Shown: positions 1 through 64,000 of the stretch, piece by piece
How the letters are laid out: each line of letters starts with the position of its first letter
How positions within the stretch are numbered: the stretch's first letter is position 1
Sequence record: MW598459
DNA length: 64,000 nucleotides
DNA from: Escherichia phage vB_EcoM_RZ
Strand: one strand, 5' to 3'
The notes under the pieces: generated by a model
The model's database searches: none
What the model saw: only the letters and a program-made list of their open reading frames with translations
Told to the model about the DNA's origin: nothing
Position numbers and translations under genes: made by a program

Positions 1-140
1 ATTTGCATCGCACTATCTGCATACTGGGTAAATTTACCATCTGTAGCAGAGGACATATTTGGGCCTAAACAGCCCATTAGTAATAGACTTAGAGAAAGTC
101 CTCGAATAAGGTCCATAAAGGACTCCTTATTGTTGGTCAT
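1..140 (-). CDS. partial lipoprotein-like ORF (5' part only; continues past window start)
   Basis: Minus-strand ATG at 140; N-terminus MTNNKESFMDLIRGLSLSLLLMGCLGP has a lipobox-like LMGC; reading frame runs off the window. Confidence 0.3.
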   Translation of the reverse strand, partial: MTNNKESFMDLIRGLSLSLLLMGCLGPNMSSATDGKFTQYADSAMQ

Positions 141-190
141 GATTACGCTTTGCAGCCTTAACATAGCGGAATACTAGTTAGTAACTGTAT

Positions 191-466
191 TTATAATCTT
201 TTAAATTTGAAACAATACATTGCAAATAAATCAGAAAAATGTCTATCAACCCATATTCTTTGCACTGGACTAGTAACAGTCAACATATAATGTGATTTTT
301 GTAAATTTATTCCATTTTTATTCGGGCATTCTTTATTAACAGAATGGTACGTGCTTGCTACTATTTCAATTTCCCTTTCATATCTCTCGCTATCTGTTTG
401 TGTGGGGATAAATGCAATCCCAGCAATAACAAAAATAGAGATATACGTCCAAACCTTGTATATCAT
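191..466 (-). CDS. small membrane-anchored protein (sits where T4 has rI next to tk; identity not established)
   Basis: 91-aa ORF with hydrophobic N-terminal helix WTYISIFVIAGIAFI followed by a Cys-containing soluble part; tightly packed upstream of tk. Confidence 0.45.
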   Translation of the reverse strand: MIYKVWTYISIFVIAGIAFIPTQTDSERYEREIEIVASTYHSVNKECPNKNGINLQKSHYMLTVTSPVQRIWVDRHFSDLFAMYCFKFKRL

Positions 467-473
467 GCGAACC

Positions 474-1046
474 TCAGCTTGTTAATTCGAGCCAATGTTT
501 CCTGCATAAAGATACGTACGATTCATTCCCACCGACTAACACTTGCTCGCCGTCCTTTACAGCAGCACCGTCGATTACTCGCGCGGTCATGGTTGCTTTC
601 CGGCCGCAATGACAGACGCCCTTTAATTCAACCAGTTTATCCGAAATAGCCAGAAGTCTGGCTGAACCGGGAAATAATTGACCCCGAAAATCTGTTCTTA
701 ACCCGTAACACATAACGGGGATATTGTAATTATCAACCACTTGAGCTAACTGGTCAATTTGCTCTGGTAACAAAAATTGAGCTTCATCGACCAGGACACA
801 ATGGATATCCTTTTGAGACTCGGCCCATTTATAGAATTCAAACAGGTTCATGTCGGCCGTTACCAGGTTTGCTTCCTGGCTAATACCAATACGTGATTTG
901 ATTTCAGATTCCGAGTCCCGATTATCAATAACAGGTTTTAGCAAAAGCACACTCATTCCACGCTCTTTATAGGAATAAGCTGCAGTCAGCAATGAAGCTG
1001 TTTTGCCTGCATTCATTGCTGCGTAATGATAAATTAAACTCGCCAT
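474..1046 (-). CDS. tk: thymidine kinase
   Basis: 190 aa; P-loop YAAMNAGKTASLL, CVLVDEAQFL, CYGLRTDFRG, C-terminal Zn-ribbon cysteines; closely resembles bacterial/T4 Tdk. Confidence 0.95.
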   Translation of the reverse strand: MASLIYHYAAMNAGKTASLLTAAYSYKERGMSVLLLKPVIDNRDSESEIKSRIGISQEANLVTADMNLFEFYKWAESQKDIHCVLVDEAQFLLPEQIDQLAQVVDNYNIPVMCYGLRTDFRGQLFPGSARLLAISDKLVELKGVCHCGRKATMTARVIDGAAVKDGEQVLVGGNESYVSLCRKHWLELTS

Positions 1047-1055
1047 ATCACCTTC

Positions 1056-1241
1056 TTAAAGCGTATTCACATAAGCTATTAATTCGTTTTCTTTCGCATC
1101 AAATCGATTAGCAAATTCTTCCTGATGTTCGGCATCTATCGGACCATATTCATCATAAAAGGCGTTTGCTTCCGTATGCTCATCCAAAAGCTCATGGATA
1201 AGCTCAAATAATCTACTTTTCTGACTAATGCTTAAACTCAT
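1056..1241 (-). CDS. hypothetical small acidic protein
   Basis: 61-aa ORF in tight operon spacing downstream of next gene. Confidence 0.45.
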   Translation of the reverse strand: MSLSISQKSRLFELIHELLDEHTEANAFYDEYGPIDAEHQEEFANRFDAKENELIAYVNTL

Positions 1242-1444
1242 TTCGGTTCACCATATCGCACAAATTTAGGATGTTCGCAATAACCAGAATGAAAACCTTC
1301 ACCCTTATGATTAGAACATCCTTTATTAGAACAGTACCACCAGTAATCATATTCGCAATTCATTTCATCATTGCATAAAGCTGCGATTACTGGCCATTCA
1401 CATTTTTCACATTTGGCCGTTTTAAGAATTCGGGCTTGGCTCAT
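1238..1444 (-). CDS. hypothetical Cys-rich small protein (possible Zn-binding)
   Basis: 68 aa with CEKCEW..CNDEMNCEY..CSNKGCSNH..CEH cysteine/histidine clusters; overlaps neighbours by 4 nt. Confidence 0.5.
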   Translation of the reverse strand: MSQARILKTAKCEKCEWPVIAALCNDEMNCEYDYWWYCSNKGCSNHKGEGFHSGYCEHPKFVRYGEPK

Positions 1445-1895
1445 AATCCACCACTATTAAATCAATATCAGGAGTAAACATGTCGATTAATTTAGAAACC
1501 TTATCCCAATCGCCGCCAGCAATACCACAACCAATACGAGGAATATAAATTACCGGTTTAAACAAAAGGGTTTCTGCCTGTAGATTTAATTCTATCATAC
1601 AATTTACTAAAGCGCCATAATCAAGATTAGGGCCCGGTTCATATTGGGTGTACAAATTATAGCACATACCAAACCCAGTAGGTTTATGTTTAAAAACAAT
1701 AGACATATCGCCGAGTTTTTCTCTGGAACCATATTCAGTAGTGGTTTTATCTATTTCTAAAACTTTTGGATAGGCCTTCGCCAACTGTCCAGCTACGCCA
1801 GAACCCATTGTGTGAAAGCAGTTGCAACCATGTGCAATAATATTGCCTTGAAGAAAGAGGGCGACGATATCGCCCTTAATATACTGGGTAATCAT
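1422..1895 (-). CDS. macro-domain (ADP-ribose binding/processing) protein
   Basis: 157 aa; motifs GDIVALFLQGNIIAHGCNC, GSGVAGQL, IPRIGCGIAGGDW are typical of macro domains. Confidence 0.7.
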   Translation of the reverse strand: MITQYIKGDIVALFLQGNIIAHGCNCFHTMGSGVAGQLAKAYPKVLEIDKTTTEYGSREKLGDMSIVFKHKPTGFGMCYNLYTQYEPGPNLDYGALVNCMIELNLQAETLLFKPVIYIPRIGCGIAGGDWDKVSKLIDMFTPDIDLIVVDYEPSPNS

Positions 1896-2251
1896 TTAGA
1901 GTTCAACCCTCTATTATATGAATCCACTAACCTGTCAACCATACTGGTGCAGGCCGCCTTATATTTTGCACTTGAAAGAATGCAATCCATTTCAAATAAT
2001 TTCTTTTCATATTTGTTGGATAATACATTCTTTTTCAAAAGTGTATGTTCAACATCATTTTGGCCATCTTTATATGCCGCGGTGAGCTTGGCGCTGAACT
2101 GGATTACACAATCCACATTGCTTGGTGCGCAATAATCTTTAGCCGTCCTCGTTGCATATTCTATGATGCTGTTGTTGTCATCGCTCTGTACTGAAGCTAT
2201 TCCTCCCATGCTGAATACTAACCCTATGGCTAAAGTGATAACTCTTACCAT
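1892..2251 (-). CDS. hypothetical secreted small protein
   Basis: 119 aa; N-terminal signal-peptide-like MVRVITLAIGLVFSMGGIASVQS; several Cys. Confidence 0.5.
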   Translation of the reverse strand: MVRVITLAIGLVFSMGGIASVQSDDNNSIIEYATRTAKDYCAPSNVDCVIQFSAKLTAAYKDGQNDVEHTLLKKNVLSNKYEKKLFEMDCILSSAKYKAACTSMVDRLVDSYNRGLNSK

Positions 2252-2253
2252 TT

Positions 2254-2796
2254 TTAATCCACCGTTTTTAATAGGCCTCGTGATTTTAAGTAGTTAGCTT
2301 TTTCTAGGACCTGTGAAGCATACGTATTACCAGCTTTCACATTCCATCCTGCGTTATATGATGATAGTGTTTTCCTTATATCCCCCTTATGAATATTCAA
2401 CCAGTATGAAAGCTCAATGTAAGCCCAGCGTGCACTGTTCTCTCTCTTGCTTATCATCTTGATTATTTCTTTATCTGTCATTGTCCACCCAACCTGTTTC
2501 ACGCGTTCGCGCACGGTTGGAAGATAATTTTGGAATATACCATATGCATGATGCTTATCTTTATTTAATCCAGTATTAATCCCAGCAGAACTCTCCTGCC
2601 AGGTTAAACCAGCCATGATATATCCCAAACCATTATGTTGGTGCGGATTTTCTTTGTACTTACCATTTTTCTGGAACTGTTCTCCAAACGCATAAGCATA
2701 TTGGAGGTTTTCCATTTGTTCATTACTGAAAGTAGGCTCTACGCTATGGGCAGACATACTAACTGTCAATAGTAAGGTGGCGATTACTTTTTTCAT
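2254..2796 (-). CDS. exported lytic transglycosylase-like (SLT domain) protein
   Basis: 180 aa; signal peptide MKKVIATLLLTVSMSAHS; SLT-like motifs LTWQESSAG (E-S), YGIFQ, SYNAGW. Confidence 0.6.
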   Translation of the reverse strand: MKKVIATLLLTVSMSAHSVEPTFSNEQMENLQYAYAFGEQFQKNGKYKENPHQHNGLGYIMAGLTWQESSAGINTGLNKDKHHAYGIFQNYLPTVRERVKQVGWTMTDKEIIKMISKRENSARWAYIELSYWLNIHKGDIRKTLSSYNAGWNVKAGNTYASQVLEKANYLKSRGLLKTVD

Positions 2797-2806
2797 GAAT
2801 TCCCCA

Positions 2807-3265
2807 TTAGATATAAATCACTTTTGTGCTAATTTTTCCTTCCAGACGATTAGAGTTAACAAACGCCATACGACAACACATGGTCGGAGACTTCCCAGGA
2901 ATAGCGGGGTTAACTGTCATTCCTAACCACAGGTTCTTGTCCGTGATTTCCAGACGAAGTGGACGGTAGTTCACATTCGGGTCAATTTGTGCTTCAACTT
3001 CCGGGAGTGGTTTCATCTCCAAGAATTCAACGATTTCTTTTACATGTGGTGTGATTTTTCCAAACAAGTCAAAAACATATTGTTCATCAATTTCACGTTG
3101 GATTGCACGGTCCAACAGGTGTGGACTGTACTTAATGAAGAATGCCTCAAGGCCTGCTTCTTTACAAGCCTTGTTGATAGCATTATTAATTTTGAGGAAC
3201 TCCGTTTCAAAAATGCGACGAAGTTTATTGCGGCGAATGTAAACACTTGAATCGATAGTAGTCAT
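2807..3265 (-). CDS. hypothetical protein
   Basis: Start placed at internal ATG (MTTIDSS) with SD AAGGAG; the longer track ORF would run through the upstream promoter. Confidence 0.5.
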   Translation of the reverse strand: MTTIDSSVYIRRNKLRRIFETEFLKINNAINKACKEAGLEAFFIKYSPHLLDRAIQREIDEQYVFDLFGKITPHVKEIVEFLEMKPLPEVEAQIDPNVNYRPLRLEITDKNLWLGMTVNPAIPGKSPTMCCRMAFVNSNRLEGKISTKVIYI

Positions 3266-3292
3266 GATTATCTCCTTTTGTTTGATGGGATA

Positions 3293-3321
3293 ATCATAAC
3301 TCATTTCAATCTGCTTGTACA

Positions 3322-3322
<1 letters not shown>
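3293..3322 (-). promoter_or_regulatory. T4-type early promoter cassette (-35 GTGTAC, 17 bp, -10 TTATGAT, leader TATCCCATCAAAC)
   Basis: Minus-strand reading GTGTAC-N17-TTATGAT-TATCCCATCAAACAAAAGGAG-ATG; same architecture as the other cassettes listed. Confidence 0.5.
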
Positions 3323-3901
<579 letters not shown>

Positions 3902-3905
<4 letters not shown>

Positions 3906-4120
3906 TTCACTTCCTCATCAGATGCAGTATCATATTCTACCAAACGAAGGCCATCATATCCGCCACGAACAGAGATATACGTACTCGGATAAACAATTTC
4001 TTTACCATTCCATTGGCCACCGTCCCAACATTCCATAAAGCCTTGTTCGCCCTGTTCATGGAACCAGTCAACAAACAGCTTCAGAGCTTCTTCAGAACCT
4101 TCAATTGTCAATTTAGACAT
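3902..4120 (-). CDS. hypothetical protein
   Basis: 72-aa ORF in operon packing. Confidence 0.45.
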
Positions 4121-4409
4121 ATTTTTTCCAATCAGAAATCATATGAATCTCTTGGTCATAAGTCAAGAGACTACGAGTAATAATACCCTTACAAGGCCCA
4201 GAGATGAACTCGAGAGTAAAGTAAGGAACCTGTTTCATTAATCGGATACTTGGAGCATGACATCTAAAACGAGAGCCCTTAAAGGGCCCCGACATGAATA
4301 CATATTCTAATGGATAGAAATAAGCATATTCAAAATTTGTAGTAAGGTCCTCTCTTCGGACCTTACGTGAGAAATAGCAGAACTCAAAAAGTTCTTCATC
4401 AGTCATCAT
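4113..4409 (-). CDS. hypothetical protein
   Basis: 98-aa ORF in operon packing. Confidence 0.45.
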   Translation of the reverse strand: MMTDEELFEFCYFSRKVRREDLTTNFEYAYFYPLEYVFMSGPFKGSRFRCHAPSIRLMKQVPYFTLEFISGPCKGIITRSLLTYDQEIHMISDWKKYV

Positions 4410-4933
4410 TGCATTCCTATCACAAAGAACAGTGGCAGAGGTTTAGAACCTTGGCACATAAATTTATTCATCATTGTCTGATAAGCTTCATAGAACTTAT
4501 CCATCGCTGGTAGGCGAATAGGCTCTTCAATAATAATCAATAATCGGGTAACAGACAGTCCACGATATTTGTGAAAATGATCTTCATCTAAAAATGAACG
4601 AACAGTATCATATACAACAAAACCAGGTCGTTCAACATTAAGATGTGGCTGTGCTTTAGAAACCCGCTTTATTATATCACAGATTTCTCGTGAGCGATGC
4701 GAAGAACTCGACATAACAATTACATCATTACCCTTAGAAACCCAATCCGCAGCAAATTGTGCAATGGCACTTGTTTTACCTGTTTGCCTTCCGCCGTCAA
4801 GTCTAAGAGTACCAAACTCTTGCATTCTTGAAGCGGGTTCATACCAGGTGTATTGGTCTGAATCTAAGCGTTCAATGGCGCGTTCAGCGAAGGCGTGCAT
4901 TAAGGTTAGATAAATGGGAGTTAAAAATTTCAT
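4406..4933 (-). CDS. small P-loop NTPase-like protein
   Basis: 175 aa; Walker A GGRQTGKTS and Walker-B-like hydrophobic stretch LLIIIEEP. Confidence 0.5.
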   Translation of the reverse strand: MKFLTPIYLTLMHAFAERAIERLDSDQYTWYEPASRMQEFGTLRLDGGRQTGKTSAIAQFAADWVSKGNDVIVMSSSSHRSREICDIIKRVSKAQPHLNVERPGFVVYDTVRSFLDEDHFHKYRGLSVTRLLIIIEEPIRLPAMDKFYEAYQTMMNKFMCQGSKPLPLFFVIGMQ

Positions 4934-5093
4934 AGTTGCCTCTTAGTTGTGGGGCCGTTCCTTGGCACATAATTCATCCGTGTATCCGTATGTAAACCCT
5001 TTACCGCACTTGGGCTCGACCTTATTACAGGTAGGGAAAGGTCCATCACTCAGAGGACGCAACGTTCATGAGGAGAGGGTCGGCTTGCCTTTA

Positions 5094-5393
5094 TTAGAAA
5101 GAACCAGAGCCTTTAATTGTGTTCTGGCGACCTTTATTTTCTAATTCAGAATGGTCGATTTCGTATGCTTGTGCTACACCAAAGGCCTTTTTAACTTTAG
5201 CTAAAGAACCTTTAGATGTAACAATATTAAAAGTATTACCTTTGGTAAAATCAACCAAATCAACTTGTACACCCTGTTTACCGAGGCTTGCGACAATAGC
5301 ATCAACATATTGTTGGTCTAAAGTACCTTGGACTCCAATTTGGAATGCTTTAGGGGCTTTGGCTTCTGTGATAAATTCTTGATAAGTTTTCAT
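5094..5393 (-). CDS. internal-protein-like head protein with capsid-targeting sequence
   Basis: Start at internal MKTYQEFITEAK; matches the N-terminal capsid-targeting sequence of T4 internal proteins (IPI/II/III); sits next to denV/e as ipII/ipIII do in T4. Confidence 0.6.
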   Translation of the reverse strand: MKTYQEFITEAKAPKAFQIGVQGTLDQQYVDAIVASLGKQGVQVDLVDFTKGNTFNIVTSKGSLAKVKKAFGVAQAYEIDHSELENKGRQNTIKGSGSF

Positions 5394-5441
5394 TTTATAT
5401 TCCATTGTTTGGCTGATAAAATCATTATACAACCTTTTTAG

Positions 5442-5858
5442 TTAAGCGTACACAGCTTTCCCATAGTATTTGTACCAAGCAGGCTTTTGAGAAATTTTCT
5501 CATTCAGTCTGGCTTGACTGATTTCAATTGACCAGATTGATGGTTGATAATCATTCTTCCATTCATCAGGAATATCAGTTAAATCTTGGGTAGAAATATC
5601 TTTTATGTTAAACCCTCGCTTTAAACATTCCGCAATAAGTTCTTGATGCCGGTTTTTAAGGAACAAAAGCTTATCATAAAAGAAGATGACATGACCAGTC
5701 CCTAAAAGGAAAGATGATGGGATTTTAAAGTCAGAAACCTTTTTACCATTTTGTACATGCTTACGAACAGCACCAAACACGCGAGGAAGTTCACGATATT
5801 CAGCCATAAGATGTTGGTCAGCGAGTTCAGATACCAGGGTTAAATTAATGCGAGTCAT
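5442..5858 (-). CDS. denV: endonuclease V (pyrimidine-dimer DNA glycosylase)
   Basis: 138 aa; N-terminus [35 protein letters not shown] near-identical to T4 DenV. Confidence 0.95.
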
Positions 5859-5884
5859 GTTTGTTCTCCGTAGTTGATAGGGTC

Positions 5885-5914
5885 ATTATAACCCTATCAT
5901 TTGGAGATGTACAC
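5885..5914 (-). promoter_or_regulatory. T4-type early promoter cassette with dyad around -10
   Basis: Minus strand GTGTAC-N17-TTATAAT; -10 flanked by inverted repeat GATAGGGT/ACCCTATC; leader CAACTACGGAG before denV ATG. Confidence 0.5.
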
Positions 5915-6402
5915 TAATATGCGTCAAAAGTTCCGGTGCGGAAAGTTTCAATAACTCGTTTAGCTCGGTTCGGAGTCTGGACTTTATACCATCTTGAGTC
6001 TGCCAGTTCCTTGGCAGCCGCTTCCCATGATTTAGCCTTCAGCAATCGCATACCCTTAGGAAAACCAGCAACACCAGCAACACCCATCTGGAATACCATA
6101 TTAATGAGTGCACAACGACGAACTTCATCAAGTACATCATAAACAGGTTTTAAGACAGGATGCCTCAAGATTCCGGCTTTAGCTTTTTCGACCGAACGGT
6201 TAAACAATGTTTCAGCTTCGTGCTGGGTTATGCGACCATTACAGACGCGACCCATGAGCTTGTCGAGCTCGGCACGAGCAACATCTTTAGATGGGTTCTT
6301 AGTTATCAGTTGCCCGATGCCAATGGTCCAATAGCCTTCAGTATCTTTATACAAATCCAACTTACAACCTTCATCTATACGTAACATTTCGAATATATTC
6401 AT
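5914..6402 (-). CDS. e: T4-type lysozyme (endolysin)
   Basis: 162 aa; [47 protein letters not shown] matches T4 lysozyme throughout. Confidence 0.97.
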
Positions 6403-6428
6403 AATACCCCCTTATATAGGGGTATTTA

Positions 6429-6893
6429 TTATCCGAAAATTTGAGTCATTACCTTGTACATCGATTTGCCCATCACATACTGCCATTGACTCGGTTTAAT
6501 CAGAGCAAATGCATCGAACTCTGGAACCGAACTACCATCCGGGAAGGTATGATAGGCAGAGCATTTACTATGTCTGAACTGCTCATGCTCGACCGGAACC
6601 GTGTACAAAAACAGGTGAAGATTTTTGTTATCTGAATAACGGAATTCACCTAAGTCTTTTAAGAATGCTGGGTCGTATTGGGTAAACCCGGTTTCTTCTT
6701 CGGTTTCACGGATAGCCGCTTCAATCGGGGATTCACCAGCTTCAACATGACCCTTAGGGATGTCCCATTTGTGTGCAGGCATACCTGGTTTACGAGAACC
6801 AGTCACACGACCCATGAATAACTCTTTATCTTCAGTCATGAAAATAATGCCAGCAGATAATTCTTTCACCTTGTTTTTCTTACTCATCGTCAC
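6429..6893 (-). CDS. nudE: Nudix hydrolase
   Basis: 154 aa; Nudix box GHVEAGESPIEAAIRETEEETG; sits next to e as in T4. Confidence 0.8.
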   Translation of the reverse strand: MTMSKKNKVKELSAGIIFMTEDKELFMGRVTGSRKPGMPAHKWDIPKGHVEAGESPIEAAIRETEEETGFTQYDPAFLKDLGEFRYSDNKNLHLFLYTVPVEHEQFRHSKCSAYHTFPDGSSVPEFDAFALIKPSQWQYVMGKSMYKVMTQIFG

Positions 6894-7116
6894 GTTTCCA
6901 TGATTGGTTAAAAATATCGCTCATTAAAAATTCAAGTCTATTTTCCAATGAAGGGCTTTCACTACTAGAAACTTGAACCATGTAGTCAGCAATAGGTCGG
7001 AACATATCCAAGTCAGTTTCTAAATCATCTTTGATTTTCTCTTCTGATGTACCTGTATCATAGGAATACAGATAAGAATCGCATGACTCAGATTTAATAT
7101 AAATTGCAATACTCAT
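6880..7116 (-). CDS. hypothetical acidic small protein
   Basis: 78-aa ORF; start ATG overlaps stop of upstream gene (TAAATGA). Confidence 0.4.
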   Translation of the reverse strand: MSIAIYIKSESCDSYLYSYDTGTSEEKIKDDLETDLDMFRPIADYMVQVSSSESPSLENRLEFLMSDIFNQSWKRDDE

Positions 7117-7700
7117 TTACGACATTCCTCAATAAAGGAGTTCAATGTATTTTTCTTAGTGATATCGTCATATACCTTTTTAACTTTAGAAATACGAAAA
7201 GGTACTTCAATAACCATAGTCCATAAAAATGATGCAATAAGCCCAGCGAGAGCAGTAGAAAAGCACGCACCCATTACAGCTACGGGTGCTTCATTTTTGC
7301 CTGTCAAGAAAAACCACAGGAATGGTAAAAATAAGATTCCAGCCCAGGCATAAAACCTGGAACAAATTAACTTATCAAATTCATCACTCCAGGTACGAAA
7401 TCCATATTTCTTGCTATAAGAAATTAATGGGTCGGGTGTCTGTTCTTTGAGCGGTTCTGGTTGATGCCCATTAATGATGTATCCCATTTTATATTCCTTA
7501 ATTAAAAGCTCTTTCACATGACGATTGCATCGCGACCAATCAACGTTTTCCACCTTGATTCCTTCATCACCATCATCAAGGTTCGCCCAATATTTTTTGG
7601 TAATCATAAATTCGTCTCTTGATACAATTATACCTGTATTTTCTGCCCGGCGGATGAAGTTTACATCAACACCCATGCAGCCAGTTTCATAAAGGGCCAT
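7113..7700 (-). CDS. hypothetical membrane protein (two predicted TM helices, C-terminal FIEECRK)
   Basis: 195 aa; hydrophobic segments AWAGILFLPFLWFFL and VMGACFSTALAGLIASFLWTMVI; C-tail resembles those of ORFs at 10746, 11086, 11420. Confidence 0.5.
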   Translation of the reverse strand: MALYETGCMGVDVNFIRRAENTGIIVSRDEFMITKKYWANLDDGDEGIKVENVDWSRCNRHVKELLIKEYKMGYIINGHQPEPLKEQTPDPLISYSKKYGFRTWSDEFDKLICSRFYAWAGILFLPFLWFFLTGKNEAPVAVMGACFSTALAGLIASFLWTMVIEVPFRISKVKKVYDDITKKNTLNSFIEECRK

Positions 7701-8386
7701 TACCAGCCCTCCATAGGGAATTCCAGATATACTTGAGCATTAACGCGGATTTCATTTGTAATCTTTTTAACACGGTCGGTATTACGAGACACACGACCAA
7801 ACCAGCGCCAACCGTTACTTACTGCGCGAGAACCCGTATGCCATGTCTGCCAATCAAACTGGAGCAACGTGCGGTCAGGAGCATCCCACTTGGTTAATTC
7901 ATTGGACTCAATTTTTTCCAGAACTTCTTTATGCCACTGGCGATAGATAAGTTCGCCTTCAGGAATCTGACTAAATTGCGCAGTTCCGGTTGCAAAATAA
8001 GTAGGACACACATCAGCGTTAACAAGACCAAGAATATGTTCAGAATGGTAACGAGGATTGTCATAATCAGGTTGCCCTGCAGTAATAAAGTGTTGACCAA
8101 CCGGAATATCCGGGCGTGGTACATCGTCATGGTGATAACCTGGGATAGCAGGATACCAACCAGGCATCAGCATATGAACCCGAGAATCAAATACAACCTG
8201 GTCGGTGTTCCAATCATCCGGCAGACTCATAATAAAGCTACGAGTAATAGGACCGCCATTGTCAAAAGCGAAAGCCAATGAGCTGTTGAAGAACATAGTT
8301 TCGTTTTTGATTTTATCATTAGAAATTTTACCAGCGAAACTGCCTACTGCATGAGCTTGAGAATTAAAAGTTTTTGGACCGTTCAT
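7700..8386 (-). CDS. hypothetical protein
   Basis: 228-aa ORF preceded by an early-promoter cassette. Confidence 0.5.
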   Translation of the reverse strand: MNGPKTFNSQAHAVGSFAGKISNDKIKNETMFFNSSLAFAFDNGGPITRSFIMSLPDDWNTDQVVFDSRVHMLMPGWYPAIPGYHHDDVPRPDIPVGQHFITAGQPDYDNPRYHSEHILGLVNADVCPTYFATGTAQFSQIPEGELIYRQWHKEVLEKIESNELTKWDAPDRTLLQFDWQTWHTGSRAVSNGWRWFGRVSRNTDRVKKITNEIRVNAQVYLEFPMEGW

Positions 8387-8413
8387 AATATTTTCCTCAT
8401 TGATTGTGGGACC

Positions 8414-8443
8414 ATTGTGTCATAGCCCCACTTGGATGTACAC
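8414..8443 (-). promoter_or_regulatory. T4-type early promoter cassette (imperfect dyad)
   Basis: Minus strand GTGTAC-N17-ACACAAT with inverted repeat GTGGGGC/GTCCCAC; leader CAATCAATGAGG before ATG at 8386. Confidence 0.4.
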
Positions 8444-8445
8444 AA

Positions 8446-9405
8446 TTATTTTTCGAAAGGGCGAATTAAATGCTGGTTAGCTTTGAAACGTTTAACATAG
8501 TCTTCGTGACCCAGGGTGTTGTACATATTAACCACTTCCTGATAATGTTCCCAGGCATACTCACGGAACCATCCAGAAGTAATGGAGGTACAGACTTTTT
8601 CCAGCGCAATATGGAAGCTCACGGATGGAGAGATATTGAACTCATTGGGAACCTGCGAACGCTCCAGAGCGAGTACACATGCTTCTTCATAAACCCCTGC
8701 CAGTTTAATAATCTCAGGGAGTGCTTCAAATTTTTCACGCGAGGTCATAACTTCTGAATCATCCTTCATATAGAACTTATATGCAGGTTTATCAGCAAGC
8801 GCCACGGCCTCGTGGATGGAGTCATGGTCAAGGGTATAGATTGTATCATTAAAGAAAGTTTTCTTGCCCACGTCTAGTTTAGGGTGACTATATGACAATG
8901 TTTCTGCCTGGCGCTGCAGCATGATTTTATGCAGTTCGTCATTAAGAACAACACCCTTATTGCGAAGGTAATTAATATGACTCATTGTCTTCAGGAAGAA
9001 TGGATTGTTCTTCAGGTAACGATGAGACAGTTTAATTGCCAGACAAATATCAGGAGTCGCCCAATAGAAACCTGTAAGACGGTCTTTCTTAATATGATTT
9101 TCAGCGTATTTCAAGAGACGATAACTTGAGGTGAAATCTTCATCTTGAAGCTCACCAGTAATTTCTCGTACGTTAGTCAGGGCACGGACAATATAAGCTT
9201 CAAAATAGGTTTCTTTGCCATTGTACATACATTTAAAAGCTTGGACATCAGGGTTATCCACAGGAACATGAGCACCGAACATACGTGCTTTAAAGTGGTT
9301 CCAGGAGCCCTGGTCAGCGATAAAGTCCCAATCAGAGTTTTCAATTTTCTGACTTTCAATCAGACCAGCGTTATGTAATGCACGAGAACCAATAACTAAC
9401 ATCAT
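8446..9405 (-). CDS. hypothetical protein (possible nucleotidyltransferase-like N-terminus)
   Basis: 319 aa; N-terminal VIGSRALH...SDWDFIAD loosely resembles a GS...DxD polymerase-beta-type NTase motif; not verified. Confidence 0.5.
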   Translation of the reverse strand: MMLVIGSRALHNAGLIESQKIENSDWDFIADQGSWNHFKARMFGAHVPVDNPDVQAFKCMYNGKETYFEAYIVRALTNVREITGELQDEDFTSSYRLLKYAENHIKKDRLTGFYWATPDICLAIKLSHRYLKNNPFFLKTMSHINYLRNKGVVLNDELHKIMLQRQAETLSYSHPKLDVGKKTFFNDTIYTLDHDSIHEAVALADKPAYKFYMKDDSEVMTSREKFEALPEIIKLAGVYEEACVLALERSQVPNEFNISPSVSFHIALEKVCTSITSGWFREYAWEHYQEVVNMYNTLGHEDYVKRFKANQHLIRPFEK

Positions 9406-9433
9406 AATATTTTCCTCATTAGTTGACGAGATA

Positions 9434-9463
9434 ATGATACTACGTTTCTTTAGACTTGTATAC
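9434..9463 (-). promoter_or_regulatory. T4-type early promoter cassette
   Basis: Minus strand GTATAC-N18-TATCAT-TATCTCGTCAACTAATGAGG before ATG at 9405. Confidence 0.5.
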
Positions 9464-9506
9464 TAAATCTTGTACATAATTTTCTTATCACATCCTTGTG
9501 ATTAAA

Positions 9507-9734
9507 TTATTTTCCTAACGAAATACGAGTAGGTTTTTTGCCAAAATATTCTTCATAAGAACCATCTAAACGACCCGCTTTAGACCGACAGTATGAATCG
9601 TACTTTTTGTAATAAGTCATCTCAGTATTATAACGCGGGTGTCTATCAGCCATAATAATACTTAATGGCCAACCTTTGGCATAATCGCGAAGACCATTTA
9701 TTTTACTAATGTATCTTTTCTTTAATTTTAGCAT
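9507..9734 (-). CDS. hypothetical basic small protein
   Basis: 75-aa ORF. Confidence 0.4.
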   Translation of the reverse strand: MLKLKKRYISKINGLRDYAKGWPLSIIMADRHPRYNTEMTYYKKYDSYCRSKAGRLDGSYEEYFGKKPTRISLGK

Positions 9735-9952
9735 GAGCTCGGGTACCAGATTTTACCGTCGGCGCGGGCAACGAAGGTACGACCAGCTTCTTCGCCGTAA
9801 CAAGAGCTATTCAGCCAATCTTCAAGACGAACTTCACCGTCATAATCATCTAGCTCAACACCAAAATCCTGAGCAGAAGCCATATCTTTTACTTTCTTAT
9901 ACAGGGCAGCCAGTTCAAGAGCAGCTTTTTCTAATTCGTTAATATCAGTCAT
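9728..9952 (-). CDS. hypothetical small protein (distant member of the C-terminal W-x-S-S-C family)
   Basis: 74 aa, acidic, ends KIWYPSSC-stop. Confidence 0.45.
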   Translation of the reverse strand: MTDINELEKAALELAALYKKVKDMASAQDFGVELDDYDGEVRLEDWLNSSCYGEEAGRTFVARADGKIWYPSSC

Positions 9953-9961
9953 TTTTATTCC

Positions 9962-10156
9962 TTAGCATTCGTAAGAGGAGGACACCCAAGAGGTACCACT
10001 AATTGTAATACAACCATTATAAAGCGTAATATGTCGTTCTAGGTCACGAACACCATCAATGTAGATATCAGCTTCTTCGCGTTCTTCTTTACAAATCTGG
10101 ATAACGTTTTCAATAGCTGCCGCGGCAGTACGGATTGCACAATCTAATTCACGAGA
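9962..10156 (-). CDS. small protein, WVSSSxEC C-terminal family
   Basis: Start at MSRELDC with SD AAGGAA; ends SGTSWVSSSYEC-stop. Confidence 0.5.
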   Translation of the reverse strand, partial: SRELDCAIRTAAAAIENVIQICKEEREEADIYIDGVRDLERHITLYNGCITISGTSWVSSSYEC

Positions 10157-10167
10157 CATATAATTCC

Positions 10168-10449
10168 TTAACATTCAGAAGAGGAGGACACCCAACCGCC
10201 ATTTTCCAGGTCAGTTGTATAGTCATGAGTGTTAACAATAGCCCATTCAGGATGGCCATATTCTTCCCAATGGGCAAGGTCAGCTTTCAAGGCACCAGGA
10301 GAATAATAGTCACCGCCCATACCGCGAGCAGGGTATATATTAAAATGAGTCTCATATTTGTTTGCAATTTCCTCGGCACGCCGAATAGCTTTATGGATGT
10401 CATTTACTGCGTTAGCCAGTTCTTTATTTTTACGGTAATCATTCATCAT
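10168..10449 (-). CDS. small protein, WVSSSxEC C-terminal family
   Basis: 93 aa; ends ENGGWVSSSSEC-stop; 3' coding DNA near-identical to the next family member. Confidence 0.5.
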   Translation of the reverse strand: MMNDYRKNKELANAVNDIHKAIRRAEEIANKYETHFNIYPARGMGGDYYSPGALKADLAHWEEYGHPEWAIVNTHDYTTDLENGGWVSSSSEC

Positions 10450-10458
10450 AACGTTTCC

Positions 10459-10749
10459 TTAGCACATTGCCGAAGAGGAGACCCAAGCACCAACTGTAAC
10501 GACACCGTTTTCAACTTCACCGCCGTTGTTTTCAATTTCATCTTTAAACCACTGGGAGCATTCATAACCGACAGGATAATATGTACGGCCTGAACCATAA
10601 TCACCGGTACCGAATTGGATACCATATTCATCTGCGATTTCTTCGCAGTGTTTTTCAATTTCAGAGGTCTTATTTAGAAGAGAATAGATGGCTTTTTCTG
10701 CAGATTTCTCATCATAATACTTGGGGATAGCAATTTCAATTTTATTCAT
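10459..10749 (-). CDS. small protein, WVSSSxEC C-terminal family
   Basis: 96 aa; ends TVGAWVSSSAMC-stop. Confidence 0.5.
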   Translation of the reverse strand: MNKIEIAIPKYYDEKSAEKAIYSLLNKTSEIEKHCEEIADEYGIQFGTGDYGSGRTYYPVGYECSQWFKDEIENNGGEVENGVVTVGAWVSSSAMC

Positions 10750-11099
10750 GATTTACATTCCTTAATAAAGGTTTCAAGGTCATTACGTTTTGTTTTGTCT
10801 AGGAACTTATTATACTCAGCCATTGCCGAAGCATATCTCTTACGGCTAGGAGCATTCACTGCATTTGTGTGACAGATATCATAAACAACCGGGATAAAAT
10901 AAGCCACAACAGCCGGAGCAATTATCATAAAGAAGCCCATCTCAATAGGCATGACTCCCTCGATTGCAGCCATAACCGTGGTCATTACCAGACCAACCAA
11001 ACCACCGAGCATACCGGTGACAATTCCCAATAATAAATTGCCGCCAATATCATATTCAGCCAATTGATAAACATGTGATGCAAGACTAGGCCGTTCCAT
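10746..11099 (-). CDS. small membrane protein (2 TM, C-terminal FIKECKS)
   Basis: Start at MERPSLAS preceded by SD TAAGGAGG; hydrophobic helices LLLGIVTGMLGGLVGLVMTTVMAAI and FFMIIAPAVVAYFIPVV. Confidence 0.5.
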   Translation of the reverse strand: MERPSLASHVYQLAEYDIGGNLLLGIVTGMLGGLVGLVMTTVMAAIEGVMPIEMGFFMIIAPAVVAYFIPVVYDICHTNAVNAPSRKRYASAMAEYNKFLDKTKRNDLETFIKECKS

Positions 11100-11446
11100 T
11101 ACGAACCTCCTTAATAAATTCTTCGGCACATTTAATTTTGTGCTCTTCTTGTAGGGAAACACATTTTTGTTCCCACTCTTTAACTCGTCCACGATATCCT
11201 TTATTCATATGATTTTGATGCCATACATTTATCAAAATCATACTCAGGACTGTAATAAAAGGAGCTGCGATTATTAGCGCCCAGGCAACTCCAACACTAA
11301 TGATATCCATATCCCCACAAACCACCATCATTATAACCCCAACAATGCACATGGACAAAGCTCCAAATGGAGGCATAAGGTCTTTATCAATCTTGTCTGC
11401 GTATACAAATTTTTCTGGTTTACTTGGCAGATATAACGTTCGCATT
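11086..11446 (-). CDS. small membrane protein (2 TM, C-terminal FIKEVRN)
   Basis: Start at MRTLYLPS with SD AAGGGG; two hydrophobic helices; its tail codons FIKEV contain the SD (AAGGAGG) of the downstream gene. Confidence 0.5.
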
Positions 11447-11992
11447 TTGAACCCCTTTAGCATATTCACGACATTCAGCAATAAAACGATTAAGCTTACG
11501 TTTCCGTTTACGACCCTCTAATGTATACTCAGCCGCCAAATCAAGAAGCTCATCTTTATCATAATTTTTAATATCAGTATAAGTTGGGCGGCGGTCAACC
11601 ATTCCAAAGTGGTCACCATTTTCCAACATCAAATAACACACCAAATGGTCATCATCGTCCGCATTAATAAGCTGCTTATAATCACTTGGTTCATTTAACG
11701 CATACACAGAATAACTCAGCCCAGCGAATTCCACTCGTTGAATACCCAGATTTACGTCAATAATTTCCAAGGCATCTGCAAAAGAAAGGTCTTCAGCTAA
11801 AGCAAAAATAAAAGGCAATTTGGTAGTATCGCCGCGACTTGTTGTTCTTCTTAAGAAATCATTGGAATAGCCCAAGTCGCGGCGGATTCTATAAAGAACT
11901 GTGTTAGTTTCAGTGGCAAGACCACTACCGCCAAACCATTCCACATTTGATAAAAGATTATCATATAAAGTCATAATTTTCTCCTCTCCCAA
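11420..11992 (-). CDS. hypothetical protein (C-terminal KRKRK..FIAECRE)
   Basis: 190-aa ORF, acidic core, basic tail. Confidence 0.5.
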   Translation of the reverse strand: MGEEKIMTLYDNLLSNVEWFGGSGLATETNTVLYRIRRDLGYSNDFLRRTTSRGDTTKLPFIFALAEDLSFADALEIIDVNLGIQRVEFAGLSYSVYALNEPSDYKQLINADDDDHLVCYLMLENGDHFGMVDRRPTYTDIKNYDKDELLDLAAEYTLEGRKRKRKLNRFIAECREYAKGVQNANVISAK

Positions 11993-12016
11993 TTAGGGGG
12001 CTTTACCCCCTTTATC

Positions 12017-12610
12017 TTACTTAAGTGAATTAATGTATTCTTCAATGTCAGCGGACGTGGTATCCACACCAACCTGTGGGCCTTTGAAGGTTTCAACACG
12101 CATCAGAGTGTCTTCAATATCAATCTTAGTCAATGCAGCGATTTCAACAACATCATCTGCAGTCGCAATACCCAGGGCAGATACCTTACGGGTTTCGCGG
12201 ATGTATTCCAGTTTAACAGCTAGTTCCTGACGAGAATCATCCAACTCTTTAACTTTCAATTTAATTTCATTACGCATTTCAACATAATCATCTGCCTTCT
12301 TACGAAGTTGTTTAGCAGTACGACGATACAGGAGACCCAGTTTAGCATGGACCTGGACATCCGCACCATCAGCAATCAGTTTGCGGATTTCACGCTCTTT
12401 TGAAGCGGCGAGTTGGTCTTTTTCATTCGCTAACTCACGGATGCGTTTTTCTTCATTAACCGACTTAACGTGGGCGGTCTGGAGCTCAGTAATCTTGTCA
12501 ATCAGGGTAGACGCTGCTTGAGTATATTGGTCTTCAATAGACAGATTTTTTGTCATTGCAGTACCCAGTTTGGAGCGGATGAATTCAACAAGTTTCTTTA
12601 AAGTATTCAT
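12017..12610 (-). CDS. hypothetical coiled-coil protein
   Basis: 197 aa, charged heptad-like K/E-rich sequence; own early promoter upstream. Confidence 0.55.
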
Positions 12611-12676
12611 GGTATTTCCTTCAGTTGGTTAATATTTTATTATCCAATGTTTTATTGTGTAACTCAGTATGGAATC

Positions 12677-12706
12677 ATTATGCCTTAAAGCAGGGGGCTT
12701 GTATAC
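12677..12706 (-). promoter_or_regulatory. T4-type early promoter cassette; -35 lies in a G5/C5 hairpin
   Basis: Minus strand GTATAC-N18-CATAAT-GATTCCATACTGAGTTACAC; hairpin GGGGGCTTGTATACCCCC (12693-12710) followed on plus by TTTTTT. Confidence 0.5.
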
Positions 12707-12718
12707 CCCCTTTTTTAA

Positions 12719-13162
12719 TTAAATTTCAAATTCTTTGCGGAAGTTGGAAGCATAAGACTGAACTGACGCTTTGTTGAATCCAAACTCACGCACAATCATA
12801 TCAATAACAGCTCTGCGAGCAGCACCATTAGACATATTAACAGTTTTGAACATATCATAGCATAAATCTTTGTTGCTCATACCGGAGCGTTTAGGTGCCT
12901 TACGCTCAGCTTTTGGTTCAGCTTTAGGAGTAGGTTTAACTTCTGGGTTAACCTGTCCATCATTCAGACCTTTAAAAATTTTACCTGCCAGAGTTGCCAG
13001 TTTAGCAGCTTCGCCACGAGTGATACCAAATACTGCCGGGTTAAATGAAATACCTTCAGCTGTCAGACGTTTGAAGAACATACGTGCTGCGGATTGTGCT
13101 TCAGCTTCAGAAGAGTTGTTTAATGCCAGTTTAACATACTTAACCAGTTTTGAAGTTTTCAT
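12719..13162 (-). CDS. hypothetical protein, paralog A (shared C-terminal VQSYASNFRK domain)
   Basis: Start at MKTSKLVKYV; C-terminal ~45 aa (NGAARRAVIDMIV..VQSYASNFRK) shared with ORF 13246-13671. Confidence 0.55.
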   Translation of the reverse strand: MKTSKLVKYVKLALNNSSEAEAQSAARMFFKRLTAEGISFNPAVFGITRGEAAKLATLAGKIFKGLNDGQVNPEVKPTPKAEPKAERKAPKRSGMSNKDLCYDMFKTVNMSNGAARRAVIDMIVREFGFNKASVQSYASNFRKEFEI

Positions 13163-13204
13163 TTTATTATCCCGTTTGTTTATTTGGTAACTCAGTATGG
13201 GATA

Positions 13205-13234
13205 ATTATACATTATCCCACCTGGAAGTAAAAC
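13205..13234 (-). promoter_or_regulatory. T4-type early promoter cassette with dyad around -10
   Basis: Minus strand TTTTAC-N17-TATAAT; -10 flanked by GGGATAAT/ATTATCCC; leader TATCCCATACTGAGTTACC. Confidence 0.5.
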
Positions 13235-13245
13235 ACTTTTCTCAA

Positions 13246-13671
13246 TTATTTTTGAGCTTTGCGGAAGTTGGATGCATATGACTGAACAACAGTCTTTTTG
13301 ATATCATGGGTGGTAACCAGAACATCAATCAGAGCGCGACGAGCTGCATTATCATTCATATCAATTTCTGCAAATGCCTGGAAGCAAATGTCACGAGCGT
13401 TACCAGATTTGGACTGGATTTTTTCTTCTTTAACTTCTTCAATTGGGAATTCAATCATTTCAGCTTGGATTAATTCAATGATAGATTCTTTTGACTGTTT
13501 GGTGTTTACCTTCAGTTCAGAATTAAGGGACTTGGCAATGGCAACAATCTGGGTTGAAGTCAGATGGATAAGTGCATCTTCACGAATGCAGATTTCACAT
13601 ACTTCGTCAGCAACCATTTTGTTAGTGATGCGGGTAACAGAGAATGCAGAGGTCAGGGTCAGAAAGTTCAT
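13246..13671 (-). CDS. hypothetical protein, paralog B (shared C-terminal VQSYASNFRK domain)
   Basis: Start at MNFLTLTS with SD GGAG; C-terminal NDNAARRALIDVLV..VQSYASNFRK. Confidence 0.55.
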   Translation of the reverse strand: MNFLTLTSAFSVTRITNKMVADEVCEICIREDALIHLTSTQIVAIAKSLNSELKVNTKQSKESIIELIQAEMIEFPIEEVKEEKIQSKSGNARDICFQAFAEIDMNDNAARRALIDVLVTTHDIKKTVVQSYASNFRKAQK

Positions 13672-13723
13672 TTTATTTCTCCAAAGTTTTGTTTGATTCA
13701 GTGTGTAACTCAGTATGGAATCA

Positions 13724-13752
13724 TTATGCACCCGGTCAATCTGGATGTACAC
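13724..13752 (-). promoter_or_regulatory. T4-type early promoter cassette
   Basis: Minus strand GTGTAC-N18-CATAAT-GATTCCATACTGAGTTACACAC; leader near-identical to the 12677 and 52392 copies. Confidence 0.5.
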
Positions 13753-13789
13753 TACTTTTTGAAGAAAATTTCAAATTTATTCGGGGTAT

Positions 13790-13810
13790 AAAAAAGCCCG
13801 CATTGCGGGC
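13790..13810 (-). terminator. rho-independent terminator
   Basis: Hairpin GCCCGCATTGCGGGC followed on the minus strand by a T-run; directly after stop of ORF 13813-14367. Confidence 0.6.
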
Positions 13811-13812
13811 TG

Positions 13813-14367
13813 TTAGTTCTTATAAAAGCGGAACGGATTTATATGGAAGGCGAGCATAGCCTTAGGGATGGGTCGGGACAGAAGGCTCTTGAGCTTCCAG
13901 CCACAATAAACACGCAGATAAAAGGTGATTCCACCGACCTTAAGATAAGGAACAGAAGCAAAAACACCCCAGGCATTGTCCGTCCACATAAAGAGCCATC
14001 CGTGATGAGCTTTATCCGGGGAACCAGATTCGACATCAGGATTACCTTTATAATGGAATTCTGAATTGCAATCACGACCGAGCTTGTGGTAAGCAAAATT
14101 GTATGCTTTGTTTCGCCAGAGCCAGGCTACTCGTTGGAAGTAAACACCTAATGGCCATTTTCGGATTTTTGACCAACGTTTGACATGACCCCGGTCACCA
14201 TCAATCGGATTATCATAAGTCATCATCCAATCAAACCCGAACGGAAGTTTACCAGTCTTTTTATTATGGAACGGAACTACAAATGGAGCCAGGATAACGG
14301 CCAGAATCATGGAGATAAAATCCAGCGGAACTAACAGAATCCAACTCAAATATTTTAACAGTTTCAT
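13813..14367 (-). CDS. hypothetical membrane protein
   Basis: Start at MKLLKYLSWILLVPLDFISMILAVILAPFVV (N-terminal TM helix); longer track ORF would run through a terminator. Confidence 0.5.
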   Translation of the reverse strand: MKLLKYLSWILLVPLDFISMILAVILAPFVVPFHNKKTGKLPFGFDWMMTYDNPIDGDRGHVKRWSKIRKWPLGVYFQRVAWLWRNKAYNFAYHKLGRDCNSEFHYKGNPDVESGSPDKAHHGWLFMWTDNAWGVFASVPYLKVGGITFYLRVYCGWKLKSLLSRPIPKAMLAFHINPFRFYKN

Positions 14368-14390
14368 ACGTTTCTCTTTAGTTGATTTAT

Positions 14391-14418
14391 AAAAAAGCCC
14401 CAACCTTTCGGAAGGGGC
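14391..14418 (-). terminator. rho-independent terminator downstream of tRNA region
   Basis: Hairpin GCCCC-loop-GGGGC followed on the minus strand by TTTTTT. Confidence 0.55.
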
Positions 14419-14454
14419 TATACCTTGTCGGGGTTCCACCTGCAAGGCAAGTGT

Positions 14455-14545
14455 TTGTACGAAACGCCGGGATTCGAACCCGGTTATTAAGCAGTTGACG
14501 CTACTCAATATTTTTAAAAGGCCATATCTCGACCATATCCGAACG
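14455..14545 (-). ncRNA. tRNA-like element (canonical T-arm and acceptor pairing, body non-canonical; possible long-arm tRNA, pseudo-tRNA or small stable RNA)
   Basis: Minus strand has CCGGGTTCGAATCCCGG T-arm and 3' CGTTTCG pairing with CGGAACG about 85 nt upstream; no convincing anticodon arm. Confidence 0.3.
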
Positions 14546-14718
14546 TTCCGTCAAAAACGCTACTCGGCTTACGGCAAAGATATTTCCTCGAATCGATAAT
14601 TCGGTGCGCCGTTTCTGCTGTGATATAAGGGGACATCAACAAATCGTAAAGATTTATTAATGTCAGTCCTTAAACAGGGAACATCAGTCCGACGACTTAC
14701 CGGTAGCGACCCGGTTTC

Positions 14719-14958
14719 TCATTCAATTGTAATAGCTAATTTGACTTTAACAACCTTATAATTGGAATCAAGGTCATTGAATTCCATAAAATTTGTTGCT
14801 AGTCTGCGAGTCGGGAAACTTAGATATTTATTATGTTCGGGTGGAGCAGTTAATGCAAACCATGGGACTTGTTTATCATTTTCGTCAAACTCATCAAAGC
14901 TATAAACCAGCTCGTTGCTGGTTATATCCATAACTGCATATGATTCACTAATAACCAT
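14719..14958 (-). CDS. hypothetical small protein within tRNA region
   Basis: Start at MVISESYAV; the longer track ORF would overlap tRNA-Arg. Confidence 0.4.
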   Translation of the reverse strand: MVISESYAVMDITSNELVYSFDEFDENDKQVPWFALTAPPEHNKYLSFPTRRLATNFMEFNDLDSNYKVVKVKLAITIE

Positions 14959-14973
14959 AATATCCTCAGTAAT

Positions 14974-15050
14974 TGGTCGGGGTGGTGGGATTCTAACCCA
15001 CAACCTACGGTTTAGAAGACCGTTGCTCTATACAATTGAGCTACACCCCG
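14974..15050 (-). tRNA. tRNA-Arg (anticodon TCT), CCA encoded
   Basis: Minus strand CGGGGTG acceptor pairs with CACCCCG; anticodon stem-loop ACGGT-CTTCTAA-ACCGT; T-loop GGTTAGAATCC; 3' ACCA. Confidence 0.75.
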
Positions 15051-15127
15051 GGTGGCCCCATCCAGATTTGAACTGGTAACCTTTCCCTTATGAGGGGACT
15101 GCTGCTAACCAATTGAGCTACAGGGCC
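15051..15127 (-). tRNA. tRNA with CAT anticodon (Met or Ile2-type)
   Basis: Minus strand GGCCCTGTAGCTCAATTGGTTAGCAG..CCCCTCATAAGGG..GTTCAAATCTGG..TGGGGCCACC; anticodon loop CTCATAA. Confidence 0.6.
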
Positions 15128-15132
15128 TAAAA

Positions 15133-15399
15133 TTAAATTACAAATCCAGCGGGAGCATTATCATCTTTAATCATATGCTGAATTGTATGATAAGTTAGTT
15201 CTTCTGGTGCAACCAGATAAGCCGCAACGTTAACTAGTGGAATTATTTTTGGTTTAGCGAATGTGCTATCGGCAATTGCCATAAAGGACTCGCCGTCGGT
15301 CTCAACTTCGCCAAATTGACACTCATACGAAATAGAGCAGCGTTTGGTAGTGGTTGTCTTTGTTTTAGGGTCATAAAAAGCTAATTTTAATACTAACAT
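15133..15399 (-). CDS. hypothetical protein
   Basis: 88-aa ORF immediately downstream of tRNAs. Confidence 0.4.
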   Translation of the reverse strand: MLVLKLAFYDPKTKTTTTKRCSISYECQFGEVETDGESFMAIADSTFAKPKIIPLVNVAAYLVAPEELTYHTIQHMIKDDNAPAGFVI

Positions 15400-15536
15400 A
15401 ACACCTCAAGTAAAATTAAGTAAAGTAAGTTTGATTAATAGCACATGCTATTATGAAAGATTCTTTGAGGGAAGAACCTTTGGTAATAGAGGGTACTTAT
15501 TAATAATAACACACAACTCTTAAAGCATATTACTTG

Positions 15537-15917
15537 TTAACCTTCATCAACAATAGTGTGGGTGTTGGCATTAACAATCTGCCACCAGTCAAAACGGTTA
15601 GAACCATAACAAGGCTTATTCTCGTTTTCTTTAATGATAACGCGCAGTTCATCTTCAGTCGCAGCTTTTGCAATTAGGTCTGCATAACCACCCCGGGGAT
15701 AATAGTTATCACCAGCAAAGAGCAAAAAGTTTGTTTTGATATTCTTGAATTCTTCAAGAGTAATAACCGTTCCAGATGGTTGAACAATATCTACGTAACT
15801 ATATCCTAATTTTTGAGCTTCATCTACCGCTTCAAGCAGGGTGTCATGCGCCCACCCAATTTGGCAATCTGGTTTTTCAGATGGATTTGCCTGATAATCC
15901 GCATACACTTTATACAT
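15537..15917 (-). CDS. hypothetical protein
   Basis: Start at MYKVYADY with SD GGTGAG. Confidence 0.45.
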   Translation of the reverse strand: MYKVYADYQANPSEKPDCQIGWAHDTLLEAVDEAQKLGYSYVDIVQPSGTVITLEEFKNIKTNFLLFAGDNYYPRGGYADLIAKAATEDELRVIIKENENKPCYGSNRFDWWQIVNANTHTIVDEG

Positions 15918-15918
15918 T

Positions 15919-16103
15919 TTACTCACCTTTAGAGATTTTATCCATAACGAAAGAGATTGAACCAATTAAAAATGCAACTACTAAAGAGATTATATTCTCA
16001 GAAGTTGAAAGCATATTCAACATAAAGCCAGCAAACATGCTAAAACCAAAAGTGGTAACAGCAACAAGGGCAGTAACATTTCTAATTAATTCGCAACGTT
16101 TCA
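15919..16103 (-). CDS. small membrane protein
   Basis: Start at MKRCELIRNVTALVAVTTFGFSMFAGFML with SD GAGGAG; two hydrophobic segments. Confidence 0.4.
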
Positions 16104-16123
16104 TTTTATTCTCCTCAGTAGTT

Positions 16124-16148
16124 GATAGGTCTAGGTTATGATATACTA
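16124..16148 (-). promoter_or_regulatory. stem-loop plus conserved early leader (variant promoter cassette)
   Basis: Inverted repeat GGTCTAG-TATATCATAA-CCTAGACC followed by TATCAACTACTGAGGAG leader; -35/-10 assignment unclear. Confidence 0.35.
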
Positions 16149-16162
16149 GACCAGTAACTGTT

Positions 16163-16384
16163 TTATTCAGCACCAACGGCTTTCAAAAGTTTTTTAAGGT
16201 TGACAATACCACGGGCAGAGAAAGTAACCTTACCACCTGTTTCAGATACAGAACCTGTAAGTTTTGCCAATTTATCATTTGGTAACTTTTTAAAATCCTT
16301 CAGTGTACCATCAAAAGTTTTAGATTGAATCGGCAATTCGTCATGCATTTTAGCTTCGTTAATAAATTCTTGATACGTTTTCAT
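16163..16384 (-). CDS. internal-protein-like protein with capsid-targeting sequence
   Basis: N-terminus MKTYQEFINEAK (MKTYQEFI + I-x-E motif); own early promoter. Confidence 0.65.
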   Translation of the reverse strand: MKTYQEFINEAKMHDELPIQSKTFDGTLKDFKKLPNDKLAKLTGSVSETGGKVTFSARGIVNLKKLLKAVGAE

Positions 16385-16412
16385 TTTTTGACCCTCAGTA
16401 GTTGATGGGATA

Positions 16413-16441
16413 ATTATACGCTATCCCATTTAAAAGTACAC
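16413..16441 (-). promoter_or_regulatory. T4-type early promoter cassette with dyad around -10
   Basis: Minus strand GTGTAC-N17-TATAAT; ATGGGATA/TATCCCAT inverted repeat flanks the -10; leader TATCCCATCAACTACTGAGGG. Confidence 0.55.
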
Positions 16442-16696
16442 TTATTTTTTAGGGATACGATAGTAACGCATCTCAACATCTTTCTGCTTGTACCACTTTT
16501 TGATAAGGTCTTCAGAACCGCTAATAGTAACGATGTCATAACGACCATCATGCGATACTTCAGCACTTAACTGCATGAAATTGTCCAGTGAACGACGGAA
16601 TTCCTCATTGGAAAAACTGCCACGCGGCGAACCAACATAAGCAAACTCAACTTTTGCATTTGCAGATTCAGTAATAAATTCTTGATAAGTTTTCAT
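16442..16696 (-). CDS. internal-protein-like protein with capsid-targeting sequence
   Basis: Start at MKTYQEFITESA; own early promoter. Confidence 0.65.
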   Translation of the reverse strand: MKTYQEFITESANAKVEFAYVGSPRGSFSNEEFRRSLDNFMQLSAEVSHDGRYDIVTISGSEDLIKKWYKQKDVEMRYYRIPKK

Positions 16697-16722
16697 ATAG
16701 TCTCCAGTAGTTGATGAGATAA

Positions 16723-16752
16723 TCATACTACAGTTATCCCATCGCGTATACT
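16723..16752 (-). promoter_or_regulatory. T4-type early promoter cassette with dyad around -10
   Basis: Minus strand GTATAC-N18-TATGAT; GATGGGATAA/TTATCTCATC inverted repeat; leader CAACTACTGGAG. Confidence 0.55.
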
Positions 16753-16995
16753 TTATTTTAAGTCTTCCAGACGTTTTTTCATCTTGGTGCCGTTCTTAGC
16801 AATTTCACCCGCGTCTGAACAAAGAGCAAGGAGAGCTTTAACTTTACCCTGGTCGCCTTTAAAAGATGATGCATCTACAGAATCGGCAAGTTCTTTGATA
16901 CGTGCAAACAGGCGCTCTGCTTCAGCAAGGGCTTGACCAAGTTTAACTTCCATACCATGGGAAGATTCTGTTATAAATGTTTGATAAGTTTTCAT
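16753..16995 (-). CDS. internal-protein-like protein with capsid-targeting sequence
   Basis: N-terminus MKTYQTFITESS. Confidence 0.65.
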   Translation of the reverse strand: MKTYQTFITESSHGMEVKLGQALAEAERLFARIKELADSVDASSFKGDQGKVKALLALCSDAGEIAKNGTKMKKRLEDLK

Positions 16996-17003
16996 TTGAA
17001 GCC

Positions 17004-17276
17004 TTATTTAAGATAAATTGCATATTTTTTATAACCAGCTGTCTCATGACGGAGACCCTTGTCATTGGCAAAACGCTCAATGTTATTAATTTGGTTCTGG
17101 TCAAGTTCTGAAATGTCAAACGCGAAAAAGTTGCGTTTGTTACCAATTGTTATATGGTCAGTCAAGTCAATGCTATACAGGTGATTGATATTGTCAATCA
17201 TAGATTTGACTGCTTTACTAATTTTTACTTCTTCATTCAGTTGTGACTCGTTGAAAAATTCATTGAAAGTTTTCAT
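17004..17276 (-). CDS. internal-protein-like protein (divergent capsid-targeting sequence)
   Basis: N-terminus MKTFNEFFNESQ. Confidence 0.55.
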   Translation of the reverse strand: MKTFNEFFNESQLNEEVKISKAVKSMIDNINHLYSIDLTDHITIGNKRNFFAFDISELDQNQINNIERFANDKGLRHETAGYKKYAIYLK

Positions 17277-17284
17277 AAGAAACC

Positions 17285-17617
17285 TTATTTATAAAGTTTT
17301 GCCAGTTCTTTACGTCCACGAGCAGACATAATAAATTGTTCATCGCCAATTTTAAAATATGCCATACCACCGTCAACAGCGATACCAATTTCTTTAGTAC
17401 CTTCTTTGCCTTTCCACTTGCCACCAGATTTCAGGACAGCTTCAACTGCAGCTTTGGAATATTTGGACGTTTGAAAACGTTCATTACCAATCTGAAAGAA
17501 AACACCATCTGCATTTTTGGTTAAACCAAATTTCAGAGAGCCTTCACTATCATCAATTGATTTGGTCTCATTGATGGCGGATTCGGCTAAAAACTCGTTG
17601 TAAGTTTTGATGTTCAT
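17285..17617 (-). CDS. internal-protein-like protein (divergent capsid-targeting sequence)
   Basis: N-terminus MNIKTYNEFLAESA; lysine/glycine-rich body; own early promoter. Confidence 0.55.
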   Translation of the reverse strand: MNIKTYNEFLAESAINETKSIDDSEGSLKFGLTKNADGVFFQIGNERFQTSKYSKAAVEAVLKSGGKWKGKEGTKEIGIAVDGGMAYFKIGDEQFIMSARGRKELAKLYK

Positions 17618-17648
17618 TTTAACTCCGTTTGTTCGTTGGTGTAGGTGT

Positions 17649-17677
17649 ATAATACTGCACCTACACTCATTTGTACA

Positions 17678-17678
<1 letters not shown>
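17649..17678 (-). promoter_or_regulatory. T4-type early promoter cassette with dyad around -10
   Basis: Minus strand GTGTAC-N18-TATTAT; inverted repeat GTGTAGGTG/CACCTACAC flanks the -10. Confidence 0.5.
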
Positions 17679-18368
<690 letters not shown>

Positions 18369-18369
<1 letters not shown>

Positions 18370-19046
18370 TATATTACCTTATTAATTTTATCAAAAAGTT
18401 CTTCGAGTGTGCCATCGTTTTTAATAACAATGTCACTAGCTAGTGGTGGAAGTCCAGCTTCCGTAATGTGTGTATCAGTAGAATGATTTGCTTCATCGCG
18501 TTCTACAAAGATTATTGTAGCACCCATCGCCCGAAGCGAATCAAGTTCGTTCTTTTGGCGAACATCTGGGACAACGTAATATTTATATCCAGAATAGAGG
18601 TTGTCAAGATAGTCGCATGCAAAAGTTTTAATCCAAAACATGCTGTCGAACTCTGTACAAACAATATCAGTTCCAAGGGTCTGCATGAAACGTCTAACTG
18701 TCCAGGGCTCAACATTATTTAGTGTGTGAAATTCAATGATTTTACGAACCATATCTGGATTCGGAAGGTCAAGATTATATTGTTGTTTCAACCATTCAAG
18801 AGCATCAACCAGAAGAATATAAGCTTCGGTGTTGTTCATTATCAAGGTTTTTTCACGGTCATAACCTTGTCCATCAAAATTTTCCAGGGTCAAATTGTGT
18901 GGCAGGTCTTGACGAATCCACGCGTTATAAAGCGCTTCTTTAATCGGACCAGCAAGCTGCCACTTTGTTCCGTTTTGACTAATAACATAATCAGCAGTCG
19001 TATCTTTACCACTGCGTTTTTTACCCACAATCGCAATTAATTTCAT
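18369..19046 (-). CDS. 1: dNMP kinase
   Basis: 225 aa; GKKRSGKDTTADYV, YQLAGPIK, VRRFMQTLGTD, MGATIIFVER, DTHITEAGLP match T4 gp1. Confidence 0.9.
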
Positions 19047-19642
19047 ACGTTTCTCATAGATGGATGCATTGACTTAGACCTGATTTCCTGTTGCATTGCC
19101 GCATTACTATCAATCTGTGGTCTACCTTCTATTATTATACCATCAATTTCTACAGCAAAAGACTTAAAGTTAAAAGTTGCTGTTGCAATGATAGCCGGGT
19201 CAGAATCTTCTTTATATGAATACTGAATCTCTGACAGGTCGGACGGCCATGCTCCATAGTAATGGATTGACATGACAATTTTGTCCTTGTTGTTATCTAA
19301 GATATGAAGCGTGACCGCTTCGGGACGACCCTTCGGATGCCATGCTTTTGATTCGTGTGTGATGTAGTTGTTGAGCGAGAGCATCCATTTATAGATATCA
19401 AGCCATGCTCTTAGGTCTTTGTCACACAGAAAGTTAACAATCAGCGGGTCGAATTCTATTGTACTACCAGGAAGACTGGAGCGATTTATACCTTGTGTTC
19501 CGCCCGGGACATCCGTCACAGGAATGTGAACCCCTGGGAGGGTAACGTCTTGAACGTTTAGTTTAAAGGTCTGTGTGAGGTTTGAATCGCTCACCTCTAA
19601 TATAAAGTTAGTCGTGTTAGTTTGATTATATAAACCTGACAT
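19043..19642 (-). CDS. 3: tail completion / sheath stabilizer protein gp3
   Basis: Between genes 1 and 2 as in T4; start set at MSGLYNQ with SD AGGTG (track ORF extends further upstream). Confidence 0.6.
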   Translation of the reverse strand: MSGLYNQTNTTNFILEVSDSNLTQTFKLNVQDVTLPGVHIPVTDVPGGTQGINRSSLPGSTIEFDPLIVNFLCDKDLRAWLDIYKWMLSLNNYITHESKAWHPKGRPEAVTLHILDNNKDKIVMSIHYYGAWPSDLSEIQYSYKEDSDPAIIATATFNFKSFAVEIDGIIIEGRPQIDSNAAMQQEIRSKSMHPSMRNV

Positions 19643-19653
19643 AGTGCACCTTG

Positions 19654-19681
19654 TTTGCTTTAAAACAATCAGTGTTATAAT
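19654..19681 (+). promoter_or_regulatory. consensus T4 middle (MotA-dependent) promoter, antisense to gene 2
   Basis: Plus strand TTTGCTTTA (MotA box) - 13 bp - TATAAT - GGTTCTAGACC, in the gp3/gp2 intergenic gap and pointing into gene 2. Confidence 0.45.
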
Positions 19682-19727
19682 GGTTCTAGACCTTTTGTCC
19701 TTACCAATAACACTGACCGATAATAGA

Positions 19728-20561
19728 TTATGAATTTCTCCATACTTTCTGTGAAGAAAATCTTTTGCCTTTTGAAAAAAACTGCTGAAGGGGGAGTAAT
19801 ACCACATTTGCCCAGTCACTGGGCTTGATTTCAGTAATAGTACCTTTTATATTGCCAGGTATATATGCTTTAATCATCTGGTCAGCCCCTTTAAATCCCT
19901 TCACCTTTGACCAATCAATCTTCAGATGAGTCTTGTTCGTAATCGTAGGAGTATTAGCATATTGCTTAAGAAGTTCCTCAAGGAACTCTTGACGTGCCTT
20001 CGGTGGAATATAGTGCAAGTTCAAACCATACATCAAATTGTGCTTACCTAGCCCAAGATAAATGATTAACGGATATTTGTCCCAGTACGGAAGAGTATCC
20101 TTATGCTTTGCATCATAGATATAAGCATAAATCTTACCCGGTTGAGGTTTAGCCGTTACGTGGCCACGAACTGATTTCTTAATTGTCTCAGCGAACCATC
20201 TGGCAGATTTGGTGTTGCTTGCTGCGCCTTCGTTAGCAATCTTATCTCTTATGCTCTTTCTAAAGCTATTCACCATTATCAGCTGGCGTTCAGCCTTCGT
20301 AAGTTTACCGGCGGGTTTCTTTTTGAGCTTGGATACTTTATAAGCAGTCTGAATTCTCGAATGATATCTTGACATGCTTTTGGTAAAGGTCGAATAGTTG
20401 ATTCCTTTCTCTTCAGCAAACTTCTTCGAGGTCATTCCCTTTTCTTTTGCTGTATAAAATTCAACCCCTATTTCAACCCATTGTTGTTCGGATTTACTGG
20501 GTTTTGGACCTGGTTTATCTACAGATTCATTGATAAATGTAAAAATACTCATCCTTTCCAT
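19728..20561 (-). CDS. 2: DNA end protector protein gp2
   Basis: 277 aa (T4 gp2 274 aa), basic, between gene 3 and gene 4 region. Confidence 0.7.
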
Positions 20562-21277
20562 CCTTCTATAAAATTAATCAAATCATTTTTTAAATAGTAT
20601 GGTAAGGTTTCTGTATAGCCATCGACCATAATATCTTTATTCAAATAACCTCTGTCTTTTATATATAATACAGATATTGCGGATTCTAACATTTTGGCTT
20701 GTGCACCCAGTTCAAATTCTCGATAATATAATTTGGAACTAATGCATTTGGAAAAATGATTTTGCTGCCACAATCTAAAATCATGATTGGAAGTTATACC
20801 ATACTTTAAAGCAGTTCCGCCCGGATATTCTATTTTATTAACATAAACAATAGCAGGTTTCTTTGCGTTAAATCCTTTGTGACAACAGTTTGGACATCCT
20901 TTGTTTTTTGTTGTAAAGTTGTTTAGATTTGTAATCCAACTGGTTGAACATGTAGAACACTTTATATAGGCTTTTGATTTTGTAAAAGTTGAATATGTGG
21001 TATCCCATTTATCAAAACTATACAATGGATTCACGGAATTTATTCTTGTGATTGCATCTAATTCAGATATTAATTTGCTTTCACCATAAGAACGTTTTAA
21101 ATTACAATTAGAACACCAACTTTTTGTTTTTAACTTATGCTTTAAAACAGTTGCTTTGTATTTGCATGTTTCTTCACATATAAAGCACTTTACAAATATC
21201 AAAGTTTTTGATTTATTAAAATCGCCTTGTCCCACTATCTCGCCATTTGTGATGTTAAAATCTGAACAATCGTACAT
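20549..21277 (-). CDS. inserted Zn-ribbon protein with C-terminal GIY-YIG-like nuclease motifs
   Basis: 242 aa; CxxC pairs ([22 protein letters not shown]); then AIVYV-x11-KYGIT, downstream R and E; no gene at this position in T4. Confidence 0.5.
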
Positions 21278-21729
21278 TATAAACCCTTATATCCCATTTT
21301 TCTAAGCGCATCTTCAGTAATCAATCTAAACTGGATGCCCATTTTATCGGCTACGGCCTGCGCTGCTTTCCACTTATCCTTGTTAACGGCCCAAGTGTAC
21401 ATTTCGTTCATAAACCTCTTCTTACTTGCGGCGGTCGTATTGACTGGTTTTGCCGGCGGCCTTGTTTCCTTTTTGGGTTTGACCTCAAAGAAAAACTGTT
21501 GTCCATTTGAGAATTTCACCCACATATCCATGTAATATCTGCGTTTTTTACCATCCGCATTACTGAAATATGGAATAATTACGGTCTCAGAGCCCCATTG
21601 TATCACATCTGGATGATTATCTAACCAATTAAATACAAATTTTTCCCAATTTGACCTGTATGTGATTTTCTTCCAGTCTCCTTTGTACTTGGCAACGTTT
21701 TTTGGCTGCCACTTCCCGGAGTATGCCAT
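21277..21729 (-). CDS. 4: head completion protein gp4
   Basis: 150 aa (T4 gp4 150 aa); divergent from gene 53; late promoter just upstream. Confidence 0.75.
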   Translation of the reverse strand: MAYSGKWQPKNVAKYKGDWKKITYRSNWEKFVFNWLDNHPDVIQWGSETVIIPYFSNADGKKRRYYMDMWVKFSNGQQFFFEVKPKKETRPPAKPVNTTAASKKRFMNEMYTWAVNKDKWKAAQAVADKMGIQFRLITEDALRKMGYKGL

Positions 21730-21757
21730 ATAGCCTCCTAATAAATATTGATATACT

Positions 21758-21765
21758 TATTTATA
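21758..21765 (-). promoter_or_regulatory. late promoter (TATAAATA) for gene 4
   Basis: Plus TATTTATA = minus TATAAATA about 30 nt upstream of gp4 ATG. Confidence 0.5.
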
Positions 21766-21777
21766 AATGGAGGCTTT

Positions 21778-22380
21778 ATGCTTTTTTCATTTTTTAACCC
21801 AATTGATTATGATGCAAAAACAATCAGAAAAAACTCGGCATCATTAACGAAAGAAGACGTCTTAAGCATCCCAATGACTGACATCTTCAGAAACTATCGT
21901 GCCTATTTTGATAAGGTTGCGGTTAATTATACACCAAAAACATATTACATCGCTGGAGCTCCGAGACCTGAAGAACTTGCATACCAGCTCTATGGAAACA
22001 CGCAACTCTATTGGGTTCTCCTTATGCTTAATAATATCTATGACCCTTATTATGGTTGGATATGTTCACAAGAATCATCGTATCAGGCATCAATTCAACG
22101 CTATTCAAATATAGGTGGTAATCAGGTTCTTTATCATGTAAATGAAGATGGTGAAAAATTCTGGAATCTTGTTTCTTATCCTGATAATCCGTACACCTGG
22201 TATGATAAAGGTGATAAGAATAAATTGTACCCACAATATGAAGGTCCATTGGCTGCAGTAGATATCTATGAAGATGCTATTCGCAAAAATGAATATAAAC
22301 GAGAAATAAAGATAATCGACCCTAATGATATCGAATCATTTATTTCGGCATTAATCCGTGAGATGGAGAAGGCATTATGA
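21778..22380 (+). CDS. 53: baseplate wedge protein gp53
   Basis: Start at ATG after SD AATGGAGG; 200 aa; position before gene 5. Confidence 0.75.
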   Translation: MLFSFFNPIDYDAKTIRKNSASLTKEDVLSIPMTDIFRNYRAYFDKVAVNYTPKTYYIAGAPRPEELAYQLYGNTQLYWVLLMLNNIYDPYYGWICSQESSYQASIQRYSNIGGNQVLYHVNEDGEKFWNLVSYPDNPYTWYDKGDKNKLYPQYEGPLAAVDIYEDAIRKNEYKREIKIIDPNDIESFISALIREMEKAL

Positions 22381-24119
22381 TTAATATGTCAGATAATGTA
22401 AGTTGGTTCGTCGGTGTTGTCGAAGACCGAATGGACCCACTTCAACAAGGCCGAGTCCGTGTCCGTGTATGGGGTATGCATCCATATGAGAAATCGCAAG
22501 GGCCTGTAAAAGGTATCAGAACTGAAGACCTGCCATGGATGTCTGTACTGATGCCAACATCATCTGCATCAGTTTCTGGTATTCAAACTGCAATGACCGG
22601 TATGGTGCCAGGGACTCAAGTATATGGTCACTTTTTAGACAAGTGGAAACTCAACGGGCTTGTTATTGGTACGTATGGTTCAGCCTCAAGACAAAAAGCA
22701 AATCCCAACGAAGGCTTCTCTGACCCCACAGGACAATATCCACTTTATGTAGGTAATGATGCTGCTGCGCTCAACCGTGGCGGTGAGGTTGGTTATGATG
22801 CAACTTCGAACGTAATTCAGGATGCAAACACCGATGTAGGTATTAACCCTGATGGCCTTGATTTGAGTCAAGTTAAGCCAGATGATAATCCTAATTTCAC
22901 AATTGAAAATATGCTTCACCGTGATGAAGGTCTTCGTTTGAAAGTATATTGGGACACCGAAGGTTATCCTACTATAGGTATAGGACACTTAATTGCACCA
23001 CAACCTATTAGAGATATGAATCAGATAAACAAAATATTATCTAATCAAATAGGCCGTGAAGTTAAAGGTAACCCTGGTGCAATATCAATGGACGAGGCTT
23101 CTAAGTTATTCCAGGAAGACCTTAAAAAAGTTCAAAACGATATAGGCCGGCATAGTGTTGTAGGCCCGGTTTACAATAAAGAAAACCGTTCGAGACAAAT
23201 GGCTCTTGAAAACATGGCTTTCCAAATGGGATTGGGTGGGCTTGCTAAATTTAAAACGATGCTCGCTGCAATGTTAGCCGGAGATTATAAGAAAGCATTT
23301 GATGCCGCCCGTGATTCTGTATGGTTTAACCAAACTAAAGGCCGTGCATCAAGGGTATCAATGATTATCCTCACAGGTAATATGGAATCATATGGTATTA
23401 TGGCCCCTAAAGAAAGGTCATTTAAAGGGCGTTCATATAGGATGATTCAAACCTTTGCAGCCCCTGCAAATTCTGACCCAGCCGACCCGTGGACTCCAGA
23501 AGATACGAGGATTTTGTTTAAAGAGCCAGAATCCAGTTACAAGGGCGAATATCCTTATGTGCAGACAATGCAAACTGAAGGCGGGCATGTTCAGGAATTC
23601 GATAACACCCCTGGACAAGAACGTTATCGACTGATTCACCCGACCGGTTCCTATGAGGAAGTTGCACCAGATGGTCGTAAGACTTCGAAGACAGTGGCTG
23701 ATGGATATTATATGACCCAGGGCGATTCGAGTACTTACGTTGGCGGTAATAATAAAGTCAACGTTGGTGGTGATGAAACCTATTATAATATGGCTAACGT
23801 TCGTCGTCAGACCGATGGAAACGAAAGCATTCATATTCGTGGGAATGAAACCAAAACCATTGAAGGTGACGGTACAATTATTGTCAAAGGTAATGTAAGT
23901 ATTCTGGTCGAAGGTAATGCTGAAATAACTGTTAAAGGTGACGCAAAAACTCTTGTCGAAGGTAACCATGATTATACGGTAAATGGTAATGTCAAATGGT
24001 CCGTTAATGGAAACGTTGATATGACCGTGGCTGGCAATTGGTCCGAAACAATGTCAACAATGAGTTCTATTGCATCTGGTCAATATACTATTGATGGTTC
24101 GAGGATTGACATTGGCTAA
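22377..24119 (+). CDS. 5: baseplate hub + tail lysozyme gp5
   Basis: 580 aa; N-terminal OB domain, lysozyme domain (DEGLRLKVYWDTEGYPTIGIGHLI) and C-terminal beta-helix repeats (VEGNAEITVKGDAKTLVEGN). Confidence 0.95.
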   Translation: MINMSDNVSWFVGVVEDRMDPLQQGRVRVRVWGMHPYEKSQGPVKGIRTEDLPWMSVLMPTSSASVSGIQTAMTGMVPGTQVYGHFLDKWKLNGLVIGTYGSASRQKANPNEGFSDPTGQYPLYVGNDAAALNRGGEVGYDATSNVIQDANTDVGINPDGLDLSQVKPDDNPNFTIENMLHRDEGLRLKVYWDTEGYPTIGIGHLIAPQPIRDMNQINKILSNQIGREVKGNPGAISMDEASKLFQEDLKKVQNDIGRHSVVGPVYNKENRSRQMALENMAFQMGLGGLAKFKTMLAAMLAGDYKKAFDAARDSVWFNQTKGRASRVSMIILTGNMESYGIMAPKERSFKGRSYRMIQTFAAPANSDPADPWTPEDTRILFKEPESSYKGEYPYVQTMQTEGGHVQEFDNTPGQERYRLIHPTGSYEEVAPDGRKTSKTVADGYYMTQGDSSTYVGGNNKVNVGGDETYYNMANVRRQTDGNESIHIRGNETKTIEGDGTIIVKGNVSILVEGNAEITVKGDAKTLVEGNHDYTVNGNVKWSVNGNVDMTVAGNWSETMSTMSSIASGQYTIDGSRIDIG

Positions 24120-24129
24120 TATACTTCCA

Positions 24130-24651
24130 ATGAGCACTGACCTAGGAGACTCCATGGAAGGAGCCTCAATCGATGTTACGTTTACGGCTCAATTAGAAAC
24201 AAACGAAACATTAGTCGAAATAAATATAACTGAATATGAGGCCACCCCTGGCGTTAATGTTGAGGAGAATCATCTTTATGGTGTTTATGAATCCGTGTTC
24301 GGATTCGCAGATGATGCACTTAAATATCGGCTTAATGATGAATTCAAAACTGCCGGTTCATGGGAAGACCTTCCTACCGATAAGAGTACTCAATTGTATC
24401 TCTGGAGGGCTCCAGCGAGCCTCCAGAAGGTCTTTTCATACACGGTAACCCTAACCTATGACTTTCAAGAAGAGAGCTCTGGTGGAGACACAGGGAGCTC
24501 CGGCGGCAGTAATAGCCGTGCAGGTAATGAGACCGACCCACCTCCTGCTCCAGTAAGAAAAACAATGACAAAAGTTTACACAAAAACTATCGTTGGTAAC
24601 TGGTCAAGATGGGCAGATAAACTGCGTTCATACGTATACGCGAGGGATTAA
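24130..24651 (+). CDS. 5.1: gp5.1-like hypothetical protein
   Basis: Start at MSTDLGD just after gp5 stop; position matches T4 5.1. Confidence 0.5.
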
Positions 24652-24944
24652 TGGCTGGATTAAGTTTTAATCAATGTGTTACAGCAGGCCACGAAGCATG
24701 GCCACCGACTGTAATTAATGCAACTCAAGGTAAAGTATTCACCGGGGGAATTCCGGTGTTAGTTGCCGGAGACCCTATTACCGAGCATACCGAAATTAAA
24801 AAACCATATGAAACTCACGGTGGAGTAACACAACCGCGCACATCAAAAGTATTTGTTACCGGTAAGAAAGCTGTTCAAATGGCAGACCCGATTTCATGTG
24901 GTGATACTGTGGCTCAAGCCTCATCAAAAGTCTTTATAAAATAG
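24651..24944 (+). CDS. 5.4: PAAR-repeat tail spike tip protein gp5.4
   Basis: 97 aa (T4 gp5.4 97 aa); position after 5.1; Gly/Pro-rich small protein. Confidence 0.75.
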
Positions 24945-24952
24945 GAAATAAA

Positions 24953-26899
24953 ATGGCTACTCCTACGAATTACCAATTAACAAGAACCGTTAACGCTATC
25001 CCAAAAGTATTTGTGGGAGCTACGTTTGAAGAAATTAAAAAGAACATCATCGACTGGTTATCAAGCCAGGATGAATTTAAGGATTATGATTTCGTAGGTT
25101 CGCGAATGAATATCCTGATTGATATGCTTGCGTATAATACACTTTATATGCAGCAGTTTGCTAATACAGCAGTTTATGAATCATTTATCGGAACTGCAAA
25201 CTTAAGGTCTTCGGTTGTTCAGGCGGCACAGGATAATGGATATCTTCCATCTTCACGTTCGGCCGCAAAGACTTCGGTTATGTTGACATGTTCTCATGCT
25301 CTACAACCATCGAATATTGAAATCCCACGAGGAACTAAATTCCTGGCCTATGCTCGTGATACATCAGCTGACCCTTATGTTTTTGTTACCACGGAAAACG
25401 TTATCGCGGTTAAAGATATTAACAACCAATACCTTCCGATTGTATCTCTGGCACAGGGTCGTATTATTCGTACGGAACTTTTATATGACCCGAAACAACC
25501 TATTCTTATCCGCGACCCGGATATCGACCGCAAAGAAGTTAAGTTATATGTGAATGGTGTTGAGTGGGATGACTGGACGAACAAATCAATGGTTCATGCT
25601 GGTTCGACTTCCACCATATTTTATATGCGTGAAACAATCGATGGCTATACCGAATTTTTCTTTGGTGAAGGTGAATCCACCAAATCTGTAGCTGGTGGTG
25701 TTATGGAAGCCAACTATATTGGCGGTCTCAAACCTGTGCAAGATTCGACAATTGTTATTGAATATCTTCGTACCTCAGGGGCAGATGCAAACGGTGCTGT
25801 TGATTTCAGTTATGCCGATACTTTGTCCTATATAACAGTGGATAAAATTACTGAAAACTATAATAACGACCCTGATTATGTCGGTGCCGATGGCGGTGGT
25901 GACCCAGAAGATATCGAACGTATCCGTGAACTAGCTGTTGTTAAACGTGAAGCGCAGATGCGTGCTGTCACCGGAACGGATTATGATACCTTCGTATCCG
26001 AAAGATTTGGCTCAATCGTGCAAGCCGTACAGACGTTTACAGACGCTAATAAACCTGGGTATGCGTTTATATCAGTTAAGCCTAAATCGGGCTTGTATCT
26101 CACTGCAGTGCAGCGTGAGGACATCCAGAACTACCTTAGCGAGTTCAACGTATCAACAATTACACCATCGGTAATTTCTCCGGATTATTTGTTCCTTAAA
26201 CATAATATCAAAGTATCTTATGCGCTGAACAAATTACAAGAATCTGAACAATGGTTGCAAGCACAAATCATTAATCAGATTGACCGTTATTATATCGATG
26301 AAGTTGAAATCTTTAACAGAAGTTTTGCTAAGTCAAAAATGCTTACATATGTGGATAATACTGACCATAGTATTCTTGGTTCATCTGCAACCATTTCGAT
26401 GGTGCGTGAAGTCCTGAACTTCTTTAAGACTCCAGAATCCGGCATTAAATACTATAACCAGTATGGCAACCGTTCAGTCGAATCAAGTGAATTTGAATTT
26501 GTTCCGACCACGGGTGAAGCCTATAACGTTCGCATTGTCGCAACTGATAAAGATTCTCGTGGTGACGGTAAAATGGTAATTGGTCCATTCCGTCCAGGCG
26601 ATGTTATTGAAAATGTAAACATCCAGCCTTACCTACTAGATGACTTTAATAAAATGGAAGCTCCGGCTGACCAAACAGTTTATTACGCAATTGGCGAAAT
26701 TGACTATTACTCTGATTATATTTTTTGGGATATCGCTGCGATTGGATTGACCTCCGACCGCTTTGAAGTTCAATCAATCGAACTTTATGCAAGCCCTAAC
26801 CAAGATAATATATACACGCAAGATGGTTCACTGATTGTATTTGAGAATGACCTTCGTCCGCAATATACAAAGATTGACCTTGAACCAATTACACTATAA
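24953..26899 (+). CDS. 6: baseplate wedge protein gp6
   Basis: 648 aa (T4 gp6 about 660 aa); in the 5-6-7-8 order. Confidence 0.85.
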   Translation: MATPTNYQLTRTVNAIPKVFVGATFEEIKKNIIDWLSSQDEFKDYDFVGSRMNILIDMLAYNTLYMQQFANTAVYESFIGTANLRSSVVQAAQDNGYLPSSRSAAKTSVMLTCSHALQPSNIEIPRGTKFLAYARDTSADPYVFVTTENVIAVKDINNQYLPIVSLAQGRIIRTELLYDPKQPILIRDPDIDRKEVKLYVNGVEWDDWTNKSMVHAGSTSTIFYMRETIDGYTEFFFGEGESTKSVAGGVMEANYIGGLKPVQDSTIVIEYLRTSGADANGAVDFSYADTLSYITVDKITENYNNDPDYVGADGGGDPEDIERIRELAVVKREAQMRAVTGTDYDTFVSERFGSIVQAVQTFTDANKPGYAFISVKPKSGLYLTAVQREDIQNYLSEFNVSTITPSVISPDYLFLKHNIKVSYALNKLQESEQWLQAQIINQIDRYYIDEVEIFNRSFAKSKMLTYVDNTDHSILGSSATISMVREVLNFFKTPESGIKYYNQYGNRSVESSEFEFVPTTGEAYNVRIVATDKDSRGDGKMVIGPFRPGDVIENVNIQPYLLDDFNKMEAPADQTVYYAIGEIDYYSDYIFWDIAAIGLTSDRFEVQSIELYASPNQDNIYTQDGSLIVFENDLRPQYTKIDLEPITL

Positions 26900-26919
26900 G
26901 CCTCTTCGGAGGCTTTTTA
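26899..26919 (+). terminator. hairpin terminator/attenuator between genes 6 and 7
   Basis: AGCCTCTTCGGAGGCT hairpin (UUCG-type loop) followed by TTTTT. Confidence 0.45.
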
Positions 26920-26927
26920 AGGAAACC

Positions 26928-29900
26928 ATGATGAGTGTTAAAGCCCCTTATGTAACCAGCTTACGGATTGATAAACTATCTGCTAACCAGGTTAGCATAA
27001 AATGGGATAATGTTGGCGCCAACTTTTATTATTTTGTTGAGATTGCTCCGACAAAAGAAAATGGTGTTGCTATTCCAGAAGAAAATCTGTTATGGAGGAA
27101 TTTAGGTTATACTCCAGACAATGAATGGTTCGAACAAGATTTTATTCGTCCAGTATCATTTTACAAAATGCGTGTTGCTGTTGCAGCAATGGGTTTTGAA
27201 CAATCTGATTGGGTTTATACCGAAGAATTTGAAACCTTTGCAACTAACGCATACACATTTGAACACATGCGTGAGTTTACATTAACAAATAAATTCATCG
27301 AAGAAAAATTCACAAACAATAATCAGGCTTATATCAACTTTAATAATGATGCAATTATGGCATCGTTGATGTCTGAAGATTTTAGCTTTACTCCTGCCTA
27401 TTCTCATTTGTCTTCAATTTCAAACTATGTATTAAAAGAAGACCAATATCACGAAATTCAGGGTAGTATTCAGCCAGTGTGTAACGATGTTAATCGTACG
27501 ATGATTGCTGAACTCGGTGGTGTACTGTATTTGTTTGAACGATTCCAGACAACGGTCAAAGTCTCCAATGATAAAGGGCAGAACTGGTATTATGTAAAAT
27601 TGTTTAATGACCGTATCGGTAACCCGGTTTCGCGCACAATTTATTATCAATCAGATACGACAACTTACGTACTCGGGTATGACCGAATTTTTTACGGTCG
27701 CAAATCAAGTGATATAAGATGGTCTGCTGATGATGTTCGATTCAGTTCTCAGGATATAACATTTGCAAAAATTGGTTCGGATATCAATCTCGGATTTGAT
27801 ATTGAAATATTTGGCACATACGCAAGACTCCCGGCATACATCTCGACAATTGCCGAAGCAATTACTACCACCGATTCCATGATTTACGTTGCCGGGCGCG
27901 ACCGCGTATACAAGGCTAAATCTTCTGATGCTCCAATTGATAACGACCCTAACTCTCCAACATTCGGTGAAAAATTATTTGAAGCTGGATATAGTACAAT
28001 AAGCGGCAACCCAAAAGCTGTTTGTTACAAGATGGATTCAATTGACGGTGAAGTGTTTGCATTAATCACGGGTGAAGTAAAGGAAGAACGCCAAGACCCG
28101 ACTAAGCCTGAAAACGTTGTCGATTCATTATCAAAGGGCGTTTATAAATTAAATACCGATACCGATACATGGACACGAGTTTTTGGTAATACAGAGGATG
28201 AACGTCGCCGTATTGAACATGGTTACACAAGCATGTCAACTGATGGAATTGAACTTTTTATCAGTTCAAGTAACTTCCGTTATTCCGTTGAGCCAGATAC
28301 CGAACTCCCTGCTAAGTATCCTGAAGAAGTTAACGAAGCAGTCAAATATGTGTATGATGAACAATGGATACATGACAAGCATTATTTGATGATGAGTTTT
28401 AGGTCGAATAAAGATTCAGGTTGGGAAGAGTTTAAACCTGGACGTATGTCATATTACGCTGAACCGTTCTTTAACTGGTCTCGCCGTGATGATACTCGTT
28501 GTTGGATTACCACATCAGACAGAGCTCTGGTTGTATATAATGACATGCTGTATCAAAAGATTATCGATACCTTTGGTGGTTCATCCCCTGAACGTATTGT
28601 GCACGAATACTGGAATAAAGGTCAAGTGAAAGTTACTTCTCCTAACATCGAATTCAATGGCTTTAAAAAATATGCCTCGGGTATTATGTTACATAAAAAT
28701 ACTGGTGAGCTTATTGGTTATTTTGAATTCGACTATCGTATGCGTGATGAAGTTAGATTAATCTGGAAACCGAAAGAAGTTATGTTCACTGCAGAATTAC
28801 AGAACCAGGAACATGATATTCCATGGACCCCGGATAATGATGAACAAGAGAAAGACCCGGACTTGCGTCCTCTTTTAACAAAGATGGTTCCGGATAGTTA
28901 TTTGCTCCAGGATAGCAACTTCGAAAAATTCTGTGAATATTATTTGCAGTTTATCAGTGATGGTTCTGGCACATATTATAACAACCTTTTGAACTTGATT
29001 CGCAACCAATACCCACGCGAGGAAGATGCATGGGAATACCTTTGGAGTGAAATGTACAAAAGAAATATATATTTGTCAAAGACCAAGCGTGACGAAGTAG
29101 TTCGTTTCTTTGAAGCAAGACAGTCTGATTTTTGGGCAACCAAGGGGACTGAAGCATCCTATAAGTTTTTATTCAAATTGTTATATAATGAAGACGTTGA
29201 AATCGATATTGAATCCAAGAACGGAACCGAGTATGACATAATCGTCGAATCTGATAACATCAGCGAAGATATTGTTGGACAAACAATTTACACACCAACT
29301 GGCCGCAGTAACGTTACCTATATGGAGCGTGACTACAAACAGGGTAAATTGAGATGGCGTATCACGATTCATAACTTGCTTGGTCGCTTTATTGTTGGGC
29401 AAGAAATTAAATCCGAAAGGACTTCCTTTGAAGGCATGATTGTTCAGGGTGTTCGCGGAAAAGAATTACTTAGCAACAACATCGATTATATCAACCGAAA
29501 TCGTTCTTACTATGTAATGACCATTAAATCAAGTCTCCCAACATCTCGTTATCGTAATGACGTATTGAGATTTGTTCATCCGGTTGGATTTGGATTCGTT
29601 GGAATTACATTATTGACAATGTTTGTTAATGCTGGTCTGTCATTAAAACACACAGAAACCATTATCAATAAACTGAACAACTATCGTTGGTCGTCGGGTA
29701 TTCCGTCAGAATGGTGTGACCGTATCGCAGTTATTGGAGCCGATGGAAACATTGAGCATAATGCTGTTACAGGCGAAGCAGTATATAATATTGCTCCTAA
29801 CGCAGGTTTACCGTTCCCATTACCAGCAGATTATGACGCCGAAAACGATTTTTCAGATTTTCATGGGACTCTCCCATCTGAACGTCGTAAAAAATACAGT

Positions 29901-30026
29901 CCATTGTTTGACCAGTCCGCCGTGACTTTTGCTAACTGGCGCAATTTGGTTAATCAACGTCTTAAGGATGATATTGGTAATCCACGCGACCCGAAAGACC
30001 CCACACAGGTAAAGGTAAATGAATAA
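26928..30026 (+). CDS. 7: baseplate wedge protein gp7
   Basis: Start at ATGATG after SD AAGGAAACC gives 1032 aa, the T4 gp7 length. Confidence 0.85.
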   Translation: MMSVKAPYVTSLRIDKLSANQVSIKWDNVGANFYYFVEIAPTKENGVAIPEENLLWRNLGYTPDNEWFEQDFIRPVSFYKMRVAVAAMGFEQSDWVYTEEFETFATNAYTFEHMREFTLTNKFIEEKFTNNNQAYINFNNDAIMASLMSEDFSFTPAYSHLSSISNYVLKEDQYHEIQGSIQPVCNDVNRTMIAELGGVLYLFERFQTTVKVSNDKGQNWYYVKLFNDRIGNPVSRTIYYQSDTTTYVLGYDRIFYGRKSSDIRWSADDVRFSSQDITFAKIGSDINLGFDIEIFGTYARLPAYISTIAEAITTTDSMIYVAGRDRVYKAKSSDAPIDNDPNSPTFGEKLFEAGYSTISGNPKAVCYKMDSIDGEVFALITGEVKEERQDPTKPENVVDSLSKGVYKLNTDTDTWTRVFGNTEDERRRIEHGYTSMSTDGIELFISSSNFRYSVEPDTELPAKYPEEVNEAVKYVYDEQWIHDKHYLMMSFRSNKDSGWEEFKPGRMSYYAEPFFNWSRRDDTRCWITTSDRALVVYNDMLYQKIIDTFGGSSPERIVHEYWNKGQVKVTSPNIEFNGFKKYASGIMLHKNTGELIGYFEFDYRMRDEVRLIWKPKEVMFTAELQNQEHDIPWTPDNDEQEKDPDLRPLLTKMVPDSYLLQDSNFEKFCEYYLQFISDGSGTYYNNLLNLIRNQYPREEDAWEYLWSEMYKRNIYLSKTKRDEVVRFFEARQSDFWATKGTEASYKFLFKLLYNEDVEIDIESKNGTEYDIIVESDNISEDIVGQTIYTPTGRSNVTYMERDYKQGKLRWRITIHNLLGRFIVGQEIKSERTSFEGMIVQGVRGKELLSNNIDYINRNRSYYVMTIKSSLPTSRYRNDVLRFVHPVGFGFVGITLLTMFVNAGLSLKHTETIINKLNNYRWSSGIPSEWCDRIAVIGADGNIEHNAVTGEAVYNIAPNAGLPFPLPADYDAENDFSDFHGTLPSERRKKYSPLFDQSAVTFANWRNLVNQRLKDDIGNPRDPKDPTQVKVNE

Positions 30027-31023
30027 TTCATCTGTAGTTTATCGTTCGATAATTACCTCGAAATTTCGAACTGAAAAAATGTATAACTTTTATAAAATGA
30101 TTGGCAACGAGCCCGACCAGAATACGATGTATGTAACATTCGGTCGTGCTGAACCCTGGGCATCAAATGAGAATGACCCGGGGTTCGCCCCGCCTTATCC
30201 GGTTGATACGGCACAAGGTGTTGAAGATACTTGGACAAATATGATGGGTGCAGTCAAAGTTTATAAGTCAATGCTTGATTGTGTTGTCCCACGTAAAGAC
30301 TGGGGCGATATTAGATATCCTAATCCGCTTAACTTCCAGGTAGGGGAAATTGTTGTAGCTAACAGTGCTCCGTATAACCGAACTGATGTTGGTAAAGGTT
30401 GGATGGTTTATCGTTGTGTAGACGTTCCTGATGTTGGGACTTGCTCCATTTATTCTATTATCAATAAAGAAGAGTGTTTAAAACTCGGTGGTAAATGGAC
30501 TGCAGAATATAACTCGACGAGAGCTCCAGCTGGGACTGGCGATACAGAAGGACGAGTCGATATGGGCGATGGTTATCTCTGGGAATATTTGTATGAGATT
30601 CCACCTGATGTATCCATCAACCGTTGTACTAACGAATATATTGTTGTTCCATGGCCTGAAGAAATCGAAGAAGACCCATCACGTTGGGGCTACAAAGACA
30701 ATATCAGCTGGCAACAAGATGATTTCGGTTTAATATACAGAATCAAAGGATATACAATCAGATTTAAAGCATTTATGGATTCCATTTATTTCCCAGAGTT
30801 CAGTCTCCCGGGGAACAAAGGTTTCCGCCAGCTGTCGATTATATCCAACCCACTTGAAGTTAAAGTACATCCTAATGACCCAAATATCAAAGCAATCAAA
30901 GAATACTACGATGCAATTGATTTGGACCGTCATTCCGGGGAAATGATTTATATGGAAAACCGCCCACCGATTATTCGTGCAATGGACCAGACAGAAGAAG
31001 TTAACATTATTTTTGAATTCTAA
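30019..31023 (+). CDS. 8: baseplate wedge protein gp8
   Basis: 334 aa (T4 gp8 334 aa). Confidence 0.85.
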   Translation: MNNSSVVYRSIITSKFRTEKMYNFYKMIGNEPDQNTMYVTFGRAEPWASNENDPGFAPPYPVDTAQGVEDTWTNMMGAVKVYKSMLDCVVPRKDWGDIRYPNPLNFQVGEIVVANSAPYNRTDVGKGWMVYRCVDVPDVGTCSIYSIINKEECLKLGGKWTAEYNSTRAPAGTGDTEGRVDMGDGYLWEYLYEIPPDVSINRCTNEYIVVPWPEEIEEDPSRWGYKDNISWQQDDFGLIYRIKGYTIRFKAFMDSIYFPEFSLPGNKGFRQLSIISNPLEVKVHPNDPNIKAIKEYYDAIDLDRHSGEMIYMENRPPIIRAMDQTEEVNIIFEF

Positions 31024-31026
31024 CAA

Positions 31027-31048
31027 GGGACCTTCGGGTCCCTTTTTT
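31027..31048 (+). terminator. rho-independent terminator after gene 8
   Basis: GGGACCTTCGGGTCCC hairpin + TTTTTT. Confidence 0.65.
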
Positions 31049-31053
31049 ATTCT

Positions 31054-31061
31054 ATAAATAT
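31054..31061 (+). promoter_or_regulatory. late promoter TATAAATA for gene 9
   Basis: Exact TATAAATA 27 nt upstream of gp9 ATG. Confidence 0.6.
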
Positions 31062-31087
31062 AGCTATATCAATAACGAGGCTTACCT

Positions 31088-31957
31088 ATGATTAATCAAA
31101 CCCCAAAATTATTAGTAGACATCGGCGAGATTGGTAACGCCAGCACCGGTGATATTCTATATGAAGGCGGTCGTAAACTGAACGTGGATTTAGACAGTTT
31201 GTATAATACATTCGGCGACCAGCGTCTGTACTCTGTGAACAATGGAGAAAACTCCCAGGTACTTCATGCTACTGGCTACTATCAAAAAGCCACAAATATC
31301 ATCGAATGGAACTCAACTGTTGCTCTCGGTTCTATGCGGGATGTCAATACTGCCGAAGGCGTTATCACTGCAAGAATTGCAAAAGGTAAAGCAGGCGAAG
31401 GTGTTATCTTTATTAACTCCAATGGTTCATTATCCACCTCGTTGCCTCTGGAAGTTGAACTACAAGGCACAGATTCATTCCTGACTGCTGCAACGAACAA
31501 AATGAAATTTACTCAGCCTTATACAAAAATTACATTGTGGTGTATTGACGATGCTAACGGCGTAGGGACCTGGGACTACAAAATTGAAAGTATGTTTGGC
31601 AACCAATCTGTATTGCTCGACAAAACATACAATATGAGCTCGGTTGTTCGTGATATTCCACTTGCTTTCCGTGCAGATTATAAAACTATCAAATTGATGC
31701 TGACGGCTATTTCAACAGACGAAACTAAATACAAAGCATCAGAAATATTACTTTACATCGACCTTAAGGACCGCAAGGTATATAGCACAGAATACGCTGT
31801 AATCAGACGTGGACAAACCAATGAAGAAGATGAGATATATGCCATCGATTTTAGAATTGATAACCAGGATATCATTCAGGCGGCTATAAGCTCACCCACT
31901 GCCATGAAGCTCGCTATTAAAGTAATTTCCGCCCAAACAATCGGAGTACCGGTATAA
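31088..31957 (+). CDS. 9: baseplate protein gp9 (long tail fiber socket)
   Basis: 289 aa (T4 gp9 288 aa). Confidence 0.85.
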   Translation: MINQTPKLLVDIGEIGNASTGDILYEGGRKLNVDLDSLYNTFGDQRLYSVNNGENSQVLHATGYYQKATNIIEWNSTVALGSMRDVNTAEGVITARIAKGKAGEGVIFINSNGSLSTSLPLEVELQGTDSFLTAATNKMKFTQPYTKITLWCIDDANGVGTWDYKIESMFGNQSVLLDKTYNMSSVVRDIPLAFRADYKTIKLMLTAISTDETKYKASEILLYIDLKDRKVYSTEYAVIRRGQTNEEDEIYAIDFRIDNQDIIQAAISSPTAMKLAIKVISAQTIGVPV

Positions 31958-33768
31958 TGAAACAGAATTTAAAAATTGGCAATATGGTTGATGATGGTAC
32001 TGGTGATTACCTTCGTCTCGGCGGTCAAAAAATAAACAATAACTTTGACGACCTTTATTATCAGCTGGGTGATGGTGAAAATCCTCATGCGGCTGGTGCA
32101 TGGAAAACTTGGACTACACAAGAAGGCACCGAGTTGTCTGCTGTTATGGGTCGAAGCTATACCATCGATACATCAGCCGGTGCGGTTCGAGTCGTCCTCC
32201 CGAAAGGAACAACTCAAGAATACAATTATGTAATTCGATTGCGTGATGTGTTTGCTACCTGGCAAATCAACCCGGTGACAATTGTTCCTGCAGTCGGGGA
32301 TACGATTAAAGGCTCACCAAATCCAGTAGAAATTAAACGCAACTTAGCCGACCTTGAACTTGTATATTGTTCACCAGGTCGTTGGGAATATATCGATAAT
32401 AAACAAGTCGATAAAATTTCAAATAACGACGTTGCTACGGTTGCATCCCAACAGTTTATTGCTACCGAAGGACAAACTGACTTTATCAATGTGTTTGGTG
32501 CTATTCCGTATAGCGTATCGAACTTAGAAGTCAAACATCGTGGTAACGACCTGTTTTATGGTAAAGATGATATTTTCGACCCGGTGAATGCTGAATTTGG
32601 TTCCCCTGGTGCAAACCCTGGTGAAATCGTTGCGCTTGATGGTAAAAGCATCCGTCTGAAAATGCCATGCGCTGAAGGTGATACGGTTATCATCCGAACA
32701 TTTAATGATGGCATTGCACAATGGCGTAGTTCGTATAATCGTCGTGATGTACTTGTTCGTAGTCAAGACAGGACCAAAGAAACAACAATTAATGGTTCTT
32801 TGATTGTTACGGATTTGACAACCAAACACACCTTTACAATTGAAGAACTTGGCATTTCTCCGGGTAGCCCAATTAACCCAAACGCATGTCAAGTATTCAT
32901 TAACAGTATTTTACAACACCAAGCCGGGACTGCAGGAACTCCAGTATTTTATTGCGAAGGTGCACAAGGTTCCACTGCGGCAGAATGTAGCGCAAATGGT
33001 GGCAGTTGGTCTGAATCAACCCAGGATTATTTGCTGCAATTTGATGATGACAACCGCATCGAAGGTATTAGCATTTATCGTGAATTTGAAGACGGTGATA
33101 TTCTGTCGGTCATTTGGTACAATAACGATATCGGCACAACTATGACCATGGATGAAATCCGTGATGAGACTGACACTCTTTATGTTTCTCAGGGAAATAC
33201 ATTGAGCCTAACTGGTCGTGTACGTATTACAGATTTTGATAATCCGTTTGCACCAAACGTTGAACCGGTCGGTCTTCAGGAAGTTGTTCCATCTTCTGTT
33301 GGCGCTATCTTTGAATTATTCTATCCGGTTGGTACAATTTACGAAAATACGGTTAACCCGAATAACCCGGTTACTTATATGGGATTCGGTTCATGGAAAC
33401 GTTTGAAAGAACGTGTAATCGTTGCCTGGTCTGATGACCCTGCCTCAAACTTCCATACAAACAATAATGACCTGGATTCTGGTGGTAACCCACAAGCGAC
33501 GGCGGGTGGCACAGGTGGTAGTGTTGAAGTTCATATTAAAGATATAAACGTACCTAAACTTGAAACCGATGAGAAAGTTTTGGTTGTTGATGATAATGGT
33601 CCGATTGTTGTTGGCGGTTGTCAGGTAGACCCGGATGCACAAGGTCCAGCTTATACCAAATACAGAGAAGATAAAGCCACCATTAATCAGGCGCAAGACC
33701 CTCAAGCTCAACCGGTTTATACAATGCCTCCATATTTGATTGCTCATCGCTGGGTAAGGATTGCTTAA
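31957..33768 (+). CDS. 10: baseplate wedge protein gp10
   Basis: 603 aa (T4 gp10 602 aa). Confidence 0.85.
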   Translation: MKQNLKIGNMVDDGTGDYLRLGGQKINNNFDDLYYQLGDGENPHAAGAWKTWTTQEGTELSAVMGRSYTIDTSAGAVRVVLPKGTTQEYNYVIRLRDVFATWQINPVTIVPAVGDTIKGSPNPVEIKRNLADLELVYCSPGRWEYIDNKQVDKISNNDVATVASQQFIATEGQTDFINVFGAIPYSVSNLEVKHRGNDLFYGKDDIFDPVNAEFGSPGANPGEIVALDGKSIRLKMPCAEGDTVIIRTFNDGIAQWRSSYNRRDVLVRSQDRTKETTINGSLIVTDLTTKHTFTIEELGISPGSPINPNACQVFINSILQHQAGTAGTPVFYCEGAQGSTAAECSANGGSWSESTQDYLLQFDDDNRIEGISIYREFEDGDILSVIWYNNDIGTTMTMDEIRDETDTLYVSQGNTLSLTGRVRITDFDNPFAPNVEPVGLQEVVPSSVGAIFELFYPVGTIYENTVNPNNPVTYMGFGSWKRLKERVIVAWSDDPASNFHTNNNDLDSGGNPQATAGGTGGSVEVHIKDINVPKLETDEKVLVVDDNGPIVVGGCQVDPDAQGPAYTKYREDKATINQAQDPQAQPVYTMPPYLIAHRWVRIA

Positions 33769-34433
33769 TGAAAACATTAACGAATAAAAAGGCTGGAGTA
33801 ATTTCCCGCCTTGCTAGTTACTTAGAATTTCAAAATACATCAAAAAATATTACGGCTGTCATGGGTCAACGAGCAATCGGCGGCCCATCCGCAACACAAA
33901 CAACCGAGGGTATTTTTTATCCAACAGTTCAGAGCGCAATAGATGATATTGCGTTTCGATATGAGCTTCCGGTTGGCAGTGTAATTACTAATACGAATAA
34001 CCTTTCTCCTGCGGCAATTAGTCAGTCGGATAAAATTAAATTCACCGGGTCTATTTCTGGTGCTGGGGTTGGTGATACTGTTTTATTTTTCATTTTTGGT
34101 ATTCCAGTTGAGGTTATTGTCGGGGATTCGGCTGTATTAGTTGCTTCCAAGGTTAACGATGCTTTGCTGACGGCTGTTGCTGATAGTTTAATTGTGTCAA
34201 GCTCTGCAATTGATAGCGTGGACCAGTCTATATTAAATATTACATATAACGACTACCAAAACCATAATTTTGCACCTTTCACTCAATATGGTTGTACGCT
34301 TAGCCAGACTATTACACAGCAACCGCGCGGTGGGTATGGTTCATGGGAATATCTTGGAACTTCAACCCAGACATTATCAGGTGGCACAGCAAATGGCGCA
34401 ATTTCACTTTACCATTATAAGCGAGTATCGTAA
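33768..34433 (+). CDS. 11: baseplate wedge protein gp11 (short tail fiber attachment)
   Basis: 221 aa (T4 gp11 219 aa). Confidence 0.8.
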   Translation: MKTLTNKKAGVISRLASYLEFQNTSKNITAVMGQRAIGGPSATQTTEGIFYPTVQSAIDDIAFRYELPVGSVITNTNNLSPAAISQSDKIKFTGSISGAGVGDTVLFFIFGIPVEVIVGDSAVLVASKVNDALLTAVADSLIVSSSAIDSVDQSILNITYNDYQNHNFAPFTQYGCTLSQTITQQPRGGYGSWEYLGTSTQTLSGGTANGAISLYHYKRVS

Positions 34434-35983
34434 TGACAACGACTAACACGCTAAAACACATTAGCGATAAATCCGAATATAAAACATTCGACCCGACGGG
34501 AACAGCTTTCCCGTCGACTGTTACCAACGTACAAGAGGCTTTAGGGTCTCTTAATAAAATTGCGTTAGATGGATATATCCCAGCCTCTTCCGAAACGACC
34601 GCAGGGCTCATCAGGCTAGCCACCACACAAGAAGTTATTGATGGTATTAGTCCAGACTCTGCAGTTACTCCAGCGACCTTAAAAGCTCGTTTAGACATCC
34701 CTACGCAAGCCACAGAAACTTATGTAGGTATTACCCGTTATGCAACCAATGCTGAAGCAATTGCCGGAACAGTAACCGATGCGGCTATTGTTCCATCTTC
34801 ATTAAAAGCAACAATTGATGATGTTTTTGCTGTTCGTGTCGGTACCGAAAATAATTTGGGTGTTCTTCGTATTAGTACCGAGGATGCAGCTTTAGCTGGT
34901 ACAGATGATACAACCGCTATGTCTCCGTTGAAAGTTGCTCTGGCAATTGGCAAAGCAACAGCAGCGCTTCCGACTTATTCAACTGCCACACAAACTGTTT
35001 CTGGTTTAGTACGAATTGCTACAAATGCTGAAGTGCAAGCAGGAACCCTGGGTGACGGTGTGGCAATTTCTCCAGCAGGTTTAAATGCTCGTACAGCAAC
35101 ACAAGACCGCGCTGGGATTATTCGTCTTGGTACTCAGTCAGAGATTAATAACAGTGTTGATGGTGTTGCGGTAACCGGAGCAACTCTTAATGACCGTGGC
35201 GCTACAACCGATATTCGCGGTGTTGTTAGATTAACTAATCAGGCAGGGGTTGCTCCCGGGGGTGACGGTGCTGGTGCCTTGGCTTGGAACGCTGATGTAA
35301 TTAACACTCGCGGTGGTCAACGAATTAATGGAAGTCTTTCTTTAGATTATATTTCCACCGGCAATTTTGATTCCAATACAGCTCATATGGGCGGTCAATT
35401 ACTTTCTACACAGCGTTATGCTTCTGAACGGGTTCCTGTCGGAACGGTGATGATGTTCGCAGGTGATAGTGCTCCTCCTGGCTGGATTATGTGTCATGGT
35501 GGCACCGTTAATGGTGACCAATTCCCTGACTATCGAAATACTGTTGGGACTCGTTTTGGTGGTGATTGGAATAACCCTGGCGTTCCTGATATGCGCGGCT
35601 TATTCGTTCGTGGCGCAGGTACGGGCGGTCATATTCTGAATAACCGTGGTCAAGATGGTTATGGTAAAGACCGTTTGGGTGTTGGTTGTGATGGAATGCA
35701 TGTTGGCGGTGTTCAGGCACAACAAATGTCATACCATAAACACGCTGGTGGCTGGGGTGAATATCAACGCAATGAAGCTCCATTTGGTGCGTCAGTTTAT
35801 CAGGGTTATCTTGGTACCAGAAAATATGCAGACTGGGACAATGCCTCGTATTTCACAAATGACGGATTTGAATTAGGTGGTGGTCGTGATTCTCTCGGAA
35901 CGTTAAACCGTGAAGGCCTTATCGGATATGAAACAAGACCTTGGAATATGTCTTTAAACTATATTATTAAAGTTCACTATTAA
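34433..35983 (+). CDS. 12: short tail fiber protein gp12
   Basis: 516 aa; internal repeats G(L/I/V)xR(L/I)(A/S)T..E..(D/A)G; C-terminal receptor-binding domain. Confidence 0.85.
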   Translation: MTTTNTLKHISDKSEYKTFDPTGTAFPSTVTNVQEALGSLNKIALDGYIPASSETTAGLIRLATTQEVIDGISPDSAVTPATLKARLDIPTQATETYVGITRYATNAEAIAGTVTDAAIVPSSLKATIDDVFAVRVGTENNLGVLRISTEDAALAGTDDTTAMSPLKVALAIGKATAALPTYSTATQTVSGLVRIATNAEVQAGTLGDGVAISPAGLNARTATQDRAGIIRLGTQSEINNSVDGVAVTGATLNDRGATTDIRGVVRLTNQAGVAPGGDGAGALAWNADVINTRGGQRINGSLSLDYISTGNFDSNTAHMGGQLLSTQRYASERVPVGTVMMFAGDSAPPGWIMCHGGTVNGDQFPDYRNTVGTRFGGDWNNPGVPDMRGLFVRGAGTGGHILNNRGQDGYGKDRLGVGCDGMHVGGVQAQQMSYHKHAGGWGEYQRNEAPFGASVYQGYLGTRKYADWDNASYFTNDGFELGGGRDSLGTLNREGLIGYETRPWNMSLNYIIKVHY

Positions 35984-35991
35984 GGACCAAA

Positions 35992-37623
35992 ATGATTAAT
36001 AAACTCAGTCTCAAAGAACTGCCGTATAGCATCGGTATTCCAGACGAAGGCCAACAGAGAATTCGTTGGATACAAAACGGTGATTGTATGACTGCGGCCA
36101 GTACCAAATATGGTCATGATGGTAATTTGAACGCCGCCGCGGTTGGCGTTCAAACAAACGTAGATACACTCGACGACAACTCAAATACATCTAAAGAAAA
36201 AATAAACGAAATTATTGATAACGTCAATAATATTCAGGAAGCTTTGGATATAACAACTAACACGGAAGTTGTTAAACAAATTGAAAAAAACCGTACGGAT
36301 ATTCTTGACCTTGATGAACGTCAATTTAATACCGAATTACTGTCAAGCGAAACATCCGAAGGCCTTAAAACGTTAAAAGAAGATGTTGGTGCTTATGACC
36401 CGTTAACCGATTCATATTATCGCACAGTTCGTAATGACCTCGTATGGATTAAAAATGAATTAGGCCAGTATGTTGACCAAGATATAAATGGTCTCCAGGT
36501 TATCGGCAATCCGTCAAAAGGCATGAAACGCCGCATCATCGATAACAGTTCTGCTATTGTTGCTCATGGAGTTCGTATTAAGACTCTTGAGGACAATTAC
36601 CATGATTCTGATGTCGGTTCTCTTAACGTAAAAGTAATTAAAATTCGTGAAGAATTAGGTGAGTCTACTTTAGCAATAGGTAAACCGGCTGTATTTGTTA
36701 GACTGAATACTCTTGATGGTAAAGCAGTCGAAATTGACGAAGATATTACCAACATTCAAGAAGCTATTGGTTTTGGTACAGGGATTGCAATTACAACCCG
36801 CGTTGAAAATCTCGGCGGACGTGTTTCAGTCAATGAAACAGATATTGCGAATATCAAACCAAGACTCACGAAGGTTGAAACTGATATTGGAACAGCACTG
36901 GAGCCATTGACAATTAATGGTCGAATCAGTGCTTTACGCGCGGATGTCAATGGATTACAGGTTGTTGTTGGCCAGGATTCAAGTTCCGGTTTGCGTGGTA
37001 CCACTGCATGGCTTTCTCAGAGAATCGGTACAGAGCAATCTCCAGAGCCAAACACTATCACGTATAAGTTGAATGCAACCACTACGCTGGCTAACGAAAC
37101 TGCATCAGGTCTCCAGGATGTACAAGCTGAAATTGGTACAAATAACACTGGTATGAAAGGTTCTATTTTGACTTTAACTAGTCAGATGAATGGTACAAAC
37201 CCTAACGGTGCTACTGTGGCTGAACGTGGTGTTCTTCCGGTTGTAATTAACTTGGATATGCTGATGGCGTCCAAGCTGAACGATGCACCATTGGACAATA
37301 AGTTATATGGTCGCAAGCAAGGAACCTGGGCTGAAATTATCGATGCTGAAACCGAGATTGATGCAATTAAACTTGATACTGCAAAAATTGCACCATTAAC
37401 CACTCGTGTGACAACCCTTGAAGGTACAGTAACTCCGCTCCCTGGTCGCCTGGATGCGGCCGAGACGAAGATAACTACTTTAGAAGGTAAAGTATCAGCC
37501 TTAGAAACAGAGCTCGCCAAAAGGCCTCCTGTCGCTCCTGTGGCCGATGGTCTCCCGTATGTTCTAGTTGATAATGCATGGGTTCTTTTGTCAACATTCG
37601 TGACATTAAATCCAGCACCATAA
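35992..37623 (+). CDS. wac: fibritin (whisker) protein
   Basis: 543 aa coiled-coil-rich protein between 12 and 13; C-terminal foldon-like GLPYVLVDNAWVLLSTF. Confidence 0.8.
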   Translation: MINKLSLKELPYSIGIPDEGQQRIRWIQNGDCMTAASTKYGHDGNLNAAAVGVQTNVDTLDDNSNTSKEKINEIIDNVNNIQEALDITTNTEVVKQIEKNRTDILDLDERQFNTELLSSETSEGLKTLKEDVGAYDPLTDSYYRTVRNDLVWIKNELGQYVDQDINGLQVIGNPSKGMKRRIIDNSSAIVAHGVRIKTLEDNYHDSDVGSLNVKVIKIREELGESTLAIGKPAVFVRLNTLDGKAVEIDEDITNIQEAIGFGTGIAITTRVENLGGRVSVNETDIANIKPRLTKVETDIGTALEPLTINGRISALRADVNGLQVVVGQDSSSGLRGTTAWLSQRIGTEQSPEPNTITYKLNATTTLANETASGLQDVQAEIGTNNTGMKGSILTLTSQMNGTNPNGATVAERGVLPVVINLDMLMASKLNDAPLDNKLYGRKQGTWAEIIDAETEIDAIKLDTAKIAPLTTRVTTLEGTVTPLPGRLDAAETKITTLEGKVSALETELAKRPPVAPVADGLPYVLVDNAWVLLSTFVTLNPAP

Positions 37624-37626
37624 TAA

Positions 37627-37646
37627 AAGGGCTTCGGCCCTTTTTT
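37627..37646 (+). terminator. rho-independent terminator after wac
   Basis: AAGGGCTTCGGCCCTT hairpin + TTTTTT. Confidence 0.65.
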
Positions 37647-37648
37647 CG

Positions 37649-37656
37649 TATAAATA
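37649..37656 (+). promoter_or_regulatory. late promoter TATAAATA for gene 13
   Basis: Exact TATAAATA about 20 nt upstream of gp13 ATG. Confidence 0.6.
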
Positions 37657-37674
37657 CAGTAAAGAGGAAAACAT

Positions 37675-38613
37675 ATGGCAACTGAATCATACAACCCGAA
37701 ACAATTAAAAGATGCAATCCTTCGTCGTCTTGGTGCTCCAATCACGAATATCGAAGTTACGACCGAACAGGTTTATGATTGCATCCAGCGCGCATTAGAA
37801 TTATATGGCGAATATCACTATAATGGTTATAACAAAGGTTATCAGGCTTTTTATATTGGCCATGATGAAGTTTCACAGCAGAAATTCCGCGATGGCGTTT
37901 TCGATTTAAAAGGACGTAATATTTTTGCAGTAACGCAGATTATTCGTACTAATGTCGGTTCATTAACTTCGATGGATGGTCAAGCTACATATCCGTGGTT
38001 CACAGATTTCGTTCTGGGACTGGCCGGGATTAACGGTGGAATGGGTAGCTCATGTAACAGCTTTGGTCCAAATGCTTTTGGTGCAGACCTTGGTTATTTT
38101 ACACAGCTTATGCAATACCGTTCAATGATGCAAGACCTGATGGTTCCGCTGCCAGATTACTGGTATAATGACGATACTGAACAACTTAAAATTATGGGCA
38201 ACTTCCGTCAGGGAGATGTGATTGTAATTGAAGTTTACACCAAATCCTTTAATGGTGTTGATGCAATGGCCAGCAATACAGCTGGATATGGTTTTGCTTC
38301 GGCCGATTGTGATAATCCGTGGAATGCTGGTGCACAGTGGGATAACCCAGCGCGCAGAATAAGCGGTATGAGAGCCGGTGAGGACCTTGGACTTCAAGAT
38401 GGTGCATACAACAACCGTTGGGTGAAAGACTATGCCACGGCGCTCGTTAAGGAAGTTAACGGCAACGTATTGGCTAAACACCAGGGGATGATGATGCCAG
38501 GTGGTACCACGGTTGATGGTGTTCGTTTAATTGAAGAAGCTCGTATGGAAAAAGAACGGCTCCGCGAAGAACTTGACCTGCTGGATGCACCCGCTGGAAT
38601 ACTAATTGGGTGA
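37675..38613 (+). CDS. 13: neck protein gp13
   Basis: 312 aa (T4 gp13 309 aa). Confidence 0.8.
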
Positions 38614-38616
38614 TTA

Positions 38617-39252
38617 ATGGCTACTTACTATAGACTTTATGTATCAACATTTGAAACATCTAATGGGATAATGGTATATGGCGGTAAACGCCATTCACAT
38701 TATGAAGATTCTAAAGCGGATAGTTATTTCGGTTCTGGTACTATTGTCAAGCGAGCTAAACAAAAATACGGAAGGAAATGTTTAGTCGACATTACATGGT
38801 CTAAACCTTTTGAATCGCCTGCCCTATTAAAAGAAGCCGAAGCCTTACTAGTCAGTGAGCTTTTAGAAAGTTTTGATAATTGTGCAAATTTACATCCAAC
38901 AGGGGGAGGCGGACCAGAAGGTTATAGTTGTCCAGAAGATTCCCCTGCCTTTGGTAAAAAGAGAACAGCAGAATCAAGAAAACGAATGTCAGACGCAGCA
39001 AAACAAAGGGAATGGTCAGAAGAAGGATTAAAACGTCGTAAAGAATCAACAGCTCGAATGTGGATTGATTTTAAGGACAGACATCCAGATTTTTCTGATG
39101 ATAAAAATCCGGCCGCGCGTAAAATTATTACAGGCGACCTAGAATTTTGTACCGGAAGAAAATGTGCAGAATATTATTCGATAACACCGGCGACGGTCAT
39201 TTACAGATGTAAAAGTACAGCCGAAAAATGGAAATTATGGAATTATGCGTAA
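38617..39252 (+). CDS. GIY-YIG homing endonuclease (Seg-like) inserted between genes 13 and 14
   Basis: 211 aa; N-terminal GIY-YIG-like [32 protein letters not shown]3-like [18 protein letters not shown]; no gene here in T4. Confidence 0.7.
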
Positions 39253-40033
39253 TTCTTATGATGCAAGCTTATTCGCTCGGCTCGAAGATGGAACCGGGTA
39301 TGACAATACAAACTCGTCAGAGATACTCAACCAATATGTAAACTTTATGCATCATGAAAATACCCAGACTTTAGCTGATGCTATTGTTGCTGAAAGTATT
39401 CAGATGCGCGGAATGTCTCTATATTATATCCCAAGACAATTCGTTAAACCGGATTTGTTATTCGGTGAAGACCTTCAGAGTAAATTTGATAAAGCATGGA
39501 AATTTGCTGGCTATCTGGATACGTTTGACGCATATCAGGGTGATGGTTCTATCTTTAGTAAATTCGGTATGACTGTGAACGATGAAATCACAATATCGAT
39601 TAACCCTAATCTGTTTAAACATCAATGCAACGGAACCGAACCTATTGCAGGGGATTTGATTTATTTCCCTCTTGATAACAGTCTGTTCGAAATTACATGG
39701 GTGCAACCTTACGACCCATTCTATCAGGTAGGTCAAAACGCCATTCGTAAAATCACCGCGAGCAAATACATTTACTCCGGGGAAGAGCTTAAACCTGAAT
39801 TGCAACGGAATGAAGGTATTAATATTTCAGAATTCAGCGAGCTCGATTTACAACCAATCCACAATATCGATGGCCTTACAGATATCAGCGATATCCCTTA
39901 TGCTGAATCCAATGAGATTAACGCAGAAGCAGCTGAATATGTTAAACCATATTTTGTGCAGAATGGCCGTGGACTTGAGGCTCCTCCGAAGGCAAAACAG
40001 GATAGCTTTGACGATAGTTTCTTTGATGAATAA
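39245..40033 (+). CDS. 14: neck protein gp14
   Basis: 262 aa (T4 gp14 256 aa); start overlaps stop of the endonuclease ORF. Confidence 0.8.
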
Positions 40034-40076
40034 ATACATTTATTAATGCGCCCGAATTGGGCGCCTGGAGGTTACT

Positions 40077-40948
40077 TTGTTTGGGCATTTTTATAATTCG
40101 TCTCTGCGTCGCTATATCGTTTTAATGGGCGATTTATTTTCCCATGTACAAGTGGCCAGAACCAGAGAAGACACTGGACTTAAATATATTAAGGTCCCTA
40201 TTTCTTATGCTTCAAAAGAAAAATTCATGATGCAGCTTGGAAAATGGACCGCTATTCAGAATACACCGACTCCTGACATGACACCACAAGAACGTGCTGC
40301 TCAGAAGGCTAAAATCGAGACCGTATTGCCCCGTATGAACCTACATATGGTTGACTTGATGTATAACGGGCAATATAAAACGGCTCTCCAGAATCACACA
40401 CAAGCGCGATTTGCTAATAACGACCCTCGCAAGCAGATATCTCAATATTCTCCTGTGCCGGTCAAAATGATTTTCGAGCTTGGAATATATACAAGGCATC
40501 AAGATGATATGTTCCAGATTATCGAACAAATCATGCCTTACTTCCAGCCACATTTTAATACAACCATCACTGAACTTTACACGAATGAAATTACATTCGA
40601 ACGTGATATAAGAATCGTATTGCAGTCAATTGCTATGGATGAGCAAATTGAAGGTGATGCAATGACTCGTCGTAGACTCGAATGGTCCATTATGTTCGAA
40701 GTTAACGGTTGGTTATATCCACCGGTCAAGGAAGTAGCCGGGGAAATCCGTACTATCTATCTTGACTTCTTTGCAAATTCCAGAGAGCTTGCACCGGAGG
40801 GCAATTTCGAATCTGTTGACTCGGAAGCTGTTCCACGAGACGTCGACCAAGAAGACTGGCAAGGTGAATCTGTTCAAACATATTCGCAGGATATTCCTGT
40901 GCCGGTTGACCCAGCACCGCCAGCCCCAAGAAAAAATAGGGTACCACT

Positions 40949-40952
<4 letters not shown>
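40077..40952 (+). CDS. 15: tail sheath stabilizer/completion protein gp15 (TTG start inferred)
   Basis: N-terminus (M)[20 protein letters not shown] matches T4 gp15 start; first codon is TTG 7 nt after GGAGG. Confidence 0.8.
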
Positions 40953-43259
<2,307 letters not shown>

Positions 43260-43288
43260 AAGTAAAGCAAACTATTAGAGGACTCAAA

Positions 43289-45268
43289 ATGGCTTTATTA
43301 TCTCCGGGCATTGAGCTCAAAGAAACAACGGTCCAAAGCACTGTTGTTCGTAACGCGACGGGTCGTGCGGCGCTGGTTGGTAAATTCCAGTGGGGCCCAG
43401 CTTTCCAGGTAACTCAGATTACAAACGAAGTTGAACTTGTTGATTTGTTTGGTGGTCCGAATAATGAAACAGCAGATTACTTTATGAGTGGGATGAACTT
43501 CCTGCAATATGGTAATGACCTCCGTACTGTACGTGTTGTTAACCGTGACGAAGCTAAAAACGCATCCCCGATTGCTGGCAATATTGAAACTACCATTGTA
43601 ACTGCTGGTACAAACTATGCTGTCGGTGATGTTATTCAGGTTAAACACAACCAGACTGTTGTTGAACCAGCTGGCCGTGTGACCAAGGTCGATGTTGATG
43701 GTAAAATTCTGGCAATCTTTATTCCTACCAATAAGATTATTGCATTTGCTAAAACTATTAATCAGTATCCTAATTTGGGCAGTGCATGGACTGCAGAAGT
43801 TACGACCACTTCTTCCGGTGTATCTGGTACCATCACTGTCGGGAAAATTGTTACCGATTCTGGCATTCTGTTGACTGAAGCAGAAAACAGTGAAGAAGCA
43901 ATTACTTCTCTGGAATTCCAGGCATCATTGGCAAAATATGCAATGCCGGGTGTTGTTGCTCTTTATCCTGGTGAAATTGGTTCGACTCTTGAAGTTGAAA
44001 TCGTATCCAAAGCTGAATTTGAAAAAGGCGCAACTGCAAATCTGGATATTTTCCCCGGTGGTGGTTCCCGCGCTTCTATAGCTCGTGCAGTGTTTAACTA
44101 TGGTCCTCAGACCGAAAACCAATATGCAATTATCGTTCGCCGCGATGGTGCAATCGTCGAAAACGTTGTTTTGTCTACTAAGCAGGGCGAAAAAGATGTT
44201 TATGGTAATAACATTTACCTGGATGACTACTTTGCAAAAGGTACTTCCAACTACATCTATGCAACATCTCGCAACTGGCCTGTAGGCTTCAGTGGTATCA
44301 TCAATCTGTCTGGTGGTATTTCTGCAAACGATAAGATTACCGCTGGTGATTTGATGCAAGGTTGGGACCTGTTCGCTGACCGTGAAGCTCTGCATATCAA
44401 CCTGCTTATCGCTGGTGCTTGTGCTGGTGAAGGTGATGCGACCGCTTCCACTGTTCAGAAGCACGTAGTTTCTATTGCTGACGAACGTCAGGATTGCTTG
44501 GCATTCATTTCCCCGCCGAAAGGTCTGTTGGTTAACGTTCCTCTGACCCGTGCAGTGGATAACCTGATTGACTGGCGTACAGGTGCTGGTGCATTTGATA
44601 CTGATAACATGAATATCAGCACGACTTATGCAGCGATTGATGGCAACTATAAATATCAGTATGATAAATATAACGACGTTAACCGTTGGGTTCCTCTGGC
44701 AGCTGATATGGCTGGACTGTGTGCTCGTACTGATGATGTTTCTCAGCCTTGGATGTCTCCGGCAGGTTATAATCGTGGTCAGATTCTGAACGTTCTGAAA
44801 TTGGCTGTTGAACCACGTCAGACCCAACGTGACCGCATGTATCAGGAAGCTATCAACCCGGTTGTTGGTTTCGCAGGTGGTGATGGTTTTGTTCTGTATG
44901 GTGATAAGACTGCAACTAAAGTTCCATCTCCGATGGACCATATCAACGTTCGCCGTCTTACGAATATGCTGAAGAAAAATATCGGTGACGCATCCAAATA
45001 TAAACTGTTTGAGCTTAACGATAACTTCACTCGTGCATCATTCCGTATGGAAACTTCTCAATACTTGGATGGTATTCGTGCGCTCGGTGGCATTTATGAA
45101 GGTCGTGTGGTTTGTGATACTACTAACAACACCCCGGCGGTTATTGACCGAAATGAGTTTGTTGCTAGCATTTATTATAAACCTGCCCGCAGTATTAACT
45201 ATATACAGCTTAATTTCGTTGCCACTAGCACTGGTGCTGATTTCGATGAGCTGATTGGGCCACAATAA
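43289..45268 (+). CDS. 18: tail sheath protein gp18
   Basis: 659 aa (T4 gp18 659 aa); MALLSPGIELKETT... N-terminus. Confidence 0.95.
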   Translation: MALLSPGIELKETTVQSTVVRNATGRAALVGKFQWGPAFQVTQITNEVELVDLFGGPNNETADYFMSGMNFLQYGNDLRTVRVVNRDEAKNASPIAGNIETTIVTAGTNYAVGDVIQVKHNQTVVEPAGRVTKVDVDGKILAIFIPTNKIIAFAKTINQYPNLGSAWTAEVTTTSSGVSGTITVGKIVTDSGILLTEAENSEEAITSLEFQASLAKYAMPGVVALYPGEIGSTLEVEIVSKAEFEKGATANLDIFPGGGSRASIARAVFNYGPQTENQYAIIVRRDGAIVENVVLSTKQGEKDVYGNNIYLDDYFAKGTSNYIYATSRNWPVGFSGIINLSGGISANDKITAGDLMQGWDLFADREALHINLLIAGACAGEGDATASTVQKHVVSIADERQDCLAFISPPKGLLVNVPLTRAVDNLIDWRTGAGAFDTDNMNISTTYAAIDGNYKYQYDKYNDVNRWVPLAADMAGLCARTDDVSQPWMSPAGYNRGQILNVLKLAVEPRQTQRDRMYQEAINPVVGFAGGDGFVLYGDKTATKVPSPMDHINVRRLTNMLKKNIGDASKYKLFELNDNFTRASFRMETSQYLDGIRALGGIYEGRVVCDTTNNTPAVIDRNEFVASIYYKPARSINYIQLNFVATSTGADFDELIGPQ

Positions 45269-45300
45269 GACTTTACTTCTGATTTAACTTGGGTTATAAT

Positions 45301-45323
45301 GCGCGTATAATATAAATACGCGC
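45301..45323 (+). promoter_or_regulatory. late promoter TATAAATA embedded in a perfect hairpin, upstream of HNH gene
   Basis: GCGCGTATAATATAAATACGCGC: 8-bp arms enclose TATAAATA (45311-45318). Confidence 0.5.
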
Positions 45324-45335
45324 AAGGATTTACAA

Positions 45336-45941
45336 GTGATTATTTCTAAATTTGTTGAAGTTAAAATACGAAATCATGCAAAATGGTGGAGTGAATACTT
45401 AGGTAAAACTCTAACATACCATGATGTAATTTCTGTTCCAGTTGAACAAATGCCAGATAATAGTAATAAAAAGATTGAGTGTTCCTGTGATGAATGTGGG
45501 GTACATTTTGAGCGCGGCATTCAGCTGCTTCGTCGTGTTGATAAACATTTATGTAAAGCATGTTCAAGAAAAGATATTGGACAAAAGAATGTTATTGCGC
45601 AAGGTGGTGTACCAAGACCATGGCAACGCGGTGAAAAACATCATAGCTGGAAGGGTAATAAGCGCGAATTCTATTTGTATGCTCAACGCGTTCATGCATT
45701 GACAAGAGCAAAACATCTAAAGAATATTTGGTCAACATGGGAAAATGCAGATAAGATAGGAAAATGTGGAGAAGATGGTGCATATCAACTTGACCACAAA
45801 GTTTCTATTGCATATGGATTTTATAATCACATACCAGAGACTGTTATCGCTTCGCTCAACAATTTAGAAATAGTCACTTGGGAATCTAATAGGTCCAAAG
45901 GAAAATCAAATAGTATTGACTTATGGGATATATTATCCTGA
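45336..45941 (+). CDS. HNH homing endonuclease inserted between genes 18 and 19 (GTG start inferred)
   Basis: HNH motif YQLDHKVSIAYGF..NLEIVTWESNRSKG plus Cys clusters CSCDECG..CKAC; SD AAGGA 7 nt before GTG. Confidence 0.7.
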   Translation: MIISKFVEVKIRNHAKWWSEYLGKTLTYHDVISVPVEQMPDNSNKKIECSCDECGVHFERGIQLLRRVDKHLCKACSRKDIGQKNVIAQGGVPRPWQRGEKHHSWKGNKREFYLYAQRVHALTRAKHLKNIWSTWENADKIGKCGEDGAYQLDHKVSIAYGFYNHIPETVIASLNNLEIVTWESNRSKGKSNSIDLWDILS

Positions 45942-45965
45942 CAGTAAATGTAATTAAGCAGTAAA

Positions 45966-46018
45966 CCGTAGAACCATTATACAATGCTATAAATAAAAGC
46001 ATATCATCGGTTCTACGG
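45966..46018 (+). promoter_or_regulatory. long hairpin enclosing a late promoter (TATAAATA at 45988-45995)
   Basis: Arms CCGTAGAACC / GGTTCTACGG (10 bp) around ATTATACAATGCTATAAATAAAAGCATATCAT. Confidence 0.5.
45977..46001 (-). promoter_or_regulatory. possible degenerate middle promoter on minus strand (antisense to HNH gene)
   Basis: Minus strand TGCTTTT(A)-12/13 bp-TATAAT-GGTTCTACGG; box differs from MotA consensus at one position. Confidence 0.25.
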
Positions 46019-46076
46019 ACTCCTCAGAGCTCCTCCAGCGACCTAAATACATTTATTGATGAATCATATTACCTAG

Positions 46077-46084
46077 TATAAATA
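46077..46084 (+). promoter_or_regulatory. late promoter TATAAATA for gene 19
   Basis: Exact TATAAATA about 50 nt upstream of gp19 start. Confidence 0.55.
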
Positions 46085-46136
46085 CATGCATCAGGGACGC
46101 GTTCGCGCGACCTGTGTCTATAAAGAGGATTCCTTA

Positions 46137-46628
46137 ATGGAGTTGACCGATATCACACGCGCTTTCGAATCCGGCGACTTTGCTCGCCCTAACCTGTTCG
46201 AAGTCGAAATCCCATTCCTGGGTAAAAACTTTGCTTTCCATTGTAAAGCAGCCCCGATGCCTGCTGGCATTGTAGAAAAAGTTCCTGTTGGTTACATGAA
46301 CCGTAAAATCAACGTTGCGGGCGACCGTACATTTGATGACTGGACTATTACGATTTATAACGACGATGCTCATAAAGTTCGTCAAGCAATTGTTGATTGG
46401 CAAAATCTGTGTCACGGTATGACTAACGAAATCACCGGTGCAGCTCCTGCTGATTATAAGAAAACCGCTACTGTCCGCCAGTTCCATCGTGATGGCAAGA
46501 CCGTTACGAAAGAAGTTGTTATTACCGGCATGTGGCCAACCAACGTTGGGGAAGTCCAGATGGATTGGGACTCCAATAACGAAATTGAAACGTTCGAAGC
46601 GACGTTCGCAATTGACTGGTGGGAATAA
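46137..46628 (+). CDS. 19: tail tube protein gp19
   Basis: Start at MELTDITRAF gives 163 aa, the T4 gp19 length. Confidence 0.9.
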   Translation: MELTDITRAFESGDFARPNLFEVEIPFLGKNFAFHCKAAPMPAGIVEKVPVGYMNRKINVAGDRTFDDWTITIYNDDAHKVRQAIVDWQNLCHGMTNEITGAAPADYKKTATVRQFHRDGKTVTKEVVITGMWPTNVGEVQMDWDSNNEIETFEATFAIDWWE

Positions 46629-46629
46629 G

Positions 46630-46637
46630 TATAAATA
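46630..46637 (+). promoter_or_regulatory. late promoter TATAAATA for gene 20
   Basis: Exact TATAAATA after gp19 stop; followed by GAGGCTTCGGCCTC stem-loop (46645-46662) in the leader. Confidence 0.55.
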
Positions 46638-46685
46638 AAGTTATTATGAGGCTTCGGCCTCATTTCCCAAACTTCGGAGACTCTA

Positions 46686-48260
46686 ATGGCAGGTTTTAAT
46701 ACAATACTAAATTTTCTTAAGCCTTGGGCTAAAGAAGATGAACAAGAATATAAGCAACAAGAAAAAAATAATTTAGAGTCAATGACCGGGCCGAAGTTTG
46801 ATGATGGGGCTCGCGAAATTGAGTCACAAGAACAAAACGTCCCGTATAATGCATTGATGCAACAGATGTTCGGGAGCAATGAACCTGAAGTAAAAAATAC
46901 CAGGGAATTAATTGACACCTACCGCAACTTACTAAATAATTATGAAGTTGATAACGCAGTGCAAGAAATTGTGTCTGATGCTATCGTTTTTGAAGACGGT
47001 AAAGATGTTGTAGCTCTTAACCTTGATGCTACCGAATTTAGTCAGAAAATTAAAGACCGAATCCTCGAAGAATTTTCGGAAGTCAATAACCTCCTTAATT
47101 TCGAGCGCAAAGGTTCTGACCACTTTAAACGTTGGTATGTGGATTCTCGAATTTTCTTCCACAAAATTATCAACCCATCAAAACTTAAAGATGGAGTTCA
47201 AGAACTTCGTCGCCTTGACCCAAGACAAATCCAGTTCATCCGTGAAATCGTTACACGCATGGAAAACGGTACAAAAATTGTCGACGGTTACAGAGAATAT
47301 TTTGTATACGATACTGGCCATGAAAGTTATTGTGCCGATGGTCGTATATATGAAGCAGGTACTAAAATAAAAATTCCTCGTGCGGCGATTGTATATGCGC
47401 ATTCTGGATTACTTGATTGCTGCGGCAAGAATATCATCGGATACTTGCAACGAGCAATTAAACCTGCAAACCAATTAAAACTATTAGAAGATGCTTTAGT
47501 CATTTATCGTATAACTCGTGCTCCAGACCGCCGAGTCTTTTATATCGATACCGGGAATATGCCGTCCCGTAAAGCAGCAGCACACATGCAACATATTATG
47601 AACACGATGAAAAACCGTGTCGTATATGATGCAACTACGGGTAAAATCAAAAACCAACAGCACAACATGTCAATGACGGAAGACTATTGGTTGCAACGTC
47701 GTGATGGTAAAGCAGTCACTGAAGTTGATACACTCCCGGGTGCACAAGGCATGTCGGATATGGACGATGTTCGCTGGTTTAAGAACAACCTATATCAGGC
47801 TCTCCGAATTCCATTATCTCGTATCCCTAATGACCAAAACAGTGGTGTTATGTTTGATGCGGGCGCGACAATTACTCGCGATGAATTGAATTTCTCTAAA
47901 TGGATTCGACAGCTACAGAATAAATTTGAAGAAGTTTTCCTCGACCCACTTAAAACCAACCTTATCCTGAAAAAAATTATTTCAGAAGAGGAATGGGAAA
48001 AGGAACTAAATAATATTAAAGTTACGTTCAACCGTGATAGCTATTTCACTGAAATGAAAGATGCAGAAATCATGGAACGCAGAATCAATATGCTAACGAT
48101 GGCTGAACCGTTTATCGGTAAATATATTTCGCATCAAACGGCTATGAAGGATTTCCTCCAGATGTCTGATGAAGAAATTAATCAAGAAGCTAAGCAAATT
48201 GAATTGGAGTCCAAAGAGGCTCGTTTCCAAAACCCTGAAGAAGAAGAAGAGGATTTCTAA
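46686..48260 (+). CDS. 20: portal vertex protein gp20
   Basis: 524 aa (T4 gp20 524 aa). Confidence 0.95.
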
Positions 48261-48520
48261 TGGATGATTTATTTGAAGCCATTAAATCAAACGACCTCGT
48301 AGCCGTTCGCAAATATTTTGCTGAAAACATTGGCCCAGTATGCGGTAGTTTGATTGAAGAACGTAAGATTGAAATTGCACGTTCCATCATGATTGAAGGC
48401 GAAGAGCCTAAAGATGATGAAGATGAAGACAAGGACGACGGTAAAGCAGAAAAGAAAGACAAAAAAGAATCTGATGACGCTGACGAAGGCGACGATGATG
48501 AAGATGAGGACGATGAATAA
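48260..48520 (+). CDS. 67: prohead core protein gp67
   Basis: 86 aa with very acidic D/E tail; position 20-67-68-21 as in T4. Confidence 0.7.
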
Positions 48521-48948
48521 TGTTTATTATCCCTGATGATTACGAATTAACTCTTGAAAACATCGAAAGTGTTTCCGAAGAAGCTCAGGGACAATTTGAT
48601 TCATTATCTGAAGCCTTAGAAAAAGACGATATAAATATTATTGTAGAAAACATGTTTGCAGCCGGTGAATACGAAAAAGCAACGGTTATCGGCGCTCTGA
48701 ATGAAGGTGTTCAGCTTAACGAATTTATCGTTAAACATGTATCGTCTCGCGGTGAGTTAACCCGCACAAAAGACCGAGCTACTCGTAAGCGTAATGCTTT
48801 CCAAACAACTGGTCTTTCTAAAGCTAAACGTCGTCAAATTGCCCGTCTGGCTACTAAAACGAAAAGAGCAAACCCATCTACGCAAATCAGAGCAGAGCGC
48901 AAGCGCAAAAAAGCTCGAGCTAAGCGTAAAGCATTCGGACTTGATTAA
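48520..48948 (+). CDS. 68: prohead core protein gp68
   Basis: 142 aa (T4 gp68 141 aa); basic C-terminus. Confidence 0.7.
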
Positions 48949-49586
48949 TGGAACAGAAACCAGAGTTACTAATCGAACACTGGGGTCAACCGGGCGAAAT
49001 TAAAGATGGTGTACCGATGTTGGAATCTCATGATGGTTCCAGCAGCGGTTTAAAGCCAGGACTTTATATTGAAGGTATTTTCCTACAAGCTGAAGTTGTT
49101 AACCGTAATAAACGACTTTATCCTAAACATATTTTGGAAAAAGCCGTTGCGGACTATATCGCCGAACAGGTTGAAACCAAGCAGTCTCTTGGAGAATTAA
49201 ACCATCCACCTCGTGCAAACGTTGACCCTATGCAGGCGGCAATTATTATCGAGGAAATGTGGTGGAAAGGGAATGATGTATATGGCCGCGCTCGTATTAT
49301 CGAAGGCGACCATGGCCCAGGTGATAAACTTGCTGCGAATATAAGAGCAGGTTGGATTCCTGGTGTATCTAGTCGTGGACTTGGTTCCCTGACTAAATCA
49401 GCAAAAGGTTATAGCATCGTTAATGAAGGTTTTAAATTGACGGTTGGAGTAGACGCAGTATGGGGGCCAAGTGCTCCGGACGCTTGGGTCAAACCAAAGC
49501 AGATTACAGAATCACAAACGGCTGTTGCCGATACCAGTGCCGATGACGCCTTTATGGCTCTCGCAGAGGCTTTAAAGGCGTTATAA
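48948..49586 (+). CDS. 21: prohead core scaffold protease gp21
   Basis: 212 aa (T4 gp21 212 aa); position before gene 22. Confidence 0.9.
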   Translation: MEQKPELLIEHWGQPGEIKDGVPMLESHDGSSSGLKPGLYIEGIFLQAEVVNRNKRLYPKHILEKAVADYIAEQVETKQSLGELNHPPRANVDPMQAAIIIEEMWWKGNDVYGRARIIEGDHGPGDKLAANIRAGWIPGVSSRGLGSLTKSAKGYSIVNEGFKLTVGVDAVWGPSAPDAWVKPKQITESQTAVADTSADDAFMALAEALKAL

Positions 49587-49589
49587 ATA
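49582..49589 (+). promoter_or_regulatory. late promoter TATAAATA for gene 22
   Basis: Exact TATAAATA overlapping gp21 stop codon. Confidence 0.55.
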
Positions 49590-49618
49590 AATGTATATCT
49601 TAACAACAGGACTACAAA

Positions 49619-50437
49619 ATGCTTAAAGAACAACTCATTGCCGAAGCTCAGAATATCGATGCTTCCGTTGCTCTCGATAGTATTTTCGAATCAGTTAATT
49701 TGTCCCCGGAAGCGAAAGCTACCTTCGGCACTGTATTCGAAGCTACCGTCAAGCAACACGCCATCAAACTGGCAGAATCTCACATTCACGCCATCGCTGA
49801 AAAAGCTGAAGAAGAAGTCGAAAAGAATAAAGAAGAATCCGACGAAAAAGCAGAGAAAAAACTGAAAGAATCTGCAGCTAAATTCCTGGACCACGTTGCT
49901 AAAGAATGGCTTGCTGAAAATAAACTGGCTGTCGACCGTGGCATTAAAGCTGACCTGTTCGAATCCATGTTCACCGGCATGAAAGAACTGTTCGTTGAGC
50001 ACAACGTTGTTGTTCCGGAAGAATCTGTCGATGTTGTCGCAGAAATGCAGGAAGAACTGGCTGAACAGAAAGAAGAAACCGCTAGCCTGTTCGAAGAAGT
50101 TTCTAAGCGTGATGCTTATATCAATTATGTCCAACGTGAAGTTGCGTTGACTGAAGCAACTAAAGACCTGACTGAATCTCAGAAAGAAAAAGTTGGTTCT
50201 CTGGTAGAAGGCATGGAATACTCTGATGCATTCGGTACCAAAATTGGCGCTATCGTTGAAATGGTTAAAGGACAGGTAGAACCCACCGACAAACCAATCA
50301 CCGAAGCCGCTATAAATAAAAATGTAGACGATGCTGCGGCACTGAATTACATTTCAGAAGCAGTTGAAGAAAAAGGCGCCAAGCCTACCCTGTCCTTCGC
50401 GGACTTGTCTGCTCTCGCAGCATCACGAATTTCTTAA
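49619..50437 (+). CDS. 22: prohead core scaffold protein gp22
   Basis: 272 aa, highly acidic helical protein (T4 gp22 269 aa). Confidence 0.85.
   Translation: MLKEQLIAEAQNIDASVALDSIFESVNLSPEAKATFGTVFEATVKQHAIKLAESHIHAIAEKAEEEVEKNKEESDEKAEKKLKESAAKFLDHVAKEWLAENKLAVDRGIKADLFESMFTGMKELFVEHNVVVPEESVDVVAEMQEELAEQKEETASLFEEVSKRDAYINYVQREVALTEATKDLTESQKEKVGSLVEGMEYSDAFGTKIGAIVEMVKGQVEPTDKPITEAAINKNVDDAAALNYISEAVEEKGAKPTLSFADLSALAASRIS
50311..50318 (+). promoter_or_regulatory. late promoter TATAAATA for gene 23 (inside 3' end of gene 22)
   Basis: Exact TATAAATA about 140 nt upstream of gp23 ATG. Confidence 0.5.
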
Positions 50438-50458
50438 TTTAATAAGGTTATACAACAC

Positions 50459-52018
50459 ATGAAAAAGAATGCATTAGTTCAAAAATGGTCCGCTCTGCTG
50501 GAAAACGAAGCTCTTCCGGAAATCGTTGGTGCTTCTAAACAAGCTATCATCGCTAAAATCTTTGAAAACCAGGAACAAGATATTCTGACCGCTCCTGAAT
50601 ACCGTGACGAAAAAATCTCCGAAGCATTTGGTTCTTTCCTGACCGAAGCTGAAATCGGTGGTGACCATGGTTATGATGCTACCAATATTGCTGCTGGCCA
50701 GACCTCTGGTGCAGTAACTCAGATTGGGCCGGCAGTTATGGGTATGGTTCGTCGTGCTATCCCGCATCTGATTGCGTTTGATATTTGTGGCGTACAGCCT
50801 CTGAACAACCCGACTGGCCAGGTATTTGCACTGCGTGCAGTATACGGTAAAGACCCTGTCGCTGCTGGTGCTAAAGAAGCTTTCCATCCGATGTATGCTC
50901 CGAACGCTATGTTCTCTGGTCAGGGCGCTGCTCAGACTTTTGAAGCACTGGCTGCAAGCAAAGTTCTGGAAGTTGGTAAAATTTATTCTCACTTCTTCGA
51001 AGCAACCGGTTCTGCACACTTCCAGGCTGTTGAAGCTGTAACTGTTGATGCTGCTGCTACCGATGCTGCTAAACTTGACGCTGCTGTTACCGCTCTGGTT
51101 GAAGCTGGTCAGCTGGCTGAACTGGCTGAAGGTATGGCTACCTCCATCGCCGAACTGCAAGAAGGTTTTAACGGTTCCCAGGATAACCCGTGGAACGAAA
51201 TGGGCTTCCGCATCGACAAACAAGTTATCGAAGCTAAATCCCGTCAGCTGAAAGCAAGCTACTCCATCGAACTGGCACAGGACCTCCGCGCTGTTCACGG
51301 TATGGATGCTGATGCCGAATTGAGTGGTATTCTGGCTACCGAAATTATGCTGGAAATCAACCGCGAAGTTATCGATTGGATTAACTACTCCGCACAGGTT
51401 GGTAAATCTGGTATGACCAACACCGTTGGCGCTAAAGCTGGTGTGTTTGACTTCCAGGACCCGATTGATATCCGTGGTGCTCGTTGGGCTGGTGAAAGCT
51501 TCAAAGCTTTACTGTTCCAGATTGATAAAGAAGCCGCTGAAATCGCTCGTCAGACCGGTCGTGGTGCAGGTAACTTCATCATCGCTTCCCGTAACGTAGT
51601 TAACGTGCTGGCTGCTGTTGATACTTCTGTTAGTTATGCTGCTCAGGGTCTGGGTAAAGGTTTCAACGTTGACACCACTAAAGCTGTGTTCGCTGGTGTA
51701 CTTGGTGGTAAATACCGCGTATACATCGACCAGTATGCTCGTGCAGATTACTTCACCATCGGTTACAAAGGCGCTAACGAAATGGATGCTGGTATCTACT
51801 ACGCACCATATGTTGCACTGACCCCGCTGCGTGGTTCTGACCCGAAAAACTTCCAGCCGGTTATGGGCTTCAAAACCCGTTACGGTATCGGTATCAACCC
51901 GTTTGCTGACCCTGCTGCTCAGGCTCCGACCAAGCGCATTCAGAACGGCATGCCGGACATCGTTAACAGCCTTGGCTTGAACGGTTACTTCCGCCGCGTA
52001 TATGTTAAAGGAATTTAA
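50459..52018 (+). CDS. 23: major capsid protein gp23
   Basis: 519 aa; long stretches identical to T4 gp23 (AIIAKIFENQE..GGDHGY..TQIGPAVMGMVRRAIP..). Confidence 0.97.
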   Translation: MKKNALVQKWSALLENEALPEIVGASKQAIIAKIFENQEQDILTAPEYRDEKISEAFGSFLTEAEIGGDHGYDATNIAAGQTSGAVTQIGPAVMGMVRRAIPHLIAFDICGVQPLNNPTGQVFALRAVYGKDPVAAGAKEAFHPMYAPNAMFSGQGAAQTFEALAASKVLEVGKIYSHFFEATGSAHFQAVEAVTVDAAATDAAKLDAAVTALVEAGQLAELAEGMATSIAELQEGFNGSQDNPWNEMGFRIDKQVIEAKSRQLKASYSIELAQDLRAVHGMDADAELSGILATEIMLEINREVIDWINYSAQVGKSGMTNTVGAKAGVFDFQDPIDIRGARWAGESFKALLFQIDKEAAEIARQTGRGAGNFIIASRNVVNVLAAVDTSVSYAAQGLGKGFNVDTTKAVFAGVLGGKYRVYIDQYARADYFTIGYKGANEMDAGIYYAPYVALTPLRGSDPKNFQPVMGFKTRYGIGINPFADPAAQAPTKRIQNGMPDIVNSLGLNGYFRRVYVKGI

Positions 52019-52037
52019 TCCTAGATTAAATTAAATA

Positions 52038-52069
52038 GAAAGGGACCCTTGAGGTCCCTTTCTTGTTTT
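52038..52069. terminator. bidirectional rho-independent terminator (between convergent gene 23 and minus ORF)
   Basis: AGGGACC-CTTGA-GGTCCCT hairpin with T-rich runs on both strands. Confidence 0.6.
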
Positions 52070-52350
52070 CATACCATACCATTTAAATGAACTTCTACCC
52101 GGCGCTTGATAAGGTCTCTGAAGTTAACATTGTTTTCTTGAAGTTTCAACCAGTTACCATTTTTATCTTTAGTGTGAGTAGAATAATTACCATTCCACCA
52201 GAAATCAGTGTCATATGCTAAGTTTTCATATTTTTTAACTAGTTTGTTCAGAGCATTACCATTAACACCATTTGGGTATTTGTTGACCAAGGCAATAACT
52301 TCAATTTCCAGATTTTTAAAGGTGTTCAGAAGGAAAGTTGCTTTGTTCAT
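52069..52350 (-). CDS. hypothetical early protein inserted between genes 23 and 24
   Basis: 93-aa minus-strand ORF with its own early-promoter cassette; occupies the position where T4 carries segD. Confidence 0.5.
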   Translation of the reverse strand: MNKATFLLNTFKNLEIEVIALVNKYPNGVNGNALNKLVKKYENLAYDTDFWWNGNYSTHTKDKNGNWLKLQENNVNFRDLIKRRVEVHLNGMV

Positions 52351-52391
52351 TTTTAAACTCCAGGTTTTGTTTGTTAACTCAGTATGGAATC

Positions 52392-52421
52392 ATTATGTCT
52401 TATCTTAATCTGGTTGTAAAC
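52392..52421 (-). promoter_or_regulatory. T4-type early promoter cassette
   Basis: Minus strand GTTTAC-N18-CATAAT-GATTCCATACTGAGTTAAC; leader near-identical to the 12677 and 13724 copies. Confidence 0.5.
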
Positions 52422-52427
52422 AACTTT

Positions 52428-52435
52428 TATAAATA
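52428..52435 (+). promoter_or_regulatory. late promoter TATAAATA for gene 24
   Basis: Exact TATAAATA 26 nt upstream of gp24 ATG; back-to-back with the minus-strand early promoter. Confidence 0.55.
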
Positions 52436-52460
52436 AAGTATATCACAAAAGGAAATAGCA

Positions 52461-53741
52461 ATGGCTAAAATTAACGAACTCTTAAAAGAGTCGACCACGA
52501 CCACAAGTTCTTCGATTGGTCGACCGAATCTAGTAGCTTTAACCAGAGCTACGACTAAACTGATTTACACCGATTTAGTAGCACAACAGCGCACATCCCA
52601 GCCACTGGCGGCATTATACGGTCTTAAATACCTGACTCAGCAAGATGAATTATCTTTCCAGACTGGTGCAACCTATTCCGGTGCAGTATCAGCAAAAGAC
52701 CGTGCGACCATTCCGGTTTTTGTTGCTGGCACAGTTTATGCTAAAGACGATTTGTTCCAGTTTGAAAATGTAGTTTATAAAGCGCTGGTAGCAACTCCAT
52801 TTGCTGGAGCAACGGGCGATGAGTATGACCAGCTTCAAGAAGCGATGGTTAAATTGACCATCCGTATTATGTCCGAAGCTGCAATCACCGAACGTTTTGA
52901 AGGACCACAGGAAGTCGAAATTGCCGAAGCTAAATTTTTGGTTAACAAATGGAATGCTCCGGTTAAATCTCGTAAGCTGAAAAGCACTGTTACAGTGGAA
53001 CTGGCCCAGGACCTGGAAGCAAATGGTTTTGACGCTCCAAACTTCCTGGAAGACCTGTTAGCTACCGAAATGGCTGATGAAATTAACAAAGATATCCTGC
53101 AATCCCTGGTAACAGTTTCCAAGCGTTATAAAGTTGCTGGGCTCTGTGATGATGGCCTGATTGACCTGTCTTATACTAACTCTCCGGAAGCTTCACGCAA
53201 GTTGTACGAAATCATGTGTGAGATGGTCTCCCATATTCAGCGGGCAACTTCTTACACCGCAACATACGTTGTTGCTTCTACGCGTGTAGCTGCAGTTTTG
53301 GCTGGTTCTGGTTGGTTGAAGCATCGTCCACAAGATGAGAAATATCTCTCCGATAATGCGTATGGTTTCTTGGATAATGGTCTACCGCTTTATTGCGATA
53401 CGAACACTCCATTTGATTATGTGACTGTTGGTGTTAAAGAAGATTTCGGTGGGAAAGAGATGGTGGGTTCACTGTTTTATGCACCTTATACCGAAGGTCT
53501 TGACCTGGAAGACCCTGAACATGTTGGTTCGTTCAAAGTTGTCGTTGACCCAGAAAGTTTGCAGCCGTCTATTGCATTAATGGTTCGTTATGCGTTAGCA
53601 GCTAACCCTTATACAGTGACTGCTGATGATAAACAAGCTCGTATTATTGATGCAACAAATATGGATTTGATGGCAGGACGTTCAGATATGTCTGTACTGC
53701 TTGGTGTGAAACTTCCTAAAGTTCTGACTGAAATAAATTAA
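52461..53741 (+). CDS. 24: head vertex protein gp24
   Basis: 426 aa (T4 gp24 427 aa); gp23-like fold motifs. Confidence 0.9.
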   Translation: MAKINELLKESTTTTSSSIGRPNLVALTRATTKLIYTDLVAQQRTSQPLAALYGLKYLTQQDELSFQTGATYSGAVSAKDRATIPVFVAGTVYAKDDLFQFENVVYKALVATPFAGATGDEYDQLQEAMVKLTIRIMSEAAITERFEGPQEVEIAEAKFLVNKWNAPVKSRKLKSTVTVELAQDLEANGFDAPNFLEDLLATEMADEINKDILQSLVTVSKRYKVAGLCDDGLIDLSYTNSPEASRKLYEIMCEMVSHIQRATSYTATYVVASTRVAAVLAGSGWLKHRPQDEKYLSDNAYGFLDNGLPLYCDTNTPFDYVTVGVKEDFGGKEMVGSLFYAPYTEGLDLEDPEHVGSFKVVVDPESLQPSIALMVRYALAANPYTVTADDKQARIIDATNMDLMAGRSDMSVLLGVKLPKVLTEIN

Positions 53742-53770
53742 AAAGGGACCTTCGGGTCCCTTTATTTTTA
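53741..53770. terminator. bidirectional rho-independent terminator between gene 24 and rnlB
   Basis: GGGACCTTCGGGTCCC hairpin flanked by A-run and T-run. Confidence 0.65.
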
Positions 53771-54775
53771 TTCACTAACTAATGCAATCCAAACATGTCT
53801 TAATGTTTCTCTTACATTTGCGATGAGTTGCTTTTTAACTTCAACAGGATTTTCCGTCAGGGACAATTCAAGACCTTCGCGCCCCGCTTCTTCCAGAATA
53901 TCTTGGACTGTTAACCCCATTACTTTTCCAAAATCCTTCGGTGTTACTTCCCCAATTTTACTGATAACATTGTTGATACGGTTAACAGTCACATAATCAG
54001 TGAAATTCCACAGTAAATCCATATCATTTTGGCTCAGAACCACTGCAGCCTTAATAGGCTTATCAGACTTTTTCTTTTCACTGAATTTAGAGTTCTTACA
54101 TTTAATCGCTACACGCTCGCCGTTAGGTAACCATGCAGGAACATCAGGTTTTAATACAAATCCTTCAGCAGTGAATACTTTACCTTCCACCTTTGCATCA
54201 AAATCAGTGGTATTTGCTGTAGTCAAACCTGCGTTATCCACTGTAAAATTGTAATCAGGGACAACAGAATCCAGGTCATTAGGGAGCTTAATTAATTCTT
54301 CAAAACTACCTGTAGCCAGGCGCGGCGCAACCTTAAACTTATGGATAATACAGAATGCTTCCATCAGGGTGTCAGTCAGGACGGATTCAAAACCATCTTC
54401 TTTAGTAACGCGGATATCAAATACATAAAAATCTTTATCACCGTAATCCACATTCTTCTGGATACCTGCCCCGGCAAACTCACCATAAATCTGGTATGCC
54501 TGGTAATTAATATCCTGCAAAAGTTTCTGCACAGATTTAATAGAATCTGCATAGTTCTTTAATACAATTTCATAACCATAGAAATCTTCTGCAGGCAGGA
54601 TAGGTCCAGTGCGTTTCGCACATGTTACATTGTCTTGTTCAATGATTAATGAAAAGTTGGTACCATGAATCTTCTCGCGAGCTACCCATTCACCGCTGGT
54701 GAAGCCTTGCAGGCGAATCTTTTCAATGAACTTGTTGTTATAGTGATTTTCAAGGCTGTTGTATTTCTTAAACAT
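53768..54775 (-). CDS. rnlB: RNA ligase 2
   Basis: 335 aa; nucleotidyltransferase motif I REKIHGTN; position after gene 24 as T4 rnlB (24.1). Confidence 0.85.
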
Positions 54776-54873
54776 AATCTCTCACTTTTGATGTTATAAA
54801 TATCATTATAAATTAGACCCACTATACTTTCTTTCTCTGAAAGGAATTAATAGTCGCAAAGGGGTCTAGAACC

Positions 54874-54901
54874 ATTATACCACAATTTTATTTGAAGCAA
54901 A
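54874..54901 (-). promoter_or_regulatory. T4 middle (MotA) promoter for rnlB
   Basis: Minus strand TTTGCTTCA - 13 bp - TATAAT - GGTTCTAGACCCC. Confidence 0.55.
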
Positions 54902-54905
54902 AAGG

Positions 54906-55169
54906 TCAGAATTTTACATACAGCATTGGCTTGGCTTCTTGCCAATCATAATTCCAGGTAAATGATGTAAATTTTTCTGCTCGCAGAAATTCAGATATCT
55001 TTGCGCGGTTTCCTTCTTCATACTCTTTTTCAGAAACTGCCATATTAACAGCATCTTTGCCATTTTCAGCGGCGGCAATAGCCACTTTGCGGAATATAGC
55101 AATAAAGTCATTTGCAACTTTATCTTGTGACTCTTTGGCCATTTGACGTAGTTCTTCTGCGAATGTCAT
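54906..55169 (-). CDS. hypothetical protein (24.2/24.3 position)
   Basis: 87-aa ORF between hoc-like gene and rnlB. Confidence 0.45.
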   Translation of the reverse strand: MTFAEELRQMAKESQDKVANDFIAIFRKVAIAAAENGKDAVNMAVSEKEYEEGNRAKISEFLRAEKFTSFTWNYDWQEAKPMLYVKF

Positions 55170-55369
55170 TTCTTCACCTTTTTGTTATTCAAACGTTTAC
55201 GATAAACAATCTTTTCTTTCGCTTTAAATTTAGCTTTAGCTTGTTCTACATCAACCCAGGCCTTTGCCATCTCTTTAGCAGTCCCGCCTAATACCTTGGC
55301 AATTTCAATAAATGTCATACCAGATTCATGCAGAAAATGTACTTTAACCTTATCCATAATGATTCTCAT
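55166..55369 (-). CDS. small basic protein with helix-turn-helix-like segment
   Basis: 67 aa; MTFIEIAKVLGGTAKEMAKAW resembles an HTH; lysine-rich C-terminus. Confidence 0.4.
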   Translation of the reverse strand: MRIIMDKVKVHFLHESGMTFIEIAKVLGGTAKEMAKAWVDVEQAKAKFKAKEKIVYRKRLNNKKVKK

Positions 55370-55454
55370 GTTGAGTTAGTGAAGCTATCTTAACATGGAA
55401 TTTTTAACTTGTAAACAGGGTTTTTATGCCAGGCAACGTTTGTACAGTACCATA

Positions 55455-55483
55455 AAAACAAAGGGACCCGAAGGTCCCTTTTT
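55455..55483. terminator. bidirectional rho-independent terminator
   Basis: GGGACCCGAAGGTCCC hairpin flanked by A-rich and T-rich runs. Confidence 0.6.
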
Positions 55484-55485
55484 AA

Positions 55486-56334
55486 TTAATAAACGTAATC
55501 GTATATAATACCAGCTTCTAAAGCGGTGCGATGAATAATTCGACCATTACGAGATTCTTGTACATCAACCTCTGGATAGTCGGTAATCATTTTTTGAAGG
55601 GTATATCGGTGCAAATAATACGGGCTATCTGGAGCATCAGTTTTCCAGTCTTGCCCAGCAAGAGTCATTTTCTGAATTTCGTCCATAACCCACCAACCAC
55701 ACCAGATATAAGCTGAATTACGAACTGGCAGCGGATGAACGTAAGGTAGTTCGCCCTCTGGTTCAGGAGCTACTTTAGCCGTGACTGTTACATTACCAGT
55801 TTTTGTAACGGTTACAGGGTTATAATCAGTAGCAGATACAACAACAGAAACTTCAATTACCTGGGAACCTTCGGTGCTTGTATCGATTGCTAGAGTATCC
55901 GTGGTGTCAACTACAGGAGAACCGTCTTTCTTCCATGAATAGGCAAAAGTAGCACCAGCAGGCGCGCCAACTACATCTGCTTTAAATGAAGCTAGGGTGT
56001 CTTCCGGAACATTAATCGAAGCTGGAGTTAATGTCACAGAAACACCAGACATTGTTTTATTCTGGATAGTTAAAGTTGTTTCGGCTTCAGCTGTTTCTGG
56101 TTCGCCGTCCGCTGGTGTAGTTGTTGCAACAACTTTAATAGTCTTACTGTCTGCTGGACCAACAGCAACATAATCCATTGCAGCAGTCACAGAAGATTGA
56201 GGAACGCCATCAACGGTCCAGACAAATGATTCGGTACCTTCAGCTGCAGCACCGGAACCGGTCGCAGTGAAATTGGTTGTTGCTCCAATAACGGCCGTAG
56301 CCGTCAAAGGAGCAATAGTTACGGTATAAGCCAT
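55486..56334 (-). CDS. hoc: Hoc-like head outer capsid protein (Ig-like domains)
   Basis: 282 aa; T/V/A-rich beta-strand repeats typical of Ig-like domains and a Trp-rich C-terminal domain; position as T4 hoc. Confidence 0.55.
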   Translation of the reverse strand: MAYTVTIAPLTATAVIGATTNFTATGSGAAAEGTESFVWTVDGVPQSSVTAAMDYVAVGPADSKTIKVVATTTPADGEPETAEAETTLTIQNKTMSGVSVTLTPASINVPEDTLASFKADVVGAPAGATFAYSWKKDGSPVVDTTDTLAIDTSTEGSQVIEVSVVVSATDYNPVTVTKTGNVTVTAKVAPEPEGELPYVHPLPVRNSAYIWCGWWVMDEIQKMTLAGQDWKTDAPDSPYYLHRYTLQKMITDYPEVDVQESRNGRIIHRTALEAGIIYDYVY

Positions 56335-56343
56335 AATAAACCC

Positions 56344-57009
56344 TTATTTTAAAGTGACAAAAGATGAGTTACGAGTTTCTCGTACTAGAACAGACCCATT
56401 ACGATTGATGTAATAAATCAAACTGAATAGAGTTTGGTGTGCGGTGGGATGTGGGAAAGCAGTTGGACGTTCTTTCCAATCTGGAGTCTCGGCAATCCAC
56501 TGATAAATCCACCATGGAACAGTGCAGAATCCAGGGTTCTTACCAATAAGCATTAAATTCGGGCTAAAGTTTTTTGGCAGAGCAAATACGGGTTTTTCAG
56601 ATTCGATAACCTTAGCAACAGCAGCTTCGAACCTTTCTTCGACAAAAGGAATATCTTCTTCAACCACAACAACTGGTTCTTCGATTTCAACAACTTCAAC
56701 CTTTGCTTCGGTTGGAGCATCAAATAAGAGTTTAGCTTCTTCTTTAGCTGACTCATCGCCATCAAATTTAGCACCTGACAATTCATCATCGGCATCGATA
56801 AGGTCAGTGATGCTCAGGCCTTCATTATCATCAGGCATAGGCATGTCAGCAAATGCTTTAAGTCCTGCTTCCAGGTCAGCCAACATATTATCAAAGGTTT
56901 TTGTTTTCTTAACATCAACACCAAGTGATGCTGCATATTCGGCTAATTTTTCTTTGGCTTCTTTTTTCTCGAGGACACGAATTTCCTCAATGTAGTTCTT
57001 GTCAATCAT
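56344..57009 (-). CDS. inh: Inh-like protein (prohead protease inhibitor position)
   Basis: 221 aa acidic protein (T4 Inh 226 aa) located between hoc and uvsW as in T4; by position and size only. Confidence 0.45.
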   Translation of the reverse strand: MIDKNYIEEIRVLEKKEAKEKLAEYAASLGVDVKKTKTFDNMLADLEAGLKAFADMPMPDDNEGLSITDLIDADDELSGAKFDGDESAKEEAKLLFDAPTEAKVEVVEIEEPVVVVEEDIPFVEERFEAAVAKVIESEKPVFALPKNFSPNLMLIGKNPGFCTVPWWIYQWIAETPDWKERPTAFPHPTAHQTLFSLIYYINRNGSVLVRETRNSSFVTLK

Positions 57010-57027
57010 GATGAACCTCGGTTAGTG

Positions 57028-57035
57028 TATAAATA
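57028..57035 (+). promoter_or_regulatory. late promoter TATAAATA for uvsW
   Basis: Exact TATAAATA about 28 nt upstream of uvsW ATG. Confidence 0.55.
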
Positions 57036-57063
57036 TAGATATATTTATTACCTTGGAATCATC

Positions 57064-58563
57064 ATGGATATTAAAATCAACTTTCTAAATTTTAGTCACG
57101 TGCATGTTGAATGTGAAGATGGAATCTTCTACGAACTCCGTGATTACTTCAGCTTCGAAGCTGAAAACTATCGCTTCAATCCAAAGTTCAAGCAGGGAGT
57201 TTGGGACGGACGAATCCGCCTCCTGGATTACAACCGTAAATTACCATACGGTTTGGTTAATCAAATTAAAAAGTTCGCTGACCAGTTTGGCTATTCATTC
57301 TGGATTGACCCACAAATCACCGAGAAAGAAGAAATCTCTCGCGAAGAATTCAACAAATGGGTCGAGTCAAAAGAAATCTATTCAGGCAATACCAAGATAA
57401 CGCCCCATTGGTATCAATCTGACGCCGTATATGATGGTCTGGTCAACAGAAGAAAGATTCTGAACTTACCTACGTCTGCAGGTAAAAGCCTCATCCAGGC
57501 GCTTCTGGCGCGATATTATCTCGAGAACTATGAAGGCAAGGTGCTTATCCTTGTTCCTACAACTGCGCTTGTTGACCAGATGATTAATGACTTTGTTGAT
57601 TATCGGCTTTTCCCTCGTGCAGCTTGTCTGGGTATTCGTTCTGGGACTAAACGCGATTCTGATGCGATGATTTATGTATCGACTTATCAGACGGCTGTAA
57701 AACAACCTAAAGAATGGTTTGAACAGTTTGGCCAGTTTATGAATGACGAATGCCACATGGCTACAGGTAAATCGATTTCGACGGTTATCGAAGGCCTTAC
57801 GAATTGCATGTTTAAATTTGGTCTGTCAGGTTCACTCCGTGATGGCAAAGCCAACCTTATGCAATATATGGGTCTGTTTGGTGATATCTTTAAACCAGTA
57901 TCAACATCTAAATTAATGGAAGATGGCCAGGTTACTGACCTTAAAATAAATAGTATTTTCCTTCGTTACCCTGATGAATTCACCGTTAAAATGAAAGGTA
58001 AAACTTATCAGGATGAAATCAAGGTAATTACAAAAGCTACACGCAGAAATAAATGGGTAACAAACCTTGCCCTCAAGCTTTCTAAAAAAGATGAAAACGT
58101 CTTTTTGATGTTTAAGAATATCGAGCACGGTAAATCGATGTTTGAAATGATTAAGGAAGCTGGTCATGAAAAAGTGTATTATGTTTCTGGGGAAGTCGAT
58201 ACCGAAACTCGTAATGCTCTGAAGGTCATGGCAGAGAATGGAAAGGGAATTATTGTTGTAGCTTCATATGGTGTATTCTCGACGGGGATTTCCGTTAAAA
58301 ACCTCCATCATATTATTTTCGCTCACCCAGTCAAGTCAAAGGTAATTGTACTCCAGACAATTGGTCGTGTGCTTCGAAAACATGAATCCAAATCGACCGC
58401 AAACGTGTGGGACATTGTGGATGATATGGGGGTCAAACCCAAATCAGCAAACGCTAAAAAGAAATATGTTCATATTAACTTTGCGCTTAAACATGCACTA
58501 GAACGTATTCAGCGGTATGCAGACGAAAAATTCAATTATGTAATTAAACAGGTGGAAATATAA
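57064..58563 (+). CDS. uvsW: UvsW RNA-DNA/DNA-DNA helicase
   Basis: Start at MDIKINF as in T4 UvsW; helicase motifs LPTSAGKS and DECH (MNDECHMATG). Confidence 0.9.
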   Translation: MDIKINFLNFSHVHVECEDGIFYELRDYFSFEAENYRFNPKFKQGVWDGRIRLLDYNRKLPYGLVNQIKKFADQFGYSFWIDPQITEKEEISREEFNKWVESKEIYSGNTKITPHWYQSDAVYDGLVNRRKILNLPTSAGKSLIQALLARYYLENYEGKVLILVPTTALVDQMINDFVDYRLFPRAACLGIRSGTKRDSDAMIYVSTYQTAVKQPKEWFEQFGQFMNDECHMATGKSISTVIEGLTNCMFKFGLSGSLRDGKANLMQYMGLFGDIFKPVSTSKLMEDGQVTDLKINSIFLRYPDEFTVKMKGKTYQDEIKVITKATRRNKWVTNLALKLSKKDENVFLMFKNIEHGKSMFEMIKEAGHEKVYYVSGEVDTETRNALKVMAENGKGIIVVASYGVFSTGISVKNLHHIIFAHPVKSKVIVLQTIGRVLRKHESKSTANVWDIVDDMGVKPKSANAKKKYVHINFALKHALERIQRYADEKFNYVIKQVEI

Positions 58564-58790
58564 TGAAATCCTTCGAAGAAATTATGTACGAAGCATCAAT
58601 TGAAGGCTTTATGGCTAAGATTGGTTCCTGTCAGACCATGGACGGTCTGAAGGAGTTGGAAGGCTATTATAAGAAACGCAGCAAAGAAGCTGAACTGAAA
58701 GATTCCGATGATATCAGTGTTCGCGATGCTCTTGCCGGTAAACGCGCCGAGCTTGAGGATATGGACGACGAAGAAGACGAAGATTTCTAA
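58563..58790 (+). CDS. uvsW.1: UvsW.1 small acidic protein
   Basis: 75 aa (T4 UvsW.1 76 aa), overlapping uvsW stop. Confidence 0.6.
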   Translation: MKSFEEIMYEASIEGFMAKIGSCQTMDGLKELEGYYKKRSKEAELKDSDDISVRDALAGKRAELEDMDDEEDEDF

Positions 58791-58791
58791 A

Positions 58792-58820
58792 TAAAAAGGC
58801 CCCAACCAAAAGGAAGGGGC
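58792..58820 (-). terminator. rho-independent terminator for leftward uvsY operon
   Basis: GCCCC-loop-GGGGC hairpin followed on the minus strand by TTTTTT. Confidence 0.55.
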
Positions 58821-58839
58821 AAAACCAAAAATGGTTAAC

Positions 58840-59015
58840 AACACTAGCTAAATTAAAAGTTGGGTCTCGTTCAGTTGCTCTTCTGTATTTTCCGTAACTG
58901 GCAAACTCTGAACATAATTATAACAGGCGCCCGGATGCACCGGACCTTGGTCTGTATCCACAACCAATGCAGAATCGATTGGAGTTTTACAGACAACACA
59001 AATCTTATCTGACAT
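58840..59015 (-). CDS. small Cys-containing ORF (uvsY.-2 position)
   Basis: 58-aa ORF (below track cutoff) read manually: MSDKICVVCKTPIDS..; between uvsY.-1 and terminator. Confidence 0.35.
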
Positions 59016-59154
59016 GATTGTCTCCTCAGTTAAACTTACATATCTATTTAGTGCTCTTCATAATAGCAGCACGAGCTTTCATCTCATTAACAATTTCGGT
59101 TATTCGGTTTGCAGAGATAACCATCTCGTCGAGAATCTTACTAATATTTTTCAT

Positions 59155-59388
59155 TTAATTTTCCTTAAAGTATCTCATACCGGTATCTATTCCCATATTG
59201 TGAGAATAGAACGCATCATCGATGTATCCTGCAAATTTACCTTTAACATAGATAACATCTTCACCACAAGGGTGGTCAGCGCAGATACGAATATCTGCAC
59301 GATTCAATTTCCATTCCTTCATCATATACTTAATTTCTTCTTCGAACTCTTCGTCTTGGTTAAACGCATCGTCGATAGAATATCGCAT
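59155..59388 (-). CDS. uvsY.-1: UvsY.-1-like protein
   Basis: 77 aa (T4 UvsY.-1 76 aa), immediately downstream of uvsY. Confidence 0.55.
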   Translation of the reverse strand: MRYSIDDAFNQDEEFEEEIKYMMKEWKLNRADIRICADHPCGEDVIYVKGKFAGYIDDAFYSHNMGIDTGMRYFKEN

Positions 59389-59822
59389 TACTTGCCCGCC
59401 TCAAATTGTCTTATTTCTAACATATGTTTAAGTGCGAAACTTCGTGACTTAACACCATCTAATGCAGCGCTACAGAAGTCCTGGAGCAGTGTCCAATACT
59501 GAATTGACGTATCAATCTTCAGTACGCTTGAATCTGCGGCCATGACTGTTTTCAATTCTGACTTCTCGTACACATCCATGCATACTTCTTCCCCTGGGTC
59601 ACCCCTTCCTGTATAATGGTCTAGTCGTTTTTTCAGTGCAGTTTTCTTCTGAATCTCAAGACGCATTATTTCTTTCTTGCAGTTGGTATACAATCTCAAC
59701 CATTTGCTATGCAACAAAACGTTGTTTTGTGTTTCATATTGAAGTTGTGTACCATCAATTTTTAAATCTGCATCTAACTCATCCTGAAAGACTTCTAACT
59801 TATATTCAATCTCTGTTTTCAT
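59388..59822 (-). CDS. uvsY: UvsY recombination mediator
   Basis: Start at MKTEIEYKLE; LQYETQNNVLLHSKWL, LDHYTGRGD, LKIDTSIQYW, KHMLEIRQFEAGK match T4 UvsY. Confidence 0.9.
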   Translation of the reverse strand: MKTEIEYKLEVFQDELDADLKIDGTQLQYETQNNVLLHSKWLRLYTNCKKEIMRLEIQKKTALKKRLDHYTGRGDPGEEVCMDVYEKSELKTVMAADSSVLKIDTSIQYWTLLQDFCSAALDGVKSRSFALKHMLEIRQFEAGK

Positions 59823-59850
59823 AATGTATCCAATGTAAGGGTCTAGAACC

Positions 59851-59877
59851 ATTATACAGCCATAAAATTAAAGCATT
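59851..59877 (-). promoter_or_regulatory. T4 middle (MotA) promoter for uvsY
   Basis: Minus strand AATGCTTTA - 12 bp - TATAAT - GGTTCTAGACCC; box overlaps gp25 stop. Confidence 0.6.
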
Positions 59878-60265
59878 AACCGTTTTGACTTAGCTGAATC
59901 CTGATTTGTTCGAGGGTATCAGGGTCATCAACAATGCTGAACTGAACTGTTACGATAATGGAGTTATCATCATACATAGGGACAACTGCCACCTGTAGAT
60001 TGCTTATCCTTGGTTCGAAGTTCCGCACCGCGGAGACGATGTTGCGTTTAATGGTATCTGTGATTAATGGAGTGATATTCTCGAAAAGCTGATTACTTAT
60101 ATCACATCCAAATTCAGGCATAAAAGGCCTTGACCCTTTTCTTGTGGTGATTATTCCCAAAAGACTGTTCTTAACAGACCTTGCACCAGTTACTTTAGCA
60201 ACGTCTTTATCCCAACTTGTAGATAAGTCGGGAGACACATCGCTATACATTTTGTTTATATTCAT
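59876..60265 (-). CDS. 25: baseplate wedge protein gp25
   Basis: 129 aa (T4 gp25 132 aa); position uvsY-25-26. Confidence 0.8.
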   Translation of the reverse strand: MNINKMYSDVSPDLSTSWDKDVAKVTGARSVKNSLLGIITTRKGSRPFMPEFGCDISNQLFENITPLITDTIKRNIVSAVRNFEPRISNLQVAVVPMYDDNSIIVTVQFSIVDDPDTLEQIRIQLSQNG

Positions 60266-60889
60266 TTACATAAACTTAAAGAATTCTTTAAGCCCCTTAA
60301 TTACATGGACAGAATGTGCTCCGCACTCGCAAGAGATAGGAATAGCCATTTGGACCTGTGGCTTGAGAAGTTCTTCTGTTAGTGCATTTATATCATCGAG
60401 GGTAATTGCATTGTACAGGTCCTCGATTTCAGCTTCATTTAAGTCATCAACAACGATGCGCTCACCGCCTTCCGTGATAATATATTCGATACAACAAGCA
60501 ATCATTTTTCCTTTATCACCATCTTCAAACAGTCCAGGATAACGGAATTTAATTTTAAACGCCCCGAAATCACGAATAACTTCAGACTCATCCACGATGC
60601 TTGCGCGACTTATAGTCACAGGAATATCTTGTTCCTTTCCGCACTCACATACCCATGTATGCTCGACGTTAACAGCTCCGAGACTATTTGCCCAGAGATT
60701 AATAAGAAGCAGCTCGGCTTCCTGTTTGTTTAACCCTTTAGCATCAGTGCATTTATTAAGCAGTTCAATTATTGCAGGTTCCATACGCTTTTCTAATTTT
60801 GCCTGAAGCAAATCTTTGTATTCGCGCAAGGTAAAAGCCCTACAATTTATAGTTTTATTTTTAATTTGGACAATAAATTCATAAGTCAT
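60266..60889 (-). CDS. 26: baseplate hub protein gp26
   Basis: Start at MTYEFIV with SD AAGGAG gives 207 aa (T4 gp26 208 aa). Confidence 0.75.
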   Translation of the reverse strand: MTYEFIVQIKNKTINCRAFTLREYKDLLQAKLEKRMEPAIIELLNKCTDAKGLNKQEAELLLINLWANSLGAVNVEHTWVCECGKEQDIPVTISRASIVDESEVIRDFGAFKIKFRYPGLFEDGDKGKMIACCIEYIITEGGERIVVDDLNEAEIEDLYNAITLDDINALTEELLKPQVQMAIPISCECGAHSVHVIKGLKEFFKFM

Positions 60890-60906
60890 AATTTGCTCCT
60901 TTACTG

Positions 60907-60918
60907 TATTTATAAATA
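60907..60918. promoter_or_regulatory. palindromic bidirectional late promoter TATTTATAAATA (gene 26 leftward, gene 51 rightward)
   Basis: Perfect palindrome containing TATAAATA on both strands between the divergent gp26 and gp51 starts. Confidence 0.5.
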
Positions 60919-60942
60919 TCAATAAAGATAAAAGGGGATTCT

Positions 60943-61695
60943 ATGGCCAATATCGTAAGATGTGAAATGCCAGACGGAGTTCATCGTTTCAAACCGTTTA
61001 CAGTCGCTGATTACCGTGATTTACTGCTTGTGCGAAACGACATGAACAACAAACCCGTCGAAGAACAAAAACAATTATTAGACGAACTGTTGGAAGATTA
61101 TTTTGGAGAGTATCCAAAAGCATGGAGGCCTTACATATTTCTGAAGGTATTCACTTCCTCTATCGGTAAGACAAAAGTCCCGGTAGCGTTTGAATGTCAA
61201 AAATGTAAAAAGACAAAGCAGACTTTGTTTAACCTGAATCAGGGTCCATTAGTAAATCCAACGATGGAAACCGCCGGGATAAAAATACAATTTAAGTTCC
61301 CTGAAGTGGAATATAAAGATAAGTCAGAGCTTGTCTTGAATACCATCCAGACTGTCGAAGACTCGGAACAAAAATACAATTGGGAAGACCTTCCTGAAGA
61401 AACAAAGATGCAGGTTATCGATGCAATTGATATAGAGAGCCTCGAAGCACTCCTTAAGAAAATGCATTCGGTTTATATTCCATTTACATATGGCTGTTGT
61501 GAAAAGCACAAAACCGAATACACTGACCTGCTTGACGTCTTTAAGCTTATCCTTAACCCGGATGAAGTCTTTGTATTTTATCAAATTAACCACTTGCTGG
61601 TAAAGAATCAATATTCGCTGGATAGCATCATGCATATGATTCCTATTGAACGAGGTATTGCTTTATCACTAGTTGAGAAGGACTTGAAAAAATGA
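60943..61695 (+). CDS. 51: baseplate hub assembly protein gp51
   Basis: 250 aa (T4 gp51 249 aa). Confidence 0.75.
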
Positions 61696-62861
61696 CAGTT
61701 AAATCTATGCAGCGCGAAGGCTTTCCTAATATCAGCATCCGCCTTTACGAAGATTATGATGCATGGCTTGAGCACCGTTTTGTGGAACTAGCTGCTACCT
61801 TTACAACGTTAACCATGCGCGATTCCCTTTACGGAAGAAATGAAGGTCTCTTGCAATTCTATGATACGAAAAACCTACATACAAAAATGAATGGTGAACA
61901 GGTTATTCAGATTTCCGTTAAGAATGCCAACTCTGACCGAACCCAATCTAGAATATATGGAAGTAAACACTTTGCCGTTTCCGTGGATTCAAAGGGTGAT
62001 AACATAATTACAATTCAGTTGGCTCCTATTCACGAAATTGAAGACTTGAAATTTAGTCGTATGTTTTACCCGAGCGTACAGGAAACATTAGTCGAAATGG
62101 CCGGGGTAATTTATCAAGATAGACCATTACTTTCCCCACCAATAAACGGCATAAACGTTTATGCTCCTAACGTTCCATGGTGTGATTCGATGCACCAATA
62201 TATGGAATTCATAAGGGAAGTTGGCCTGTCGGTAGAAACTGATAAATTTGTTTTTGTATGGGAAGATATTGATGGGATAAGTATCCAGGATTATGAATGG
62301 TTAACATCACAAGAGCCAATTAATTTTGTGGTGGGGGAACCTCGATTGGTTGGGCAATTTGTACAAAACCTGACTACTCCTTTAGCCTTCGATTTTGAAT
62401 GGTTAACAAAGGCAAACCAACACACAAGAAAACCATACGAAAACGCAACTGTGTATGCGCATTCATTCCTTGATAAGAACGCAACCAGAATAACTTTTGG
62501 GGAAGGACAAAACAGTATTCTGGTATCTCGTTCCGGTGGCTATGCAGATTACACATACCGAAATGGTTTCGAGGAAGCACAACGATTGATAACTATGTCA
62601 CAATACGACGGTTACGCGCATTGCAAAACATACGGGAACTTTGAACTGACCCCGGGTGATAAGATAAATTTCTTTGACCCTAAGAACCAATTCAAATATG
62701 ATTTTTACGTAGACGAAGTTATTCATGAAGTGAGTAACAATACATCAATTACAAACCTCTATATGTTTACCAATGGTAAGCCTATCGAAGTTGAAGAACC
62801 ACCGAAGGTTAAAAATGAACTTAAAACTGATTCTGCCGACGAAGAAAATACAGCTGGGTGA
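61692..62861 (+). CDS. 27: baseplate hub protein gp27
   Basis: 389 aa (T4 gp27 391 aa). Confidence 0.85.
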
Positions 62862-63333
62862 TAAAGAGATTCATGTTCCTAAGCTTGGTCTCAAGCATCA
62901 CAATCTGATTAAAAACGAACCTAACCCATACGCTGCATTAAGAAAGATTATGCAATCGATATTCCCTAATCTTACAGCAGCCGAATCCGACTTTGTATCT
63001 TTACATCTCCTGGAATTCAATGGTAAGCTAAAAGACAAACGCGAGATTAATGGATTTACATATAAGCTGGATGATGTTTATATCTGTCAGCGCCTTGAAT
63101 TTTCTTATCAAGGGAAGACATTTAAATTCCGCTCCAATAAACCGTATGAAGAATTCGGACCAGTTGACAATCTCCTGGAGACCCTTTATCTCGGGGAAGA
63201 TGTTCCAGACTTTCTGGATATGCCTGCTTTTGTTGCTAAGTGGGCAGACGATATCACAAGCACATTAGCAATCCCGGGCCCGAATGGTCCTGTTAAGGGG
63301 TTACTGAAAATAATGGAACTCCTAAATGAATAA
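62815..63333 (+). CDS. 28: baseplate hub protein gp28
   Basis: Start at MNLKLILP (track ORF begins earlier); about 172 aa (T4 gp28 177 aa); overlaps gp27 end. Confidence 0.65.
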
Positions 63334-64000
63334 GAACTCCGAACAAACGAGCTTCAGACGCGGTGGACCGAATAAAAAGCTTATTGAAGAATTAGCACCA
63401 CAAAGGAGGGCGGAAGCCCTCTCTGCCGAACAGAATGACGAACTATCGAATCTGAATACAACTCTTACAAATACTCAGGCCGCAACCGAACTTGTGTCGG
63501 AAGCTATTGAGGATAAGGGTAATCAGATTATCGAGAATATCCAAACCAATAATGGAGTCCTCCAGGATATCAGTGCTGGGGTCGAACTGACGGCCGAAGC
63601 CACCGAGAAGACTCAACAAGGGATTAAAAACCTCACGGATATTCTCTCGGATAAACTCGACAAACTCAGTGCAATGATAAGCGGTAAACTAGGCGTCACG
63701 TCTCCTGTGGCTGGTTCTGAAAGCCTTAAACCTGTGGAGGATGCATTACCAGAGCCTGAAGAGAATAAGCCCACGGCGAGCGTTCCAGAGCTCATACCGC
63801 CAGAAGAACAAAAGCCAGACGCAGACTTCATTCCAGAACCAGAACAGCCAAAAACCGATGCAGAAGGTAAAGAGACTAATACCTGGTCACTTGGTGATAA
63901 GCTTGATACCCTTTCGAAGATAACCGAAAAAGGATTTAAGGCATCGGTTTCTGTTGCTGACCGAATCTCCGGGATGCTGTTCAAATATACAATTACGGCA
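63326..64000 (+). CDS. 29: baseplate hub / tail length determinator gp29 (5' part; continues past window end)
   Basis: ATG overlaps gp28 stop (ATGAATAA); open frame to window end; position after gene 28. Confidence 0.6.
   Translation, partial: MNKNSEQTSFRRGGPNKKLIEELAPQRRAEALSAEQNDELSNLNTTLTNTQAATELVSEAIEDKGNQIIENIQTNNGVLQDISAGVELTAEATEKTQQGIKNLTDILSDKLDKLSAMISGKLGVTSPVAGSESLKPVEDALPEPEENKPTASVPELIPPEEQKPDADFIPEPEQPKTDAEGKETNTWSLGDKLDTLSKITEKGFKASVSVADRISGMLFKYTITA

Follow-up and report, generated by a model that had tools for sequence, protein, structure and literature searches.

A candidate homing endonuclease gene of the T5orf172/CapR class between genes 4 and 2 of a T-even-type coliphage, and its linked gene 4 allele

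The stretch of Escherichia phage vB_EcoM_RZ DNA analysed here (64 kb of record MW598459, hereafter the window) carries a 242-aa ORF between two phage genes, 4 and 2. What does this ORF encode, and how did it come to lie there? Our preferred reading, to which we give a probability of about 0.8, is that it is a free-standing homing endonuclease gene (HEG) of the T5orf172/CapR class that was copied into this genome together with a resistant allele of gene 4, called allele A below. We infer nuclease activity, a target site, a timing of expression and homing for the ORF from the evidence that follows.

A GC-poor gene at a variable junction

The ORF occupies 20549..21277 on the minus strand and, as a sequence-only reading had proposed, sits between genes 4 and 2. 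Gene 4 (head completion; 21277..21729, minus strand) lies upstream and matches PHROG 218 'head closure' with E=3e-61; gene 2 (minus strand, start 20552 or 20561, end 19728) lies downstream and matches PHROG 429 'DNA end protector' with E=2.5e-78. The product of gene 4 also matches Tn7_TnsA-like_N (PF08722, E=1.9e-22), indicating a TnsA-like endonuclease fold, and is named 'head completion nuclease' in some records. Both ends of the ORF overlap a neighbouring gene. The gene 4 stop codon overlaps the ATG of the ORF within TAATG at 21277, and the TGA of the ORF overlaps the gp2 ATG (MSIF..., 20552), the start annotated in phage DK-13 and relatives, within ATGA. This latter overlap measures 4 nt; the 13 nt given earlier applies to the longest gp2 ORF (start 20561) only. 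The impression that the segment is AT-richer than its neighbours was confirmed by measurement: its GC content is 0.298, compared with 0.408 for gene 4 and 0.389 for gene 2. Relative to the window (mean 0.406, sd 0.029) this is the 0.2nd percentile, and no second 729-nt stretch within the 64 kb is as GC-poor.

Over this region the identity to Escherichia phage DK-13 (Straboviridae, Tevenvirinae, Gaprivervirus) is 98.5%. The junction was surveyed in the phages matching at 90% identity or more, about 27 distinct ones in 32 records. The ORF is far from uniformly present: only two of the ~27 close relatives, DK-13 and Shigella phage fPSFA, carry it (100% aa identity), and genes 4 and 2 abut with no insert in ~22. 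The empty junction was read directly in UPEC01 and VR7 and deduced for about 20 others from a matching span shorter by 731 nt, so the two genes normally adjoin one another. P8, P479 and PSD2001 harbor a different, 215-aa gene at 4|2, which has the same starting ATG and the same GGAAAGGATGA end. This occupant is of the Seg type, with a NUMOD3 match of 27.4 bits (above cut-off) and GIY-YIG and SegE_GIY-YIG matches of 21.1 bits each (sub-threshold). It shares ~50% nt identity with the 242-aa ORF, which is the random level, and the two have no detectable sequence similarity.

Outside this group, the much more distant Yersinia phage MHG19 carries a 69%-identical ortholog, likewise of 242 aa and between genes 4 and 2. 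At the nucleotide level the ortholog is 72% identical, compared with ~70% for its flanking genes; being as diverged as its flanks, it would fit long vertical residence as well as transfer. Among other T4-like phages, JSE and Phi1 have homologs too, and so does T5, whose T5.141 bears the annotation 'similar to RB49ORF239C'. Within the window the family profile found no paralog, just a weak zinc-finger match to a different, HNH-like ORF.

The neighbourhood of the 4|2 junction is a hotspot for endonuclease genes. A MobB-like HNH gene lies between genes 3 and 2 in VR7, P479, fPSFA and UPEC07, and P479 also has a Seg-like gene, located between genes 53 and 5. UPEC07 (record segment 3136-3843) and phage 212 (2477-3184) contain a 235-aa 'homing endonuclease' between genes 4 and 53. 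The phage 212 record has a gene 4 annotated at a reduced length of 357 nt and a gene 53 labelled only 'similar to'.

Two zinc fingers followed by a putative GIY-YIG-fold nuclease domain

The paired CxxC motifs seen earlier in the N-terminal half are present, as C31/C34 with C55/C58 and C107/C110 with C128/C131. They had been taken for two Zn-ribbon units; there are indeed two Cys4 zinc-finger units, which are treble-clef fingers of the CapR/DUF4379 type rather than ribbons. Unit 1 (21092..21220, minus strand; aa ~20-62, with C31, C34, C55 and C58) has no significant Pfam match in the query. It is supported by C55 and C58, nearly invariant in an alignment of 29 family members of similar length, and by a beta-beta-beta-alpha arrangement in the predicted structure (pLDDT about 90). 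Unit 2 (20873..21022, minus strand; aa ~86-135, with C107, C110, C128 and C131) is the CapR/DUF4379 treble clef, presumed to bind DNA. Residues 100-133 match DUF4379 with E=4.6e-4 and 20.8 bits, under the Pfam cut-off of 24.5. The family profile further matches the DUF4379 protein 6sga_Fd among PDB sequences, and homologs contain two separate CapR/DUF4379 stretches. Comparison of unit 1 with unit 2 by BLASTP was not significant (E=2), so the units are not a recent internal duplication. Fingers of this type are the DNA-binding modules of the T5orf172/CapR class, and the same role is presumed for them here.

The C-terminal domain (20564..20863, minus strand; aa ~139-238) carries the AIVYV-x11-KYGIT motif followed by R and E just as described earlier: AIVY145V-x11-KY159G160IT, R168 and E198, and then G220 and E223-T224. 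The GIY-YIG catalytic residues of the query are thus Y145, Y159-G160, R168 and E198. Judged by motif order and spacing rather than by structural superposition, they would correspond to Y6/Y17/R27/E75 of I-TevI. Eleven residues are invariant in the 29-member alignment (C128, C131, Y145, K158, G160, R168, G191, E198, G220, E223 and T224), including four of the catalytic set, Y145, G160, R168 and E198. Since the motif columns are invariant or nearly so across the family, the motifs of the 242-aa ORF are not there by chance.

Profile searches gave a divided answer. The ORF matches PHROG 681 'endonuclease' with E=2.5e-29. Neither the query nor its C-terminal half scanned alone matched a nuclease family in Pfam or NCBIfam, and the query matched no GIY-YIG-clan Pfam model even at E<=10; the homolog T5.141 is also devoid of a GIY-YIG-clan Pfam match. 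With the query's zinc finger sub-threshold and no GIY-YIG model matching it, the assignment to a nuclease class is drawn from its homologs and from the predicted structure. The MHG19 ortholog scores 30.6 bits for the CapR homology domain (Pfam cut-off 24.2) and 27.2 bits for DUF4379 (cut-off 24.5), and its residues 144-210 score 19.5 bits for T5orf172, just under the cut-off of 20; MUG113 is matched at 15 bits. In the homolog P0094, residues 130-214, which align to query residues ~143-227, score above the curated cut-offs for both GIY-YIG (24.4 bits) and T5orf172 (23.4 bits); among the aligned homologs the GIY-YIG, T5orf172 and MUG113 cut-offs are all exceeded. Single scans of the 29 aligned members detected DUF4379 in 25, CapR in 21, MUG113 in 15, T5orf172 in 8 and GIY-YIG in 4. 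The family is large: an exhaustive HMMER search yielded 1,097 cluster representatives at E<=1e-3, many with repeated zinc-finger stretches, several per protein. The family size rests on that search; a word-indexed protein search gave two proteins only.

An AlphaFold2 model built on the family alignment is confident, its mean pLDDT of 90.4 rising to 94-98 over the C-terminal domain. In the model the two zinc-finger units are both beta-beta-beta-alpha, the linker is helical, and the C-terminal domain has a beta-beta-alpha-beta-alpha arrangement. Ranked matches include a UPF0213 GIY-YIG protein at rank 5 and the GIY-YIG restriction enzyme PD-T4-3 at rank 7. Foldseek comparison of the full-length model with the PDB returned noise only, mostly kinases (best E 0.42), probably due to three loosely packed domains (pTM 0.58). 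Neighbours found by Foldseek among viral models (BFVD) are named CapR-homology, T5 Orf172, GIY-YIG or homing endonuclease. The structure-specific GIY-YIG nucleases SLX1 and HIGLE, which act in eukaryotic repair, carry a RING/PHD partner domain and share 16-19% identity, resemble the 242-aa protein in fold alone; family and biology differ.

That the C-terminal domain belongs to a nuclease of another fold, such as PD-(D/E)XK, is very hard to credit. Phmmer and profile searches against PDB sequences gave no nuclease but zinc-finger matches and a non-significant match to HhaI, the sole phmmer match (aa 128-192), which would speak for an HhaI-like PD-(D/E)XK enzyme. That match is weak (E=0.14) and was dismissed because no PD-(D/E)XK fold appears; the PD-(D/E)XK core fold and motif were not found.

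Taken with its homologs, the ORF has a C-terminal T5orf172 domain, N-terminal Cys4 fingers of the CapR/DUF723/DUF4379 kind and the GIY-YIG catalytic residues, an architecture that is already known from other phages. It is that of the putative phage HEGs defined as a class by Netter et al. 2021 (PMC8096241) and Barth, Dunham & Seed 2023 (PMC10448857), in which Cys4 zinc fingers of the CapR/DUF723/DUF4379 kinds, frequently repeated, precede a C-terminal T5orf172 domain, a GIY-YIG subfamily. Such genes are plentiful in ICP1, in T5-like phages and in some phages of Aeromonas and Vibrio; T4 itself, the authors point out, lacks T5orf172 genes. Members of the class are variably present, lie beside essential genes at allele-exchange boundaries and can be replaced at the same site by HEGs of other classes (PMC8096241, PMC10448857).

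The 242-aa ORF shares the domain order of this class, whose members come from ICP1, T5-like, Plateaulake-like and jumbo phages and include T5.141 and RB49 ORF239c-like proteins. It also shares their behaviour, namely an essential-gene neighbour, patchy presence, location at an allele-exchange boundary and replaceability by other HEG classes. It differs from the described members in its host, a true T-even relative (Tevenvirinae, Gaprivervirus), and in being a divergent and small protein that misses every GIY-YIG-clan Pfam model and has two fingers only. In T4 SegA-G and I-TevI the order is reversed, with the nuclease N-terminal and the DNA-binding modules C-terminal; those modules are NUMOD3/helix-turn-helix or others, in contrast to the CapR/DUF4379 zinc fingers here. 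An assignment of the ORF to the Seg/I-TevI type was discarded, given its C-terminal nuclease and the lack of a NUMOD3 match in Pfam; for comparison, the Seg-type genes of P8 and P479 do show GIY-YIG plus NUMOD3 (GIY-YIG sub-threshold). The C-terminal position of the nuclease, which had been called atypical, is the rule for the T5orf172/CapR class (PMC8096241, PMC10448857), so the ORF represents a GIY-YIG lineage apart from Seg/I-TevI and not an odd Seg. Of the earlier suggestion of an atypical homing endonuclease, the class is supported by architecture, homologs and mobility signatures, and the adjective falls. Neither of the outcomes named beforehand as refuting it, profile searches without a nuclease fold or uniform presence of the gene at this locus with conserved flanks, was obtained.

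A foreign gene 4 allele linked to endonuclease genes

Gene 4 of the window (21277..21729, minus strand) is a foreign allele, the cargo that appears to have been inherited with the endonuclease cassette. Allele A is ~71% identical at the nucleotide level to the allele of empty-site genomes, called allele B, and genes 2 and 53 are at 95-99%; compared with UPEC01, it has 122 mismatches in 453 nt. Between allele A and the common allele, pS is 0.87 and dN 0.17. Synonymous sites are therefore saturated, and allele A is as distant as a gene from another genus. The foreign block, consisting of the 729-nt ORF and allele A, is sharply bounded at about 20564 and 21729: identity to UPEC01 is 96-100% through gene 2 up to ~20564 and 100% again from 21729 on, the latter stretch spanning the 4/53 promoter region and gene 53.

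Allele A was found in five genomes only (DK-13, fPSFA, P8, P479 and PSD2001, at 98% aa identity or more), all of which have an endonuclease gene at 4|2. The next-best gp4 among 2,235 gp4 records has at most 80% aa identity; nothing falls between 80% and 98% in this set, and a donor lineage was not found in it. A third gene 4 allele, 77-79% identical to allele B and about 70% to allele A at the nucleotide level, occurs in UPEC07 and phage 212, where the HEG is on the other side of gene 4.

The cassette is better conserved than its flanks. The ORF and gene 4 together differ from DK-13 at 2 of 1,177 nt (99.8% identity), and the flanks at 66 of 3,139 nt (97.9%; Fisher p=2.6e-7). With fPSFA the ORF has no mismatch in 724 nt, and the flanks are 90-98% identical. 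By these comparisons the cassette is younger than its surroundings. The ORF thus bears the genomic signatures of HEGs, namely variable presence, an adjoining essential gene and location at an allele-exchange boundary.

The same pattern raises the question whether a working nuclease was needed at all, as ordinary recombination within conserved flanks might have spread the cassette. T-even genomes are known mosaics, and the ORF might be a passive passenger or decaying relic, an inactive nuclease whose block was moved by homologous recombination between co-infecting T-even phages. The block boundaries fall in highly conserved sequence, the gp2 start and the 4/53 late-promoter region, where recombination would be easy. 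The query scores below Pfam thresholds, and HEG decay is common according to Barth et al. (PMC10448857). We nevertheless consider a dead passenger distinctly improbable, because the gene shows no sign of decay: all four known copies have an intact frame of 242 aa with every invariant family residue kept, no frameshifted copies were seen, and dN/dS between the window and MHG19 copies is ~0.15, similar in the DNA-binding and nuclease halves.

Purifying selection of this strength, close to that on the essential neighbours (dN 0.23 for the ORF, 0.25-0.26 for the neighbours), could also indicate a T5orf172 protein that has been domesticated to serve the phage instead of its own spread. It might then act as a CapR-like regulator, as a weapon against satellites or competitors in the manner of Odn of ICP1, or as a DNA-end or head-completion helper. 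Precedents exist within the class, namely CapR, a satellite repressor, and Odn, an anti-satellite nuclease. The ortholog at the same site in distant MHG19, the placement within a late structural operon with no promoter of its own, and the location between gp4, with its Tn7_TnsA-like_N match, and the DNA end protector gp2 all favour such a role. However, the ~22 of 27 close relatives that do without the gene at 4|2 and the three with an unrelated Seg-type enzyme there argue that this site houses no function on which the phage depends. The GIY-YIG motif residues are all intact, unlike in a pure DNA binder, and linkage to a foreign gene 4 together with excess conservation of the cassette is what homing predicts. 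Domestication, along with the particular forms just listed, is therefore in our judgement unlikely. The alternative offered in the earlier reading, a nuclease with another role, found no positive support.

Insert ends, expression and a proposed route of homing

The ends of the insert suggest how the gene is accommodated. The last 16 nt of the ORF (AGGATGGAAAGGATGA; 20549..20566, minus strand) are the original gene 4 3' end of empty-site genomes, the same nucleotides ending gene 4 in UPEC01 and VR7. Owing to this retained copy the ORF has a C-terminus ...GWKG*, like gp4 of empty-site genomes; gene 4 of the carrier genomes ends differently, in ...MGYKGL*. By its sequence, the insert keeps gp2 expression through AGGATGGAAAGGATGA with its stop/start overlap. 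In MHG19 the cassette lies between two exact 18-nt copies of AGGATGGAAAGGATAATG in direct orientation (around 2484-2501 and 3212-3229), which give the inserted gene and gp2 each the same ribosome-binding region and stop/start overlap.

Upstream of gene 4 lies a T4-type late promoter motif, TATAAATA, at 21758..21765 on the minus strand, the sole occurrence on either strand between 19000 and 22400. It is the likely source of a transcript covering gene 4, the ORF and gene 2; a promoter motif of its own was found neither inside nor just upstream of the ORF. Some T4 HEGs have an RNA hairpin that masks the ribosome-binding site, and none was found at the start of this ORF (z=+1.2). The arrangement points to late co-transcription with genes 4 and 2 and to translational coupling.

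On the preferred reading of a homing endonuclease, the ORF would be transcribed late with genes 4 and 2, and its translation would be coupled to the gene 4 stop codon. The two treble-clef zinc fingers would bind a specific DNA site, and the C-terminal T5orf172 (GIY-YIG-fold) domain would cut nearby by means of Y145, Y159, R168 and E198. In a mixed infection, the enzyme would cut an HEG-less relative within or close to gene 4 or the 4|2 junction. Repair by recombination with the carrier genome would then copy the HEG and the adjoining resistant gene 4 allele into the recipient. This would amount to the 'intronless homing' and co-conversion demonstrated for T4 SegF and SegG.

A bolder extension, which we put forward tentatively, is that the enzyme cuts the common gene 4 allele of competing Gapriverviruses, so that the HEG and the resistant allele act as a poison/antidote-like cassette excluding rivals, and that T5orf172-type and Seg-type nucleases were recruited independently to the same resistant allele. 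If this holds, the locus offers a natural, tractable E. coli system that could give the first experimental case of T5orf172 homing and marker exclusion. The homing of the putative T5orf172 HEGs of ICP1 had not been shown experimentally as of Barth et al. 2023, and nuclease activity was reported for one HEG-derived relative only (PMC10448857); in the literature from 2023 onwards we found no later homing test. The class owes its definition to bioinformatic work on vibriophage ICP1 and on T5-like phages; the present copy resides in a T-even-type coliphage. Natural recipients exist, both empty-site phages (VR20, SP18, UPEC01) and Seg-type carriers, and hence cleavage, target site and co-conversion of an essential gene can be tested by phage crosses. 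Gene 4 is moreover a clean case of an essential gene with an allele whose distribution linkage to selfish nuclease genes accounts for in full. Such genes are overlooked by standard annotation ('hypothetical protein') and by Pfam thresholds.

Three further features of the window deserve mention. At the 3' end of gene 2, a patch at 19752-19818 (minus strand) has 17 mismatches in 67 nt compared with UPEC01; the rest of gene 2 has 8 in ~750 nt. The patch adjoins the 2|3 junction, where relatives carry the MobB-like HNH gene that is absent from the window and from UPEC01, and it looks like a co-conversion scar of a MobB-like HEG or an alternative allele patch. The longest ORF of gene 3 (19043-19819, minus strand; GTG start, 258 aa) enters the gene 2 3' end by ~90 nt; gp3 takes only 600 nt in the annotation of relatives, so the mechanical ORF call makes gene 3 too long. 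Elsewhere, a 201-aa ORF at 45336-45941 (plus strand) directly follows a 659-aa tail-sheath-like ORF (43289-45268). It has an N-terminal Cys4 finger (weak DUF4379 match, E=0.1) and, by eye, a C-terminal HNH-like QLDH...N...N motif, and from these sequence features is probably a further free-standing, Mob-like HNH homing endonuclease gene.

Follow-up and report, generated by a model that had tools for sequence, protein, structure and literature searches.

Between the neck genes 13 and 14 of Escherichia phage vB_EcoM_RZ lies an open reading frame of 211 codons plus stop with an ATG start on the plus strand, which is treated here as a free-standing homing endonuclease gene (HEG; Table 1). The window, a stretch of 64,000 nucleotides from this phage (MW598459), belongs to Gaprivervirus, the SP18/VR7-like T4-type phages, as judged by megablast. 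The TGA stop codon of gene 13 (38611-38613) is followed by the trinucleotide 'tta' and then by the ATG of the HEG at 38617, and the TAA stop codon of the HEG (39250-39252) lies beyond the ATG of gene 14 at 39245, so that 8 nt (ATGCGTAA) are common to the HEG and gene 14. A preliminary description had placed a 211-aa frame exactly between gp13 and gp14, 3 nt past the gp13 stop and overlapping gp14, which the coordinates confirm. It had also stated that T4 has no gene at this place; indeed, in T4 (NC_000866) only a single nucleotide separates the end of gene 13 (94553) from the start of gene 14 (94555).

The identity of the flanking genes is clear, with gp13 matching the PHROG head-tail adaptor Ad2 (6e-42) and gp14 the Pfam family T4_neck-protein (1e-101), and with fibritin further upstream and gp15 further downstream. 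The ATG at 39245 is the earliest gene 14 start codon downstream of the in-frame stop, and a start at this position alone preserves the conserved gp14 N-terminus. That the HEG is not a chance reading frame follows from its match to PHROG 314 'homing endonuclease' (2e-29), from 43 full-length homologues detected by tblastn in phage records and from a dN/dS of 0.04 in comparison with phage VR26.

Table 1. Positions of the HEG, its predicted domains and its surroundings in the window
Feature	Position	Strand	Basis
T4-type late promoter motif TATAAATA upstream of gene 13	37649..37656	+	motif search
Gene 13, neck protein / head-tail adaptor Ad2, upstream flank	37675..38613	+	ORF, PHROG
5' flank variant tract, nine differing positions	38593..38614		alignment
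HEG, free-standing, 211 aa + stop	38617..39252	+	ORF, PHROG 314, homologues
First four HEG codons M-A-T-Y, equal to empty-site gene 14 codons (ATGGCTACaTAt)	38617..38628	+	junction comparison
GIY-YIG nuclease domain, ~aa 4-97	38626..38907	+	HHalign, family alignment, models
NUMOD3-like basic helix, aa 109-125, below Pfam cut-off	38941..38991	+	Pfam
I-TevI-type helix-turn-helix DNA-binding domain, ~aa 146-206	39052..39234	+	profile, Pfam of homologues, Foldseek
Gene 14, neck protein / head closure Hc2	39245..40033	+	ORF, Pfam
Putative 3' co-conversion tract in gene 14, 12 fixed differences between HEG-carrying and HEG-free phages at 39262-39334	39253..39340		alignment

With respect to expression, the late promoter motif TATAAATA occurs 21 times in the window against 5.2 expected occurrences, but not between 37657 and 42752, the next match being at 42753. 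As the nearest motif thus lies upstream of gene 13, the HEG is most simply regarded as a promoter-less cassette within the late 13-14 transcript, presumably driven by the gene 13 late promoter; segC, segF and segG of T4 are likewise promoter-less cassettes in late transcripts (PMC2988022). The closely spaced stop/start pairs (TGAttaATG in the window, TAATG in VR26, and ATGCGTAA) suggest that translation of the HEG is coupled to that of gene 13, and translation of gene 14 to that of the HEG. A scan for sigma-70 promoters and terminators gave no excess over chance.

Domain architecture and relation to I-TevI and the Seg endonucleases

The preliminary description had ascribed GIY-YIG-like motifs of the Seg type to the N-terminal half of the protein, an assignment which is borne out by family comparison. 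Among 1.8 billion representatives, 7156 relatives of the HEG protein were retrieved by a profile search at E ≤ 0.001. A family alignment of 120 cropped N-terminal domains, compared by HHalign with residues 1-99 of the T4 td intron endonuclease I-TevI, matched over 87 columns with a probability of 95.2% (E 2.7e-8), and paired Y21/G23 with Y17/G19, E75 with the catalytic E75 and N91 with N90 of I-TevI. Wherever a residue is present at the position, Y21 (109/109), G23 (112/112), E75 (120/120) and N91 (119/119) are invariant, and Y8 is found in 60 of 65 family sequences.

The predicted domain consists of a beta hairpin with Y8 ('RLY') and Y21-G22-G23 ('VYGG'), a helix at 42-51, a strand at 56-61 and a helix at 68-85 bearing E75, followed by N91. 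The motifs R6-L7-Y8 and V20-Y21-G22(-G23) are 11 residues apart, and in both structure models, which are of moderate confidence, strands 4-14 and 17-27 pair as a hairpin; the AlphaFold model (pLDDT 75.6) displays the expected hairpin-helix-strand-helix order. With its motifs, the catalytic Glu and Asn and, at moderate confidence, the alpha/beta fold, the protein conforms to the GIY-YIG superfamily.

On the other hand, Pfam PF01541 (GIY-YIG) was not matched at E ≤ 1 by the HEG protein or by ten more distant N-terminal relatives, NCBIfam gave no GIY-YIG match for the HEG protein even at E ≤ 1, phmmer of the protein against PDB sequences retrieved nothing and Foldseek of the model against the PDB found no GIY-YIG structure. 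The GIY-YIG assignment therefore rests on profile-profile and pairwise comparison. The Seg-like branch has diverged too far to be recognised by PF01541, and the 95% match to I-TevI by HHalign stands in for it. Thus, of the profile search for GIY-YIG and NUMOD domains proposed in the preliminary description, the family comparison with I-TevI turned out positive, but the Pfam and NCBIfam GIY-YIG models did not match and NUMOD3 stayed below its cut-off. With respect to the catalytic residues, Arg27 of I-TevI aligns to D31, position 25 is occupied by histidine or arginine in the family (68 H, 40 R) and K50 is invariant, which leaves one canonical catalytic residue unmatched in the alignment. In the HEG model, the helix alpha-1 that bears Arg27 in I-TevI is predicted to be a loop.

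In the C-terminal half, the letters that the preliminary description had quoted as a NUMOD3-like DNA-binding motif are present, but the Pfam match to aa 109-125 is weak (E 0.01, 16.2 bits against a cut-off of 20.4). A profile of nine family sequences matches the I-TevI DNA-binding domain (PDB 1i3j) over aa 146-206 with E 2.5e-5, the HEG homologues score 21-26 bits on Pfam I-TevI_DNA-bd, for which the cut-off is 27, and the same I-TevI domain 1i3j is the sole Foldseek match in the PDB, weak and with a probability of 0.94. A zinc finger was not found in the linker, as the sequence is devoid of CxxC pairs. By these comparisons, GIY-YIG domain, basic linker and helix-turn-helix domain are arranged in a shortened I-TevI/Seg layout.

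The HEG protein and I-TevI (PDB 1LN0/1MK0 for the catalytic and 1I3J/1T2T for the DNA-binding domain) thus have in common a 'beads on a string' layout with an N-terminal GIY-YIG domain, an extended linker with a NUMOD3-type helix and a C-terminal helix-turn-helix domain. In contrast to I-TevI, the HEG protein is not intron-encoded, does not possess the linker zinc finger and has a length of 211 instead of 245 aa.

T4 SegC, by annotation the nearest named relative and a GIY-YIG endonuclease experimentally shown to be mobile (PMC2988022), is 30% identical to the HEG protein over 126 aa of the GIY-YIG domain (BLASTP, E 5e-10), with the Y-x-GSG, KYG, E and N motifs in common, and both genes are free-standing and promoter-less in a late structural operon (PMC2988022). 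However, T4 segC (80196-80618) is located between 5.1 and 5.3 and the HEG between 13 and 14, SegC has 140 aa without a C-terminal I-TevI-type helix-turn-helix domain in comparison to the 211 aa of the HEG protein, and SegC is absent from the tblastn matches to the HEG protein at E ≤ 1e-5. Orthology to T4 SegC was rejected on the basis of locus, length, domain content and the 30% identity; the HEG represents a paralogous Seg-like lineage.

The element is already present in public annotation, as the SP18 record (GQ981382) describes a 99.5% identical protein as 'segC, homing endonuclease, similar to SegC of phage Phi1' and the VR26 record names a 'putative endonuclease; SegC'. The label 'segC' reflects naming by nearest match and not orthology. 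A paper describing or testing a 13/14 homing endonuclease of this lineage was not found; in the phi1/RB49 paper and the Edgell review, segC is mentioned only at the T4 locus or without a location.

Anatomy and distribution of the occupied junction

Among 31 Gaprivervirus records with at least 90% identity by megablast compared at the 13/14 junction, the HEG is present in seven (SP18 twice, VR26 twice, Yersinia phage P8, TH40 and pEC-M719-6WT.2, hereafter M719), and the remaining approximately 24 records have a clean empty site, aligning in two pieces without the ~635 bp. The comparison with related phages called for in the preliminary description thus corroborated an insertion at 13/14 with precise empty sites in most Gapriverviruses.

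Where the site is empty, as in VR7, DK-13, VR20 and TH41 among others, the stop codon of gene 13 shares bases with the start codon of gene 14 (...GGGCTAATGGCTACaTATGAC...) and gp14 begins with MATYD. The HEG of the window begins with ATGGCTACTTACTATAGA (MATYYR). As the HEG reading frame thereby starts with MATY like the empty-site gene 14, the first four codons of gene 14, initiation codon included, have been taken over. The clearest case is VR26, in which the unchanged empty-site end of gene 13 (GGGCTAATGGCTACATAT) runs directly into the HEG. At the other end, the 3' terminus of the HEG (...W N Y A stop) supplies gene 14 with a new start, read in a different frame, with the start codon and the first two codons (ATGCGTAA) within the HEG, and gp14 of the window starts with MRNSYD..., one residue longer than MATYD... 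of the HEG-free phages. The reading frame of 636 nt is consequently slightly longer than the inserted DNA, which amounts to about 631-635 bp (~631 nt in VR26). By reusing the start of gene 14 and carrying a replacement start, the HEG leaves both essential neck genes intact; as the gene 14 start lies inside the HEG, simple deletion is not tolerated. Two database records are mis-annotated at this junction from an internal ATG, as in SP18 gp14 (L001 13731..14417) is given with 228 aa and loses its conserved N-terminus over the HEG, and in VR26 the HEG (L003 2551..3132) does not start at the ATG overlapping the gene 13 stop.

The homologue in phage G5211 is labelled in its record as 'putative group I intron endonuclease', and an endonuclease encoded by an intron would agree with the similarity to I-TevI domains and with a weak similarity of aa 107-208 to the NCBIfam 'group I intron endonuclease' model TIGR01453 (E 0.0024, 17.9 bits). 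This score is, however, far under the cut-off of 56.05, both genes beside the reading frame are complete, one of them being overlapped by it, and at the empty site gene 13 directly adjoins gene 14, in contrast to an exon-exon junction inside one gene. Furthermore, Rfam at E ≤ 1 identified neither a group I intron nor another RNA family between 37000 and 41000, bar a chance match. With no intron RNA in Rfam and TIGR01453 below cut-off, the intron endonuclease label was rejected, and this origin has next to no likelihood. The chance match in question, to Spot 42 in the 14/15 intergenic region (40018..40094, plus strand), scores 20.9 bits against a gathering threshold of 80 (E 0.91) and is almost certainly fortuitous.

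The free-standing element is flanked by short tracts of sequence that go along with its presence. In an alignment of ~5.5 kb around the site from six HEG-carrying and eight HEG-free Gapriverviruses (3888 ungapped columns, 729 variable sites), all of the 12 sites that split every HEG-carrying from every HEG-free phage fall into the 3' tract, within 85 nt of the insert. Leaving VR26 aside, nine further splitting sites appear within 24 nt upstream, in the 5' tract, where the window, SP18, P8, TH40 and M719 differ from all eight HEG-free phages. These five HEG-carrying phages have a gp13 end ...APAGILIG instead of ...APTPILVG and TGAtta in place of the TAATG overlap; VR26 carries the HEG and retains the empty-site version of the 5' tract. 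The 3' tract is 100% identical among the five and 80-84% identical to HEG-free phages.

The same five phages have HEGs of 99.0-99.5% identity. In particular, the HEG of the window is 99.0% identical to that of SP18, with an upstream flank that is only 78.9% identical to SP18 and 97.7% identical to the HEG-free TH41. For the window, SP18 and VR26 alike, the closest backbone relatives are HEG-free phages, with VR20 the nearest flank relative of SP18 and UPEC01 that of VR26. This pattern is the footprint that homing into different backbones, accompanied by short co-conversion, would be expected to leave; some of the flank differences might be 'immunity' changes brought about by selection instead of co-conversion. 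Vertical inheritance with loss was rejected as the cause of the patchiness, as the HEG together with the 88-nt tract is 99-100% identical in backbones with as much as 21% difference immediately upstream.

Apart from the junction, Gapriverviruses have two allele types of the upstream flank (fibritin gene wac, 35992..37623, and approximately 36700-38590), with the window being 97-98% identical to TH41 and DK-13 and only ~79% identical to SP18, VR7, VR20 and CJ20. Presumably, the two types reflect recombinational exchange of the fibritin gene.

Between the HEGs of the window and VR26, 39.5 synonymous and 7.5 non-synonymous differences were counted (dS 0.37, dN/dS 0.041), which indicates strong purifying selection on the HEG protein. 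This selection, which extends over the whole reading frame beyond the last 8 nt, argues against a decayed or domesticated former homing endonuclease that would bind DNA without cutting or homing and be kept for regulation or for the embedded gene 14 start. Such a protein would be in line with the missing Arg27 equivalent, with the lack of a Pfam GIY-YIG match and with a gene that cannot simply be deleted due to the gene 14 start within it. It is nevertheless improbable in view of the invariance of Y21, G23, E75 and N91 throughout the 120-sequence family and of a HEG that is 99% identical in backbones 21% different upstream, which points to recent horizontal spread.

Beyond Gaprivervirus, each homologue inspected occupies the 13/14 junction and shares 8-14 nt with the beginning of gene 14. 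By tblastn, the identity with the HEG protein of the window is 60% in F2 (Tequatrovirus), the HEG of which likewise starts with 'MATY', 56% in both MX01 (Dhakavirus) and G5211 (Krischvirus), 52% in phT4A (Slopekvirus) and 49% in Prick1, a Klebsiella phage with no genus in its record and with flanks 99% identical to those of phT4A. One HEG lineage is thus found at the same 13/14 junction in five genera. As a gp14 homologue is encoded in ~1661 phage records and the HEG in about 43, the element occupies ~2-3% of the gp14-encoding records. In addition, gp13 of F2 ends with ...PPAGILVG (L008 1955..1999) and gp13 of the HEG-free T4 with ...PPFGILVG (L013 20510..20554); the 'AGIL' common to HEG-carrying alleles of two genera might reflect a flank carried between genera or a selected cleavage-resistant site.

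The divergence of the HEG is decoupled from that of its flanks, which argues for repeated invasion or allele replacement. Between phT4A (L011 1995..2609) and Prick1 (L012 1998..2612), gp13 is 99.0% and gp14 98.8% identical, but the HEG only 73.5%; by this comparison, the HEG allele has been replaced or independently acquired with the flanks undisturbed. In the case of the window and MX01, the identities are 88% for gp13, 76% for gp14 and 58% for the HEG.

A second optional gene is found in the same structural module, for which the preliminary description had mentioned an 'HNH cassette'. Probably meant was an extra ORF of 201 aa with a GTG start (45336..45941, plus strand) between the tail sheath gene 18 and the tail tube gene 19, preceded by TATAAATA at 45311-45318. 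The HNH assignment was not confirmed by Pfam, PHROGs or PDB search: the ORF belongs to PHROG 5104 'unknown function' and gave no Pfam or PDB match bar a faint treble-clef zinc finger. By eye, two CxxC pairs and an HNH-like stretch 'LDHKVSI...NLEIVTWESNRSK' are discernible. The ORF corresponds to the 'gp19.1 hypothetical protein' of VR7, is complete only in DK-13, TH57 and VR7 and partial in DCP80, and is missing from most other Gapriverviruses, including all that carry the HEG at 13/14. As no listed record unites this ORF with the 13/14 HEG, the window phage is a mosaic with respect to optional genes.

Probable intronless homing and its alternatives

Cumulatively, the reading of the element as a Seg-like GIY-YIG homing endonuclease, already put forward in the preliminary description, is supported, and we consider it likely, with a probability of roughly 0.85, that the HEG is a T4 Seg-type free-standing homing endonuclease gene in which a GIY-YIG domain, a NUMOD3-like basic linker and an I-TevI-type helix-turn-helix domain are combined for intronless homing at the 13/14 junction. 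As is characteristic of this type, the HEG is an optional gene, and its comparative footprint speaks for non-reciprocal transfer with co-conversion. SegF and SegG of T4 are likewise free-standing, located beside an essential gene, missing in close relatives and spread together with a short flank tract (PMC2988022), as is inferred for the HEG. In the case of SegF and SegG, which target genes 56 and 32 and not 13/14, cleavage sites and biased inheritance have been measured experimentally; for the HEG, homing is read from the comparative footprint.

According to this model, the late promoter of gene 13 would drive late transcription of the HEG, with its translation probably coupled to that of gene 13 and the translation of gene 14 in turn coupled to that of the HEG. 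In a mixed infection with a relative possessing the empty junction, the protein would bind conserved 13/14 junction sequence and introduce a double-strand break at or near the empty junction of phages such as VR7, DK-13 and TH41, in the vicinity of GGGCTAATGGCTACATATGAC. Repair by recombination from the HEG-carrying genome would then copy the HEG along with tens of flanking bases, i.e. intronless homing with co-conversion. The genome of the HEG-carrying phage itself would be protected, as the insert splits the target site and the flanks are altered.

An active nuclease might alternatively serve mainly in competition, cutting the genomes of co-infecting relatives, with exclusion of neck-allele markers as a consequence, or other targets. 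The Seg and Mob endonucleases of T4 cause localised marker exclusion of T2 alleles (PMC2988022), and the co-converted block at 13/14 alters residues of both gp13 and gp14. Exclusion and homing are, however, indistinguishable, as one event of cleavage and repair yields both, and with a tract of less than 90 nt carried along few flanking markers would gain. Competition as the main role is thus regarded as very unlikely, even more so than decay.

A more far-reaching interpretation, which extends the homing model and which we put forward tentatively and hold to be rather doubtful, is that the HEG belongs to a distinct, unnamed Seg-like lineage that has repeatedly invaded the 13/14 junction in at least five T4-like genera and, by capture of the gp14 start, became hard to lose. 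If this holds true, expression of gp14 would depend on a start codon, and possibly on coupling, inside the HEG, making the element 'addictive' as well as mobile.

T4-like phages are textbook carriers of free-standing GIY-YIG homing endonucleases. Given this biology and copies with 99.5% identity that are annotated as homing endonucleases, the HEG is of an already known kind; what is new is confined to the anatomy of the junction and its co-conversion and to one lineage targeting the same junction in five genera. The finding consequently matters little beyond correct annotation. Nevertheless, with start-codon capture, a regenerated start, a tract of less than 90 nt and identical elements in divergent backbones, the locus would be an unusually clean natural case of intronless homing, and the 13/14 junction may provide a defined target on which a new Seg-type specificity can be tested.

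What the first reader, a model, noticed from the sequence alone, without database searches (positions are those of the whole stretch)
45269..46085. HNH endonuclease cassette between genes 18 and 19, bracketed by hairpins that each enclose a late promoter
An HNH-motif ORF (YQLDHKVSIAYGF..NLEIVTWESNRSKG) lies between gp18 and gp19, which are adjacent in T4. Upstream is a perfect hairpin GCGCGTAT-AATATAA-ATACGCGC containing TATAAATA. Downstream is a 10-bp-arm hairpin (CCGTAGAACC..GGTTCTACGG) containing another TATAAATA, and a third TATAAATA sits just before gene 19. The opposite strand of the downstream hairpin resembles a middle promoter pointing back into the HNH gene. Hairpin-embedded promoters on both flanks are consistent with a mobile endonuclease cassette that brings its own regulation and restores late expression of gene 19.
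Basis: partly seen in the sequence, partly recalled or inferred. Interest (0 to 1): 0.55.

Follow-up and report, generated by a model that had tools for sequence, protein, structure and literature searches.

The report
Mobile nuclease gene between tail genes
A small, probably mobile nuclease gene of an already-seen family (phage T6 'ORF19.1') has been recombined in right after the tail-sheath gene, bringing its own promoter-in-hairpin leader, while the hairpin and late promoters downstream of it are the ordinary tail-tube gene signals also present in relatives that lack the insert.

Summary

The window is a Gaprivervirus. In the public phage collection only DK-13, VR7 and TH57 also carry this ORF, and about 25 close relatives lack it. 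The ORF belongs to the T6 'ORF19.1' / VR7 'gp19.1' family. It has an N-terminal Cys4 zinc module and a C-terminal HNH-like nuclease that Pfam does not recognise. Almost every full-length homolog I could place lies between the sheath and tube genes, out to Acinetobacter, Sinorhizobium and aquatic phages.

Compared with the near-isogenic insert-free phage P479, the window carries one ~920-bp divergent tract (45137-46056) around a ~660-bp insert. This is a homing-type signature.

Only the upstream hairpin is cassette-borne. It sits inside a conserved leader: a T4-type early promoter, then a hairpin overlapping the -10, then the SD, then GTG. Four unrelated stem sequences keep this layout. The downstream hairpin and both late promoters are native gene-19 signals.

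Verdict: a real feature and an ordinary kind, with a modestly new regulatory variant.

The parts
45137..45268 (+). 3' end of gene 18. This is the left flank of the divergent (co-conversion-like) tract and is rich in synonymous, mosaic substitutions.
   Evidence: Window vs P479: 10 differences over 43200-45136, then 17 over 45137-45239. The last 110 nt of gp18 is the most variable bin in all 11 relatives, while the protein stays conserved.
45269..45929 (+). The inserted cassette proper (~660 nt). It starts immediately after the gp18 TAA. The last ORF codons and the following bases already align with native sequence of insert-free phages.
   Evidence: Alignments with SP18, P479, VR20, VR25, EAWsc9 and TH44.
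45272..45300 (+). T4-type early (sigma-70) promoter-like site TTTACT-N17-TATAAT. The predicted start is around 45307, inside the 5' arm of hairpin A.
   Evidence: Promoter scan 10/12. It is the only match in 64 kb to the published T4/PST early consensus TTTACW-N17-TAYWAT (0.29 expected; consensus from PMC4122927). Hexamers and 17-nt spacing are conserved with divergent spacers in UP19, QL01-like, DCP80, KMB17, EnC07 and Roth67. The transcription start is inferred, not mapped.
45300..45324 (+). Hairpin A: a 9-bp perfect stem with a 7-nt loop (-12.3 kcal/mol). Its 5' arm overlaps the last base of the -10 and its 3' arm ends at the first base of the SD.
   Evidence: It is absent from insert-free relatives. 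The same position and geometry are kept by four unrelated stem sequences in other genera.
45311..45318 (+). Late-promoter box TATAAATA in the loop of hairpin A. The predicted start is around 45324, giving a 12-nt leader that begins at the SD.
   Evidence: It is kept in VR7, TH57 and DK-13, is one mismatch off in DCP80, and is absent from UP19/QL01-like, KMB17, EnC07, Roth67 and T6.
45336..45941 (+). ORF '19.1' (201 aa, GTG start). It has an N-terminal Cys4 treble-clef zinc module (C51, C54, C73, C76) and a C-terminal HNH-like nuclease (D153-H154, N176, N185).
   Evidence: (phrog_5104, E 1.7e-76). Purifying selection: 22 synonymous against 4 non-synonymous codon differences to VR7.
45966..46018 (+). 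Hairpin B: 10-bp arms plus an inner 5-bp stem enclosing the late promoter TATAAATA at 45988-45995 (predicted start around 46001). This is a native gene 18-19 intergenic element, not part of the cassette.
   Evidence: Present with identical outer stems in all six insert-free Gapriverviruses. The two loop substitutions between alleles turn Watson-Crick pairs of the inner stem into G-U pairs on the + strand RNA (read from the alignment).
45976..46003 (-). Middle-promoter-like site on the opposite strand (ATATGCTTTT...N13...TATAAT).
   Evidence: Pattern scan. It is conserved in insert-free phages. Its function is untested.
46019..46056 (+). A 38-nt patch strictly linked to the insert. This is the right end of the divergent tract.
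   Evidence: 24 of 38 positions differ from every insert-free relative, and sequence is identical again from 46057. The patch is found only in DK-13, VR7, TH57 and DCP80 among 50,697 phage records.
46077..46114 (+). Native proximal gene-19 late promoter (TATAAATA 46077-46084, predicted start around 46090), followed by a 5' stem-loop CAGG..CGCG-UUCG-CGCG..CCUG (46092-46114).
   Evidence: Identical in insert-free relatives.

Best explanation
The ORF is a free-standing, homing-endonuclease-type gene of the 'ORF19.1' family. This family is two-domain (Cys4 zinc module plus HNH-like nuclease) and is specific to the tail-sheath/tail-tube junction of T4-superfamily phages.

Shown: it entered this lineage by recombination, as one ~920-bp tract (45137-46056) containing a ~660-bp insert placed immediately after the gene-18 stop codon. 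It is intact and under purifying selection.

Inferred: the protein cuts insert-free genomes near the 3' end of gene 18 or in the intergenic region. Repair from an insert-carrying co-infecting genome then copies the gene together with about 130 bp of flank on each side.

The cassette carries its own leader: a T4-type early promoter whose -10 overlaps the 5' arm of a 9-bp hairpin, which ends at the SD of a weak GTG start. In this lineage a late promoter also sits in the loop. Transcripts from either internal promoter start inside the hairpin and so cannot form it. Read-through transcripts from the very active late gene 18 do form it.

Inferred: the hairpin uncouples the nuclease from gene-18 mRNA. 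It could do this by giving gene-18 RNA a protective 3' stem at about the distance where the native hairpin B sits in insert-free phages, by hindering ribosome loading at the abutting SD, or both.

Hairpin B and the two late promoters downstream are the native gene-19 expression signals. The insertion left them untouched.
For: Distribution: 4 Gaprivervirus records carry the ORF and about 25 lack it. In Tequatrovirus, 70 records match at least 80% of a T6 query spanning the ORF and most others, including T4 and T2, match only its flanks.

Locus specificity: all homologs aligning from residue 1 in IMG/VR (down to 27% identity, where gp18 is only 36-47% identical) and all six extra GenBank loci (Karamvirus, Krischvirus, Klebsiella, Acinetobacter, Sinorhizobium) lie between the sheath and tube genes.

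Incongruence with the phage backbone: nuclease identity is 35% in VR26 and 53% in DCP80, against gp18 at 98% and 92%. It is 65% and 48% in two Dhakavirus-type genomes (UP19 and a QL01-like contig).

Tract against near-isogenic P479. Patch exclusive to insert carriers.

Leader: identical geometry with four unrelated stems of 9-12 bp, and a unique early-consensus match in the window.

Precedent: promoter-inside-hairpin control of I-TevI/II/III, segB and Aeh1 mobE, and a hairpin abutting but not covering the RBS in seg43(25) (PMC2988022).
Against: No nuclease activity, cleavage site or transcript start has been measured.

Partition-function folding shows only a small rise in RBS accessibility in own-promoter transcripts (0.41-0.59) over read-through transcripts (0.33-0.48). 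Start-codon accessibility changes inconsistently. Translational masking is therefore not demonstrated.

Hairpin A has no U-tract, so it is not a canonical terminator.

The left flank does not partition cleanly by insert status, so no target site can be named.

In very distant phages the nuclease diverges about as much as its neighbours. That pattern also fits long vertical residence.
Confidence: 0.7

Rival explanations
1. An old, domesticated accessory gene of the T4 superfamily that sits at the sheath-tube junction for a phage function (for example early nicking or degradation of competitor or host DNA). It is inherited mostly vertically, lost repeatedly and swapped by ordinary recombination, and it does not home.
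For: The same locus is occupied across very distant phages, with nuclease identity (27-37%) similar to that of gp18/19/20 (29-47%). The ORF is intact and under purifying selection. A conserved early-type promoter suggests a timed function. The family is large: 3,887 representative clusters at E<=1e-3.
Against: It is absent from most close relatives in two genera, so it is dispensable. Several highly divergent alleles, and two different insertion points (VR26), occur in near-identical backbones. The sharply bounded divergent tract against P479 is what homing produces.
Confidence: 0.18
2. Hairpin A is only a gene-18 mRNA 3'-end or stability element that any insertion at this spot must supply. 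It plays no part in regulating the nuclease.
For: Every genome examined has a stable hairpin within about 40 nt after gene 18, whether native (SP18, T4) or cassette-borne (window, T6, phiS, Mokit, phiM7). RBS masking is not clearly supported by folding.
Against: A pure 3' element could sit anywhere. In four independent sequence versions it is locked between the -10 and the SD, overlapping the former by 1-2 nt and ending 0-3 nt from the latter.
Confidence: 0.3
3. The palindrome at hairpin A acts as double-stranded DNA: an operator for a dimeric repressor, possibly the nuclease itself, as I-TevI represses its own late promoter.
For: It overlaps both predicted promoters. An autorepression precedent exists (PMC2988022).
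Against: Only the symmetry is conserved and not the sequence. The loop length varies from 3 to 8 nt between lineages. That pattern fits a nucleic-acid stem better than a protein site.
Confidence: 0.08
4. The hairpins and promoter boxes are chance matches in AT-rich intergenic DNA.
For: 80 inverted repeats of 9 nt or more lie within 50 nt of each other in the window, and 8-mers recur by chance.
Against: TATAAATA is enriched fourfold. Only these two of 21 sites have arms of 9 bp or more. Hairpin B stems are invariant between alleles whose flanks are about 50% diverged. The hairpin A geometry recurs with unrelated sequences.
Confidence: 0.02

Closest known systems
[not shown]
   Same: It is the same family (59% and 97.5% amino-acid identity), in the same position between genes 18 and 19, with the same GTG start. 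The T6 insert also begins right after the gene-18 stop and ends before a native hairpin plus late promoter.
   Different: The T6 leader has a C(UUCG)G hairpin and no recognisable promoter. Those records give no function for the ORF.
Free-standing HNH homing endonucleases of T-even phages (Mob family, e.g. MobE)
   Same: It is a small nuclease gene inserted between conserved essential genes, sporadically distributed and flanked by exchanged DNA. Hairpin-based expression control is known for Aeh1 mobE (PMC2988022).
   Different: [quoted passage not shown] Here the order is reversed and no Pfam HNH model matches.
T4 promoter-inside-hairpin translational control (I-TevI, I-TevII, I-TevIII, segB, genes e and soc)
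   Same: The promoter lies within the hairpin, so only upstream-initiated transcripts can fold it. The window itself holds canonical examples at 21758(-) and 57028(+).
   Different: In the known cases the stem pairs with the RBS and the internal promoter is late. Here the stem only abuts the SD, and the conserved internal promoter is of the early type, so the temporal logic would be inverted.
seg43(25) hairpin of Aeromonas phage 25
   Same: It is a very stable hairpin immediately upstream of the RBS of a homing endonuclease that does not sequester the RBS. Its function is unresolved (PMC2988022).
   Different: It belongs to a different nuclease family (GIY-YIG Seg). No promoter overlap is described in the passage read.
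PeSL promoter-early stem-loop cassettes of T4-like phages
   Same: It is a composite of a sigma-70-like early promoter (TTTACW-N17-TAYWAT), a stem-loop and an SD next to variable ORFs (PMC4122927).
   Different: In PeSLs the stem-loop lies just upstream of the promoter. Here it lies downstream of the promoter and overlaps the -10.

Membership tests
HNH (beta-beta-alpha-Me) nuclease superfamily | Catalytic motif: a His general base (usually preceded by Asp or Glu), a structural Asn, and a metal-binding Asn or His. | tested here: met
   D153-H154, N176 and N185 are invariant in 21-23 homologs down to 34% identity.
HNH (beta-beta-alpha-Me) nuclease superfamily | Two strands followed by a helix that carry the motif residues. 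| tested here: met
   [not shown]
HNH (beta-beta-alpha-Me) nuclease superfamily | A significant match to a curated HNH sequence or structure model. | tested here: not met
   Pfam gives no HNH family for the query and only 1 of 23 homologs at E 0.078. NCBIfam gives none. PDB sequence and profile searches give none. Foldseek against PDB has a best E of 0.5. There is only a weak PHROG 'endonuclease VII' match at E 0.0013.
HNH (beta-beta-alpha-Me) nuclease superfamily | Metal-dependent DNA cleavage. | not testable with these tools
   This needs purified protein.
Free-standing homing endonuclease gene | Presence/absence polymorphism at one locus among close relatives, without disrupting the flanking genes. 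| tested here: met
Free-standing homing endonuclease gene | Co-converted flanks, or a gene history incongruent with the host genome. | tested here: met
   A ~920-bp tract against P479, a patch exclusive to carriers, and divergent alleles in near-identical backbones.
Free-standing homing endonuclease gene | Site-specific cleavage of the insert-free allele and preferential inheritance in co-infection. | not testable with these tools
   This is experimental.
T4 Mob-class HNH endonucleases | An N-terminal HNH_3 domain followed by a C-terminal zinc finger. | tested here: not met
   The zinc module is N-terminal and the nuclease C-terminal. There is no HNH_3 match. The architecture description comes from PMC10055350.
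T4 promoter-in-hairpin translational switch | The promoter is placed so that its own transcripts lack the 5' arm. | tested here: met
   This follows from geometry: the -10 overlaps the 5' arm and TATAAATA lies in the loop. The starts themselves are inferred.
T4 promoter-in-hairpin translational switch | The stem pairs with the SD and/or start codon. | tested here: inconclusive
   The core stem only touches the first SD base. A weak outer helix (ACUUG/CAAGU; GCUUUA/UAAAGU in UP19, with one compensatory pair) could cover the GUG. Accessibility differences are small and inconsistent.
PeSL cassette | The stem-loop lies just upstream of the early promoter. | tested here: not met
   Here the order is promoter, then stem-loop, then SD (compared with PMC4122927).

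The most novel reading that the evidence does not exclude
The ORF19.1 proteins are an uncurated HNH-like nuclease clade. A search with the full-length profile finds 3,887 clusters at 50% identity, many sharing only one domain; no Pfam model covers the nuclease. The clade is tied to the sheath-tube junction across the whole T4 superfamily. Its enterobacterial members use a previously undescribed leader: an early promoter embedded in a hairpin that abuts the SD. This would invert the classic I-TevI logic, so that the nuclease is made from its own hairpin-free transcripts and is silenced on the abundant late gene-18 read-through RNA.
Probability: 0.3. Interest if true: 0.5.

Novelty: new member of a known kind. 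Interest (0 to 1): 0.35.

Why it matters
The finding gives a functional reading to a 'hypothetical protein' that recurs in hundreds of T4-like genomes. It also flags a nuclease family that curated libraries miss. The near-isogenic pair of the window (or DK-13) and P479 is a clean natural system for measuring homing and co-conversion tracts in a structural-gene region. The promoter-in-hairpin leader, kept by four unrelated stems, is a compact and testable example of how an inserted gene can be insulated from a very strongly expressed neighbour. None of this changes current understanding of phage mobile elements.

Tried and rejected
1. A metagenome-wide pattern scan for the hairpin A sequence returned only chance matches in GC-rich bacterial contigs. 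The IMG/VR scan found only the QL01-like genome already in hand.

3. I considered an outer helix that would sequester the GUG start. It has one compensatory pair between the window and UP19, lies across a 9x9 internal loop, and is not recovered in DCP80 or T6. It is not relied on.

4. RBS masking by hairpin A was tested by partition-function folding in eight lineages. The effect is small and inconsistent.

5. Hairpin A as an intrinsic terminator: no U-tract, and no terminator call on the + strand.

6. A cleavage target in the gp18 3' end: the mosaic polymorphism does not partition by insert status.

7. Rfam: no family matches in 45100-46300.

8. Repoila et al. 1994, a possible source of the T6 record, is not held in the library.

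9. No paralog of the nuclease occurs elsewhere in the window.

Full report
**What is there.**
- The window is a T4-like Gaprivervirus. Its closest records are DK-13 (99.0% over 2 kb), TH57 (96%) and VR7 (95%).
- gp18 (tail sheath, 43289-45268), a 201-aa GTG-initiated ORF (45336-45941) and gp19 (tail tube, 46137-46628) lie in a row on the + strand. PHROG assignments are unambiguous for the two tail genes.
- Hairpin A (45300-45324) is a perfect 9-bp stem of -12.3 kcal/mol with TATAAATA at 45311-45318 in its loop.
- Hairpin B (45966-46018) has 10-bp arms and an inner 5-bp stem, with TATAAATA at 45988-45995.
- A third TATAAATA sits at 46077-46084.
- TATAAATA is enriched fourfold in the window (21 against 5.2 expected).
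- Of the 21 sites, only these two are enclosed by perfect arms of 9 bp or more.
- Rfam has nothing in this region.

**The gene.**
- Curated sequence libraries do not recognise a nuclease. Pfam gives only a sub-threshold treble-clef zinc finger, and NCBIfam and PDB sequence searches give nothing.
- An alignment of 23 homologs shows invariant C51/C54/C73 and near-invariant C76 (invariant in the 21-member set). It also shows an invariant block Y-Q-L-D153-H154-K...N176-L...W-x-x-N185-R-x-K.
- An AlphaFold model (pLDDT 82) places these residues on a strand-strand-helix unit.
- The same C-terminal module is fused in other viral contigs to NUMOD3, resolvase-type HTH and DUF4379 modules. These are the modular DNA-binding parts typical of homing endonucleases.
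- I therefore treat the protein as an HNH-like nuclease with an N-terminal zinc module. This is a well-motivated inference, not a demonstrated fact.
- The ORF is functional rather than decaying: against VR7 it has 22 synonymous and 4 non-synonymous codon differences.
- The family is large, with 3,887 representative clusters at E<=1e-3 and 769 at E<=1e-10.

**Mobility.**
- In the phage collection, 4 Gaprivervirus records carry this ORF and about 25 lack it. DCP80 carries a chimeric variant. VR26 carries a 35%-identical homolog inserted at a different point of the same intergenic region, abutting gene 19.
- In Tequatrovirus, 70 records match at least 80% of a T6 query spanning the ORF, an RB5-type variant exists, and most others (including T4 and T2) match only its flanks.
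- Every homolog aligning from residue 1 in IMG/VR lies between the sheath and tube genes. So do all six further GenBank loci sampled across Karamvirus, Krischvirus, Klebsiella, Acinetobacter (Twarogvirinae) and Sinorhizobium (Emdodecavirus) phages. This holds down to 27% identity.
- Within the enterobacterial phages the nuclease is far more divergent than its neighbours, and its divergence does not track theirs:

| Phage | Nuclease identity | gp18 identity |
|---|---|---|
| VR26 | 35% | 98% |
| DCP80 | 53% | 92% |
| UP19 (Dhakavirus) | 65% | 91% |
| QL01-like contig | 48% | 89% |

- The cleanest evidence comes from P479, an insert-free phage otherwise nearly identical to the window:

| Window region | Differences to P479 |
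|---|---|
| 43200-45136 | 10 (0.5%) |
| 45137-45239 | 17 |
| about 45269-45929 | the ~660-nt insert |
| 46019-46056 | 24 |
| from 46057 onward | about 1% |

- That 38-nt patch exists only in insert-carrying genomes among 50,697 records.
- A sharply bounded ~920-bp tract with about 130 bp of exchanged flank on each side is what double-strand-break-initiated homing leaves behind.
- The insert begins immediately after the gene-18 stop codon in both Gaprivervirus and T6.
- The last 110 nt of gp18 is a mosaic of mostly synonymous changes in all relatives. It does not partition by insert status, so no target site can be named.

**Which signals belong to the cassette.**
- Hairpin A is absent from all six insert-free Gapriverviruses examined, so it came with the insert.
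- Hairpin B does not belong to the cassette. All six insert-free phages have it with identical outer stems and the same enclosed TATAAATA. They also have the proximal TATAAATA and the UUCG stem-loop in front of gene 19.
- T4 and T6 likewise share a native hairpin followed by two late promoters. Karamvirus and Klebsiella phages show hairpin-plus-late-promoter units before gene 19.
- The insertion landed upstream of intact gene-19 signals, so nothing needed restoring.
- Hairpin B is nonetheless clearly functional. Its stems are invariant between two alleles whose immediate flanks are about 50% diverged. The two substitutions in its inner stem (A/G at 45984, C/T at 45987) keep pairing only as G-U on the + strand RNA.
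- Hairpin B most likely caps gene-18 read-through RNA while housing the distal gene-19 promoter.
- The minus-strand middle-promoter-like site inside hairpin B is a real pattern match but is also native.

**The cassette leader.**
- A promoter scan found TTTACT-N17-TATAAT at 45272-45300.
- This is the only match in the 64-kb window to the published T4/PST early-promoter consensus TTTACW-N17-TAYWAT, with 0.29 expected (consensus from PMC4122927).
- The comparison across genera is the strongest new result. Eight leaders were examined, and the first five share one stem sequence:

| Leaders | Stem 5' arm |
|---|---|
| window, VR7, DCP80, UP19, QL01-like | TGCGCGTAT |
| KMB17 | ATCGGCTAC |
| EnC07 | ATCGCACGTACA |
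| Roth67 | ATTGCACATA |

- All eight share one geometry: a -35 TTTAC(A/T) or TGTACA, exactly 17 nt of divergent spacer, and a -10 TA(T/C)AAT.
- Then comes a perfect 9-12-bp hairpin whose 5' arm starts in the last 1-2 bases of the -10. The SD follows 0-3 nt after the stem and GTG lies 7-9 nt further on.
- The hairpin is realised by four unrelated stem sequences, with loops of 3-8 nt.
- Structure and position are conserved while sequence is not, which argues for a functional nucleic-acid stem and a functional promoter.
- The late promoter in the loop is a lineage-specific extra. It is present in the window, DK-13, VR7 and TH57. It is one mismatch off in DCP80 and absent from the other types.
- An Acinetobacter phage has independently combined a hairpin with TATAAATA.
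- T6 and phiS have only a hairpin, and some aquatic phages have no hairpin and a coupled start.

**How it probably works.**
- Transcripts from either internal promoter would begin inside or after the 5' arm, at about 45307 and 45324. This follows from standard spacing and is not mapped. Such transcripts cannot form hairpin A.
- Read-through RNA from the strong late gene-18 promoter (43252) does contain hairpin A.
- This is the promoter-inside-hairpin design known for I-TevI, I-TevII, I-TevIII, segB, Aeh1 mobE and T4 genes e and soc (PMC2988022).
- The window itself has canonical examples in which the 3' arm covers the SD or the ATG, at 21758(-) and 57028(+).
- Hairpin A differs in two ways. 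It abuts rather than covers the SD, as the unexplained seg43(25) hairpin does. Its conserved internal promoter is also of the early type.
- Folding calculations give only a slight and consistent-in-sign gain in RBS accessibility for own-promoter transcripts, and no consistent change at the start codon. Translational masking is therefore plausible but unproven.
- An alternative or additional role is to give gene-18 RNA a protective 3' stem. Hairpin A begins 32 nt after the stop, and native hairpin B begins 35-38 nt after it in insert-free phages.
- I rate 'insulation of the nuclease from gene-18 read-through RNA' as the best reading. The split between the translational and the 3'-end mechanism remains open.

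**Comparison and verdict.**
- The feature is a new, fairly well-documented member of a known kind: free-standing homing-endonuclease-type genes of T-even phages with hairpin-based control.
- It is not a Mob-class protein, because the domain order is reversed and there is no HNH_3 match.
- It is not a PeSL, because the stem-loop lies downstream of the promoter.
It is wrong about the downstream hairpin and promoters being part of, or needed because of, the cassette.
- Interest is moderate-low. The ORF and the regulatory principle are known. The locus-locked, Pfam-invisible family and the early-promoter-in-hairpin leader are the only modestly new points.

Noticed in passing
window 21277-21765 (- strand): A late promoter TATAAATA (21758-21765, minus strand) is enclosed by 7-bp arms AGCCTCC/GGAGGCT whose 3' arm covers the SD of ORF 21277-21729. 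This is a canonical T4-style RBS-sequestering hairpin. The ORF is a TnsA-like endonuclease N-terminal domain protein (Pfam PF08722, E 1.9e-22).
   Followed up: partly
window 20549-21277 (- strand): A 242-aa ORF lies immediately downstream of the TnsA-like gene. It has Cys-rich treble-clef repeats (DUF4379, E 4.6e-4, below the Pfam cutoff) and, by eye, a GIY-YIG/T5orf172-like stretch. It may be another mobile nuclease gene.
   Followed up: partly
window 57028-57080 (+ strand): A late promoter is enclosed by 8-bp arms CATGATGA/TCATCATG. The 3' arm covers the internal ATG at about 57062 of the 512-aa ORF 57025-58563, which looks like a UvsW-type helicase by eye. This is another promoter-in-hairpin case.
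   Followed up: no
window 46092-46114: A stem-loop CAGG..CGCG-UUCG-CGCG..CCUG starts about 3 nt after the predicted start of the proximal gene-19 late transcript. It is conserved in all Gapriverviruses examined and is probably a 5' mRNA-stabilising hairpin. P479 and TH57 carry substitutions within it.
   Followed up: partly
window 45976-46003, 54901 and 59877 (- strand): Three MotA-box/-10 middle-promoter-like matches lie antisense within the + strand late-gene block. Nine of the 10 such matches in the window are on the minus strand (1.9 expected). They may be sources of antisense 'anti-late' RNA.
   Followed up: no
L003 (VR26) 2070-2962; also L035: VR26 carries a 228-aa homolog (35% identity) at a different point of the same intergenic region. 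It lies downstream of a hairpin-B-like late promoter, and its stop codon is 4 nt before the gene-19 ATG. It replaces the proximal promoter, the UUCG hairpin and the SD region. This is an independent insertion into the same spacer.
   Followed up: partly
L011 (DCP80) 2108-2758 and protein P0007: This is a chimeric family member. Its N-terminal half is of the type with a 10-residue insertion (as in RB5 and QL01-like). Its C-terminal 47 residues differ from the window protein at only one or two positions. This points to recombination within the nuclease gene. The DCP80 record also has a run of N and a rearrangement inside gene 19.
   Followed up: partly
window 45137-45268: The last ~110-130 nt of gene 18 is by far the most polymorphic part of the gene in 11 relatives. 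The changes are almost all synonymous and include multi-base codon swaps (CGC/AGG for Arg, AGT/TCG for Ser), in mosaic patterns unrelated to the rest of the gene.
   Followed up: partly

What the first reader, a model, noticed from the sequence alone, without database searches (positions are those of the whole stretch)
52069..52435. Early gene embedded in the late capsid operon, with back-to-back early and late promoters
Between gene 23 and gene 24, where T4 carries the homing endonuclease segD, there is a 93-aa minus-strand ORF with no endonuclease motifs. It is served by its own early-promoter cassette (52392-52421), which lies directly back-to-back with the gene 24 late promoter (52428-52435), and is followed by a bidirectional terminator. 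The arrangement suggests a cassette exchange at a recombination-prone junction.
Basis: partly seen in the sequence, partly recalled or inferred. Interest (0 to 1): 0.4.

Follow-up and report, generated by a model that had tools for sequence, protein, structure and literature searches.

The report
Variable early-gene slot between capsid genes
A small, conserved gene of unknown function sits backwards between the two main capsid genes of this T4-like phage with its own early-type promoter and a shared terminator. The layout is real, but it is an ordinary, already annotated feature of a slot that in related phages holds this gene, a homing endonuclease, both, or nothing.

Summary
The window is an SP18/DK-13-type Gaprivervirus. 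A 93-aa minus-strand ORF (52069-52350) lies between gene 23 and gene 24. Upstream is GTTTACA-17-CATAAT (52421-52392), 6 nt from the gene 24 late octamer TATAAATA (52428-52435). Downstream is an 11-bp hairpin (52037-52063) shared with gene 23.

The ORF is a real gene: dN/dS is 0.07-0.30, the model pLDDT is 93.5, and it matches PHROG 6003. It is not a segD remnant. No sequence or fold search gave a function.

Across 11 phages the late octamer, -35, -10 and the 17-nt spacing are conserved while the spacer is not. This holds whether the payload is this ORF, ORF plus a SegD-like endonuclease, or the endonuclease alone (T4). Empty slots (T2, TH57) lack the early promoter.

The same architecture was predicted for the RB69 ortholog in 2006, so it is already known. 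The modest new points are that T4 segD sits behind the homologous promoter, which a 2010 review reported as not found, and that SegD-type genes land at the 3' end of this ORF. Early timing in this phage is inferred, not measured.

The parts
50459..52018 (+). Gene 23, major capsid protein (519 aa), late gene; left border of the slot
   Evidence: ORF; annotated gp23 in SP18 at 99.4% nucleotide identity
52037..52063 (.). GC-rich hairpin (11-bp perfect arms, 5-nt loop) between the convergent gene 23 and the small ORF; predicted intrinsic terminator in both directions
   Evidence: Folding gives -18.6 kcal/mol (z -4.2) on + and -19.6 kcal/mol (z -3.4) on -. Hairpins of different sequence sit at the same place in TH57, UP19, T4 and T2. 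RB69 terminator '23-><-RB69ORF188c' was predicted by Nolan 2006.
52069..52350 (-). 93-aa basic protein (10.9 kDa, pI 9.4), PHROG 6003 / RB69ORF188c / JS98 gp173 / VR7ORF190c family; function unknown
   Evidence: PHROG 6003 E = 3.6e-47. dN/dS 0.07-0.30 and pI 9.2-9.7 in all members. AlphaFold pLDDT 93.5, helix-helix-beta hairpin-helix. No Pfam, NCBIfam, PADLOC, PDB or BFVD relative outside its own family.
52358..52361 (-). Shine-Dalgarno GGAG, 7 nt upstream of the ATG
   Evidence: Read directly; GGAG/GAGG at the equivalent place in the other phages
52392..52421 (-). T4-early-type sigma-70 promoter: G+TTTACA (52421-52415), 17-nt spacer, CATAAT (52397-52392); predicted start near 52385
   Evidence: Across 8 independent lineages -35 is 92% and -10 is 79% identical, against 36% for the spacer, and the spacing is 17 nt in all 11 phages. 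The orthologous RB69 site was predicted as Pe:109605, score 29.9.
52428..52435 (+). Late (gp55-type) promoter octamer TATAAATA for gene 24, 25 nt upstream of its ATG; lies in the AT-rich zone upstream of the leftward -35
   Evidence: Invariant in all 11 aligned phages. RB69 Pl:109573; fPS-65 'predicted late promoter'.
52461..53741 (+). Gene 24, capsid vertex protein (426 aa), late gene; right border of the slot
52033..52414 (.). The exchangeable module (terminator, ORF, leader, -10 and spacer): the stretch without homology to the same-genus phage TH15, which carries a SegD-like endonuclease instead
   Evidence: blastn breakpoints; consistent with the partial megablast matches of TH15 and TH57

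Best explanation
The locus is a self-contained, dispensable, pre-late expression unit inserted antisense between late genes 23 and 24.

Proposed mechanism. Early in infection, unmodified host sigma-70 RNA polymerase starts at the GTTTACA-17-CATAAT promoter, near 52385. It transcribes leftward through a 35-nt leader and the 93-aa ORF, and stops at the hairpin at 52063-52037, so early transcription does not run antisense into gene 23. Late in infection, gp55-programmed polymerase uses TATAAATA at 52428-52435 to transcribe gene 24 rightward. The same hairpin, read in the other direction, ends or attenuates gene 23 transcripts. The two promoters are 6 nt apart and point away from each other, with start sites about 56 bp apart. 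The late octamer occupies the AT-rich upstream zone of the early promoter.

Payload. The payload here is a small basic protein of the RB69ORF188c / PHROG 6003 family. It is under purifying selection but is not essential. I commit to it being an accessory early protein that acts by binding a host or phage macromolecule (host takeover or counter-defence type). That last step is the weakest.

Polymorphism. The slot holds this ORF, the ORF plus a SegD-type homing endonuclease inserted at its 3' end, the endonuclease alone behind the same promoter (T4), or nothing.

Shown: the ORF, its conservation and selection, the motifs, their phylogenetic footprint, the hairpin, and the four slot states with their breakpoints.
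Inferred: promoter activity and timing, termination in both directions, and protein function.
For: Gene reality:
- dN/dS is 0.15 (window vs VR7), 0.07 (JS10 vs UP19) and 0.15-0.30 at greater distance.
- The model is confident: pLDDT 93.5, pTM 0.80.
- Full-length PHROG 6003 match.
- 236 phage records carry a homolog.

Same slot and orientation: Gaprivervirus, Dhakavirus, Mosigvirus, and a 30%-identical member on a T4-like metagenome contig.

Promoter footprint: late octamer 100%, -35 92%, -10 79%, spacer 36%, downstream 35% mean pairwise identity. The spacer is exactly 17 nt in all 11 phages. The -35 matches the published T4 early signature GTTTAC (Nolan 2006). There is no TGCTT MotA box (read).

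Independent published prediction for the RB69 ortholog: Pe:109605 (-), Pl:109573 (+), terminator 109234-109251.

Experimental proxy: in T4, whose segD sits behind the positionally homologous TTTACA-17-TATTAT, segD RNA is classed 'early' (onset within 4 min) and SegD protein is detected by mass spectrometry (PMC9697503).

Terminator: stable hairpins at the same position in five lineages with different sequences.

Dispensability: empty slots in TH57, T2 and most Tequatroviruses, HEG-only slots, and frameshifted copies in RB69 and 310Ecol104PP.

Accessory character: distant members sit in long same-strand arrays of small genes in phages that are not T4-like.
Against: - No transcript data exist for this phage or its genus.
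- Within the window the sigma-70-like match is no better than chance.
- The window's -10 is CATAAT (C at -12) and lacks the extended TGn found in 6 of 8 lineages, so this copy may be weaker.
- The T4 'early' class in PMC9697503 is broad (215 genes, onset within 4 min), so it does not separate early from middle promoters.
- Edgell et al. 2010 reported that no segD-specific promoter was found in T4.
- The leftward U-tract is interrupted.
- Protein function has no positive evidence. All family, sequence and fold searches returned nothing outside the family.
Confidence: 0.7

Rival explanations
1. The ORF has no promoter of its own. It is transcribed by read-through from promoters further right (upstream of rnlB / 24.2-24.3), antisense across gene 24, as Edgell et al. 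2010 proposed for T4 segD. The GTTTACA-17-CATAAT match would then be fortuitous.
For: The within-window promoter match is at chance level. The 2010 review found no segD promoter. rnlB, 24.2 and 24.3 share the same 'early RNA' class as segD in T4.
Against: The -35 and -10 hexamers and the 17-nt spacing are conserved across at least six genera while the spacer and leader are not, which chance does not explain. Empty slots lose exactly this element. Bidirectional terminators lie between rnlB and gene 24 (PhAPEC2 annotation; RB69 '24-><-rnlB'). Nolan 2006 scored the RB69 site 29.9, in the upper range of their predicted early promoters.
Confidence: 0.1
2. The unit matters as a regulatory spacer and not for its protein. 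Divergent early transcription, or the promoter-terminator pair, tunes the gene 23 : gene 24 expression ratio or insulates the two late units, and the ORF is incidental.
For: The hairpin and the separate late promoter for gene 24 are present in all states, including empty ones. gp23 and gp24 are needed in very different amounts (established T4 knowledge).
Against: The protein is under purifying selection and folds confidently. Empty-slot phages keep the terminator and late promoter without the early promoter or ORF, so late regulation does not need them. The payload can be replaced by an unrelated endonuclease.
Confidence: 0.08
3. The promoter belongs to the SegD-type homing-endonuclease element, and the small ORF is a later passenger inserted between that promoter and the endonuclease or left behind after its loss. 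The ORF-only state would then be derived from a HEG-containing ancestor.
For: The same promoter position is used by HEG-only cassettes in T4, TH15, NM4.3 and Gravdalen. TH15 and TH57 differ by one clean 715-nt block containing promoter plus HEG. SegD-like genes target this slot widely, in Slopekvirus even in the opposite orientation.
Against: ORF-only is the dominant state in three genera, and ORF divergence (63% and 36% identity) tracks the genera. In Dhakavirus the HEG plus its own RBS replaces just the last ~10 nt of an otherwise 91%-identical ORF-only locus, which is the signature of a HEG arriving in a resident gene. The review states that no other T4 free-standing endonuclease uses an early promoter.
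Confidence: 0.12

Closest known systems
RB69 locus ORF189c/ORF188c with predicted Pe:109605, Pl:109573 and terminator '23-><-RB69ORF188c' (Nolan et al. 2006, PMC1524935, supplementary files 3, 5, 6)
   Same: Orthologous gene family (36% identity via the intact PhAPEC2 copy), same slot, same antisense orientation, same back-to-back early and late promoters, same convergent terminator.
   Different: The RB69 reference copy is double-frameshifted and annotated as two fragments; the window's copy is intact. RB69 has an extended -10 (TGa TACTAT); the window has AGa CATAAT.
T4 segD locus (free-standing GIY-YIG homing endonuclease between genes 23 and 24; Edgell et al. 2010, PMC2988022)
   Same: Same slot, same antisense orientation, same late octamer abutting a TTTACA-17-TAnnAT element, and a hairpin after gene 23. 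The payload RNA appears within 4 min of infection.
   Different: The payload is an unrelated 223-aa endonuclease (BLASTP E = 3.1). The T4 -35 is ATTTACA. The review reported that no segD promoter had been identified.
PeSL mobile regulatory cassettes of RB49/phi1 (Arbiol et al. 2010, PMC2839356)
   Same: A sigma-70-type early promoter with an AT-rich upstream region, associated with an ORFan at a variable locus inside the virion module. A stem-loop stops early transcription from spilling into late genes. The unit is gained and lost as a block.
   Different: There is no stem-loop within the ~100-bp promoter cassette here (z = +0.6); the hairpin is about 330 bp away at the other end of the ORF. 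The window shows no family of repeated cassettes. Mini-circles were not testable.
Plastic-region ORFans of T4-type genomes (small early genes with their own promoters; Nolan 2006: 13 of 57 RB69 early promoters precede novel ORFs)
   Same: Small, non-essential, lineage-restricted, early-promoter-driven, function unknown.
   Different: It is located inside the conserved late head-gene block, not in the large plastic early regions.

Membership tests
PHROG 6003 / RB69ORF188c-JS98 gp173-VR7ORF190c protein family | Full-length sequence match to the family profile | tested here: met
   E = 3.6e-47, residues 1-90 on profile positions 1-90 of 90. 98-29% identity to 18 full-length members; invariant M1 K3 F6 N30 G31 N32 A45 Q71.
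PHROG 6003 / RB69ORF188c-JS98 gp173-VR7ORF190c protein family | Location antisense between genes 23 and 24 in Tevenvirinae | tested here: met
   Distant members in phages that are not T4-like lie elsewhere.
T4-type early (sigma-70) promoter | -35 element GTTTAC (positions -36 to -31; Nolan 2006) | tested here: met
   GTTTACA at 52421-52415; 92% mean identity across 8 lineages; consensus quoted
T4-type early (sigma-70) promoter | -10 element with A at -11 and T at -7, at 17 +/- 1 nt spacing | tested here: met
   CATAAT at 17 nt, with A-11 and T-7 present and C instead of T at -12. No extended TGn in the window.
T4-type early (sigma-70) promoter | [quoted passage not shown] | tested here: met
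   The minus strand reads TTTATTTATAAAAGTT immediately upstream of GTTTACA. This stretch contains the late octamer.
T4-type early (sigma-70) promoter | Transcription starts here in the first minutes of infection without phage factors | not testable with these tools
   Proxy only: the T4 segD RNA behind the homologous element has onset within 4 min.
T4 late (gp55) promoter | Exact TATAAATA a short distance upstream of a late gene | tested here: met
   52428-52435, 25 nt before the gene 24 ATG. Motif enriched 21 vs 5.2. Invariant in 11 phages.
Intrinsic (rho-independent) bidirectional terminator | Stable GC-rich hairpin followed by a U-tract on each strand | tested here: inconclusive
   The hairpin is met on both strands. 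The U-tract is good on + (UUGUUUUC) and interrupted on - (AUUUAAUUU). Termination efficiency was not measured.
SegD / GIY-YIG homing endonuclease (or a remnant of one) | GIY-YIG domain or detectable similarity to SegD | tested here: not met
   No Pfam hit at E <= 1; BLASTP vs T4 SegD E = 3.1
PeSL mobile regulatory cassette (Arbiol 2010) | Stem-loop inside or overlapping the ~100-bp promoter cassette | tested here: not met
   The 110-nt and 66-nt promoter regions fold no better than shuffles (z = +0.62 and +0.43). The only strong inverted repeat is the distal terminator.
PeSL mobile regulatory cassette (Arbiol 2010) | Many near-identical copies in the genome that can recombine | tested here: inconclusive
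   Only one other GTTTAC-N17-TAnnnT in this 64-kb, mostly late-gene window. The early regions of the genome lie outside the window.
Known anti-phage defence or curated bacterial protein families | Profile match | tested here: not met
   PADLOC 0 families; NCBIfam 0 families

The most novel reading that the evidence does not exclude
The 23/24 slot is a promoter-equipped landing pad. The RB69ORF188c-family gene is the original resident. SegD-type homing endonucleases invade at its 3' end and are co-transcribed from its early promoter, which gives the ORF+HEG state of UP19, F2 and JK45. They then displace it, leaving the HEG-only state of T4 and TH15, and the whole unit can be lost (T2, TH57). 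This would explain three T4 oddities: segD is the only T4 endonuclease in antisense orientation, a 2010 review could find no promoter for it, and its RNA and protein are nevertheless detected. The displaced 93-aa basic protein would be a host-interaction or counter-defence factor whose loss is tolerated on laboratory hosts.
Probability: 0.35. Interest if true: 0.45.

Novelty: already known. Interest (0 to 1): 0.25.

Why it matters
The practical value is limited. The finding shows that a small family of about 90-aa basic proteins, restricted to T4-like and a few other large myoviruses, is conserved, selected and probably expressed before the late phase from inside the head-gene block. That makes it a clean candidate for a knockout or expression screen for host-takeover or anti-defence activity.

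The comparative series (ORF, ORF+HEG, HEG, empty), with breakpoints mapped to the nucleotide, is a compact natural example of how a free-standing homing endonuclease enters a phage genome behind a resident gene's promoter. It also suggests that T4 segD does have a promoter.

None of this changes how T4-type genome organisation is understood.

Tried and rejected
Function searches that returned nothing useful:
- Pfam, NCBIfam and PADLOC: no hits.
- PDB sequence profile: best E = 0.12, to designed helical bundles.
- Foldseek vs PDB: best E = 2.8.
- Foldseek vs BFVD: only a member of its own family.
- The AFDB50 library was unavailable.
- Exhaustive profile search of 1.84 billion representatives: 9 hits. 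Two (P0025, P0026) are repeat-driven artefacts and one (P0023) looks like a chimeric contig.
- Rfam: only sub-threshold hits caused by the terminator hairpin.

Hypotheses rejected:
- Truncated segD remnant.
- Canonical PeSL.
- MotA-dependent middle promoter: no TGCTT box at -30 (read).
- The 'glycosyl hydrolase family 25' label on the EAWsc9 ortholog.

Literature dead ends:
- No paper mentions RB69ORF188c, EpJS98_gp173, VR7ORF190c or SP18gp189 by name.
- No genome-wide T4 start-site map was found.
- Sokolov et al. 2018 on SegD is not held; I cite only its title, as listed.
- The curated T4 record carries no promoter features in this region.

I first read the conserved promoter as ancestral to the slot. 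The empty T2 and TH57 junctions showed that it travels with the occupied cassette.

Full report
**Identity of the window and the observation**

The 661 bases around the finding are 99.4-99.5% identical to Escherichia phage DK-13, Shigella phage SP18 and phage P479. SP18 is classified in Gaprivervirus, Tevenvirinae. The surrounding genes are the T4-type head block 20-67-68-21-22-23-(slot)-24, followed by rnlB on the opposite strand.

The ORF list shows gene 23 at 50459-52018 (+), a 93-aa ATG-initiated ORF at 52069-52350 (-), and gene 24 at 52461-53741 (+). Read on the minus strand, the control region is TATTTATA-AAAGTT-G-TTTACA-(17 nt)-CATAAT-(35-nt leader with GGAG)-ATG. This places:
- the late octamer at 52428-52435 (+);
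- the -35 at 52420-52415 (G at 52421);
- the -10 at 52397-52392.

A perfect 11-bp inverted repeat at 52037-52063 is the only strong hairpin in the interval. It scores as terminator-like on both strands and folds at -18.6 and -19.6 kcal/mol, z = -4.2 and -3.4.

**Is it more than chance?**

The late octamer is. TATAAATA occurs 21 times in the window against 5.2 expected, and no shuffle reaches 21.

The sigma-70-like element, taken alone, is not. The simple scan finds 3 such sites in the 1.5-kb region against 3.1 expected. The pattern GTTTAC-N16-18-TAnnnT has one match in the window against 2.1 expected. The case for the leftward promoter therefore rests on comparative evidence.

**The ORF is a real, conserved gene unrelated to SegD**

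- It matches PHROG 6003 (unknown function) end to end, E = 3.6e-47.
- It has no Pfam, NCBIfam or PADLOC match.
- tblastn finds homologs in 236 phage records.
- Synonymous change far exceeds non-synonymous change: dN/dS is 0.15 for window vs VR7, 0.07 for JS10 vs UP19, and 0.15-0.30 at larger distances. Every member is basic, pI 9.2-9.7.
- A 19-sequence alignment gives a confident AlphaFold model (pLDDT 93.5, pTM 0.80): two long helices, a beta-hairpin and a C-terminal helix. An invariant N-G-N (residues 30-32) lies at the loop-to-helix-2 junction.
- An exhaustive profile search of 1.84 billion representative proteins found 9 hits. Five are full-length family members, one is the frameshifted fragment P0020, and three are artefacts (P0025 and P0026 repeat-driven, P0023 a likely chimeric contig). 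The family is small and phage-restricted.

**Where the family sits**

It occupies the same slot, in the same antisense orientation, in:
- SP18 and VR7;
- Dhakavirus JS10 at 63% identity;
- Mosigvirus PhAPEC2 at 36% identity, annotated 'similar to RB69ORF188c';
- a T4-like metagenome contig at 30% identity.

RB69 itself carries a double-frameshifted copy annotated as ORF189c plus ORF188c. One Tequatrovirus (310Ecol104PP) has a frameshifted JS10-type copy.

Distant members (29-34% identity) lie in long same-strand arrays of small genes. One is in a Vequintavirinae-classified phage and one is on a contig that is not T4-like. That is the usual setting for early accessory genes.

**The promoter pair is a conserved footprint**

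I aligned the region between the antisense gene's ATG and the gene 24 ATG from 11 phages. They cover Gaprivervirus, Dhakavirus, Mosigvirus, Tequatrovirus, Moonvirus, Winklervirus and a metagenome contig, and they carry different payloads. Mean pairwise identity over eight independent lineages, kept in register:

| Element | Mean pairwise identity |
|---|---|
| Late octamer | 100% |
| -35 hexamer | 92% |
| -10 hexamer | 79% |
| 17-nt spacer | 36% |
| 12 nt after the -10 | 35% |

The spacer is exactly 17 nt in all eleven. An extended -10 (TGn) is present in six of the eight lineages but not in the window or TH15. The -35 is the published T4 early-promoter signature GTTTAC (Nolan et al. 2006). 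No TGCTT MotA box is present.

This pattern is what a functional promoter leaves behind. It also holds in T4 upstream of segD (ATTTACA-17-TATTAT).

**Prior knowledge of the architecture**

Nolan et al. 2006 ran HMM searches seeded with T4 consensus promoters on RB69. Their supplementary tables list:
- early promoter Pe:109605 (109555-109605, minus strand, score 29.9);
- late promoter Pl:109573 (plus strand);
- a TransTerm terminator '23-><-RB69ORF188c' at 109234-109251.

In RB69, ORF189c starts at 109531 and gene 24 at 109633. These are therefore the orthologous elements. The back-to-back early/late promoter arrangement with a convergent terminator has been predicted for this gene family for two decades.

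Arbiol et al. 2010 describe the general class: ORFans with strong sigma-70-type promoters and stem-loop terminators. A few of these lie inside the virion module, where the terminator prevents early transcription from spilling into late genes, and the units are shuffled as blocks. The present unit works like that but is not a canonical PeSL, because the promoter cassette itself contains no stem-loop (z = +0.6).

**Evidence for timing**

No transcript data exist for this genus. The nearest proxy is T4. In the time-resolved dual RNA-seq and proteomics of Wolfram-Schauerte et al. 2022, segD is listed as 'early-RNA_middle-Protein', and SegD peptides are quantified from the first minutes onward.

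Their 'early' class means onset within the first 4 min and covers 215 genes. It therefore shows pre-late expression but does not separate early from middle promoters.

This contrasts with the 2010 review by Edgell et al., which stated that no segD-specific promoter could be identified and assumed 'vanishingly low' transcript levels. The conserved TTTACA-17-TATTAT in T4 is a simple candidate for the missing promoter. This is my inference, and I did not find it stated in the literature I could search.

**The slot is polymorphic, and the breakpoints are sharp**

Four states occur:

| State | Examples |
|---|---|
| ORF only | window, SP18, VR7, JS10, PhAPEC2 |
| ORF plus a 219-aa SegD-like endonuclease directly downstream on the same strand | UP19; F2, JK45, ATK47 and the LF82 series by coordinates |
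| Endonuclease only | T4, T6, RB18, RB59, Gaprivervirus TH15, Moonvirus NM4.3, Winklervirus Gravdalen |
| Empty | Gaprivervirus TH57, T2 and most Tequatroviruses |

For the empty state in Tequatrovirus, only 53 of about 500 records at 95% identity or more carry segD. Every shown row that lacks it spans only 471-472 nt.

Pairwise blastn gives the junctions:
- **JS10 vs UP19.** About 670 nt (the endonuclease plus about 16 nt carrying its own RBS) replaces the last ~10 nt of the ORF. The C-terminus changes from RRVKIA to RRVKVEA. The flanks are 91% and 78% identical.
- **TH15 vs TH57.** The flanks are 98% identical. The two differ by one 715-nt block running from the -35 region to 6 nt before the end of the endonuclease gene.
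- **Window vs TH15.** Homology stops at the -35 hexamer (52415) on one side and at 52032 on the other. The exchangeable module in the window is therefore 52033-52414.

In empty T2 the terminator runs directly into an intact TATAAATA, and no GTTTACA is present. In TH57 the octamer is reduced to AATAAATA. The early promoter therefore travels with the occupied cassette.

**Most likely mechanism**

Host sigma-70 polymerase starts near 52385 and transcribes the leader and ORF leftward. It terminates at the hairpin, which protects gene 23 from antisense transcription. Later, gp55-directed polymerase starts about 6 nt downstream of the octamer and transcribes gene 24. The hairpin, read rightward, ends or attenuates gene 23 transcripts. 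The start sites are about 56 bp apart and divergent, and the late octamer lies in the AT-rich zone upstream of the early -35.

The motifs, their conservation and the hairpin are shown. Promoter activity, timing and termination are inferred.

The protein is dispensable, given the empty, HEG-only and frameshifted states, but it is selected where present. I commit, at about 30% probability for that step, to an accessory early protein that binds a host or phage macromolecule. This rests on its small size, its basic charge, the conserved surface-loop motif and the company its distant relatives keep.

**Rivals**

- Read-through expression without a local promoter is disfavoured by the footprint and by the terminators between rnlB and gene 24.
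- A purely regulatory spacer role is disfavoured by purifying selection and by empty-slot phages that keep late regulation intact.
- The idea that the promoter originally belonged to the endonuclease element cannot be excluded. It is less parsimonious given the Dhakavirus insertion signature and the dominance and depth of the ORF-only state.

**Verdict**

However, the feature is an annotated hypothetical gene in a known variable slot, and its regulatory architecture was already predicted for the RB69 ortholog.

The modest new points are the cross-genus promoter footprint that includes T4 segD, and the nucleotide-level series showing a SegD-type endonuclease entering behind this gene's promoter.

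Interest 0.25; novelty: already known.

Noticed in passing
window 52461-53741; L013 2057-3655; L002 1-2399; L008 3161-5764; L010 1337-3901: Gene 24 (vertex protein) is single-copy in this window and in SP18, but tandemly duplicated (24(1)/24(2)) in VR7, JS10, UP19, TH57 and a T4-like metagenome contig. Copy number therefore varies within one genus, right next to the variable slot.
   Followed up: no
L020 6262-6532 (RB69 109261-109531); L005 2501-2770: The RB69 reference copy of this gene is frameshifted twice and annotated as two fragments (ORF189c, ORF188c). Tequatrovirus 310Ecol104PP carries a frameshifted JS10-type copy. These are either pseudogenes or sequencing errors.
   Followed up: partly
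L006 5234-5323 (T4 107233-107322): T4 keeps ATTTACA-17-TATTAT with an extended -10 (TGa) upstream of segD, at the position homologous to the early promoter here. A 2010 review reported that no segD promoter could be found, while 2022 omics data show segD RNA within 4 min and detect SegD protein.
   Followed up: partly
L016 2001-2639 (Klebsiella phage Matisse): In Slopekvirus a SegD-like endonuclease occupies the same 23/24 slot but is co-directional with genes 23 and 24. The slot is therefore targeted independently of orientation.
   Followed up: no
PQ341120.1 9976-10254 (phage EAWsc9): The ortholog (98.9% identical) is labelled 'glycosyl hydrolase family 25' in that record. No Pfam support exists, so this is probably a misannotation.
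   Followed up: partly
window 55387-55416 (-): This is the only other GTTTAC-N17-TAnnnT match in the window (GTTTACAAGTTAAAAATTCCATGTTAAGAT). It is a candidate early promoter for the leftward cluster of small ORFs and rnlB.
   Followed up: no
window 54795-54802 (+); 60907-60918: A TATAAATA octamer sits just beyond the rnlB start, pointing rightward into the antisense of minus-strand ORF 54906-55169. Two overlapping octamers on opposite strands form a palindrome at 60907-60918. The purpose of both is unknown.
   Followed up: no
window 52012-52032: An AT-rich perfect 9-bp inverted repeat (AATTTAATC / GATTAAATT) spans the gene 23 stop codon, immediately before the GC-rich terminator hairpin.
   Followed up: no
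L008 3150-3175 (phage TH57): In the empty-slot Gaprivervirus TH57 the gene 24 late octamer reads AATAAATA (7 of 8). Gene 24 may therefore depend more on read-through from gene 23. The record is flagged UNVERIFIED.
   Followed up: no
P0023 (160 aa, 701-nt ENA contig): This protein has residues 124-154 about 70% identical to the family core but an unrelated N-terminal part. It is most likely a chimeric metagenome assembly.
   Followed up: no
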